Origin: Candidatus Peribacteria bacterium RIFCSPHIGHO2_02_FULL_51_15
GTDB lineage: Bacteria > Patescibacteriota > Gracilibacteria > Peribacterales > Peribacteraceae
Direction: 5' to 3'
Assembly: GCA_001788965.1 (NCBI GenBank)
Contig: MFXU01000047.1
Location: 2,910-40,561 of the forward strand
Length of the DNA stretch: 37,652 nt
Shown: positions 1 to 37,652 of the stretch, one piece after another
Layout of the letters: each line of letters starts with the position of its first letter
How positions within the stretch are numbered: position 1 is the first letter of the stretch
Program-made: the position numbers and the translations under genes
The notes under the pieces: generated by a model
Told to the model about the DNA's origin: nothing
The model's database searches: none
The model's input: only the letters and a program-made list of their open reading frames with translations

Positions 1-852
1 CAGCCCCAGTGTCTGGTAACAATCGGGAATCGTCGGAACCACTACGCGGACTGCGAAAAGGTCTGTGATTTTTTGCAGATCGCTCAGGCTTTTCACGCTC
101 ATTTTCTGAAAGATCGAGTATGGCTGTTTTTCCCGGGCGATTACTTCGGCTCCTATCCCCTCTTTTTTCAGAAAAGCCTGGAGCTGGCCCGACATGCCGG
201 GAAGGAACGAACCGTACTCCTCATGAAGCAGCTTCAGTTGTCCGTCAATATGCACCGAGTCAGTCAGGTAACACTCGGGAAAAGCATGCCGTTCGAGCCG
301 GTACTTGAGCGCGTAAATGCCGAGCCTCGCGGCTACCGGCGCAAAAAGCTGCAATGATTGGCGCGCCAGCCTGGTCCTGAATTCCGGCCGGACGTCACTC
401 AAGTGCTCCATCAAATAGGATTGGACCGCCAAAGCGATCAGCAGAACCCGGATATCATCCGAAACCGATACCAGCATGATTTTCATGTCATCCACCGATT
501 TCCTCCAGTCGCTTGTGTGCAAATGCGACAAAAGATGGATCCGGCTGACAATGTCCCGTACGTTTCTGCCGAAAAGATCCTTTATCTGCTGCAGCGAACA
601 ATCGGGGACTTTCAGGGCATGCTGAAGCAGGCAGGCTATCAGCGCGTCTTCATCCGGACAAAATTCGGACAAAAGCCCGGCGACTTCGCTGGCCTGACGG
701 GTCAAAGTCATTGTCATCAGCTGGCATTGCCGGTCGCCGTATGTCTGCTTTATGAATTTCTGGGCTTTTTTTAAACGTTCCTCGTCAAGCACCGGTACTT
801 GGCGCCGGATCGCTTCCATGGAAGAGCCTGCACTGGACAAACTGGTATCCAT
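1..852 (-). CDS. relA: RelA/SpoT family (p)ppGpp synthetase, N-terminal part (runs off the window start)
   Basis: Absent from the ORF track. Manual translation from ATG 852 (alternative 819) gives ...LFAPVAARLGIYALKYRLE...AREKQPYSIFQKM...ITDLFAVRVVVPTIPDCYQTLGL, which are RSH signature motifs. Confidence 0.9.
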   Translation of the reverse strand, partial: MDTSLSSAGSSMEAIRRQVPVLDEERLKKAQKFIKQTYGDRQCQLMTMTLTRQASEVAGLLSEFCPDEDALIACLLQHALKVPDCSLQQIKDLFGRNVRDIVSRIHLLSHLHTSDWRKSVDDMKIMLVSVSDDIRVLLIALAVQSYLMEHLSDVRPEFRTRLARQSLQLFAPVAARLGIYALKYRLERHAFPECYLTDSVHIDGQLKLLHEEYGSFLPGMSGQLQAFLKKEGIGAEVIAREKQPYSIFQKMSVKSLSDLQKITDLFAVRVVVPTIPDCYQTLGL

Positions 853-907
853 CCGTTGTAGGAATTTGATTTTACCATAACATGCGTAGATTTTTTGCGT
901 TTTTTGG

Positions 908-1137
908 AAAGAAACCGAGGAGTCCGAAGAGTCCGAGGATTTAAAGGAATATATTATAGGAACATCTGAAAAATTGTTAAATTGCTAAATTGTTAAATTG
1001 CTAAGAATGTATAAAACGTGCGTTACGCTTGCGAACAATTTAGCCATTTAACAATTTAACAATTATGTCAGGGTAACAATAAAAAGCAGTTAATCAGAGC
1101 TTCCTATACATAATTCTTCGGTTTCTTCGGTTTCTTT
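908..1137. repeat. Inverted pair of 9-mer tandem arms (GAAACCGAG/GAGTCCGAA ... TTCTTCGGT) enclosing an octamer hairpin element
   Basis: gaaagaaaccgaggagtccgaagagtccgagga at about 908-940 and ttcttcggtttcttcggtttctt at about 1114-1137. Confidence 0.7.
971..1064. repeat. Octamer-armed palindromic element, copy A: (AAATTGYT)n - core - (ARCAATTT)n
   Basis: aaattgttaaattgctaaattgttaaattgct ... aacgtgcgttacgcttgcgaacaatttagccatttaacaatttaacaatt. Related copies at about 16709, 21548 and 36716. Confidence 0.85.
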
Positions 1138-1148
1138 TATAAATCGCA

Positions 1149-1176
1149 TTGACATTTTTCTCCCTATCGTTAAGAT
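1149..1176 (+). promoter_or_regulatory. sigma70-type promoter for rplJL
   Basis: TTGACA-16 nt-TAAGAT. Confidence 0.7.
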
Positions 1177-1182
1177 GTAGCC

Positions 1183-1323
1183 AAGTCCGAAGACCGGAGG
1201 CACTAGGCCTTAGGCTGAAAGTAAGCCCTCCCGAGGAGTACAGCAGCGCTCACCCGGCCCCGGCTTGGTGGATCGTGCCGTGTTCCTCGCTGGTCTCCCG
1301 GACCCTAAGGGAGACCTTTTTTT
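1183..1323 (+). promoter_or_regulatory. Ribosomal protein L10 leader (autoregulatory RNA) with terminator-like hairpin
   Basis: CCGAAGACCGGAGG...CCTCCCGAGG resembles the L10-leader core. It is followed by GGTCTCCC-loop-GGGAGACC-T7 directly before rplJ. Confidence 0.7.
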
Positions 1324-1337
1324 ATTACCCGTGTTTT

Positions 1338-1892
1338 ATGGCTCTTACCAGGCAACAAAAAGAATCCCAGCTAAGTGAGCTGCAAAAGAAAATCCAGGAA
1401 GCCAAATCCGTGATATTTGCCAATTATATCGGGTTGACTGTGGCTGACATTTCCAAGCTGCGCTCGGAATTGAAAAAAGGAAAAGCGGAATTCAAAGTGG
1501 CAAAAAAGACCCTGATCCAGCTCGCGCTGAAACAGCTTAATTCACCTGAGATCAGTCCGGATGCTTTGCCGGGTCCTGTGGCCTGTATTTTCAGCATGGA
1601 GGAACCCGTGAGCGGAGCCGGCATCGCCTTCAGGTTCGGCAAGGACCATACTCAGGTGAAGTTAATTGGCGGACTCTTCGGTAAGCAGGTTCTGTCCGCG
1701 GCGGAAGCAATTGAATTTGCCTCCATCCCTTCGAAGCCCCAGCTCCTGGCCATATTTATGTCGATGTGCAATTCTCCGCTGACCCAGTTTGCCACTACCT
1801 GTTCTTCTCCCCTTTCCGGTTTCGCCCGCGCTTTGAGTGAATTAGCCACCAAACGCTCTGCCAACCCTAACCCTAACCCTAACCCTTCTTAA
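1338..1892 (+). CDS. rplJ: 50S ribosomal protein L10
   Basis: MALTRQQKE...YIGLTVADISKLRSELK...FKVAKKTL...IPSKPQLL. The start is Met64 of the long ORF. Upstream of rplL. Confidence 0.96.
   Translation: MALTRQQKESQLSELQKKIQEAKSVIFANYIGLTVADISKLRSELKKGKAEFKVAKKTLIQLALKQLNSPEISPDALPGPVACIFSMEEPVSGAGIAFRFGKDHTQVKLIGGLFGKQVLSAAEAIEFASIPSKPQLLAIFMSMCNSPLTQFATTCSSPLSGFARALSELATKRSANPNPNPNPS
1863..1886 (+). repeat. (AACCCT)4 encoding the Asn-Pro tail of L10
   Basis: Four perfect hexamer units read directly. Confidence 0.9.
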
Positions 1893-1909
1893 ATTTTCCC
1901 CAAATTTTT

Positions 1910-2302
1910 ATGTCAGATACTTTAACTCTCGCGAAAGAGGAGCAAGCCGTAATCGATGCACTGGAAAAGCTGAATGTCATCCAGCTGAATAACGTCGTCA
2001 AATTCATGGAAAAGCAATACGGCATTTCGGCTGCCGCACCGGTTGCTGCTGCTGCCGCTCCGGCCGCCGCTGCCCCGGATGCAGAGGAGAAATCCTCATA
2101 TGACGTCGAGCTGACCGATGCCGGCGCGCAGAAAATCGCGGTCATCAAGGTACTGCGCGAGCTGACCCAGCTGGGCCTGGGCGAAGCCAAAGAAATGACC
2201 GAGAAAACCCCCGCCATGATCAAGAAAGGCGCAGCCAAGGCCGATGCCGACGCGATGAAGAAGAAGATCGAGGCGGCGGGAGGGAAGGTTACATTGAAGT
2301 AA
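1910..2302 (+). CDS. rplL: 50S ribosomal protein L7/L12
   Basis: Ala-rich hinge, KIAVIKVLRELTQLGLGEAKE, KKIEAAGGKVTLK. Confidence 0.98.
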   Translation: MSDTLTLAKEEQAVIDALEKLNVIQLNNVVKFMEKQYGISAAAPVAAAAAPAAAAPDAEEKSSYDVELTDAGAQKIAVIKVLRELTQLGLGEAKEMTEKTPAMIKKGAAKADADAMKKKIEAAGGKVTLK

Positions 2303-2320
2303 ATCCGGTAAATGAAGTTA

Positions 2321-2347
2321 GAGGTGGCCAAAGCTGCCTCTTTTTTT
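2321..2347 (+). terminator. Intrinsic terminator of rplJL
   Basis: GAGGTGGC-CAAA-GCTGCCTC-T7. Confidence 0.8.
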
Positions 2348-2430
2348 AATGTAAAATGTACAATGTAGAATGAAAATTTTTAAAGGGTTGTTTCCATTCT
2401 AAATTCTACATTTTACATTTTACATTTTTT
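2348..2430. repeat. Heptamer-armed hairpin (AATGTAA)n...(TTACATT)n
   Basis: aatgtaaaatgtacaatgtagaatg ... cattctaaattctacattttacattttacatt. Sister element at 26042-26153. Confidence 0.8.
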
Positions 2431-2433
2431 TCC

Positions 2434-2850
2434 ATGCGTTCCCTTCTCCAGGAATATATATTTCTCATCCCGCTTTTCGTCGGAATTTTCTCCGAAGCTG
2501 TGAAAATCTTCACCGAAGGCATCCAGCGCGGAGCCTGGCACGAAGGTCTGTTCCGCCCCGGTGGCATGCCATCAACACACTCCGCCTTCGTCACGGCGCT
2601 GCTTATCGTCGTGGCGAAAAAGCTCGGCGCGGATTCCACGGAGTTCGCTATCGCGTTCGTTTTTGCCTGCCTGGTCTGGTATGACGCCATCAGTTTTCGC
2701 CATGCTTTGGGCGAACAGGCCAAAGTCTTAAACCGCCTGCAACATTGGGAACATTTCTCGGAACGACTCGGGCATTCACTCAAAGAAGTAGTCGGCGGAA
2801 TACTCTTCGGAGCACTGGTGACGATGCTTGTAATATGGATTTCGGGCTAA
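2434..2850 (+). CDS. Divergent PAP2 family (DUF212) membrane protein
   Basis: GGMPSTHSAFV, YDA...R..GEQA..LN and ERLGHS..EV..G motifs. Confidence 0.92.
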   Translation: MRSLLQEYIFLIPLFVGIFSEAVKIFTEGIQRGAWHEGLFRPGGMPSTHSAFVTALLIVVAKKLGADSTEFAIAFVFACLVWYDAISFRHALGEQAKVLNRLQHWEHFSERLGHSLKEVVGGILFGALVTMLVIWISG

Positions 2851-2858
2851 AAAGAATT

Positions 2859-2893
2859 TCACCTTCCTTACTTTCCTTACATCTCTTACCTTT
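2859..2893. repeat. Short 9-mer (CTTCCTTAC-like) array
   Basis: caccttccttactttccttacatctcttacc. Confidence 0.7.
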
Positions 2894-3055
2894 TCATTCA
2901 AGTCCTCTTGCCATCCTTTAATATTATTGACTTATCACAATTACCTACTCTATAGTTTCCGGTAAGCAAACGCCTTCGTCTCAGTCGATCGGACCATTAC
3001 CGAGGACGCCAGAAAAGAAGGAAGGTTGCGTTCTCTACTTCTTTTTTTTTATTAT

Positions 3056-3358
3056 ATGGCTGATCAGCAGATCACCTGCCGCGACTGCGGTAATGCTTTT
3101 ACGTTCACCGAAGGTGAGCAAGCCTTTTATACCGAGCGTGGGCTCGCGGCACCGCAGCGTTGCAAGGACTGCCGCGTGAAGCGCAAAAACGAGCGGCTCA
3201 GTAACCGCCAGATGTATCCCGCTGTCTGCGCCAAATGCGGCGCGGAATGCGAGGTGCCGTTTAAACCGCGCCCGGAATCCGAAGGAGGCCGGCCGGTTCT
3301 CTGTCTCGCCTGTTTCAAGGCCGAGAAAGAAGCTGCCCCGGCTCAAAGCCCCGCCTGA
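3056..3358 (+). CDS. Zinc-ribbon protein with CxxC-x17-CxxC domain
   Basis: CRDCG..FTFTEGEQAFY...PQRCKDCR and MYPAVCAKCG.ECEVPFKP...RPVLCLACF. Confidence 0.92.
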   Translation: MADQQITCRDCGNAFTFTEGEQAFYTERGLAAPQRCKDCRVKRKNERLSNRQMYPAVCAKCGAECEVPFKPRPESEGGRPVLCLACFKAEKEAAPAQSPA

Positions 3359-3380
3359 TCGCGACAAAAATCCACAAAAG

Positions 3381-3406
3381 AGCCCGGGGAAAACCGGGCT
3401 TTTTTT
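3381..3406 (+). terminator. Intrinsic terminator
   Basis: AGCCCGG-GGAAAA-CCGGGCT-T6. Confidence 0.8.
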
Positions 3407-3420
3407 AAAAAAATTTTCAC

Positions 3421-3510
3421 CTTCCTTACCTTCCTTACCTTCCTTACCTTCCTTACCTTCCTTACCTTCCTTACCTTCCTTACCTTCCTTACCTTCCTTA
3501 CCTACCTTAC
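3421..3510. repeat. Tandem array (CTTCCTTAC)9 plus one variant unit
   Basis: Nine perfect 9-mers at 3421-3501. The variant unit contains the stop codon of the dehydrogenase gene. Confidence 0.95.
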
Positions 3511-4512
3511 CTTTTCCCGTAATGCTTCCACCCCCTTCAAATCACAAACCAAAGTAGATTGCGTCACCCGGTGTACCGGTGTTTCCCCCGCCAGCCATTC
3601 ATTAATCGAATGAAAAGACTCTTTATACATCTTTTGCGTGCTTTCCTCGGCATAAAAAGCGATATGCGGAGTTACCAGCACGTTGGGATGACTGATCAGT
3701 TTTTCATTCCACTGGAAATCTTTTTCATGCTCCAGCACGTCAAGTAATGCATGCGAGATCTTCCCGTCGTCCAGAGCTTTAAGCAGCGCGTTTGAATCAA
3801 TCAGCTCTCCCCGTGCCGTATTGATGATGATTGCCCCCGGTTTCATCTTGTTCAGCGCATGTTCGTTTATCAGGTGGTTTGTTTCCGGGAGAAGCGGCAC
3901 ATGCAGGCTTACTACATCGCTCAAACCCAGTACTTCCTCGAAATCCACATACTTAACCCCAAATTGAGTCTCCAGCTCGATAACCCGGCATTTGTCGCAA
4001 GCCAGGATGTTCATGCCAAATCCGTGTGCGATTTTGGCCGTATTTATGCCGATCTTGCCGGTCCCTATTATCCCCATCGTTTTCCCCATAAGCGCCATCC
4101 CCCTAAGCCCGTGGTAATCGAAATTGCCTTCCCGGACCTGCGCTTTTGCCTCGGTGATCCGGCGCAACGCCGACAAGAGAAGGGCGAATACATGTTCGGC
4201 GATTACATGCGAGCCGTAATCCGGAACATTGCATACCGCGATATTCCGGGCTTTGCATGCATCGAGATCGATGTGGTTGAAACCCACTGAACGGGTGGAA
4301 ATCAGTTTCAGTTTGGGAAGTGACTTTATGACTTCCGCGGTAAATTTTGAATATATGAAACCGCTAACGACATCTTTATCCTTGCAGGCCCGGATGAGAT
4401 CGATTCCGTTCAGAGATTCCGTGCGAATCTCGGCTTTGGGATATTGGTCCAGAACTGTTTTCAGGTCTTCGGAATCGACTTCAAGAAAGAGAATCGAAGG
4501 AGGCGGAGGCAT
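3502..4512 (-). CDS. D-isomer specific 2-hydroxyacid dehydrogenase (D-lactate dehydrogenase-like)
   Basis: RSVGFNHID, GIIGTGKIG Rossmann motif, INTARGELID, TPHIAF. Start set at Met19 because the upstream extension is a translated heptamer repeat. Confidence 0.93.
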   Translation of the reverse strand: MPPPPSILFLEVDSEDLKTVLDQYPKAEIRTESLNGIDLIRACKDKDVVSGFIYSKFTAEVIKSLPKLKLISTRSVGFNHIDLDACKARNIAVCNVPDYGSHVIAEHVFALLLSALRRITEAKAQVREGNFDYHGLRGMALMGKTMGIIGTGKIGINTAKIAHGFGMNILACDKCRVIELETQFGVKYVDFEEVLGLSDVVSLHVPLLPETNHLINEHALNKMKPGAIIINTARGELIDSNALLKALDDGKISHALLDVLEHEKDFQWNEKLISHPNVLVTPHIAFYAEESTQKMYKESFHSINEWLAGETPVHRVTQSTLVCDLKGVEALREKVR

Positions 4513-4518
4513 AGAAAA

Positions 4519-4592
4519 AATTGAGAATTGAGAATTGAGAATTGAGAATTGAGAATTAATTGTCAATTGTCAATTGTTAATTGTTAATTGTT
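4519..4592. repeat. Heptamer array (AATTGAG)n(AATTGTY)n
   Basis: ttgagaa x5, then ttgtcaa/ttgttaa units, between divergent genes. Confidence 0.9.
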
Positions 4593-4650
4593 ATTCTGTT
4601 CACCTTCAAACGATAGCAATCCCCGGTTAATTCGTTTACAATTCCCCCCG

Positions 4651-6246
4651 ATGTCTTTCACAGTCCGACCTGTCCGCGAGGAGAGGAAGTCTGATGTCAG
4701 GTTCAAGAAGTACGTTCTTCTGGCTGCGGCTTTCGTCCAATCGATATTTCATTTGTATCGGTGGAAAAAGGAGCGTAACCAAAAGGAGCGAAAGGAGCTC
4801 AAACGGATCGCTACGCTCAAAAAAACAGTGACAGTGTTGCTCGCCGTCCTTATCGCGTTCCTGCTGATAATCGGGACGCTGCGGGTTCTGCTCCGGTTGA
4901 AAGCTTTTTCTTTGACCGGAATGTTTTCCGCAGTCAGCGCCGATCTCCCCGCGGACGAAAACGGCCATACCAACGTATTGCTGCTTGGCGTCGGCGACTC
5001 CAATCACGATGGCGTTGACCTGACCGACACGATAATGGTGGCCAGCCTGGATCCGGCTAAAACCCGAAGCGCCGTCCTGCTGTCCCTGCCAAGAGATTTG
5101 TACATATTGAATTCGGAAAAAATGGGCAAAGGCCGCATAAACGACCTGTACAGAGACTACAAGTCCTTTCTGATCTCGCAGGGATCCGACAAAGCGAAAG
5201 CCTCCGGTGAAGCCATGAAGCAGCTGGCGAAAGAAATCGGATCCTTTGTCGATTTGCCGATACACGGCGTGATAAAAATAAATTTCTCCGGCTTCACCCA
5301 GGCGGTTGATGCCATCGGCGGCGTGGATGTTTTCGTTCCGGAAGACATAAGTGACCCCGAATATCCGGGGCCGAATTACACTTTTGAGACTTTTGCATTG
5401 ACGAAGGGGCCGCAGCACCTGAGCGGGGAAACGGCGCTGAAATATGTCCGCAGCCGCCATTCGACCAGCGATTTTTCCAGATCGGCGCGCCAGCAGCAGG
5501 TTATGGCCGCAGCCGCAGCCAAAGTGAGGGGAAGCGGACTTTTAAAAAACGCGAGCAAGATGACGGATCTTCTGAGCATAATTTCAAAAAATATGGAAAC
5601 GACCTTCACGACCCGGGAACTTTTCGGCTTGGCCGGCCTGGGCCAGAAAATAGACCAGAAAAAAATTGTTTCGACGCAGCTTTCGGATCAAAACGGCCTG
5701 TATGACGGCCCTGCCGGACGCGGAGGTTTCTTGTATGCGCCTCCCCGCGAACAATTTGAGGGAGCTTCTATCCTGCTGCCGGTCTCCATGCCGGAAATGC
5801 CAGTGACCTGGAAACAGATCAGATCACTCAGCCGTCTGCTTTTTGAAAACCGCGAATTGTTTGTCCGTCCGCCAGCCGTCGCCGTATTGAACGCCGGGGC
5901 CAGAGAAGGATCGGCCAGGAAACTCGCCGGTGAGCTTTACAAGTACGGCTTCAATGTCGTCGATTCACGAAATTTTTTGAAGGGTGACAATCCTTCATTT
6001 GAAAAATCGTTCGTCGCCGTTTACCCTTCCCAGAAAACCGAAGAAGCAACGGAAGAAGCGGCCAATAAGCTTTCCAAGGCAGAGGACAACGCCGATTTTT
6101 TCAAAAAACTTTTCAAATTTTCCTCTCCTTTGTCCACGGTCGACATTGCGGCTTTCGGGGAAAATCCCGCAGATATCATCATCGTTTTGGGCAAGGATTA
6201 CCGTTTCGGCAATCTGCAAGATTTGATTCTCACTTCAACCGAATAA
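4651..6246 (+). CDS. LCP (LytR-CpsA-Psr) family protein with C-terminal LytR_C domain
   Basis: N-terminal TM, NVLLLG, LTDTIMVAS, LSLPRDL, ALKYVRSR...SDFSRSARQQQV, VLNAG...G.A, IIIVLGKD. Confidence 0.93.
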   Translation: MSFTVRPVREERKSDVRFKKYVLLAAAFVQSIFHLYRWKKERNQKERKELKRIATLKKTVTVLLAVLIAFLLIIGTLRVLLRLKAFSLTGMFSAVSADLPADENGHTNVLLLGVGDSNHDGVDLTDTIMVASLDPAKTRSAVLLSLPRDLYILNSEKMGKGRINDLYRDYKSFLISQGSDKAKASGEAMKQLAKEIGSFVDLPIHGVIKINFSGFTQAVDAIGGVDVFVPEDISDPEYPGPNYTFETFALTKGPQHLSGETALKYVRSRHSTSDFSRSARQQQVMAAAAAKVRGSGLLKNASKMTDLLSIISKNMETTFTTRELFGLAGLGQKIDQKKIVSTQLSDQNGLYDGPAGRGGFLYAPPREQFEGASILLPVSMPEMPVTWKQIRSLSRLLFENRELFVRPPAVAVLNAGAREGSARKLAGELYKYGFNVVDSRNFLKGDNPSFEKSFVAVYPSQKTEEATEEAANKLSKAEDNADFFKKLFKFSSPLSTVDIAAFGENPADIIIVLGKDYRFGNLQDLILTSTE

Positions 6247-6253
6247 TATTTAT

Positions 6254-6352
6254 GGAATCAAGAATGAAGGCAGAAATGTTTACCGACCTTTCCCCCTTTT
6301 CTGCCCTTTCTCACTTTGATACCTGATTCTTGATTCTTGATACCTGATTCTT
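6254..6352. repeat. Heptamer repeats (GAATCAA ... TTGATTC/CTGATAC)
   Basis: gaatcaagaatgaa ... ttgatacctgattcttgattcttgatacctgattct. Confidence 0.7.
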
Positions 6353-6356
6353 TTCC

Positions 6357-7313
6357 ATGCTGACACCACGCGAGATCATTGCGCAGGCCTGGACCATAAC
6401 CACGACCGAGCGTTCGTTGAAACGCTGGGGGTTTGTCGGCTCTTTCTTCCGTCTGCTACTGGATATCAAGCTGGTCGCTTATCAGATTTATTTCTCTTAC
6501 GCATTCATGGTGGCCGGCAAGGAAGTGGGGCTCTTTGACGACATCATCTGGGCCTATGACCGCCTGCCTTTCGGGCTGTTTGTAACCTTGTTTGTCGGCT
6601 TCATACTGCTGCTAGGCGTTGAGTTCCTGCTGCCGAGTTTCACCGACGGAGCCATCATCGGCCTCGGAGCCAAGTCTCACAATAAGGAAGAGGTCAAAGG
6701 CGGTTTTGTCCTTGGGATGTACAATTTCTTTCCCATTTTTACGGTACATGAAATTTTCGTATTCAGCGGCCTGAACCTTCTGATCACGGCCGTATCGATA
6801 CTTTTGCGCTACGGAAGCGGACTTCAGGGTTTCCTGATCGTTGTCGCAGTATCCTTGTGGTGCGTATCGGGCATCCTGAAGTTTTTCTCCAATTTCGCCG
6901 AACCGGCGATAGTGATAGACAAGGAAAATGTGTTTATGGCGATCGGCAAAAGCATGAAACTGGTGATCAGTTATCTCTGGCATGTCATATTTCTGGTCAT
7001 GCTGATGCTCATAATCAGTATCCGCATTTTCATAAACACCGTAATCGCCGTCCTCATTCCCGTCGCGGTATTCGGCATCGGGATAGTTCTGACTTACATT
7101 TTCACCCCGGCGGTCAGCTATACCATCGCCGGCATAGTCGGACTGGTTTTGATCTTCATCGCGGCATATTTCTTCACTTATCTGCATGTCTTCAAACAAA
7201 CGGTCTGGACGATCCTCTATATGGAGCTGGTGAAAGAAAAGGAGCTGGACCGGATAGAAATCAAAAATGAGGACGTTATCTTGCCGCAGGTTCAAGCAGT
7301 ACCGCAAATTTAG
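6357..7313 (+). CDS. Polytopic membrane protein, function unknown
   Basis: 318 aa with about 6 hydrophobic segments. Confidence 0.8.
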   Translation: MLTPREIIAQAWTITTTERSLKRWGFVGSFFRLLLDIKLVAYQIYFSYAFMVAGKEVGLFDDIIWAYDRLPFGLFVTLFVGFILLLGVEFLLPSFTDGAIIGLGAKSHNKEEVKGGFVLGMYNFFPIFTVHEIFVFSGLNLLITAVSILLRYGSGLQGFLIVVAVSLWCVSGILKFFSNFAEPAIVIDKENVFMAIGKSMKLVISYLWHVIFLVMLMLIISIRIFINTVIAVLIPVAVFGIGIVLTYIFTPAVSYTIAGIVGLVLIFIAAYFFTYLHVFKQTVWTILYMELVKEKELDRIEIKNEDVILPQVQAVPQI

Positions 7314-7393
7314 GTAAGGAAAGTAAGGGAGGTAAGGGAGGTCATATTTTTTACCTTCCTTACTTTCCTTACTTTCATTACCTTCCTTACCTT
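7311..7393. repeat. 9-mer-armed hairpin (GGTAAGGRA)n...(TTCCTTACY)n
   Basis: taggtaaggaaagtaagggaggtaagggagg ... ccttccttactttccttactttcattaccttccttacctt. Confidence 0.85.
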
Positions 7394-7404
7394 TCTAAAA
7401 TCCC

Positions 7405-7450
7405 TTGACTTGTGAACGATCGTCCACCATTCTGGTGTACGATTGTATCC
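7405..7450 (+). promoter_or_regulatory. lexA promoter with candidate LexA operators
   Basis: TTGACT at 7405-7410, palindrome GTGAAC-GATC-GTCCAC at 7412-7427, weaker GTGTAC-GATT-GTATCC at 7435-7450. Confidence 0.6.
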
Positions 7451-7458
7451 AATCTTTT

Positions 7459-8067
7459 ATGACCCTTACGCCTCATCAAAGAACGGTTCTGAACTATATC
7501 ACTGAATTTCAGAACAAACGCAGCTACTCGCCGTCGCTGGCCGACCTCGCCGTGGCCTTCGGTGTACGCAGCAAGAACTCGGTTGCCAAAGTGGTGAACA
7601 CTCTGGTCCACGAGAAACAGATTGAGAAAGATCCGAAAGGCCGGATAAAAATCATCGCTATGGCTCATTTCGACGACCGGCCCGCTCCCCTGACTCTGCC
7701 GCTCTTCGGTCCCATTGCCGCCGGTTTTGCCGCCGCCGCCGAGCAGGACGCCACGGAACAAATACGGCTCGATCAATATCTGATCAAAGACCGGGCTGCG
7801 ACTTTCCTGCTGCGGGTAAAAGGCGACAGCATGATCAATGCCGGCATCCACGAGGGTGATCTGGTGATAGTTGACCGTACCTTTGAACCCCGGCCAGAGA
7901 ATATCGTTGTCGGCATTATGGACGGCGAATTTACCCTGAAACGCCTGAAGAAAGACAAGGGAAAATATTATCTAAAAGCCGAAAATGACGAATTCCCGGA
8001 TCTGCACGCCCTCGACGAACTGAAGGTGGCGGGAGTAGTGGTGGGGGTGATTAGAAAATATCACTGA
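7459..8067 (+). CDS. lexA: SOS repressor LexA
   Basis: N-terminal winged helix (LT..Q..VL..I...YSPSLADLA), IAAG cleavage site, VKGDSMI Ser, FTLKRL Lys. Confidence 0.95.
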   Translation: MTLTPHQRTVLNYITEFQNKRSYSPSLADLAVAFGVRSKNSVAKVVNTLVHEKQIEKDPKGRIKIIAMAHFDDRPAPLTLPLFGPIAAGFAAAAEQDATEQIRLDQYLIKDRAATFLLRVKGDSMINAGIHEGDLVIVDRTFEPRPENIVVGIMDGEFTLKRLKKDKGKYYLKAENDEFPDLHALDELKVAGVVVGVIRKYH

Positions 8068-8088
8068 GAATTTTTTTCGCCGTATACA

Positions 8089-8184
8089 CCGCGGCCGGGA
8101 ACGTCTGCTGCTGATTTCAATTTTTAAAAGCTTCCTTAGTTTTTAATTGCAAGTTGGTATCAGAGCGGGCGTTCGCGCCCGCGG
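8089..8184. repeat. REP-like inverted doublet (CCGCGGCC...GCTGCTGA family)
   Basis: ccgcggccgggaacgtctgctgctga and inverted tcagagcgggcgttcgcgcccgcgg. Confidence 0.6.
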
Positions 8185-8199
8185 TTTGGATGAGATTCA

Positions 8200-8334
8200 T
8201 ACCACTTCGCGTTTAAAACGTTCTTAATCAGACGCGCTGGCGGTATGGAGTTCTTGGCTTGAGTAAACGCTACGCGGTACGAGATGATGCCGTTACGAAT
8301 GACCGATTAGTTATGTTTTAAATGCAAAATGGTA
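8200..8334 (+). mobile_element. 135-bp MITE copy 1 (TSD TCA)
   Basis: TCA|TACCACTTCGCGTTTAAAACGT...ATGTTTTAAATGCAAAATGGTA|TCA, with 22-bp imperfect terminal inverted repeats. Identical by eye to the other copies. Confidence 0.92.
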
Positions 8335-8526
8335 TCACTTTGCGAATAAACCAGCTGATTCTTTGCTGTTCAAATTTCTCTGCCCTTTCTTTGTGCGCGA
8401 CAAAAAAAAGGGCGAAAGAAAACGCGCGCGCCACAGTCCCTCCTTTGGGCCGCTCTGAACCCCATGGCGCGCACCCACATGGCTCAATTATTTATCGCCA
8501 ACGCAGGTTCTTTTGCTCAAAGCTGA

Positions 8527-8661
8527 TACCACTTCGCGTTTAAAACGTTCTTAATCAGACGCGCTGGCGGTATGGAGTTCTTGGCTTGAGTAAACGCTAC
8601 GCGGTACGAGATGATGCCGTTACGAATGACCGATTAGTTATGTTTTAAATGCAAAATGGTA
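8527..8661 (+). mobile_element. 135-bp MITE copy 2 (TSD TGA), inserted in the last codons of valS
   Basis: TGA|TACCA...TGGTA|TGA. Removing it restores valS ...DERLAQL-stop. Confidence 0.93.
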
Positions 8662-11546
8662 TGAGCCAACCGCTCATCGATTTTCTTCAGCTTCTCTTCG
8701 ACCTCCGTAAGCTTCCCCTTTTCCGCTTCCACAAGCGATGCCGGCGCACGTGAAACGAAGTCCTGATTCCGGAGCTTCTGTAAGAGGCCATCACGATACC
8801 GCACGAGCGACGTCTGTTCCTTCAGGAGACTCTTTTTGACCTTCACCGGATCGAAGAGGCCCTCGAGTGAGAGATGAATCTCCGTGCCGGAGAGGAATGC
8901 GCTCGCGACGTTCGTGTGCTTGACCGGCTTCGCATCGATCATGAGCGTCCCCACATGCCCAAGTCGCCGGATGTGGGCCTCCTGGGACTGAAGGAGCTCG
9001 GCATGCTTCTTCGTGTAAATGAATACCGCAACGTCCTTCCCCGCTTCGATCTCCTGCTCCACCCGCAGCTTGCGAATCGCGGAGATGACATCAATAAGTA
9101 CTTGAAACTGCTCACGCGGAGTTATCCCTTTGCCCTCAGCAAGAGCAATGTCTACCGGCCAAGGATGTTTAATAAGAATATCGGCATTTTCATGTTTTAG
9201 AGATGACCAAAGCTCCTCTGTGACAAAAGGACAAAATGGATGAAGTAATTGCAAGATTTCTCTGAGAGCGTTAACAAGAAATGGGAGATTCGATTCCCCT
9301 TTAGAAAGTTCCAGGTACCAATCACAAAAGAAGTCCCAAACAAAACTATATAAAGAATCCCCTGCAACGCTAACAGCATAATTTTCTAGGCCTAACGTAA
9401 CTTTGCCACGCACAGATAATAGCTCGGAAAACAAAGCGAAATCTGCAAGTGTTTTTGGCTCATAAGCACTAGGTATTATTGCTTTCGGATCTAATTTCTC
9501 CTTTTCACACTGTATCAACACGAACCGTGCCGCGTTCCAGAGCTTGTTGACGAAATTTCTGTACCCCGCGATTTTCTCTTCATAAAGCCGCGTGTCGTTT
9601 CCCGGGCTTTGCCCAATGGTCATGGAAAGTCTCAAGGCATCTGCTCCGTATTTCGGGATGATATCGAGCGGATCGATGGCGGTTTCCGGGTGGCTCTTGC
9701 TCATCTTTTCCCCGTTTCTGTCCAAAACCAATCCGTGGAGATAAACCGTTTCAAAAGGAATTTCACCCGTCGCGTAAGTCGTCATCAGGATCATTCGCGC
9801 CACCCAGAAAAACAGTATATCGGCGGCGGTTTCCAGAATCTGCGTCGGATGAAAATCCTGAAAATCAGGACTTCTCTTCAACATTTCATCGAGAGAGATG
9901 GAAAAATCATCGGCCAGTGAGGGATCTATAAGCGTCGACCATGTCCATAGTCCAGAAGAAAACCAGGTATCAAGCGTATCAGGATCCTGATGAACCACCC
10001 CGCCGCAATGAGGACAACCGTCGATCGGTCTCGAAGAAACAATAATGCCGGATTGCCCACCGGCTGTGAGCTGTGAGCTGTGAGCTGTGAGCTGCTCATC
10101 ACTCATAGCTGACCGCTCATCGCTTGTCTGCGCATTCTTTGCGTCACCGCACTTCGAGCAATAGTAAACAGGCACCCTGTGTCCCCACCAGATTTGGCGG
10201 GAAATACACCAGTCCCGGAGATTATCTATCCAATTGAAATAAACTTTTTCAAATCTCTCAGGAATAATTTTTATTTCTCCGTTACGCACAACAGATTGCA
10301 TAATTTCCTTCAAGCTGAACAATTCTCCTTTCCTTGCCCCGCGTAGCCCGAAGGGCGTAGCGGGGTGCCTTCTTGCCCCTTCTTGTCGGCCGAAACCTTG
10401 GCGAAGGCTGATGCCTTCTTGCTCTTCCCAGGTGACTACCTTTTTATTTACATCAATAAACCACTGCTCCTTTATCTGCGGCTCCACTATCCCCTTCCCG
10501 CGATAGCTAACCGCTACCCGGTGAACGTAATTTTTATCCACTTTGACCAGTAATCCTTTGGCCTTCAATTTCTCGACGACTTTCGGCCGGGCTTCCTCGA
10601 TCGGCATCCCCGCAAATTCGCCGGCGATCTGAAGCAAGCGGCCGTCGAAGCCTATTATCTGCTCGCGCTCAAGCTTGTGCCGCTCACTGAGCTCAAAATC
10701 GGTCATGTCGTGCCACGGCGTGATGGTCATCACTCCGGTTCCGAATTCCGGATCGACGATCTTGTCTTTTATCACCGTGGCTTTCACCGGCCCGTTTATC
10801 CATTCGGCGGTGAAAGTTTCCCCATCCTTGTATTTCGCGTACCGCTTGTCAGCGGGGTGCATCACGACATACTTGTCGCCGAATTTTGTCTCCGGGCGGG
10901 CGGTGGAGATCTGAAAGGGACCGTATTGAAAGGTGTAGTACGGCGTCTTTTCCTCGATGTATTCGATCTCGTCATCCGAAACCGTCGTCTGCATCTTCGG
11001 GTCCCAGTTCACCGCACGGTGGCCGCGGTAAATCAAACCATCTTGGTACATTTTCACGAAGACCTCGCTCACACAGCGGTTGAGCGTCGGATCCAATGTG
11101 TAACGCTCCCGGGACCAGTCGCAGCTGGCACCCATCTTCCGGACTTGTCCGCGGATAGTCCCGCGGCTTTTGTCGACGAAATCCGCGATCCGCCGGATCA
11201 ATTCTTCGCGCCCGAGCTTGGCCCGGGGGTCGGGAATATTCTCTTCTTTCTGAATCTGTTTTATCACGACGCTTTCGGTGGCGATGGAAGCATGGTCGGT
11301 GCCCGGCACCCAGAGCACGCGCTTGCCGCGCATACGATTGAACCTGATAAAAATATCCTGTAGAGCGAGCATCACCGAGTGTCCCAGATGCAGCTGCCCC
11401 GTCGCATTCGGCGGCGGCATGCTTATCGTAAAAGTTTCAGCTTTCTCATCTTTGCAACTTTCCGGCCGGAAAGCTCCGCTCTTTTCCCACATTTCATAAA
11501 TCCGATCTTCGGAGGCCTTCGGGTCGTAAGTTTTGGGAAGCGGCAT
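8634..11546 (-). CDS. valS: Valine--tRNA ligase
   Basis: MPPPNATGQLHLGH, GTDHASIAT, DWCISRQIWWGH, DTWFSSGLW, KMSKS and the C-terminal coiled coil. Start Met13. Confidence 0.98.
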   Translation of the reverse strand: MPLPKTYDPKASEDRIYEMWEKSGAFRPESCKDEKAETFTISMPPPNATGQLHLGHSVMLALQDIFIRFNRMRGKRVLWVPGTDHASIATESVVIKQIQKEENIPDPRAKLGREELIRRIADFVDKSRGTIRGQVRKMGASCDWSRERYTLDPTLNRCVSEVFVKMYQDGLIYRGHRAVNWDPKMQTTVSDDEIEYIEEKTPYYTFQYGPFQISTARPETKFGDKYVVMHPADKRYAKYKDGETFTAEWINGPVKATVIKDKIVDPEFGTGVMTITPWHDMTDFELSERHKLEREQIIGFDGRLLQIAGEFAGMPIEEARPKVVEKLKAKGLLVKVDKNYVHRVAVSYRGKGIVEPQIKEQWFIDVNKKVVTWEEQEGISLRQGFGRQEGARRHPATPFGLRGARKGELFSLKEIMQSVVRNGEIKIIPERFEKVYFNWIDNLRDWCISRQIWWGHRVPVYYCSKCGDAKNAQTSDERSAMSDEQLTAHSSQLTAGGQSGIIVSSRPIDGCPHCGGVVHQDPDTLDTWFSSGLWTWSTLIDPSLADDFSISLDEMLKRSPDFQDFHPTQILETAADILFFWVARMILMTTYATGEIPFETVYLHGLVLDRNGEKMSKSHPETAIDPLDIIPKYGADALRLSMTIGQSPGNDTRLYEEKIAGYRNFVNKLWNAARFVLIQCEKEKLDPKAIIPSAYEPKTLADFALFSELLSVRGKVTLGLENYAVSVAGDSLYSFVWDFFCDWYLELSKGESNLPFLVNALREILQLLHPFCPFVTEELWSSLKHENADILIKHPWPVDIALAEGKGITPREQFQVLIDVISAIRKLRVEQEIEAGKDVAVFIYTKKHAELLQSQEAHIRRLGHVGTLMIDAKPVKHTNVASAFLSGTEIHLSLEGLFDPVKVKKSLLKEQTSLVRYRDGLLQKLRNQDFVSRAPASLVEAEKGKLTEVEEKLKKIDERLAHTILHLKHN

Positions 11547-11617
11547 TGGGAGAAAGTCTACTACATGAGAGCTGTAAGCCAAATTATGATTATTGACATT
11601 TATTATTTTTCTAATAT

Positions 11618-11662
11618 ATGAACATAACTCCTTTCAACGGTTTTTGGAGTTGGGATAGGTAA
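11618..11662 (+). other. Candidate Trp-containing leader peptide MNITPFNGFWSWDR
   Basis: 14-codon ORF with W-S-W, followed by hairpins and a terminator. Confidence 0.35.
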
Positions 11663-11694
11663 GCCTGCATTGTGGGCGACCACTATCCACCCCG

Positions 11695-11744
11695 GGGCGA
11701 TGCTTCTCCTCTTTTCTCTCTCAAAGAAGCATCGCCCCATTTTT
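11695..11744 (+). terminator. Strong hairpin / intrinsic terminator
   Basis: GGGGCGATGCTTCT...AGAAGCATCGCCCC-ATTTTT, a 14-bp perfect stem. Confidence 0.7.
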
Positions 11745-11915
11745 AAATGTTTTGATTTTTTCAAGCTGCCCTTCAACTTCGCTCAGGGTAAACAAGCCAT
11801 CAGCTACCAGTGACGCCAAAGCTTTTAGTTGCCGCGCCCGCGGAGGGGCGCTGCTGAGTGGAAAAAATAACTGTTTTTTTACAAATTTTGTAGATAAAGA
11901 CCTATAATTACCAGC

Positions 11916-12401
11916 ATGGAACGAGAGCATATATTTCTAGGGTCAAAAGAAAACCGCCTGATACCGAGAGGGGTTTTCGGCAATTTGAAAAATGTTGTGG
12001 CCGGCTCTTTCGATGAAAACGTTATCGTCCCCGCGGAAAAAGGCAATGTGCCCAAAGCGCTGCTGGGCGTTCCGATCGCGGTAGCGGATACCGTCCTTAC
12101 GGCGCCGGACGCCGCACTGGCGGGACTTGCGGGCGAGGATATCGAGCCGCTCAAAGCCCAGTCCTTCGCCCGAACCAGCCGCGATATTCCGCTGATCGTA
12201 AGTCATACACTGGATACCATCGCGAACCTGCTGACACTGAAACCATGGCAAGCAACCAAAAGTTTTGTAAAAGGCGGGCTGGGAGTACTTCGCCTGCCCT
12301 CCGATATCCCGATGGATATCGTCAATGACGCGACGGGGGTGAGCGTCATCGAAAGAAAACAGGCACATTACCATGACAAAATTCTCGCGCTCGCGGCATG
12401 A
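11916..12401 (+). CDS. Hypothetical protein
   Basis: 161-aa ORF with TATAAT 7 nt upstream of the ATG. Confidence 0.75.
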   Translation: MEREHIFLGSKENRLIPRGVFGNLKNVVAGSFDENVIVPAEKGNVPKALLGVPIAVADTVLTAPDAALAGLAGEDIEPLKAQSFARTSRDIPLIVSHTLDTIANLLTLKPWQATKSFVKGGLGVLRLPSDIPMDIVNDATGVSVIERKQAHYHDKILALAA

Positions 12402-12503
12402 GCTACGATCCGCGGACTTATAAAGGCTGCTGCTGAACCTAAATTACTATTTTTTATGATTCCATTTTCACCGTTTTTCTGCTAGAATAAGAGCATAAAA
12501 CCT

Positions 12504-12755
12504 ATGCAAATATCGCCCGAAAATTTGCCTGTCGCGCCGAACCTGGCAAATTCGCCATCCGTTGCTCCAGTCGTTTTCGCCACCCAGTCGGTGGGAAGAA
12601 TTTTCAATTTTGTCGGAACCATCGCTCCCCCATTGCTTACTCTGGCCATCGCCGGTATGGGACTGAAGATTTTGACGGGAAAAAACCCGAAATACTCGGA
12701 AAAAGCTGAATTCTCAATTCTCAATCATCAATTATCAATTTCATCTAAACTCTAA
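12504..12755 (+). CDS. Small hypothetical membrane protein; its C-terminus reads through a heptamer repeat
   Basis: One hydrophobic segment. The tail FSILNHQLSI is encoded by aattctc/aattatc units. Confidence 0.55.
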   Translation: MQISPENLPVAPNLANSPSVAPVVFATQSVGRIFNFVGTIAPPLLTLAIAGMGLKILTGKNPKYSEKAEFSILNHQLSISSKL

Positions 12756-12795
12756 AAGAAAAAAACCGTTAAAATCCAGTCAAGCCTCAAGCCAT

Positions 12796-13086
12796 ATGCC
12801 GACTTACGATTATAAATGCACAGTCTGTTTCGCCTCTTTTCGGAAGGTACTGCCTTTCGGAACGGACGAAATCCCGCAGTGTCCGAGGTGCGGAGGGGTG
12901 TCACAAAAAATCATCATTCCTCCCATGATCCACTTCAGGGGAAACGGTTTCTATAAGACCGACAGTTCCGTGAAAAAGGAGTCTAACCCCAACCCCAACC
13001 CCAACCCCAACCCTAACCCTAACCCTAACCCTAACCCCAACCCAAGCCCCAACCCAAGCCCCAGCCCCGCTTCCGCCAAAACATGA
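12796..13086 (+). CDS. FmdB family zinc-ribbon protein with Asn-Pro repeat tail
   Basis: MPTYDYKC..C...CPRCGG...FRGNGFYKTD. Confidence 0.92.
   Translation: MPTYDYKCTVCFASFRKVLPFGTDEIPQCPRCGGVSQKIIIPPMIHFRGNGFYKTDSSVKKESNPNPNPNPNPNPNPNPNPNPSPNPSPSPASAKT
12985..13068 (+). repeat. Hexamer array (ARCCCH)14 encoding (NP/SP)n
   Basis: AACCCC x4, AACCCT x4, then variant units. Confidence 0.92.
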
Positions 13087-13937
13087 AAAAAAACAGATCC
13101 AAAAAAATGACGGCGAATAATCCGTGGGTGACCAAGCTCACAGGACTTTCTTACCAGTCTCTCTTGTTTCTGTATGTGGGGTTGATCGTCGGTTTCGGCA
13201 TGATTTATTATTTCCTTTCCACCTTTATCCCGGCCCACGGACCGGGGATCCCGCTGGGCGCGCCGGTTTGGTACCGATTTTTGGACAGTCTGTACTTTTC
13301 TACGATCACGGCAACGACCGTCGGTTACGGCGACATATCTCCTCACGGATTTTCGAAAGTCCTGGCGGGGCTGCAAAGCATTTCCGCCCTCTTCGTCTTC
13401 GCGATATTGGTATCGAAACCCATCTCCCAGAAGCAGGAGACCGCGCTTTTTGAGATGCATCAGCTGACCTTCGACGATGTTTTCACCTCGGTTCGCGAAG
13501 GTTTTTTCATAATGCGCAAAGACTTCGATGACCTGATAGTGGAAGCCCGACACCATAAAACTCTGAAACCGACTTCCTGGGAAAACCTGCTGACCGCTTA
13601 CCGGCAGGGCGAAGTGCTGTTCGAGGAAATCCCGAAGTTTTACGACACCGAGAAACAGCTCTATGTCATCGATATCCACCGGGAGCAGCTGCTGATCGAA
13701 TCGGTCCAGAGGACGCTCGAGCGGCTGGCATCGCTCCTGAAAACTTTCGATGAACATGAAATCGGATGGCGTGCTGACGAAAAACACACCAAGCGGTTCG
13801 ACGAATTCCTCACTCTGGCGGAGAAAACCAAAAAATACTGGCACTCCCAATCCTTGAACCGGGAACGGGAAGAATTCACCGAACTGGAAAAGATCTTCAC
13901 TGAAATCATCGGGTTGAGGCAGAGCGCAACTTCGTAA
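13083..13937 (+). CDS. Potassium channel family protein (Ion_trans_2)
   Basis: DSLYFSTITATTVGYGDISP selectivity filter flanked by two TMs. ATGA overlap with the FmdB gene; alternative start 13107. Confidence 0.9.
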   Translation: MKKNRSKKMTANNPWVTKLTGLSYQSLLFLYVGLIVGFGMIYYFLSTFIPAHGPGIPLGAPVWYRFLDSLYFSTITATTVGYGDISPHGFSKVLAGLQSISALFVFAILVSKPISQKQETALFEMHQLTFDDVFTSVREGFFIMRKDFDDLIVEARHHKTLKPTSWENLLTAYRQGEVLFEEIPKFYDTEKQLYVIDIHREQLLIESVQRTLERLASLLKTFDEHEIGWRADEKHTKRFDEFLTLAEKTKKYWHSQSLNREREEFTELEKIFTEIIGLRQSATS

Positions 13938-13976
13938 AGGGAATCAATAACCAACCTGCTCAGATAATCTAGAACA

Positions 13977-14150
13977 CCGCGGCCACGGAGGGCCGCTACT
14001 GATGGAGTCTGTTATTTTTTTGCACTCAGCAGCACCCCTCCGTGGGTGCGTCGGTTCAATAAAATGGCTCTGGAAGCCGATTAAAATGTTAACACTAATT
14101 AATAGGAGCAGGTCTCCGACCTGCGTACGCGGCTCAAGAGAGCCGTTCCT
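13977..14150. repeat. Cluster of REP-like palindrome doublets
   Basis: ccgcggccacggagggccgctactga / tcagcagcacccctccgtgggtgcg, and ataggagcaggtctccgacctgc / cggctcaagagagccgttcctat. Confidence 0.65.
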
Positions 14151-14183
14151 ATTCTTGGAGCTCCTATTCATAAAAACCTTCGC

Positions 14184-14242
14184 GTTAGCGATTAGCGGGG
14201 AGCTTTTTTCTCCCCGCTATCCGCTCATCGCTTATCGCTATC
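14184..14242. repeat. Heptamer-armed hairpin at the pnp stop codon
   Basis: ttagcgattagcggggagc...tccccgctatccgctcatcgcttatcgcta. Confidence 0.7.
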
Positions 14243-16481
14243 TCCTAAATCCGCCTCTGCCTCCCCCTCCCGGTCTGCCTCCTCCCCTCGGTCCGCCCAT
14301 TCGCGGGGGCGGCGGTATCCAGCCGGCGGGAGGAGCAGTCATTTGCTTGAGCGAAAAGCGCGTCTTACCCTCGAGCGCATCGAATTCCACGCACTTGGCC
14401 TGGATGACATCTCCAACCTTCAATATGTCTTCGACCTTTTCGGTCCTGGCCCATTGCAGCTCCGAAATGTGGATCATGGCGTCCTTGCCGTGGCCGAATT
14501 CCACTATCGCTCCGACTCCGTCGATGATTCGCGCCACTTTGGCGTCGTAAATCTTCCCGACTTCCGGTTTCTCCACTATGCCGAGAACCCATTCTTTGGC
14601 TTTCTGCATCGCTTCGCCGTTTACCGAAGTTATGAAGATCAAGCCGCTGTCCTCGATATCGATCTCGACTCCGAGATCCTTGGTGATCTTTTGGATCGTT
14701 TCGCCGCCCTTGCCGATCACCAGCCGGATATCATCCGGATTTATCTGAATCGTCTCGATCCTGGGCGCGTACGGGCTCATCTCTTTCCGCGGTTCGGCTA
14801 TCTCCTTCAGCATCGTTTCCAGTATCTGTGCGCGGCCGACTCTGGATCTCTCCAACGCTTCGGCAAAAACATGATCGGGGAGCCCCTTGATCTTGACATC
14901 CATCTGGATAGCGGTGATGCCCTTCGCCGTGCCGGCGACTTTGAAATCCATGTCGCCGCCGAAGTCCTCCTCGTCCTGAAGATCAGAGAGGATGACGTAC
15001 TTGTCTTTGGATTCATCGGAAATCAAGCCGAGTGCTATGCCGGATACCGGCGCGGTTATCGGCACACCGGCCGCCATCAGCGCAAGCGTTGAACCGCAGG
15101 TCGCTGCCATCGAAGAGGAACCGTTTGACTCCAGAATTTCCGTAACGACTCGGATGGTGTACGGGAAACTTTCGAGCGGCGGAAGCGCCGGCTCCAGCGC
15201 GCGCTGCGCCAGACTCCCGTGGCCGATCTCGCGGTTGCCGACAAAGAGACGATTACTGGTCTCCCCGACCGAGAACGGCGGGAAATTGTAGTGATGCATG
15301 TACCGGAGCTCTTCTTCACCCTCCATGCCCTCGATCAGCTGCCGGTCACCGGGTGCGCCGAAAGTACAGGTAGTGAGCCCCTGAGTTTCGCCGCGCTGGA
15401 ACAAAGCCGAGCCGTGGACCCGCTTGGGCAGAATGTCCACCTGGCAGGTTATCGGCCGTATCTCATCTATTTTCCGGCTACTCATGCGGATACCTTTTTC
15501 CAATATCAACCGCCGGACTTCGCCTTTTATGATCTTGTCGACCATTTCGGGAGCCTTCTTGTAGAGCGTGATCAAGTCCTCATTTTCGCCTGCCGGACCG
15601 CCTGCGGTGAGCGAAGCCGAACCGTGAATGGCTTCCAGTTTTTCGGCCGCCTGGTCCATGAGACTGGTGAAAATCCTGCGGCGCGCTGACTTGGCCATGG
15701 GTTCGGTGATCGCTTTGGTGGCGATGGGCAGCACCCAGTCGGTCAACATTTTCATATCCTCTTTTGACGGCTCAAATGCTGGTTCGATTTCAAATTTCTT
15801 CTTGCCGATTTCCTTTTGAATATCAGCAAAGAACCGGGCGATTTTCTGCGCCCATTTTTTGCCGAACTCGATCGCCTTTAGGATCTCCGGCTCCGGGATC
15901 TGATTCGCCCCTGCCTCGATCATCACCACCCGCTCAAGCGAAGCAGTCACGAACATGTCGAGATCGCTCTTCTTGCGGGCTTCAACCGTCGGATTCAAAA
16001 CCAGCTCCCCGCCGATGAGGCCGACTCGCACGGTTCCGAGTGGGCCGCCTGCTGGACAGTCCGACAGGGCTACAGCCAGATTCGCCGCATTCGCGGAAGT
16101 AATGTCGTGTTCGTGTTCGAAGTCGTAACTCAAGACCGTCGCGAAAACCTGTATGTCGTTTCGGATGTGTTTTGGGAACATCGGCCGAAGTCCGCGATCG
16201 ATGACGCGCCCGAGTAATACATACGGATCGGCCGGTCGTCCTTCGCGCTTTCTGAAACGGCTGCCGGCGATCTTCCCTCCAGCGTAAAACTTTTCCTGAT
16301 AAACGACCTGCAGCGGCAGGAAATCCACGCCTTCGCGAGCTTTCAGGCTTACGGTGCAGTTGCCAAGCGATACCGTATCGCCCATCTGGCAGACGACCGA
16401 CGCGTTGGCCTGAGTCGCCAGTCCGCCGGTTTTTATAATAAGCGGCTCGTTTCCGAGTACCAACGAATATTCTTTTTGCAT
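14238..16481 (-). CDS. pnp: Polyribonucleotide nucleotidyltransferase (PNPase)
   Basis: KREGRP, HGSALFQRGETQ, HYNFPPFSVGE, ESNGSSSMA, GDMDFKVAGT, KH (IGKGG) and S1 domains. Confidence 0.98.
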   Translation of the reverse strand: MQKEYSLVLGNEPLIIKTGGLATQANASVVCQMGDTVSLGNCTVSLKAREGVDFLPLQVVYQEKFYAGGKIAGSRFRKREGRPADPYVLLGRVIDRGLRPMFPKHIRNDIQVFATVLSYDFEHEHDITSANAANLAVALSDCPAGGPLGTVRVGLIGGELVLNPTVEARKKSDLDMFVTASLERVVMIEAGANQIPEPEILKAIEFGKKWAQKIARFFADIQKEIGKKKFEIEPAFEPSKEDMKMLTDWVLPIATKAITEPMAKSARRRIFTSLMDQAAEKLEAIHGSASLTAGGPAGENEDLITLYKKAPEMVDKIIKGEVRRLILEKGIRMSSRKIDEIRPITCQVDILPKRVHGSALFQRGETQGLTTCTFGAPGDRQLIEGMEGEEELRYMHHYNFPPFSVGETSNRLFVGNREIGHGSLAQRALEPALPPLESFPYTIRVVTEILESNGSSSMAATCGSTLALMAAGVPITAPVSGIALGLISDESKDKYVILSDLQDEEDFGGDMDFKVAGTAKGITAIQMDVKIKGLPDHVFAEALERSRVGRAQILETMLKEIAEPRKEMSPYAPRIETIQINPDDIRLVIGKGGETIQKITKDLGVEIDIEDSGLIFITSVNGEAMQKAKEWVLGIVEKPEVGKIYDAKVARIIDGVGAIVEFGHGKDAMIHISELQWARTEKVEDILKVGDVIQAKCVEFDALEGKTRFSLKQMTAPPAGWIPPPPRMGGPRGGGRPGGGGRGGFRR

Positions 16482-16494
16482 AGAAATTATGGGA

Positions 16495-16671
16495 AGCGGA
16501 TATACGCCCTTCCCCTTTTAAAGGATTTTTGCTTTGAGTGGACTTACATATGAAGGTCTGGTGGCAATTGGCTATTAGCTAACTGCCAACTGCCAGCGCC
16601 GCAGGCGCTCGTACGTAAATCCACAAAAATCCGGTGATAAAGGAAAGAGCGTGGATCCATCATATACCGCC
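16495..16671 (-). promoter_or_regulatory. Long irregular stem-loop in the pnp 5' leader
   Basis: gcggatatacgcccttcccctttta...ggattttt...gtggacttacatatgaag pairs with ctcgtacgtaaatccac-aaaaatcc...taaaggaaagagcg...catataccgc. Confidence 0.55.
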
Positions 16672-16708
16672 CCTGACGTTTTTTCCAGTTTTATGTGATA
16701 GGCGATGA

Positions 16709-17013
16709 TAAATTGCTAAATGGCTAAATTGCTACGCCCATTCAATCAACTCAGGTCGACCTTATTCAGCCACAATCCCCAATGTCATCATGGGCGACCT
16801 GATACCACTTCGCGTTTAAAACGTTCTTAATCAGACGCGCTGGCGGTATGGAGTTCTTGGCTTGAGTAAACGCTACGCGGTACGAGATGATGCCGTTACG
16901 AATGACCGATTAGTTATGTTTTAAATGCAAAATGGTATGAGCTTGTCGAAGGTCGCAAGCGAAACGCACGTTCTTGCTTGCAAACAATTTAGCAATTTAA
17001 CAATTTAGCAATC
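16709..17013. repeat. Octamer-armed element copy B, containing a REP-like pair and MITE copy 3
   Basis: aaattgctaaatggctaaattgct ... cgcaagcgaaacgcacgtt ... aacaatttagcaatttaacaatttagcaat. Confidence 0.8.
16803..16937 (+). mobile_element. 135-bp MITE copy 3 (TSD TGA)
   Basis: TGA|TACCA...TGGTA|TGA. The empty site is the palindrome CGACCTGAGCTTGTCGAAGGTCG. Confidence 0.93.
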
Positions 17014-17031
17014 TGTTCCGAAGTCCAAAAA

Positions 17032-17301
17032 TTACTTCTTCAAATCTAACGCATCAATAACCTTCTGGTATTCATCCGTCTTGTTCATCCGAAGATAGGA
17101 CAGTAGCTTCCGGCGGCGCGAAACCTTGGCGATTAGCCCTCGTCTGGCTGAATTGTCCTTTTTGTGATCTCTGAGGTGTTTGGTCACCTGATCTATCTCC
17201 TTCGTGAGGATCGCAACCTGGACCGACGGGGAGCCTGTGTCGCCGTCATGCAGACGATGCTTGGTGATGATTTTCTTTTTCGAGGCGCGCTTCAGAGCCA
17301 T
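17032..17301 (-). CDS. rpsO: 30S ribosomal protein S15
   Basis: HDGDTGSPSVQVAILT, HKKDNSARRGL, RRKLLSYL. Upstream of pnp. Start Met13. Confidence 0.97.
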   Translation of the reverse strand: MALKRASKKKIITKHRLHDGDTGSPSVQVAILTKEIDQVTKHLRDHKKDNSARRGLIAKVSRRRKLLSYLRMNKTDEYQKVIDALDLKK

Positions 17302-17440
17302 AAAAATGGGGGTTAATTTCCCGAAGTGTAAAATCACAAACCTTCTTCGGGCCTTCTCCAGCGGATATCCGACAGGAAAAAGTGCGATAGCGGGCTTAGA
17401 CTAGCGGGACTTTGTCCAAAGTCAAGAAGCTGGACACGAT

Positions 17441-17551
17441 AAAGAAACCGAAGAAACCGACGAGTCCGAAGAAACCGAAGAAAAAAACCGGTTCATGACC
17501 TTCTGTTGCACTCCTCGGGTTCCTCGGTTTCCTCGGTTTCGTCGGTTTCCT
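17441..17551. repeat. 9-mer-armed hairpin (GAAACCGAA)n...(CTCGGTTTC)n
   Basis: aaagaaaccgaagaaaccgacgagtccgaagaaaccgaag ... cctcgggttcctcggtttcctcggtttcgtcggtttcct. Confidence 0.85.
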
Positions 17552-17560
17552 CCCAAAATA

Positions 17561-17589
17561 GTGGACAATCGTCCACCCTGTGCTAGTAT
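17561..17589 (+). promoter_or_regulatory. Promoter overlapped by candidate LexA operator GTGGAC-AATC-GTCCAC
   Basis: The palindrome at 17561-17576 overlaps TGGACA (-35). Extended -10 TG-C-TAGTAT at 17581-17589. Confidence 0.55.
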
Positions 17590-17596
17590 GGCCATT

Positions 17597-18772
17597 ATGG
17601 AAACTGCTTTGATCGTTATAGGCTTACTGATTGTCGCCGGAATTGGCGTTAACATAGCTCTTCAACTTAGAACACCCCCACCCCCAACCGGTTCCAGAGA
17701 CTTGAGTCTAGATTTGGCCAAAACTGAAAAAGAGCTTGAATCCGAGAAAGCGGAAAAGAACAAACTGGCCGGTATGAATAAGCAGCTTTTCGCCGAAATA
17801 CAACAAATTAAAGGGGACTTGAAAGCAACAGAAAAAGAACGTGACAGTCTCCAAGCTCGCGTGACCAAATTCGAGACCAATAAGGAACATCAAGAAAAGG
17901 AGAATAAAGAAATGATTCTAAACCAGGCAAATGCCCTAAAGGCTTTGGACGAAGAGCGACAGAGAGTAACCAAAGAGGATCAGGATCGGCAAAGGCTGCG
18001 AGAAGAAGAACGTGATCGGATTTGGGGCGAGCATGAAAACGATGTCATTTCGGCACTGCTCGATCTTTGCAAGCTTCCACAGTTTCAGTTCACCTGCTAC
18101 ACAAACAAAACTCTACCAGATGAATTCGACGGCAGTCTCAAGCCCGATTTTTTAATCGAATTTCTGGATCAATACGTTATTTTCGACGCCAAAGCGTCTA
18201 AAGCGCAGAGTTTGCAAACCTACATCGACGACGCTGTGAGAAAAACAGCGGACAAAGTCCGGAAAAACAAGAATATTTATCCTCACGTTTTCTTAGTCGT
18301 ACCGAGCCAGGCAATATCGGAGCTGAAGAAAGTGATTTATCCAAAAGATGAATTGATATTTTACGTGATTTCCCGGGAGGCATTAGCTCCGATTCTTGCT
18401 TCACTCAAAAGGATTTCTACTTATGAATTGGCTGAGCAACTGGATCCCCAAAAGCGCGAAAATATCATCAATATGATTGCCGAACTGGTGACCCATATCA
18501 GTTACCGGAATGCTCACGAACTGATCCTTACCCGGATGGGAGCGGATACAGTTGAACGCATCCAGCACATCGATCCCGATTTGGCGGAGGAGATTGATCA
18601 GAAACAATCTGAGAAAAAGATGACCCAGTTGACGATGTCAGAAATAAAACGCTTGGCCTCCAGCGTTTCCGAGCAAAAAAATGCCGCTTCACAGTTGGCT
18701 TCGCCGAAAGCTGCGGTAAAAAAACCGTTTATCCAAAGCGCTGAAACAGTCATTGCTGGAAAAATGCTTTGA
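17597..18772 (+). CDS. Membrane-anchored coiled-coil PD-(D/E)xK nuclease, RmuC-like
   Basis: N-terminal TM, long coiled coil, KPDFLIEF..QYVIFDAK and FLVVPS motifs. Start Met35 (alternative 17588). Confidence 0.7.
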   Translation: METALIVIGLLIVAGIGVNIALQLRTPPPPTGSRDLSLDLAKTEKELESEKAEKNKLAGMNKQLFAEIQQIKGDLKATEKERDSLQARVTKFETNKEHQEKENKEMILNQANALKALDEERQRVTKEDQDRQRLREEERDRIWGEHENDVISALLDLCKLPQFQFTCYTNKTLPDEFDGSLKPDFLIEFLDQYVIFDAKASKAQSLQTYIDDAVRKTADKVRKNKNIYPHVFLVVPSQAISELKKVIYPKDELIFYVISREALAPILASLKRISTYELAEQLDPQKRENIINMIAELVTHISYRNAHELILTRMGADTVERIQHIDPDLAEEIDQKQSEKKMTQLTMSEIKRLASSVSEQKNAASQLASPKAAVKKPFIQSAETVIAGKML

Positions 18773-18796
18773 CAGAATTCCGGTAGGGACTAAAGT
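18769..18796 (+). promoter_or_regulatory. sigma70-type promoter of the attenuated unit
   Basis: TTGACA-16 nt-TAAAGT. Confidence 0.7.
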
Positions 18797-18815
18797 TTGA
18801 TTAGTGTTGTTTCAA

Positions 18816-18869
18816 ATGTCTCAATTGAATACGCTCATCAGCCTCGTCCTCGTAGTCGTCGTTCCTTAG
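18816..18869 (+). CDS. Leader peptide MSQLNTLISLVLVVVVP (Val/Leu/Ile-rich)
   Basis: 17 codons, 10 of them Leu/Ile/Val, including four consecutive Val. Resembles ilv-type leader peptides. Confidence 0.7.
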   Translation: MSQLNTLISLVLVVVVP

Positions 18870-18874
18870 GAACC

Positions 18875-18929
18875 GCGCGAGCCGTGCTGAAATAAACCCA
18901 CCTCGCGCCAAGCGGGGTTTTTTGTTTTT
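18875..18929 (+). terminator. Attenuator antiterminator/terminator
   Basis: GCGCGAG (18875-18881) is complementary to CTCGCGC (18902-18908), which overlaps the terminator ACCTCGC-GCCAA-GCGGGGT-TTTTTGTTTTT. Confidence 0.7.
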
Positions 18930-18944
18930 ATTCCCATCAATACA

Positions 18945-19172
18945 ATGCCAAAATTCTCGGAAACACCACCGATGACCATCGTCCAATCCGAAGGCAATGG
19001 TTACGAGTTCTGGCACGGATCGGGGCGTATCACCGTGCGTAATTGCAATAATATCTTTCGAATGACCAGTGTGCTTGTCCGCAATATTCAGCCGGATGCC
19101 GATGTCGATAAGATAATTGAAGCGATGGGCAAAAAGGTTACTTCTGCAATTAAAAACGGATCGGATAAATAA
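18945..19172 (+). CDS. Small hypothetical protein (75 aa) downstream of the attenuator
   Basis: The ORF begins 15 nt after the U-tract. No family recognised. Confidence 0.65.
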   Translation: MPKFSETPPMTIVQSEGNGYEFWHGSGRITVRNCNNIFRMTSVLVRNIQPDADVDKIIEAMGKKVTSAIKNGSDK

Positions 19173-19194
19173 AATCTTCGATAAACGCGCTTTC

Positions 19195-19241
19195 GCATGG
19201 GCGCAACGCCCATGCCCCCACGGCCGGGACGGCCGTGCCAC
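19195..19241. repeat. REP-like palindrome pair
   Basis: gcatgggcgcaacgcccatgc and cacggccgggacggccgtgccac. Confidence 0.7.
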
Positions 19242-19315
19242 ATCGTAATCAGAAATTTTACTTGTCTTGATTCTTGATTCCTGGTTCTCATATGAAGCGC
19301 TAAGATCAATCGCCA

Positions 19316-21553
19316 ATGTCTTATGATGATCCGATACTCGGCCCGCTTAACGAATCGCAGAGAGAAGCGGTGCTGAAGATAAAAGGCCCAGCGCTGATAC
19401 TCGCTGGAGCCGGCAGCGGAAAGACACGCACGCTGACCCATCGCATCGCTTACATGATCGAACAGGGCATACCACCCTGGCAGATATTGGCGGTTACTTT
19501 TACGAACAAAGCTGCCGCGGAGATGAAAGAACGCATTCGGACCCTGCTCAAAATCACCAACGTCGAGGGCACCGAACGCGAGCATCTGCCGGCAAGCGGG
19601 ACTTTCCATTCCATTTGCGCCCGGATACTCCGCCGCGATATCGAAAATATCGGTCGAAACAGGAACTACGTGATTTACGATTCCGACGATCAGAAAAAGG
19701 TCATGCAGCATGTTTTGCGAAATATGAAGATCCCGCCGGAGGAGCTGAAGCCCCGGGCGGCCATGGCCCACCTCGGCCGGTTCAAATGCGAAGCTCTGAG
19801 TCCTCATGAAGTGAAAACCCAAGCCACGACTTACACTACCCGGCGTATGGCCGAAGTATATTCCGCTTACCAGCAGGAGCTGAAAACCGCCGACGCGCTG
19901 GATTTCGACGACTTGATACTCGAAACCATCCGGCTTTTCAAAGAATGTCCGAAAATTTTGGAAAGATACCAAATGACCTGGCGTTATCTGCATGTCGACG
20001 AATATCAGGACACGAACCATGCGCAGTACCTTTTCATCAGCCTGCTGGCAGCAGGGCAGCGGAACCTGTGCGTCATCGGCGATCCGGATCAAGCGATCTA
20101 CGCTTTCCGCGGCGCCGATATCCGGAACATCCTGGAGTTTCAAAAAGAATATCCGAATGCCGTTTCGGTGAAGCTGGAACGAAATTATCGTTCGACTCAG
20201 CAGATCCTGGATGCCGCCGACGCAATCATCGCGGCCAATCCGAACCGGCCACAGAAAAAGATGTGGACTGACCGGAAAGACGGGAAGCTGATCACGCTGT
20301 CGGAAGTTTTGGATGAGCGGCGCGAGTCCGAGGAAGCGGTGAGAGGGGTGCTGGAACGGCAAAAAGACGGCGTGCCGCTGATCGAGCAGGCGATTTTGTA
20401 CCGCACCAATGCCCAATCCCGCCTGCTTGAGGAAGCCTGCCTCCGGGCTTCGGTCCCCTACCGGATCTACGGCGGGGTGAAATTTTACGCCCGCCGCGAA
20501 GTGAAGGACGTAATCGCTTATCTGTATGTCCTCCTCAATCCGAACGACACGGTATCGCTTCTCAGAATCATAAACGTCCCTTCCCGGAAAATCGGCGAAA
20601 CGACTATCGGCCGGATGCAGAATTTTTGTAATGAACGAAGCCTGTCTCTGTGGCAGGCTCTCAGGCACATCGAAATGGTCGAAGGCCTTAGTGACCCGGT
20701 AAAGCAGCGGCTGATCGGTTTCGTGGAAATGATCGAAAGCCTGAAAAAGCTTTCGGAAACCGAAGTCGTAAGCGGTCTTGCGGCAAAACTGATCGAAAAA
20801 ACCGGACTCGAAAAACATCTGCGGGATGACACCGACGAAGGCGAGACGCGGTGGGAAAACGTGCTGGAGCTGCTCTCAGTGACCAAAAAATACGACTATC
20901 TCCAGCCGCCCGAATCACTTACCAGCTTCCTCGAAGAAGTCGCGTTGATTTCGGAAGTGGATGCCATGACCGAAACCCGTTCCGATTCGCTGACTCTCAT
21001 GACACTGCATCTTTGCAAAGGACTGGAATTCAGCTCCGTTACGGTCGTCGGCTGCGAAGAGGGGCTGCTGCCGCACAGCGCGGGGCTTTTCGATCACAAC
21101 CAACTGGAAGAAGAACGCCGCCTGCTTTACGTCGGCATGACCAGAGCGAAAGACCGTCTGACTCTGCTTCACACCATCCGCAGGACGCTGTGGGGGAAAA
21201 CCGAAAGTAACCTCCGAAGCCGGTTTTTGGATGACCTGCCGCACGCAGTGATCGAAGTGAAAAGCGATACCCTAAACAGCAAGTTCGGCTGGCTCACCAG
21301 TTCTGTAGTCGCCGCAACGTCCCAACCCAAACCCCAGCCCCAACCCTATAACGACTTCAATCAGGACACTTCTGCTGAAGAATGGCTGCAGCCAATCGAG
21401 GAAGAGCTCATCGACGGAACGCGCATACTCCACCGGACTCTCGGCGAAGGCACGGTCCTAAAGCGCAGCGGCGACGTGGTGGAAGTGCTTTTCGACAATG
21501 GGAAAAAGAAACATCTGGCGCTGGGAATAGCACCGATAAAGATACTCAATTAA
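19316..21553 (+). CDS. pcrA: UvrD/PcrA SF1 DNA helicase
   Basis: AGAGSGKT, TFTNKAA, VDEYQDTN, GDPDQAIYAFRGA, NYRST, KGLEF, EERRLLYVGMTRA and a C-terminal Tudor-like domain. Confidence 0.96.
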   Translation: MSYDDPILGPLNESQREAVLKIKGPALILAGAGSGKTRTLTHRIAYMIEQGIPPWQILAVTFTNKAAAEMKERIRTLLKITNVEGTEREHLPASGTFHSICARILRRDIENIGRNRNYVIYDSDDQKKVMQHVLRNMKIPPEELKPRAAMAHLGRFKCEALSPHEVKTQATTYTTRRMAEVYSAYQQELKTADALDFDDLILETIRLFKECPKILERYQMTWRYLHVDEYQDTNHAQYLFISLLAAGQRNLCVIGDPDQAIYAFRGADIRNILEFQKEYPNAVSVKLERNYRSTQQILDAADAIIAANPNRPQKKMWTDRKDGKLITLSEVLDERRESEEAVRGVLERQKDGVPLIEQAILYRTNAQSRLLEEACLRASVPYRIYGGVKFYARREVKDVIAYLYVLLNPNDTVSLLRIINVPSRKIGETTIGRMQNFCNERSLSLWQALRHIEMVEGLSDPVKQRLIGFVEMIESLKKLSETEVVSGLAAKLIEKTGLEKHLRDDTDEGETRWENVLELLSVTKKYDYLQPPESLTSFLEEVALISEVDAMTETRSDSLTLMTLHLCKGLEFSSVTVVGCEEGLLPHSAGLFDHNQLEEERRLLYVGMTRAKDRLTLLHTIRRTLWGKTESNLRSRFLDDLPHAVIEVKSDTLNSKFGWLTSSVVAATSQPKPQPQPYNDFNQDTSAEEWLQPIEEELIDGTRILHRTLGEGTVLKRSGDVVEVLFDNGKKKHLALGIAPIKILN

Positions 21554-21657
21554 ATTGCTAAATTGTTAAATTGCTAAATTGTTCGCAAGCGGAACGCACG
21601 TTGTTGTGCGCTCGTCCACGAACATGGTGGTCATTCTAACAATTTAGCAATTTAATT
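21548..21657. repeat. Octamer-armed element copy C, between two convergent stop codons
   Basis: aattaaattgctaaattgttaaattgctaaattgttcgcaagcggaacgcacgtt...taacaatttagcaatttaatt. Confidence 0.85.
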
Positions 21658-22836
21658 TTGCCAATATGTCCCATCCGCTATCGGCGCTGGCAGCGAGACC
21701 CACTCGAATGTATTTGAGCCGTCCCACCAGCTTATCGCTCCGGAAGTCAAAATATCCCCGGCCTGGTTTATCGAAATCCGCAGGCTCGCGTTCTGCGTAT
21801 TGTCGGGAATGAATACAGAGCCGTAAACCGTCAGTGTCCGCGGACCCTCATTTAGCTCTCCGAAACCGGCCGAAACCAGGCAGGTGATTTGCGATGCATT
21901 GGCCGTGCAGGACCTGCGGTCATCGCTTCCGTCGGCGCGCATATAAACATTGCTGAGCTCTATTCCTCCGGTCCGGCCGATATCAAAAACCACTTGCTGG
22001 ATCTGGATATGCGCGACCGGGTCCGATCTCCGTCCCTCGAAAGTGAAAGCGCCCAGCTTGCGGTCCTGTCCTGAGACAAGCGAATCCGTCGCGCTCAATG
22101 CGTTTGCGACTTTCGTTATCTCCGAGCGCGCAGTCAGGAAACTCGGGAAATTTTCAGTCGAGGATTTCGCGTATTTCTGGCTGGTCCATTCGCCGTTTCC
22201 CTCGACCAGCAGATTGCTCACCGCTATCACTTCATTGCTCAAAGCGCCCTGATCCCGAGAAAGCAGTTTCGGTCTCACATAAAAATGGAAATCCTGACGC
22301 CGGGGCACGGTCAGCGCGCCGGCGGCCAGAGACAGCTTGTACTTGCGGTTCGTGGTATTTGACGGATCCATACGGGCATGGCCGAGCAAGCGGCGGTTTT
22401 CGTCGAATATCAGCAAATCGTCTATCACGTTCGTTTCGGCTGCCAGATTGACCGATATCGACGTGACAAAAAGCGCTTCATCATCCAGGAATATTTTTGC
22501 CGCTGCGACCGTCGGCCCGGTTTCTCCGAGAAGAACGAATTGGGTGTGAACGGTCGTGTCATCGAGAGTGTCGACAGAGAAAGAAGAAACCGAGGATGCC
22601 GAAGAAACCGACGAAGAGGTTTTAGATTGAGTTGAGGCCGTGCTTGCAGCCCCCGGTAGCGCGCAATTGGCTTTCCTCCCGGCACGGATAAGCCGCTTGG
22701 CCCGGCGTATCGAAGCCCTGGATTCACACTGTTTCAAAGCCTTGTTTTGGGCTGTGAAATACGTGCTTTCCTTTGCCCAAGCTATCTGGGAAGCAAGCAA
22801 AGCACCGATAACGATCAAGGGCACGAGTAAACGCAC
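21652..22836 (-). CDS. Secreted hypothetical protein with Ser-rich linker and beta-rich domains
   Basis: Signal-peptide-like N-terminus (GTG start), SSSVSSASSVSS linker. Confidence 0.8.
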   Translation of the reverse strand: MRLLVPLIVIGALLASQIAWAKESTYFTAQNKALKQCESRASIRRAKRLIRAGRKANCALPGAASTASTQSKTSSSVSSASSVSSFSVDTLDDTTVHTQFVLLGETGPTVAAAKIFLDDEALFVTSISVNLAAETNVIDDLLIFDENRRLLGHARMDPSNTTNRKYKLSLAAGALTVPRRQDFHFYVRPKLLSRDQGALSNEVIAVSNLLVEGNGEWTSQKYAKSSTENFPSFLTARSEITKVANALSATDSLVSGQDRKLGAFTFEGRRSDPVAHIQIQQVVFDIGRTGGIELSNVYMRADGSDDRRSCTANASQITCLVSAGFGELNEGPRTLTVYGSVFIPDNTQNASLRISINQAGDILTSGAISWWDGSNTFEWVSLPAPIADGTYWQN

Positions 22837-22875
22837 TTCAACATGATAGGAGAATCAAACAGTAGGAAGCAAGAA

Positions 22876-22984
22876 TAAGGTAAGGAAGGTAATGGAGGTA
22901 AGGAAGGTAAGGCAGGTGACGAAACAAAAGAAAAACGAGGCACCTTCCTTACTTCCCTTACTTTCCTTACCTACCTTACCTTTT
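22876..22984. repeat. 9-mer-armed hairpin with conserved spacer
   Basis: (GGTAAGGAA)n-ggtgacgaaacaaaagaaaaacgaggcacc-(TTCCTTACY)n. Confidence 0.85.
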
Positions 22985-23007
22985 GTCGCATGAGGCATAA
23001 TATCCCC

Positions 23008-23871
23008 ATGCTCCGGCAAGAAGTCACTGATTTTCTCAGACTCCATAAGATCCGCCTGGACACTCGCTCCGGTCAGCATTTTCTGGTAGATGAAGAAGCG
23101 TTAACCGAAATCGTCGAGGTCGCGCGCCTGAAGCCGAATGACAACGTGGTAGAGATCGGCCCGGGTATCGGAATACTCACACGTGAACTGATCAAGCATG
23201 TCACCCATGTAACCGCGGTCGAAATCGACGAACGTTTCATCAAATTACTGAATACTTTCATAACCAAAAACCCGCCTTCGCCTGAAGGTTTCGGACGGGC
23301 AGGCCAGCAACAAAAAACCAAAAAACTTACAATAGTTCATGGTAATGCCCTCCAGGCTTCCCTGCCGCTTAAACCTTACAAAGTCGTCGCCAACATCCCG
23401 TATTACATCACCTCTCCCCTGCTGCATCATCTGCTTCTGGAAAGCGCAAAACTTCCGGAAACGCTCACGCTGCTTATCCAGCGGGAAGTCGCCGAAAATA
23501 TCTGTGCTCCGGGCAGCTCGGGGATACTGGCGGTGCTCGTTAAGCTTTTCGGGACACCGGCACTCATACGGATCGTCCCGAAAGATGCATTTCTTCCACC
23601 ACCGGAAGTGGACTCCGCTATTCTTCATATCGATTGTTCCAGGCCAAAAATCACGGATGCCAAAACCGCAAAACAAATTTTGGGACATGCCAAGCTGGCT
23701 TTTTCAAAACGCCGGAAAATGCTCGGCAATTCAATCGGCAAAACGCCCGGCGGTATGGAGGCACTGAGAAAGGCCGCCATAGATCCGATCCGCCGGCCGG
23801 AAACACTGGAAATAGAAGAATGGATCAAATTCAACAATATTTTTAAGCAGATAAAAACTCCGAAATTATGA
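23008..23871 (+). CDS. rsmA: 16S rRNA m6(2)A1518/1519 dimethyltransferase
   Basis: GQHFLVD, VVEIGPGIGILT, VEID, VVANIPYYIT, FLPPPEVDS, RRKML, RRPETL. Confidence 0.96.
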   Translation: MLRQEVTDFLRLHKIRLDTRSGQHFLVDEEALTEIVEVARLKPNDNVVEIGPGIGILTRELIKHVTHVTAVEIDERFIKLLNTFITKNPPSPEGFGRAGQQQKTKKLTIVHGNALQASLPLKPYKVVANIPYYITSPLLHHLLLESAKLPETLTLLIQREVAENICAPGSSGILAVLVKLFGTPALIRIVPKDAFLPPPEVDSAILHIDCSRPKITDAKTAKQILGHAKLAFSKRRKMLGNSIGKTPGGMEALRKAAIDPIRRPETLEIEEWIKFNNIFKQIKTPKL

Positions 23872-25283
23872 AAATATCACGGCTAACTTACGGCTTTTTG
23901 ATTTCCTTTGTCATCGCCGTTTTTCTGCTTCAGTGGTGGCAAAGTCCGCATTCAGTCGCCAATCTGTGGTTTTCGATTTCCGGCGCGGGAATATGCTCGG
24001 TGGTCATGATTTTTTTCCGCCGCAGAGAGATCGGCTTCCTGTCGCTCGCCATCTGCGCCGGCGTCTCGGCGGCCTTCATCGCGGTGATTCACTCGGCTCA
24101 CGTGACAACGAATCGGGACATCGAATCTTTTGCCGACGGGAAAAAAATGACGCTGCTCGGCCGCGTCGCGGATATGCCCGACCGCCGGCCGGATGTGACG
24201 AAATACAAAATCCAGGTCACTGCCATAACCCGCGGCAAAGTAAAAAAAGAAGTAACCGGCAATGTTTTGGTAAACGACAAAAACGGTTGGCCGAGGTATC
24301 GGTACGGTGACCAGGTCAAAGTCAGCGGAACACTCGAACCGCCGGGCAAAATAGAGGATTTCGACTATGGCGCTTACTTGAGCCTCAGCGACATCTACGC
24401 CATAGTGCCCTGGGGCCGGATCGAAGCGGTTCCCGCAGCTGCAAAGACCGGAACAATTTCAAAAATATTTTCAGCTCTCTTCGGTTTGCGCGAAACCGCC
24501 GAAGGCTGGATAAACCGCGTGCAAACCGAGCCGCATGCCTCGCTGCTCTCAGGATTGCTCACCGGATCGCGCCGCGGCATACCGGAAAATCTGACGGCAT
24601 CTTTTCGCACCGCCGGGCTGTCTCACATCGTGGCCATCAGCGGTTACAACGTGACGATAATACTGGCTCTCCTTTCCGGGCTTCTCTTTTGGCTGCCGAT
24701 AAAAGCGCGGTTTCCCTTTCTTCTGATAGGCATCGTCGCCTTCACGATTTTCGTCGGCGCCGGATCGACCGTCGTCCGCGCGGCGATAATGGGCATACTG
24801 GGTTTGGCCGCTCTTGAGTCCGGCCGCCTTCCTGCCATGCGGTTAAGCATTCTCTGGACCGCGTTTTTCATGCTCATCTTCCGTCCGGCATTCATCTGGG
24901 ACGACGCGGGTTTTCAGCTTTCATTCCTGGCCGTCATCGGCATCGCCGGGCTCGGCGCGCCGTTAAAAAAAATATTGAACCGTGTGCCGGAATCTTTCGG
25001 CCTCAGGAAAGCGCTGGTAGCCACTCTCGCCGCGCAGATCGCCACTCTTCCGCTCACAGTTTTTCTCTTCAGGCAGATTTCACTCGTCGCGCCGTTTTCA
25101 AATATCATCGTTGCTCCGCTGATCCCGGCCGCGATGCTGCTCGGCTTCATCGGCGCGATACTGGGCGCCGTCTACTGGCCGCTTGGTTTGGCCGTAAGCT
25201 ATCCGGCTTGGGCGTTTCTGGAAATCATCATCAAAATCGCAACCTGGAGCGCAGCGATTCCGTGGGCAGCGATTAAATTTTAA
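23868..25283 (+). CDS. comEC: ComEC/Rec2 competence protein (OB-fold plus Competence domain, no beta-lactamase domain)
   Basis: FDYGAYL, GLSHIVAISGYNV, VVRAAIMG, DAGFQLSFLA. Confidence 0.92.
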   Translation: MKISRLTYGFLISFVIAVFLLQWWQSPHSVANLWFSISGAGICSVVMIFFRRREIGFLSLAICAGVSAAFIAVIHSAHVTTNRDIESFADGKKMTLLGRVADMPDRRPDVTKYKIQVTAITRGKVKKEVTGNVLVNDKNGWPRYRYGDQVKVSGTLEPPGKIEDFDYGAYLSLSDIYAIVPWGRIEAVPAAAKTGTISKIFSALFGLRETAEGWINRVQTEPHASLLSGLLTGSRRGIPENLTASFRTAGLSHIVAISGYNVTIILALLSGLLFWLPIKARFPFLLIGIVAFTIFVGAGSTVVRAAIMGILGLAALESGRLPAMRLSILWTAFFMLIFRPAFIWDDAGFQLSFLAVIGIAGLGAPLKKILNRVPESFGLRKALVATLAAQIATLPLTVFLFRQISLVAPFSNIIVAPLIPAAMLLGFIGAILGAVYWPLGLAVSYPAWAFLEIIIKIATWSAAIPWAAIKF

Positions 25284-25448
25284 AAGGTAAGGTAAGTAAT
25301 GGAGGTAAGGAAGGTAAGGAAGGTGACGGAACAAAGGAAAACGAGATACTTTCCTTACTTTCCTTACTTTCCTTACTTTCCTTACTTTCCTTACTTTCCT
25401 TACTTTCCTTACCTTCCTTACCTTCCTTACTTTCCTTACTTTCCTTCC
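25284..25448. repeat. 9-mer-armed hairpin with conserved spacer and expanded right arm
   Basis: (GGTAAGGAA)n-ggtgacggaacaaaggaaaacgagatact-(TTCCTTACY) x about 10. Confidence 0.9.
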
Positions 25449-26020
25449 CTAATTATTTTTTGCTTTTCCCAAACATACCGATACACCTTTGTATTCCTCC
25501 CCATCCAATGCGGAACTTTTCTGGTTTCCACGGGCGTAATGCCCGGGATTTTGAAGGCATGGCTCACGATTTTCGTGCCGGGGCGCAGCTCCGATTGAAA
25601 TTTTTCTCCGAGTCTTGCCATCGCCTGAGGGGAAAGATACGCGAATATCACCGAGAACTCCGACAAATCCTGCTTGTAAAAATTTTTGAGCTTCATCTCG
25701 ACATCGGTTTTCGAGAGCCACACCCGCAGCCTGGCGAGCAACCATACGCCCAAAGCCCCTTCGTATCCGACAGCCGTGACTCCCGGCCGCGCTTTCTTCG
25801 CCATTATCAAAACCCGCCCGTCCCCCGCCCCGAGATCGGCGATCCTGTCACCCGGCTTGAGTCCGGCCATCTCGATCATCGCTCTTGCGACCACCCTGGG
25901 CGTCGGCACAAAAGGCACGAGCCACTTCAGCTGCGCAACCACCGAGGTCATAAACAAGCCGAAAAAGATCAGTACCAGCGCCAACAAGGCCAGTGCGACA
26001 ACCAATGCGAAGGTTTGCAT
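25436..26020 (-). CDS. Membrane-anchored class I SAM-dependent methyltransferase
   Basis: TM, VPFVPTP, DLGAGDGR, ELRPGTKIVSHAFKIPG. Confidence 0.88.
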   Translation of the reverse strand: MQTFALVVALALLALVLIFFGLFMTSVVAQLKWLVPFVPTPRVVARAMIEMAGLKPGDRIADLGAGDGRVLIMAKKARPGVTAVGYEGALGVWLLARLRVWLSKTDVEMKLKNFYKQDLSEFSVIFAYLSPQAMARLGEKFQSELRPGTKIVSHAFKIPGITPVETRKVPHWMGRNTKVYRYVWEKQKIIREGK

Positions 26021-26041
26021 TTGGATAACTATAGCGGACTT

Positions 26042-26153
26042 AAAATGTAAAATTTAAAATGTACAATGTACAATGGGTTTAGGTTTCACAGATTAAAAAG
26101 TTGGTGACTAAAAAACCTTATCATTTTACATTTTACATTCTACATTATACATT
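26042..26153. repeat. Heptamer-armed hairpin (AATGTAM)n...(TTACATT)n
   Basis: aaaatgtaaaatttaaaatgtacaatgtacaatg ... cattttacattttacattctacattatacatt. Confidence 0.8.
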
Positions 26154-26171
26154 CGCGCCGCAGCGCGACGT

Positions 26172-26246
26172 GGCCCCATCGTCTAACGGTTAGGACAACG
26201 GGTTTTCAATCCGTTAATCGGAGTTCGATTCTCCGTGGGGCTGCCA
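26172..26246 (+). tRNA. tRNA-Glu (TTC)
   Basis: GGCCCCA/TGGGGCT acceptor stem, anticodon arm ACGGG-TTTTCAA-TCCGT, T-arm CGGAG-TTCGATT-CTCCG, encoded CCA. Confidence 0.96.
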
Positions 26247-26360
26247 CTCGATTCGCCTCGTTCACTTCGTTCACGAGGCTCACTCGTGGTCTTCGACCAA
26301 CTTCCAGCAAATCGAGTGCCTCGAGCGAAATCCGAACGAAGTGAGGATGAGCCGAGAGGC
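26247..26360. repeat. Branched palindromic (TTCG/CGAA-rich) repeats between the tRNA and the GIY-YIG gene
   Basis: gcctcgttcacttcgttcacgaggc and gcctcgagcgaaatccgaacgaagtgaggatgagccgagaggc. Confidence 0.6.
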
Positions 26361-26400
26361 TGCGTAAGTCTCAAATTTTATTGAGCGATACAATCATTCT

Positions 26401-26667
26401 ATGCCTCAGTACTTTTATATCGCTCGTTGTTCCGATGGATCACTCTACGTCGGTTCATGCAATAACTTGCAAGAACGCGAGGATCGGCATAACGAAGGAA
26501 AAGGAGCTAAGTACACAAAGGATCGTCGCCCGATCAAGATTATCTATTCGGAAAAATTTTCAACGTTACTAGAAGCTAGGAGACGAGAGTTACAAGTAAA
26601 GAAATGGAGCAGGGCAAAGAAGGAAAATCTTGTTGAGGGAAAACATCCGACGAAAATTACGTACTAG
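26401..26667 (+). CDS. Small standalone GIY-YIG nuclease (YhbQ/UPF0213-like)
   Basis: YFYIARCSDGSLYVG...R...HNEGKGAKYT..RRP...ARRRELQVKKWSRAKKE. Confidence 0.93.
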   Translation: MPQYFYIARCSDGSLYVGSCNNLQEREDRHNEGKGAKYTKDRRPIKIIYSEKFSTLLEARRRELQVKKWSRAKKENLVEGKHPTKITY

Positions 26668-27508
26668 CATCAAATCGCTCATTCTCGTGCAACGTTTTGC
26701 CTTGTTCATCTTTCCATTCATGCCAGCCATTAGCTGCTCTCGCTAAGACCATAACAGCAGCAGGTGAAGGCATGGGGAATTTATAATCACGAGTGAAACG
26801 ATAGGAGTTTGCATTGGCTTCTTCAAGAACTCCATCAGCAATCATCTTTTCTCTAATGGGTTTTTCCCTATCTACTGATGGCGTCCATTCTTTTCGTGTT
26901 AAGGATCCTTTTAATACAACAAAACCTTCTTCAGTATAAATTCCTTTTGCCGCAGCGAATGGTCCTTTGCAGAAGTATTTCTTCTGCTTTTTGTTTTTAC
27001 TCAGCAACGTCAAAATTGGGAAGCCAAGTGAAGGCAAAAGAATTTGAATATCTGAGAGAAATTGCATGCAGGTAATATTGTCGGACGTGGGTAGTTTCTG
27101 AGTTTGTGGGGCATTACCATTGTGAAGGTGGGTTCTGCCAGATGTCTTTGCCAAACGACAAAGACAGCTTTCCAAGAGCTTTGCATGACTTTTGTGAAGG
27201 CTCCCGTCGGAGGTTACGAAGCATACGGCGTAGTTCCAAAAATCCTTTTCGGCATCAGACACATGGCGACTAACTCTATCTAAAACGTTCTGGGCTTCGC
27301 CTATGTAGACATTGAATAAGCCCTCTTCATTCTGTTCGCCAATGAGAAAATAGACTCCCGAGTGCTGTAATTCATTCATGCTATTAGCTGCCACTTTCCA
27401 AAGCGCTCGCGGCACTACAAACGCTCTTAAGCTCTTGCTTGGAATTTCAGCCGTGCGGATCCCTAGTGGATTATCATCCGGAATGATTAAGTGTATGAGG
27501 GTTGCCAT
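26657..27508 (-). CDS. GIY-YIG nuclease with C-terminal DUF4357-like domain
   Basis: SGVYFLIG...VYIGEAQNV..R..H...KDFW and FVVLKGS...F..PSPAA..VLARAANGWHEWKD. Lower GC than its neighbours. Confidence 0.85.
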   Translation of the reverse strand: MATLIHLIIPDDNPLGIRTAEIPSKSLRAFVVPRALWKVAANSMNELQHSGVYFLIGEQNEEGLFNVYIGEAQNVLDRVSRHVSDAEKDFWNYAVCFVTSDGSLHKSHAKLLESCLCRLAKTSGRTHLHNGNAPQTQKLPTSDNITCMQFLSDIQILLPSLGFPILTLLSKNKKQKKYFCKGPFAAAKGIYTEEGFVVLKGSLTRKEWTPSVDREKPIREKMIADGVLEEANANSYRFTRDYKFPMPSPAAVMVLARAANGWHEWKDEQGKTLHENERFDAST

Positions 27509-27669
27509 GCGATTGGATCATACGCCCAATGTCCTTGAATGACAGACTCAAGGTTTGGATCAAGCTTTAGCGACAGTTGCGATATTTTTCAGCGCTTCAA
27601 ACCATCCCACCATCACTTCCCAAACGTTTGCACCGTTGCCACCAAGGGCTGCCAGCTCAAATTTAAGCC

Positions 27670-27706
27670 AAAAAAAACAGGATGAGGTAAATCGTACCTC
27701 ATCCTG
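27670..27706 (-). terminator. Intrinsic terminator of the SLH-protein gene
   Basis: CAGGATGAGGTA-loop-TACCTCATCCTG with an A-run on the + strand. Confidence 0.8.
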
Positions 27707-27736
27707 CTTCTCATGAACCTTGTAAAAATTTTTCCT

Positions 27737-30700
27737 CTATCGCTCCAAAGGCGCATCCGACGAGTCTTTCACATCGGAACCGGAGAATTCCTGCGTCGTC
27801 AGGTAATCCACCGCGGCCTCCTTGGTGAGGACGAGGAACTTCGTAAGCGCGGCTTTCGTGAGCTCATCCTCGGGATCATATGTTCCGTCGGCATCCACGA
27901 CCCCCAAATCCGCCAGGGTGTTGATTGTCTGTTGCGTATCCCGGGGCAGGCTTCCGATATCCTTGAATTGAGCGCTTGTTGCCGTCGCTTTGAGTTCCTC
28001 CGGAAGCAGATTAGCCGCGGCCTCGGCAAATTCCGCGCGGGTCACTGCCCCGTTTGGGTCCCGGTCAAACATACTCAAATCAATATCGGCCTGAGCGAGG
28101 CCGGCTACTGCCTCCTTGGCCCATTTCGGGTATGAAGCAAACTTCGCCGGCACATCGCCCTTCGCCGGCTCGATCCCCAAAGCGTTCGCGAGCATCTTCA
28201 CCGCAGCGGCGTTATTGACGGCTAAAGCGGCGCCCAGCGTCCCGTCGGGATTACCGGTGACAATACCCTCCTCCTTGGCCTTCTCCGCGAACCCGGCATA
28301 CCACTCCGGGTTGAGTTTACTGACGTCGGCAAAGGGAGCGATGCCTTTCAGATACTCCTGCTCAACCGACTTCTTGACGAGCTTCTGGTATTCGGCCTTG
28401 GCCGTATCCACGTTCTGACCGCTTGCCGCCTGCAAAGCCAGCTCAGCGGCTTTGTCCGCAATAGCACTGTCCGCGAAGTTGAACTGCCGGATACTGTCAA
28501 TGAGCTCCGAAACGACTGCTTTTGCGGAAGCCTTGAGCGCTGAAAGCTCGGCTTTCGCATCCTCGATTTCCTTGAGCAAACTTGTTTTGAGGTCAATCAA
28601 GTTCTTCATTTCGGTGATGCTCAAATCATCGGCAACAGCCAGAAGATCAGCGCTATCGCCTTCCTGGCCCGACTGGAACTCGAGGTACTCGTCGAGGGTG
28701 TCATCATCTTTTCCTTTGTAAAAATCCTGCAGGGTATCCATGCGGGTCATATCACCGCGGTCGAAGCCCTGCGTTTCAAAATAGCCCTTCATTTTATCGT
28801 CATATCCGTGCTTCTGAGCGAAGTCATCGTAGATCTTCCCGTTATCCGGACCGAAGCCCATGCCAAGCCCGCCGGGAGTGGACTGCCACTGCCGCTCGCG
28901 CTCCATGAGTTCCCGCTGGACTCCGTCGAGAATGGCAAAAACCTGCTGATATTGTCCCGCATCCTGTGCCGCCCGCGCCTGCTCGACCGCTGCGAATGCC
29001 TTGGCCTGCAGCGTCTTCATTTGCTGGGCAACTACCGGATTCTTGGCCGCAATCTTAGCGATCATCTCGCTCGCGCTTTTGGCACCCAGCTCCATTTCCT
29101 TGATGTAGCGCGCCGTATCAGCCTTCATACTGACTGCCTGCGACTCGTAGAAGATGGCATCGAGTTTCATCCGGTAATCATTCATCTTCTGCTGAGATGT
29201 AAACTGGAGATTACCCATGTTCTCCGGTGATGCACCGGCTACCATCGCCTCCATGTCCTTACGACACTGGTTTCCCAGATCTTTGATCTTCTGCTCGGAT
29301 CCCGGAGGCCCGAACATCGTGCTGAATTGATCGCAGTTTCTCTGCAATTCAGGCGCCATTCTTCGCAGCATCTGCTGCCCCATTGCCTGCTGCGTCGGCA
29401 TCGGCTGATCAAAAGGGCCGGCGCTGTGATACCCATTCTGTCCGGACCCGTATCCGCCCTGATTATATCCGCCTTGATTTAAGCCTCCCTGGTTAAAATT
29501 ACCCTGATAGTCACCATTCTGGTTATACCTATACCCGCCCGTCCCCCCTTGCGAGGCGCCGGCCGGATTACAGAGCGGACGGTTATTGTAGCTGCCCGCA
29601 TTCATGCACCGTGGGTCACTGCAGGAAATCGTTTCCACCGGCGTGGCGCATGCCGGCGTGCTGAAGTGGCATGCCAGGCTGAGCGTGCAACTCATGGATC
29701 CACCTTGCGTACCACCAGACATCGGCTGCCACCTGCAGGGATTCTGAGCTGTCGGAAATTCATTCGGTCCGCAATCGCGCATCGTGGGACTCGGCATGTC
29801 GCCGCCGTAGCAACGTGTCCTGCACGCCGCATAAGCCGGGTCGGACCCCGAAATCCCGCGGCTGCAGTCCGCGAAACACTGATCAGTACCTCCTTGCATA
29901 GAACCTCCGCCTCCCGACCATCCGGATTCGCCCCCGGAGCCTCCCTGGCTCCCGCCGGAGCAGTCGGCCGTTGCACCGTTGCTCCCGACTTCCTGGGACG
30001 AAAGGATGCGTCCGCCGGCCGATTCGCTGCAGTCGACGTGCGGGCTCCTGCACCAGAGGATCTTGCCGTTGGGATAGACGCACCTCATGCTCTGCGGTCC
30101 GCCGCCCCATCCACCGGAGGAGCCGCCGCTCATGGATCCCCCGACCGGGTAGCAGCCGGACGCCTCACCATTGAACGTAATCTGGCCGGAGACCTGCAGA
30201 GAAGAGGTTTCCGACCCTTCGCGACAGTCTGTTTTGTCCGGTTTGCAATTCAACGTCCCACCCCACTGTTTACCTTGCGACACGCTGTACCATTCCGCGG
30301 GGAAGAAACAACGTTGAACACCTGATGTACCGGTCGTTCCACTCGTACCGCTGCTTGTCGTAGTCGTGCCGCTGCGATTGCAGGTGTCGTAACATGCCTG
30401 CCGTGTCTCCGGAGTGGCTGATGGCATCGCGTCACACCCCTGGGTGCACGACATGCCATTCATATCGGGGCTATAGTTCGTTCCGGAGTTGTAATTTGTC
30501 CCGCTCTTCATCTGCGCACACGTCCAGTTGCCGGATGTACAGCTGAAGGTCTCACAATCCGGCCAGTTTGGTTGTGTTTCGCATGTGCCATTGGCGGGCA
30601 TGCCCTGGTTTCCGCCGGTGTAACTTCCCATATTCGCGCAGCCCGATTCGCAGGTTGCTCTCATGCTGGCGCAATCCGTATTTTCCGGACATGTCATGCT

Positions 30701-30877
30701 CGCGCAGCCCGAGATACACGCTTGCACCGGATCGGACTGCGCTCCGATCGTGAAAATTTGGTATGTCGTGCCCCCGATAACGCCGAAGACAGCCAGCGCT
30801 ATCAGCACGTGCTGCGTTTGAATAGGACCCCTCAACACTTGGGCAGCTCGTCCCAGGACAGTATTACTTCGTGACAT
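27737..30877 (-). CDS. Large secreted/surface protein: Cys-rich modules, Gly/Ser and GGYNQ linkers, helical coiled region, C-terminal SLH domains
   Basis: Hydrophobic N-terminus. FADV...WY......GIVTGNPDGTL...VNNAAAVKML, VTRAEFA and FKDI..L...GVV are SLH-like repeats. Confidence 0.85.
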   Translation of the reverse strand: MSRSNTVLGRAAQVLRGPIQTQHVLIALAVFGVIGGTTYQIFTIGAQSDPVQACISGCASMTCPENTDCASMRATCESGCANMGSYTGGNQGMPANGTCETQPNWPDCETFSCTSGNWTCAQMKSGTNYNSGTNYSPDMNGMSCTQGCDAMPSATPETRQACYDTCNRSGTTTTSSGTSGTTGTSGVQRCFFPAEWYSVSQGKQWGGTLNCKPDKTDCREGSETSSLQVSGQITFNGEASGCYPVGGSMSGGSSGGWGGGPQSMRCVYPNGKILWCRSPHVDCSESAGGRILSSQEVGSNGATADCSGGSQGGSGGESGWSGGGGSMQGGTDQCFADCSRGISGSDPAYAACRTRCYGGDMPSPTMRDCGPNEFPTAQNPCRWQPMSGGTQGGSMSCTLSLACHFSTPACATPVETISCSDPRCMNAGSYNNRPLCNPAGASQGGTGGYRYNQNGDYQGNFNQGGLNQGGYNQGGYGSGQNGYHSAGPFDQPMPTQQAMGQQMLRRMAPELQRNCDQFSTMFGPPGSEQKIKDLGNQCRKDMEAMVAGASPENMGNLQFTSQQKMNDYRMKLDAIFYESQAVSMKADTARYIKEMELGAKSASEMIAKIAAKNPVVAQQMKTLQAKAFAAVEQARAAQDAGQYQQVFAILDGVQRELMERERQWQSTPGGLGMGFGPDNGKIYDDFAQKHGYDDKMKGYFETQGFDRGDMTRMDTLQDFYKGKDDDTLDEYLEFQSGQEGDSADLLAVADDLSITEMKNLIDLKTSLLKEIEDAKAELSALKASAKAVVSELIDSIRQFNFADSAIADKAAELALQAASGQNVDTAKAEYQKLVKKSVEQEYLKGIAPFADVSKLNPEWYAGFAEKAKEEGIVTGNPDGTLGAALAVNNAAAVKMLANALGIEPAKGDVPAKFASYPKWAKEAVAGLAQADIDLSMFDRDPNGAVTRAEFAEAAANLLPEELKATATSAQFKDIGSLPRDTQQTINTLADLGVVDADGTYDPEDELTKAALTKFLVLTKEAAVDYLTTQEFSGSDVKDSSDAPLER

Positions 30878-30914
30878 AAAAAGATGTGGAAAGAAATTGG
30901 TATGTGTATAAGTG

Positions 30915-31706
30915 CTACTTTTTCTTCTTCTTGAGCATTTGGATAAGAGGAATTTTCTTGGACTGCTGTCCGTCTACCGGGTTCTGCATTTCGACACCTG
31001 CCGGGATATTCGTTTCCGCCGGTACTGTGGGCTCCACTGGCTTGAGCGGCTTCAGCCACTTCCATTCACTCGGTGAAATGCCGGAACAGGTGATATCGGG
31101 CTCAAGCGAGAGATGCGTACCCGGATCAGCCGGCAAGCCGCGCACCCCGTCGGCATTGGCCCAGCTCCAGAAAGCAAAATTGAGCGCTCTATTTGACCAG
31201 CAGCGCATTTCCTTCTGACTCGGGAAAACCGTTGCCAGCCATCCGGTGCAGTACCCCGACGACCCATAGTTTGCAAATCCGTTCTTGTCCGAAAATCCCT
31301 GACCAATGATGTAGACAGTCTGGTCCACCTCGGCCTTGGGAGACGGCCGCCAATACATGACATATTTTGTTCCTATGCCGATCTTCCCGTCCTCGATGAC
31401 GGCGCCCTTCGTTACGTCAAACGCGACCCAGTCTCCATTCTCGTGGTAGTACGTCGCCGGATCCGCATTGACCGATGTGATTTCCCGCTGATACATGTCA
31501 TAGCACTTGCGCGTTGTGTAGACGTCAGTGGAGACGGCTGCCGATGACGAGGCAGCGCTGCCATAATTGCTGTATTGCGCATAGGTATAATAATAGTGCA
31601 CTGCGCTCTGGTAGAAGAAGAAAGCAAACGCAAGCACGACAATGCCGAATAATGTATTTTGCTTTGTACACGCATTTTGAATACGTTCTCGCACTGTTTG
31701 AACCAT
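30915..31706 (-). CDS. Secreted hypothetical protein
   Basis: N-terminal TM/signal sequence, co-oriented upstream of the SLH gene. Start Met9. Confidence 0.75.
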   Translation of the reverse strand: MVQTVRERIQNACTKQNTLFGIVVLAFAFFFYQSAVHYYYTYAQYSNYGSAASSSAAVSTDVYTTRKCYDMYQREITSVNADPATYYHENGDWVAFDVTKGAVIEDGKIGIGTKYVMYWRPSPKAEVDQTVYIIGQGFSDKNGFANYGSSGYCTGWLATVFPSQKEMRCWSNRALNFAFWSWANADGVRGLPADPGTHLSLEPDITCSGISPSEWKWLKPLKPVEPTVPAETNIPAGVEMQNPVDGQQSKKIPLIQMLKKKKK

Positions 31707-31819
31707 GATTTTTATTGGTATTTCTTGCATATTATATGCTATTTTGAATTTTTTGTCAATGCTGGGAACCTACTCACGGATTGGCAGATTTTTTCAAAGA
31801 AGTAAGAATTATCGCATCG

Positions 31820-31907
31820 CCGCGGCCGGGGACGGCTGCTGCTGATATGAGAGAAAATTTTATTAATTCGAAACAAATACTTTAGCATCGGCTTTTTTAG
31901 GCCGCAG
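31820..31907. repeat. REP-like doublet (CCGCGGCC...GCTGCTGA family)
   Basis: ccgcggccggggacggctgctgctga plus degenerate inverted tagcatcggctttttaggccgcag. Confidence 0.55.
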
Positions 31908-31932
31908 TGACTCGGGGAAGTAAACGGATCAG

Positions 31933-32460
31933 CTAATTCGTGAGTTTATTCTGCCTGCTGTGCATCAGCTCCAGCATCTCCTGCCTCCGCGCGCGGAGAT
32001 AGAGGTAAAGATCGGCCTCTGCCTCCTGCTCGGGTGTAATCGTTTGCTCGAGCTCAGCCAAAGGAGGGACTGATACGATCCTTCCGCCGATTCCGAAATT
32101 TGGCGAGCGTCGCTGGTGGGCGACTCCCAGTAGTTCATCCCGGCGAGCGGAACTTGTCCCGGCCCAGGTTTGAAAACGCTCGCGTTCGTCCGCTGTCAGC
32201 TGATCGACGGAATGTCTCCTGACACACTCCGCGCTGTAGGTTCCGATATCCACGTCGTTCGCGGTCACAAGCATTGTTTTACTTTGATGGGGATGGCACC
32301 TCAAGTTGGCAACGGTGCCGACAAGACTTACCTCACCGTCTTGCAGGAGTCCCTGAACCGGAGGAACAAAACGGCATTCCTTCAGCCAGGCTGCGTCGGA
32401 TATTTCCCCAAAATCATCGCTGTCCTCAAAAAGGTCACGCCCGAAAGCGCGAAGATGCAC
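31933..32460 (-). CDS. Hypothetical protein, probably 5'-truncated
   Basis: Open frame of 175 aa whose start lies inside the opposite-strand ACT-like remnant. Confidence 0.45.
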   Translation of the reverse strand: MHLRAFGRDLFEDSDDFGEISDAAWLKECRFVPPVQGLLQDGEVSLVGTVANLRCHPHQSKTMLVTANDVDIGTYSAECVRRHSVDQLTADERERFQTWAGTSSARRDELLGVAHQRRSPNFGIGGRIVSVPPLAELEQTITPEQEAEADLYLYLRARRQEMLELMHSRQNKLTN

Positions 32461-32873
32461 CTAAAGCACCTCACCATCCAGACCGGAGTATCGATCTATA
32501 CGTTCCCGCATACGAAGGAAGTCTGGAGCGGCGTGCATAAGCTGTTTGAATCACTCAAACAGAGCGCAGCTACTTCACTCTCTCGGAAGGCATGCAGGAA
32601 ATCACGTTTCTGCTGGAAACGGTGCACGAATCCCGCATCGCCAAGTACTTCGCGGCGAAGCCGAAGCATCATCTGAGCAATCTGGCGGCGCTGGGCATGA
32701 CATTCGATGAGGCCTATGTCTCCGCTCCCGGCATCATCTACCTCATACTCCAACAGCTTTTGCTTCAGGGAATAAACATCATCGAAATTTCCTCAACCTA
32801 CTGCGGCCTGACATTGTACGTAGCTCAAAAAGATGCAAAATTTGCGTTCGAGACGCTGTATAGGTTGCTGTGA
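32420..32873 (+). pseudogene. Remnant of an ACT-domain (aspartokinase-regulatory-like) protein, 5'-truncated and frameshifted
   Basis: ...LTIQTGVSIYTF...ESLKQ / ERSYFTLSEGMQEIT...PGIIYLILQQLLLQGINIIEISSTYCGLTLYV..KDAKFAF, with a 1-nt frameshift near 32562. Confidence 0.6.
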
Positions 32874-32889
32874 AATAACCTCTAACCTG

Positions 32890-34542
32890 CTATCCCCTCC
32901 TCCCCATCATCACAATCCGCATCAGCCTCAGATCGTCGAAAGGAACGGTTCCGGCCAGATCATCGAAGACCGGGCGGAGGCGCTCGAGACCCCGGAAAGT
33001 GAAAGCAGAGGCGATTTTTTGGTTATCCGGGATTGATTCGGCTAAATAAGCAAAGTCTGACGCCTCGCCGCTAGTGACCATTTTCTCCAGATAAAGCATC
33101 ACCCGCTGCGGCTTGATGCCGCATTCTTTGGCGATATTTGCCAAACTGATTTTTTGCTGAACAAGTTTTGCGATGGTGCGCATACGCATCTGCCGCGTGG
33201 GTTTCATCGGCTTGGCTTTCCTTGTCGTAAATTCATCCGGAGGTCCCAGCGAAGGAACGAAAAACGGGCGGGGCACGTATTTCCTGGCCTGGTCGGCAAG
33301 GCCGTCATAAAAAGCGGTGACCAGCGGTTCGGCGCGTATTGAAGAGGGATGCCAGCGTGAGACCATCAGGCCATCACCCGAGCGCACGCGGCTGAGGGCT
33401 ACATACGCCTGCCCCGGCTCCCAGAGCTGATGCAGATCGACGATCAGGCGGTCGAGCGACGCGCCCTGGGCTTTGTGAATCGTCGTCGCCCAGGCGAGTG
33501 AAACGGGGAAATTCCAGGCGGCTTGCACTTCGTTTCCGTCGCCGTCCATGACCGTGAACTTTTCTTTTTCAATCTCGATATCTTCGCCCGTAAAAAGCCG
33601 GATAGACAGCGTGTCCTCGCCGAAGCCCCGGATATGTCCCAGACTGCCGTTTACGTACCTGAATCCCGTGATATCGTTCTTGCGCATCATTATGAGAGCG
33701 CCGACCTTGAGCATCAGCTTGTCCGGTATCGGCACGGACCGCTTCGCGGCTTCCAGATATTTTTCGGAGCCGGAGTATTCGGTGAGAAAAGTATGCAGAT
33801 CCCGCGGTACGGCCTCGAGCCGCCGCAGATTATACTGCTCGGCCTGCGCGCGGTGCGGATAGAGGCGCGTGCCGTCAAAAGAGTCACCCGAAGCGACGGT
33901 GCGTGCCTGCAAATAATCTCGGACTTTTTCGTTCACAATCCCTTCCCGCACGAAATTCAATATTTCCAGAAAGTTGACATCCTGGGTCCGCATAACTGTG
34001 GAGAGCAGCGCCGGAGTGAAATCACTCTCCGGCCAGACCGGATGCCGGAAAGCCCAGTCCTTCTGCACTTGATCCGAAGCTACGGGCGGCAGCTGAGCAA
34101 AATCTCCCACCGCGATGATCCTGAGCCCTCCCCAGGGCTTGTCCACGTTGCGCGCGCGGCGAGCCACCGTTTCCGCCGCTTTGAGCGTCACCCCCGAAAG
34201 CATCGATATTTCATCTATGACGACGCAGCACGCGCGGTTCATACGGTTTATCACTCTGTGGTTCTTCAGCGCCTTGGCTATGGCGCTGTTCACTCCGCCT
34301 TCGAGTATCCCGAGACCGAAGAAGCTGTGAAAAGTCCGTCCGGAGACTATGACCGCCGCGGCGCCGGTGGATGCCACAACCGGGAAACTGTCGGTCGGTT
34401 TGCCGGCGAGGTAGCGGTCTAGTAGAAAGCTTTTGCCGGTACCGGCTGCGCCGGTGAGGAATACGTTTCCCTCACGGTTCAGCATGTCCAGAGCTTTCGT
34501 CTGGCAGGAGGTGAGACAAGCCGAAGAACCGGATGAGTCCAT
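32890..34542 (-). CDS. PIF1/RecD-like SF1B DNA helicase with C-terminal HTH
   Basis: FLTGAAGTGKS, GRTFHSFFG, IDEISM, GDFAQLPPV, LAWATTIHKAQG.SL, GQAYVALSR. Confidence 0.93.
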   Translation of the reverse strand: MDSSGSSACLTSCQTKALDMLNREGNVFLTGAAGTGKSFLLDRYLAGKPTDSFPVVASTGAAAVIVSGRTFHSFFGLGILEGGVNSAIAKALKNHRVINRMNRACCVVIDEISMLSGVTLKAAETVARRARNVDKPWGGLRIIAVGDFAQLPPVASDQVQKDWAFRHPVWPESDFTPALLSTVMRTQDVNFLEILNFVREGIVNEKVRDYLQARTVASGDSFDGTRLYPHRAQAEQYNLRRLEAVPRDLHTFLTEYSGSEKYLEAAKRSVPIPDKLMLKVGALIMMRKNDITGFRYVNGSLGHIRGFGEDTLSIRLFTGEDIEIEKEKFTVMDGDGNEVQAAWNFPVSLAWATTIHKAQGASLDRLIVDLHQLWEPGQAYVALSRVRSGDGLMVSRWHPSSIRAEPLVTAFYDGLADQARKYVPRPFFVPSLGPPDEFTTRKAKPMKPTRQMRMRTIAKLVQQKISLANIAKECGIKPQRVMLYLEKMVTSGEASDFAYLAESIPDNQKIASAFTFRGLERLRPVFDDLAGTVPFDDLRLMRIVMMGRRG

Positions 34543-34588
34543 AATCGGATATTAGCAGGAAAGTGTTTCGGATCGACCCAAAAAAAAC

Positions 34589-35491
34589 TTAACCTTCGAC
34601 CCCGAACACCTGCTTCACGCCAAAACCGATGAAGAAATTCAGCGCCGCGATGGTCAGGCTGATGGCAGCCATCTCCACGAATCTTGCGCGGAAGGGCAGG
34701 CGCCGGGCGACCGACGTATAAAAAGTGAAGAGCAATATGATTATGAGTGCGACCAGCAACGTCATCAACAAAGCCGTCAAAGCATTTGAGATGAAGAAGT
34801 ACGGCAGTATCAGGAGAACGACGGTGATCAGGTAAGCGACCCCGGTCATGATTCCCGCCTGCAGCGCGTTCTTCCCCGGCTCTTCCTTGGTGGAGAGATA
34901 TGCAGCGGAAGACATCGAGAGCGCCGCGGCGATGCCGGTGATCAGCCCCACGGTCGCGATAAGCCTGGTTTCATGGAGCGCGAGAGTAAGCCCCGCCAGT
35001 GCGCCGGTCAGCTCCACCAGCGCATCGTTTAAGCCCAGCACGAAAGAGCTGACGTACTGCAGCACGCGTTCGTTTATCAAGCCCAGTAATTCCTGCTCAT
35101 GCCTTTGTTCGTCATCCATCACATCCAGCGCTTCGGGTATCGCCTGTCCTATTTCCCCGTAAACCTGCTGCGAGAGAGACTCGCCTTTTTCCATCAGCCG
35201 CAGCGAAAAACTGAGCCCCAGGAATCTGGCGAGGTTGGTATATAAAAAGACCTTCCATTTTGACGGAGCGACGTCCTCGCCGAGAAGCCTGCACCAGCGC
35301 TCGTAGTGGCCTTTTTCCTGCATGGCAATCTTCTCAACTACTTCGCGGTTGGGACCGGCCGGCAGTATGCGCGCCACGTTCCGGTAAATCATGTGTTCGG
35401 TAATTTCGTTCCGGGCGGCGAAGCGCAGCCGCTTTCTAAGCCTCAAGCGATTTGCATCCCCTCCTTCGGCCTCGATGAGACTATCTTGCAT
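34589..35491 (-). CDS. VIT1/CCC1 family protein with N-terminal rubrerythrin/ferritin-like domain
   Basis: EITEH..Y, QEKGH, DEQRHE and VLGLNDALVELTGALAG. Start Met13, with TAAAAT 7 nt upstream. Confidence 0.9.
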   Translation of the reverse strand: MQDSLIEAEGGDANRLRLRKRLRFAARNEITEHMIYRNVARILPAGPNREVVEKIAMQEKGHYERWCRLLGEDVAPSKWKVFLYTNLARFLGLSFSLRLMEKGESLSQQVYGEIGQAIPEALDVMDDEQRHEQELLGLINERVLQYVSSFVLGLNDALVELTGALAGLTLALHETRLIATVGLITGIAAALSMSSAAYLSTKEEPGKNALQAGIMTGVAYLITVVLLILPYFFISNALTALLMTLLVALIIILLFTFYTSVARRLPFRARFVEMAAISLTIAALNFFIGFGVKQVFGVEG

Positions 35492-35510
35492 GGAAAACAT
35501 TTTATCATGG

Positions 35511-35549
35511 GAAGAATCAAGAATCATGAATCAAGAAACAAGAATCAAA
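35511..35549. repeat. Heptamer array (GAATCAA)n
   Basis: gaatcaagaatcatgaatcaagaaacaagaatcaa. Confidence 0.75.
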
Positions 35550-35560
35550 TTTCAAAGACG

Positions 35561-36709
35561 CTATCTGATCGCATACGGATGCACGATGGAGCCCAGACCG
35601 AAAACAGCTCCCAGTCCGAGAACGAGTATTGCCAGAAGAAGCAGCTTCCCGGCCCGGCCCATTTTGCCGGCTTCATATGCAGCCAAAGGATAAACCGGCG
35701 TTATCGCCCGTCCGATGGAAGTGATCGAACCCCAGATATGCAGCGGCATAATAAGCATTATCGCCAGATATCCGCATAAAAGCGTGAGCGTAAGCGAGAT
35801 TTTTGCTTTTTCACGCCAGGCGTTTTTTAGCGCGAGAACCGCGGCCGGGGCAACGAACAAAGCGAACAAGGCGACCGAAGAAAGCGTATATATCGAATAG
35901 CCTTTGGTCCCGAAAAGAATCGACAAAGGCGCGATCAAAGGCCAGGTCGCGTTGTCGCTGTTCACCAGGAACGGGATTGACCCGAATATTTTTGAAAGCA
36001 GCGCCTGCCAAAGTATGAAAACCGCAATCGCCGGTAAAGTCCAAAAAACCGAAGGCCTGTCCCGCCGCAAAGAAAACCAGATAAAAACCATTACGACCAA
36101 AGGAAAATTGATTTCCCGGGTTATGACAAGCAGGCAAAGTAGCAAGCCGTTCCAAAAATCGATGCCTTCGCGCTTCTTGAGCCGTAACAATAAAATCGTC
36201 AAAAGCGCGATATTCAGCGGTTCGGCGGTCGAGAAATGCAGCCCGATCAAAGCAGCCGGGGAGAAAGCCATAGCACAAGTCTGGAGGCCTTTTCCGGTCA
36301 TCCGATAAGTCAGATACCCGCACATAAGAAGCGAAAAAACGGAAATCAAAAGGAACGTCCAGGGCAGCCAGGCGATATTGCCGAATGCGAGTATGAAAGC
36401 CAGAAACGGGTATAAAAATCGCTGATAAGCGTAGGCTCCGGGGGAAACCCCCTTGAGCTCGTTCCACCGATCGGGGCTAAGGAAGGCGGGAATCCGTTGC
36501 GCAATGCGGAAATATTCGGCTCCGTCATACGAAGGCACTCCGAGCACGACGAAACCCGAAGGCAGTGACTGCTGATCTGCGACCTCTTTTCCCAGGTGGA
36601 AAAGCGCTGAAACCCGAAAACCGTAAGGATATATGTACCAGACAACGATTCCGGCAAGCAATATGCAGGCTAAAACGATAAAAGCCTTTGATTTGGTTGC
36701 TGGTTTCAT
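35561..36709 (-). CDS. Polytopic membrane protein, GT-C glycosyltransferase-like
   Basis: SYDGAEYFRIA, AYAYQRFLYP, STAEPL and TRE motifs; about 10 TMs. Confidence 0.7.
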   Translation of the reverse strand: MKPATKSKAFIVLACILLAGIVVWYIYPYGFRVSALFHLGKEVADQQSLPSGFVVLGVPSYDGAEYFRIAQRIPAFLSPDRWNELKGVSPGAYAYQRFLYPFLAFILAFGNIAWLPWTFLLISVFSLLMCGYLTYRMTGKGLQTCAMAFSPAALIGLHFSTAEPLNIALLTILLLRLKKREGIDFWNGLLLCLLVITREINFPLVVMVFIWFSLRRDRPSVFWTLPAIAVFILWQALLSKIFGSIPFLVNSDNATWPLIAPLSILFGTKGYSIYTLSSVALFALFVAPAAVLALKNAWREKAKISLTLTLLCGYLAIMLIMPLHIWGSITSIGRAITPVYPLAAYEAGKMGRAGKLLLLAILVLGLGAVFGLGSIVHPYAIR

Positions 36710-36715
36710 CTGAGC

Positions 36716-36796
36716 AATTGCTAAATTGTTAAACTGTTAGAAATAACTTGCGCTTCGCTTGTAAACAATTTAGCCATTTAACAATTTAACAATTTG
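36716..36796. repeat. Octamer-armed element copy D
   Basis: aattgctaaattgttaaactgtta...aacttgcgcttcgcttgtaaacaatttagccatttaacaatttaacaattt. Confidence 0.85.
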
Positions 36797-36800
36797 GTAG

Positions 36801-37457
36801 TTACTTGGCAGCCTTATTGTCCAATCTTGTTTGGATTTGCATGATCGGACTCCCCTCGGGCTTGCTCAAAACATAATGCTGCGGTGAGCCGGTTTTTTCC
36901 GCGACGTAAGATATCTGGTAAGTGAGAAACGGCAGGCGCGGGAGAAAAAAAGTCCACTTTACAATGATCAGCGAAAAGAAATTGCCGATTTCACTGAATA
37001 ACCTGAATCCCGTCCGCTCCAGTATGTTCCGCATGTTTATGCGGGTAAAAGACATGAAATGGCCTTCCTGCCGCGCTTTCATCCGCGGAAACTTCACGAG
37101 AAGATTCTGCATGTATTCCCAGTAATAATACGGATTCGGAGTGCTGACAATCAGCGTGCCGCCAGGCTTTAGGACCCGGTTTGCCTCGCAAAGCATGGCC
37201 ATGGGATTGGCCACATGCTCGATGACGTCATTTGCCAGAACGGTGTCGAAAAATTCATCGGGGTACGGGATCCGCTCGGTATTGAGATCCGTTTGCTTAA
37301 GCTCTACATAATTCGGCAGCCGGTCAGCCGGCAGCGGTACGGAAATGTCTATGCCGTAAAGATTTTTGCTTACCCTGTTCGGAAATTCACTGTATCCGAT
37401 ATCCAGGGTCCTGCCCCGGACAAAGCGGTCCTGCGCGATATGTTTACGATGAGGCAT
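36801..37457 (-). CDS. Class I SAM-dependent methyltransferase (Methyltransf_11-like)
   Basis: TLDIG, YGIDI, PYPDEFFDTV...VIEH, RVLKPGG.LIVSTPN. Confidence 0.88.
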   Translation of the reverse strand: MPHRKHIAQDRFVRGRTLDIGYSEFPNRVSKNLYGIDISVPLPADRLPNYVELKQTDLNTERIPYPDEFFDTVLANDVIEHVANPMAMLCEANRVLKPGGTLIVSTPNPYYYWEYMQNLLVKFPRMKARQEGHFMSFTRINMRNILERTGFRLFSEIGNFFSLIIVKWTFFLPRLPFLTYQISYVAEKTGSPQHYVLSKPEGSPIMQIQTRLDNKAAK

Positions 37458-37464
37458 CCACAGT

Positions 37465-37497
37465 CATCTTACATCTTACGTCTTGTCTCTTACATCT
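37465..37497. repeat. Heptamer array (CATCTTA)n
   Basis: catcttacatcttacgtcttgtctcttacatct. Confidence 0.65.
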
Positions 37498-37562
37498 ATG
37501 CAAAACAATATTGATTTTGGATATTTTTGGATAAAATTAAAACCGCATCAATACTCAGCTGA

Positions 37563-37652
37563 TACCACTTCGCGTTTAAAACGTTCTTAATCAGACGCGC
37601 TGGCGGTATGGAGTTCTTGGCTTGAGTAAACGCTACGCGGTACGAGATGATG
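37563..37652 (+). mobile_element. MITE copy 4 (truncated by the window end; left TSD TGA)
   Basis: TGA|TACCACTTCGCG..., identical to the first 90 bp of the other copies. Confidence 0.9.

What the first reader, a model, noticed from the sequence alone, without database searches (positions are those of the whole stretch)
18769..19172. Complete Val/Leu/Ile leader-peptide attenuator controlling an unknown 75-aa gene
Seen: promoter TTGACA-16-TAAAGT; a 17-codon ORF MSQLNTLISLVLVVVVP (18816-18869; 5 Val, 4 Leu, 1 Ile, four Val in a row); GCGCGAG (18875-81) able to pair with CTCGCGC (18902-08), which is the 5' arm of a U-tailed terminator; and CTCGT in the Leu/Val codons, which can alternatively sequester GCGAG. 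Established: this is the layout of ribosome-mediated ilv attenuators (E. coli ilvL/ivbL). Inference: here it controls a small orphan protein rather than a biosynthetic operon, in a lineage expected to be largely amino-acid auxotrophic. It could be an undescribed branched-chain amino acid starvation response. The protein's C-terminal half faintly recalls ACT/IlvN-type domains, which is a weak impression only.
Basis: partly seen in the sequence, partly recalled or inferred. Interest (0 to 1): 0.78.

Follow-up and report, generated by a model that had tools for sequence, protein, structure and literature searches.

The report
Valine/leucine-sensing leader attenuator in Peribacteria
A short valine- and leucine-rich leader reading frame with switchable RNA hairpins, conserved across many genera of tiny symbiotic groundwater bacteria, most likely switches on a small fast-evolving protein when these amino acids run short.

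Summary
The promoter, the 17-codon Val/Leu-rich ORF, GCGCGAG/CTCGCGC and the U-tailed hairpin lie where stated.

The element is conserved. A covariance model built from it hits 42 of 151 genomes (29 of 84 genera) of the window's family, whose relatives' records are titled Peribacteraceae/Peregrinibacteria.

In 30 Val/Leu leaders, the antiterminator engages the terminator's 5' arm in 27. A ribosome at the stop codon would cover at least half of region 2 in 28. The leader codons sequester region 2 in 25.

Sister leaders in relatives match their genes. Ile-rich leaders precede citramalate synthase or threonine dehydratase, and a Thr-run leader precedes thrS. This supports amino-acid sensing.

The leader ORF starts 5-11 nt after the -10 box, so it is near-leaderless. 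In the window, GTG 18804 fits this spacing better than ATG 18816.

The 75-aa ORF is a real gene (pN far below pS). Its family is narrow, with no Pfam or fold match and no ACT support.

The cassette is an accessory insertion between an unnamed upstream gene and uvrD. It is missing in a same-genus genome.

The own genome lacks the ilv/leu marker families searched.

Nothing here shows expression or a starvation response.

Verdict: a new variant of classical attenuation.

The parts
18769..18774 (+). -35 box TTGACA; overlaps the stop codon of the upstream 425-aa ORF
   Evidence: A TTGAC lies 35-40 nt before the first leader ATG in most related loci.
18791..18796 (+). -10 box TAAAGT
   Evidence: A TAnnnT ends 5-11 nt before the leader start in 27 of 30 Val/Leu leaders.
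18804..18869 (+). Leader ORF. It has 21 codons from GTG 18804 (7 nt after the -10 box, so near-leaderless) or 17 codons from ATG 18816. Stop TAG is at 18867-69.
   Evidence: The frame, the start spacing and the stop position are conserved in 30 Val/Leu leaders.
18834..18863 (+). Regulatory codon run (Leu, Ile, Ser, Leu, Val, Leu, then four Val). This is region 1, which pairs with region 2 when no ribosome is present.
   Evidence: Region 2 is sequestered by uORF bases in 25 of 30.
18875..18886 (+). Region 2: GCGCGAG (18875-81) plus GTG (18884-86). It is the 5' half of the antiterminator.
   Evidence: One search gives a 10-bp antiterminator at -12.7 kcal/mol. In one search the helix is kept in 82% of alignment cells.
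18899..18908 (+). Region 3: CAC plus CTCGCGC. It is shared between the antiterminator and the terminator's 5' arm.
18900..18929 (+). Intrinsic terminator: stem 18900-06 / 18912-18, loop GCCAA, then a T-run
   Evidence: The hairpin is -11.0 kcal/mol. It is kept in 80% of alignment cells.
18945..19172 (+). Controlled gene: a 75-aa protein. Public gene calls start at the internal ATG 18972, giving 66 aa. Its family is narrow and fast-evolving.
   Evidence: pN is 0.15-0.25 against pS 0.62-0.81. It starts 21 nt after the T-run, as in relatives.
19301..19318 (+). uvrD's own -10-like box TAAGAT (19301-06) and start codon ATG 19316. This marks the 3' limit of the inserted cassette.

Best explanation
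This is a working ribosome-mediated (leader-peptide) transcription attenuator of the Val/Leu type. It belongs to a set of such attenuators in the CPR family Peribacteraceae.

Proposed mechanism:
- Transcription starts a few bases before the leader start codon, so a ribosome loads on a near-leaderless message directly behind the polymerase.
- When Val- and Leu-tRNA are charged, the ribosome runs to the TAG. There it covers most of region 2 (GCGCGAG). Region 3 then pairs with region 4, and the U-tailed hairpin stops transcription before the 75-aa gene.
- When the ribosome stalls in the Leu/Val run, region 1 is covered and region 2 is free. Region 2 pairs with region 3 as an antiterminator, and the polymerase reads on into the 75-aa gene.
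- With no ribosome at all, region 1 holds region 2 and the terminator forms.

The unit (promoter, leader, attenuator, small gene) is an accessory cassette inserted between a conserved upstream gene (no family match) and uvrD. uvrD keeps its own leaderless promoter.

Shown: the anatomy, its conservation, the exclusive pairings, the coding status of the small gene, and the lack of ilv/leu marker families in this genome.

Inferred: that translation of the leader occurs, that Val/Leu charging is the signal, and that the small protein serves a starvation response.
For: 1. Conservation. DNA search and a covariance model (R1) find the element in 42 of 151 family genomes and 29 of 84 genera. Of the 62 hits I examined, 7 were plain gene ends with terminators, 1 (L031) got no uORF candidate from my script and was dropped, and 54 were leaders: 30 Val/Leu, 17 Ile, 1 Thr and 6 other.

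2. Geometry in the 30 Val/Leu leaders:
- The antiterminator engages at least 5 nt of the terminator's 5' arm in 27.
- Mean z against shuffles is -2.77, and 23 have z < -2.
- The antiterminator is more stable than the terminator hairpin in 29.
- At least half of region 2 lies under a ribosome at the stop codon in 28.
- The terminator is present in the full-length MFE in 24.
- Region 2 is held by uORF bases in 25.
- The last Val/Leu codon is a median of 4 codons before the stop.

3. Covariation on a MAFFT alignment. The antiterminator is paired in 82% of cells (slid controls 19-62%), with score 0.161 against 0.094 and 0 of 500 shuffles as high. The terminator is paired in 80% (slid 36-55%), with 1 of 500 shuffles as high.

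4. Composition. Val is 26% and Leu 19% of 540 leader residues. In long ORFs of the genome, Val is 6.5% and Leu 9.7%.

5. Amino-acid logic in sister elements.
- Ile-rich leaders directly precede citramalate/isopropylmalate-synthase-like or IlvA-like genes in 11 of 17. Six of these were checked with NCBIfam, for example TIGR00977 at 467.9 bits against a cut-off of 450.
- A leader with eight consecutive Thr codons precedes thrS (TIGR00418 at 605 bits against a cut-off of 384).

6. Leaderless context. A TAnnnT ends 6-9 nt before the first ATG in 213 of 740 long ORFs of this genome, and SD-like motifs occur in 29 of 740. The same spacing holds at 27 of 30 leaders.

7. The leader region keeps 74-78% nucleotide identity to L139-L141, although synonymous sites of the adjacent ORF are saturated.

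8. The own genome shows no HMGL-like, IlvD or IlvE family match. The Peribacter genome paper reports few amino-acid biosynthesis genes (PMC4736985, passages read).
Against: - No RNA run holds the locus, so neither transcription ends nor read-through are observed.
- In the window the antiterminator (-12.7 kcal/mol) is only slightly more stable than the terminator hairpin (-11.0). When the 3' arm is included, the MFE keeps the terminator even with a stalled ribosome, so the switch must be kinetic.
- Region 2 lies 5 nt further from the stop codon than in most relatives. Only 5 of the 7 bases of GCGCGAG lie within 13 nt of the stop's first base. By the MFE partners it is 3 of 7.
- The start codon is ambiguous (GTG 18804 or ATG 18816).
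- Val and Leu codons in the leaders are 84% GTC and 69% CTC, against 34% and 21% in the genome. Part of the 'Val/Leu bias' may therefore reflect the need for CUCGUC-type bases to pair with region 2.
- Six leaders fall in the class 'other'. Four of them (L024:2109, L027:1979, L028:2109, L029:988), with the same promoter-uORF-antiterminator-terminator layout, have no amino-acid bias. The layout alone therefore does not prove amino-acid sensing.
- None of the 30 Val/Leu leaders is followed, as first ORF, by anything but a 70-226-aa ORF. The 10 of these scanned have no Pfam match. The cognate-gene logic seen for Ile and Thr is thus missing for this class.
- The cassette is missing in the same-genus genome G001 and in G002 and G018.
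- One close homologue of the 75-aa gene (L138) has no leader.
Confidence: 0.7

Rival explanations
1. The element is a ribosome-dependent attenuator, but it reports general translation slowdown or a peptide-dependent pause rather than Val/Leu-tRNA charging. Examples would be a hydrophobic nascent chain, or a Pro near the stop codon.
For: Four leaders with the same architecture but no amino-acid bias sit in second cassettes of the same locus. Many Val/Leu leaders end with Pro and two more codons before the stop. The controlled genes have no link to Val/Leu metabolism.
Against: Val plus Leu make up 45% of residues in 30 leaders, with runs of 3-6 Val codons. Ile- and Thr-rich sister leaders sit before cognate genes. 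At 15-25 codons, the peptide would still be inside the exit tunnel (general knowledge).
Confidence: 0.13
2. The element is an RNA-only device: a structured 5' leader or small RNA ending at the terminator, perhaps bound by a protein or ligand. The reading frame would be incidental to CUCGUC repeats needed for pairing.
For: There is extreme codon bias (GTC 117 of 140 Val codons, CTC 70 of 102 Leu codons). Nucleotide conservation is 74-78% where neighbouring synonymous sites are saturated.
Against: A start codon at a fixed distance from the -10 box, an open frame and a stop abutting region 2 are kept in 30 of 30 analysed Val/Leu leaders, despite indels. Note that the frame choice in my script favoured such starts. 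The same bases read in the other two frames would not give Val/Leu. The Ile and Thr classes change both the codons and the genes they precede. No Rfam family matches at E <= 10.
Confidence: 0.08
3. The short hydrophobic peptide is itself the product, for example a membrane-active peptide or a type I toxin. The hairpin would then simply be its terminator.
For: The peptide is strongly hydrophobic and is conserved.
Against: At 15-25 residues with a 9-10-residue hydrophobic core, it is too short to span a membrane (general knowledge). A downstream ORF always starts a median of 21 nt after the T-run. An antiterminator that overlaps the terminator has no role in this reading. The Ile and Thr variants are not explained.
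Confidence: 0.04
4. This is chance: the hairpin is only the terminator of the upstream 425-aa gene, and the ORF is noise.
For: The hairpin lies 130 nt after that gene. Promoter-like matches are not enriched (2 found against 3.3 expected). CCCGCG-loop-CGGGG-T terminators are common in this family.
Against: Relatives lacking the cassette have the upstream gene abutting uvrD with no such hairpin. The whole promoter-uORF-hairpin unit recurs in 29 genera and at other loci.
Confidence: 0.02

Closest known systems
E. coli ivbL (ilvBN leader) and ilvL (ilvGMEDA leader): classical Val/Leu(/Ile) leader-peptide attenuators (recalled from general knowledge, not from a call)
   Same: Both have a short leader ORF rich in Val and Leu. 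Both use the 1:2 / 2:3 / 3:4 alternative pairings and a U-tailed terminator before the first controlled gene, with the stop codon placed so that a terminating ribosome blocks region 2.
   Different: There is no sequence or covariance-model relationship: no Rfam hit at E <= 10. The leader is half as long (15-25 codons) and near-leaderless, with no Shine-Dalgarno. The controlled gene is a small protein of unknown family in a genome without the ilv/leu markers searched, not a biosynthetic operon.
pheM-pheST and similar attenuators of aminoacyl-tRNA synthetase genes (recalled)
   Same: A relative (L071) has a Thr-run leader with a terminator directly before thrS. So the family uses attenuation beyond biosynthetic operons.
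   Different: That element is in another genome and senses another amino acid. The window's element precedes neither a synthetase nor a transporter.
Leaderless polycysteine short ORFs of mycobacteria that act as Cys-responsive attenuators (bioRxiv 10.1101/834739; abstract and outline read)
   Same: In both, a leaderless sensory short ORF is the first cistron. Ribosome pausing at codons of one amino acid changes a downstream RNA structure. Several loci share one signal (a 'ribulon').
   Different: By that abstract, the mycobacterial device frees a sequestered ribosome-binding site, which is translational control. Here a U-tailed terminator and an overlapping antiterminator point to transcriptional control. 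The lineage and the amino acids also differ.

Membership tests
Ribosome-mediated (leader-peptide) transcription attenuators | A short translatable leader ORF at the 5' end of the transcript | tested here: met
   The ORF runs 18804/18816-18869. The start lies 5-11 nt after a TAnnnT in 27 of 30 Val/Leu leaders. This genome shows a leaderless signature at 213 of 740 long ORFs. Translation itself was not observed.
Ribosome-mediated (leader-peptide) transcription attenuators | Clustered codons for the sensed amino acid(s) in the leader | tested here: met
   The window has 5 Val and 4 Leu in 17 codons, with four Val in a row. The family has Val 26% and Leu 19% of 540 residues, against 6.5% and 9.7% genome-wide.
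Ribosome-mediated (leader-peptide) transcription attenuators | An intrinsic terminator between the leader and the first controlled gene | tested here: met
   The hairpin is at 18900-18918 with a T-run. It is kept in 80% of cells across 30 sequences. The downstream ATG is a median of 21 nt after the T-run.
Ribosome-mediated (leader-peptide) transcription attenuators | An antiterminator that shares bases with the terminator, so the two are mutually exclusive | tested here: met
   In the window, 18875-86 pairs with 18899-18908. It holds in 27 of 30 leaders, mean z -2.77. 82% of cells are paired against 19-62% when slid.
Ribosome-mediated (leader-peptide) transcription attenuators | Region 1, overlapping the regulatory codons, sequesters region 2 when untranslated | tested here: met
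   Seen in the window's MFE. It holds in 25 of 30 leaders and in the consensus fold of 6 sequences.
Ribosome-mediated (leader-peptide) transcription attenuators | The stop codon is placed so that a terminating ribosome masks region 2 | tested here: met
   At least half of region 2 is covered in 28 of 30. The window is weaker: 5 of the 7 bases of GCGCGAG lie within 13 nt of the stop's first base, or 3 of 7 by the MFE partners.
Ribosome-mediated (leader-peptide) transcription attenuators | The controlled genes make, load or import the sensed amino acid | tested here: not met
   The first ORF after all 30 Val/Leu leaders is 70-226 aa. Of the 10 scanned, 0 have a Pfam match. This is a usual feature rather than a strictly defining one. 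It is met for the Ile and Thr sister leaders.
Ribosome-mediated (leader-peptide) transcription attenuators | Read-through rises when the cognate tRNA is uncharged | not testable with these tools
   No RNA holder of the locus is listed. The organism is uncultured.
Curated Rfam leader families (Leu, Thr, His, Trp and similar leaders; family names recalled) | A match to the family covariance model | tested here: not met
   A cmscan of 17000-20500 at E <= 10 returned only three miRNA-model chance hits elsewhere.
ACT / IlvN-type regulatory domain (for the 75-aa protein) | A sequence-profile match to ACT-type families | tested here: not met
   The Pfam scan at E <= 1 gave only DUF2694 at E 0.12, below its cut-off. 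A profile search of 1.84 billion representatives found only 10 small unnamed relatives.
ACT / IlvN-type regulatory domain (for the 75-aa protein) | The beta-alpha-beta-beta-alpha-beta fold | tested here: inconclusive
   The AF2 models have mean pLDDT 65-66 and four strands plus one C-terminal helix. The best Foldseek E-value was 0.55 and the best VIA Z was 5.2, to unrelated chains. The model was built on an alignment that mixes clusters not shown to be homologous.

The most novel reading that the evidence does not exclude
In amino-acid-auxotrophic Peribacteraceae, a conserved, near-leaderless Val/Leu-sensing attenuator acts as a portable 'starvation gate'. It is kept nearly unchanged while its cargo, small proteins with no detectable homology between genera, turns over rapidly at a hotspot next to uvrD. 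The cargo would be lineage-specific starvation effectors, for example growth-arrest proteins or proteins acting on the host. Together with the Ile and Thr attenuators (and possibly Arg), this would be a ribosome-read regulon in a CPR lineage, where none turned up in my two literature searches.
Probability: 0.3. Interest if true: 0.8.

Novelty: new variant of a known kind. Interest (0 to 1): 0.66.

Why it matters
Gene regulation in CPR/Patescibacteria is almost unexplored, because these organisms are uncultured.

This locus gives a sequence-defined sensor that can be tested directly. It shows that classical leader-peptide attenuation exists in such a lineage, and that it is adapted to leaderless, Shine-Dalgarno-free translation.

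One class of this sensor drives small hypervariable proteins in a genome that cannot make Val or Leu, rather than biosynthetic genes. This points to what a symbiont does when its supply of host- or community-derived amino acids fails.

The Ile (cimA, ilvA) and Thr (thrS) sister elements give internal positive controls for any experiment.

Two full-text searches found no paper on this: 'Peribacteria' + 'attenuator', and 'leader peptide' + 'attenuation' + 'candidate phyla radiation'. Both returned 0 papers.

Tried and rejected
- Rfam at E <= 10 over 17000-20500 gave only miRNA-model noise near 17448-17545.

- Expression: no RNA holder is listed. The 17 runs that hold the stretch are DNA contigs of groundwater or soil metagenomes. 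I did not lay reads, because contigs cannot show RNA ends.

- Function of the 75-aa protein:
  - Pfam gave nothing.
  - The 5.8-billion-protein search found 2 relatives.
  - The profile search found 16 hits, of which 6 are long repetitive proteins. I scanned 5 of these 6 against Pfam and judged their matches compositional.
  - The ESM Atlas gave unnamed clusters only.
  - The AF2 models have low confidence.
  - Foldseek and VIA gave no clear match.

- One family for all cargo ORFs? I first aligned three clusters of cargo ORFs as one family (A4, A5). hhalign then gave probabilities of 8.5%, 0.1% and 3.7%, so I withdraw that grouping. The A5-based model and the A4 profile search should be read with that in mind. 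An A5 profile found no further members among the 43 small ORFs.

- Leu or Val depletion of the cargo proteins: mean Leu is 7.0% against 9.7% in neighbouring large ORFs. This is too weak to use.

- Control of uvrD by the attenuator: there is no terminator between the cassette and uvrD in 21 loci. However, uvrD has its own -10 box 7-10 nt before its start, and relatives lack the cassette altogether. I treat read-through into uvrD as possible, not as the purpose.

- Distribution outside the family: R1 gave 2 hits in 135 genomes of other families of the class. Both are ordinary gene ends with terminators. R1 is built from close relatives and was run with strict filters, so this means 'not found', not 'absent'.

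- The genome contigs motif scan mostly served to name the lineage. Many of its 51 hits are chance terminators in unrelated phyla.

- The supplements of the papers were not opened. They are unlikely to bear on this.
Full report
**Observation.**
The stated features are all present.
- TTGACA is at 18769-74 and overlaps the TGA stop of the upstream 425-aa ORF. A 16-nt spacer follows, then TAAAGT at 18791-96.
- An ORF runs from ATG 18816 to TAG 18867-69 with 5 Val, 4 Leu and 1 Ile in 17 codons.
- GCGCGAG is at 18875-81 and CTCGCGC at 18902-08.
- A hairpin at 18900-18918 is followed by a T-run.

The free fold of 18800-18935 pairs the Leu/Val codons with GCGCGAG and forms the terminator (-37.2 kcal/mol, z -3.0). 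The promoter match by itself is no better than chance (2 found, 3.3 expected). Rfam has nothing here at E <= 10.

**Conservation.**
The window lies in a 1.18-Mb genome that is 97% complete. A DNA search of 40 relatives matched window 18835-18927 in other genera, although the flanking genes barely match at the DNA level.

Reading those loci showed the same unit each time: TTGAC(A/T), a -10 box, a short ORF with a Val/Leu core, a stop next to GCGCGAG-like bases, a CCTCGCGC-loop-GCGGGG-T6 hairpin, and a new ORF about 20 nt later.

A covariance model built from six copies (A1, R1) hit 42 of 151 genomes and 29 of 84 genera of the family. A motif scan of named genomes put the relatives in records titled Candidatus Peribacteria, Peribacteraceae, Peribacter or Peregrinibacteria.

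In 135 genomes of other families of the class, R1 gave 2 hits. Both are plain gene ends with terminators.

**What the hits are.**
I examined 62 hits.
- Seven are C-termini of GroEL-like or membrane proteins followed by a similar terminator.
- One (L031) was dropped because my script found no uORF candidate. By eye it is a Val/Leu leader.
- The remaining 54 sort by composition into 30 Val/Leu, 17 Ile, 1 Thr and 6 other.
- Of the 6 'other', four are true leaders without an amino-acid bias that sit in second cassettes. One is a Val/Leu-like copy without a canonical start, and one is doubtful.

**Geometry.**
Counts for the 30 Val/Leu leaders:

| Property | Leaders out of 30 |
|---|---|
| Full-length MFE contains the terminator | 24 |
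| Region 2 held by uORF bases | 25 |
| Antiterminator engages at least 5 nt of the terminator's 5' arm, with the ribosome placed on the last Val/Leu codon and the 3' arm not yet made | 27 |
| z against shuffles below -2 (mean z -2.77) | 23 |
| Antiterminator more stable than the terminator hairpin | 29 |
| A ribosome at the stop codon covers at least half of region 2 | 28 |

On a plain MAFFT alignment (A3), the antiterminator is paired in 82% of cells (slid controls 19-62%; 0 of 500 shuffles reach its covariation score). The terminator is paired in 80% (slid 36-55%; 1 of 500).

The window itself fits, but less tightly. Its antiterminator is -12.7 kcal/mol against a terminator hairpin of -11.0. 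With the 3' arm present the MFE keeps the terminator, and region 2 starts 5 nt after the stop codon.

**Amino-acid logic.**
Ile-rich leaders lie directly before citramalate/isopropylmalate-synthase-like genes (8) or threonine-dehydratase-like genes (3), which is 11 of 17. Six of these were confirmed with NCBIfam.

A leader with eight Thr codons in a row lies before thrS.

This is the pattern expected if the leaders read tRNA charging. It is the main reason to accept the same reading for the Val/Leu class.

Against it:
- The Val/Leu leaders use GTC for 117 of 140 Val codons and CTC for 70 of 102 Leu codons. The genome uses 34% and 21%. RNA pairing therefore constrains the codons too.
- Four 'other' leaders keep the layout without any bias.

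**Leaderless start.**
In this genome a TAnnnT ends 6-9 nt before the first ATG of 213 of 740 long ORFs. Only 29 of 740 have an SD-like motif.

The leaders show the same spacing: 27 of 30, with -35 to ATG at 35-40 nt in most loci. In the window that spacing fits GTG 18804 (7 nt), not ATG 18816 (19 nt).

**The controlled gene.**
The 75-aa ORF has close relatives in five other loci (L021, L138-L141) and in a few database proteins.

Between the window, L138 and L139, pN is 0.15-0.25 while pS is 0.62-0.81. It is therefore a protein-coding gene under purifying selection.

It has no Pfam family. Its models are of low confidence, with four strands and a C-terminal helix. It has no significant structural match. 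The ACT/IlvN idea gains nothing.

Cargo ORFs after the other Val/Leu leaders are 70-226 aa. They fall into many tiny BLAST groups and are not demonstrably related to the window's protein.

**Context.**
Twenty-one of the 30 Val/Leu leaders lie, singly or in tandem cassettes, between the conserved upstream gene and the uvrD orthologue. The upstream gene has no family match in Pfam or NCBIfam.

In G001 (same genus), G002 and G018, that upstream gene is followed at once by uvrD, with a -10 box 7-10 nt before its start. G013 and L138 hold other small genes there. The cassette is therefore an accessory insertion at a variable spot, and uvrD has its own promoter (window TAAGAT 19301-06, ATG 19316).

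Five of the six loci that encode a relative of the 75-aa protein carry the leader. L138 does not.

**Physiology.**
The own genome gave no match to HMGL-like, IlvD or class-IV aminotransferase families. It gave only a weak partial KARI_N match. RelA/SpoT domains are present.

The Peribacter genome paper states that few amino-acid biosynthesis genes are present and that amino acids are obtained from outside (PMC4736985, passages read).

**Verdict.**
This is a real, conserved leader-peptide attenuator of the Val/Leu type. It is a new variant of a known mechanism, set apart by its lineage, its leaderless start and its cargo. What the small protein does, and whether Val/Leu shortage is the trigger, remain inferences.

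Noticed in passing
window 19191-19257: A REP-like repeat made of two GC-rich hairpins lies between the 75-aa ORF and uvrD. The fold of 19185-19262 is -31.8 kcal/mol. About 14 further copies or partial copies occur on six contigs of the own genome, and copies occur in the same-genus genome G001.
   Followed up: partly
whole own genome (G000): The genome carries a strong leaderless signature. A TAnnnT ends 6-9 nt before the first ATG of 213 of 740 long ORFs, and SD-like motifs occur at only 29 of 740. uvrD (ATG 19316) has TAAGAT 9 nt upstream.
   Followed up: partly
L050, L051, L054, L056, L061, L064, L043, L044 (synthases); L052, L053, L055 (IlvA-like): Ile-rich leaders with the same attenuator layout sit directly before citramalate/isopropylmalate-synthase-like and threonine-dehydratase-like genes in relatives. 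The Ile antiterminator includes the stop codon itself.
   Followed up: partly
L071:303-428 (G096): A leader with eight consecutive Thr codons and a terminator lies directly before thrS (TIGR00418 at 605 bits). The antiterminator is weak in my fold test, z 0.1.
   Followed up: partly
L024:2109-2250, L027:1979-2105, L028:2109-2235, L029:988-1088; also L140:~880-1040 and L141:~520-680: Second cassettes in the same hotspot carry an 18-codon leader with no single-amino-acid bias but a conserved C-terminal part. It has a strong antiterminator (z -2.3 to -3.4) and its own terminator and small ORF. What it senses is unknown.
   Followed up: no
own genome C51:5403-5560 (L137:54-215): A candidate further attenuator lies in the own genome. 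It has TTGACA, a -10 box and a GTG-started 20-codon ORF with four Arg (three in a row), then a U-tailed hairpin. Next comes a 439-aa gene that weakly resembles acetylglutamate kinase/synthase (63.9 bits, far below the cut-off). The fold z is only -1.2.
   Followed up: partly
between the upstream 425-aa gene's orthologue and uvrD in L127-L132 and L138: This intergenic spot is a variable hotspot. It holds nothing in G001, G002 and G018, a different leaderless small ORF in G013, a long palindromic stretch in G012, and a 132-aa gene with its own promoter in L138.
   Followed up: partly
window 17447-17545: A near-palindromic stretch with repeated short units lies at the annotated start of the 425-aa ORF. 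It gave the only (chance-level) Rfam hits, to miRNA models at E 0.11-9.6. The true start of that ORF may be further downstream.
   Followed up: no
L048, L057, L059, L060: GroEL-like genes of relatives end in a Gly/Met-rich tail followed by a CCCCCGCG-loop-CGGGGG-T terminator. This is similar enough to be picked up by the leader model. It shows a family-wide preferred terminator type with GNRA-like loops.
   Followed up: no
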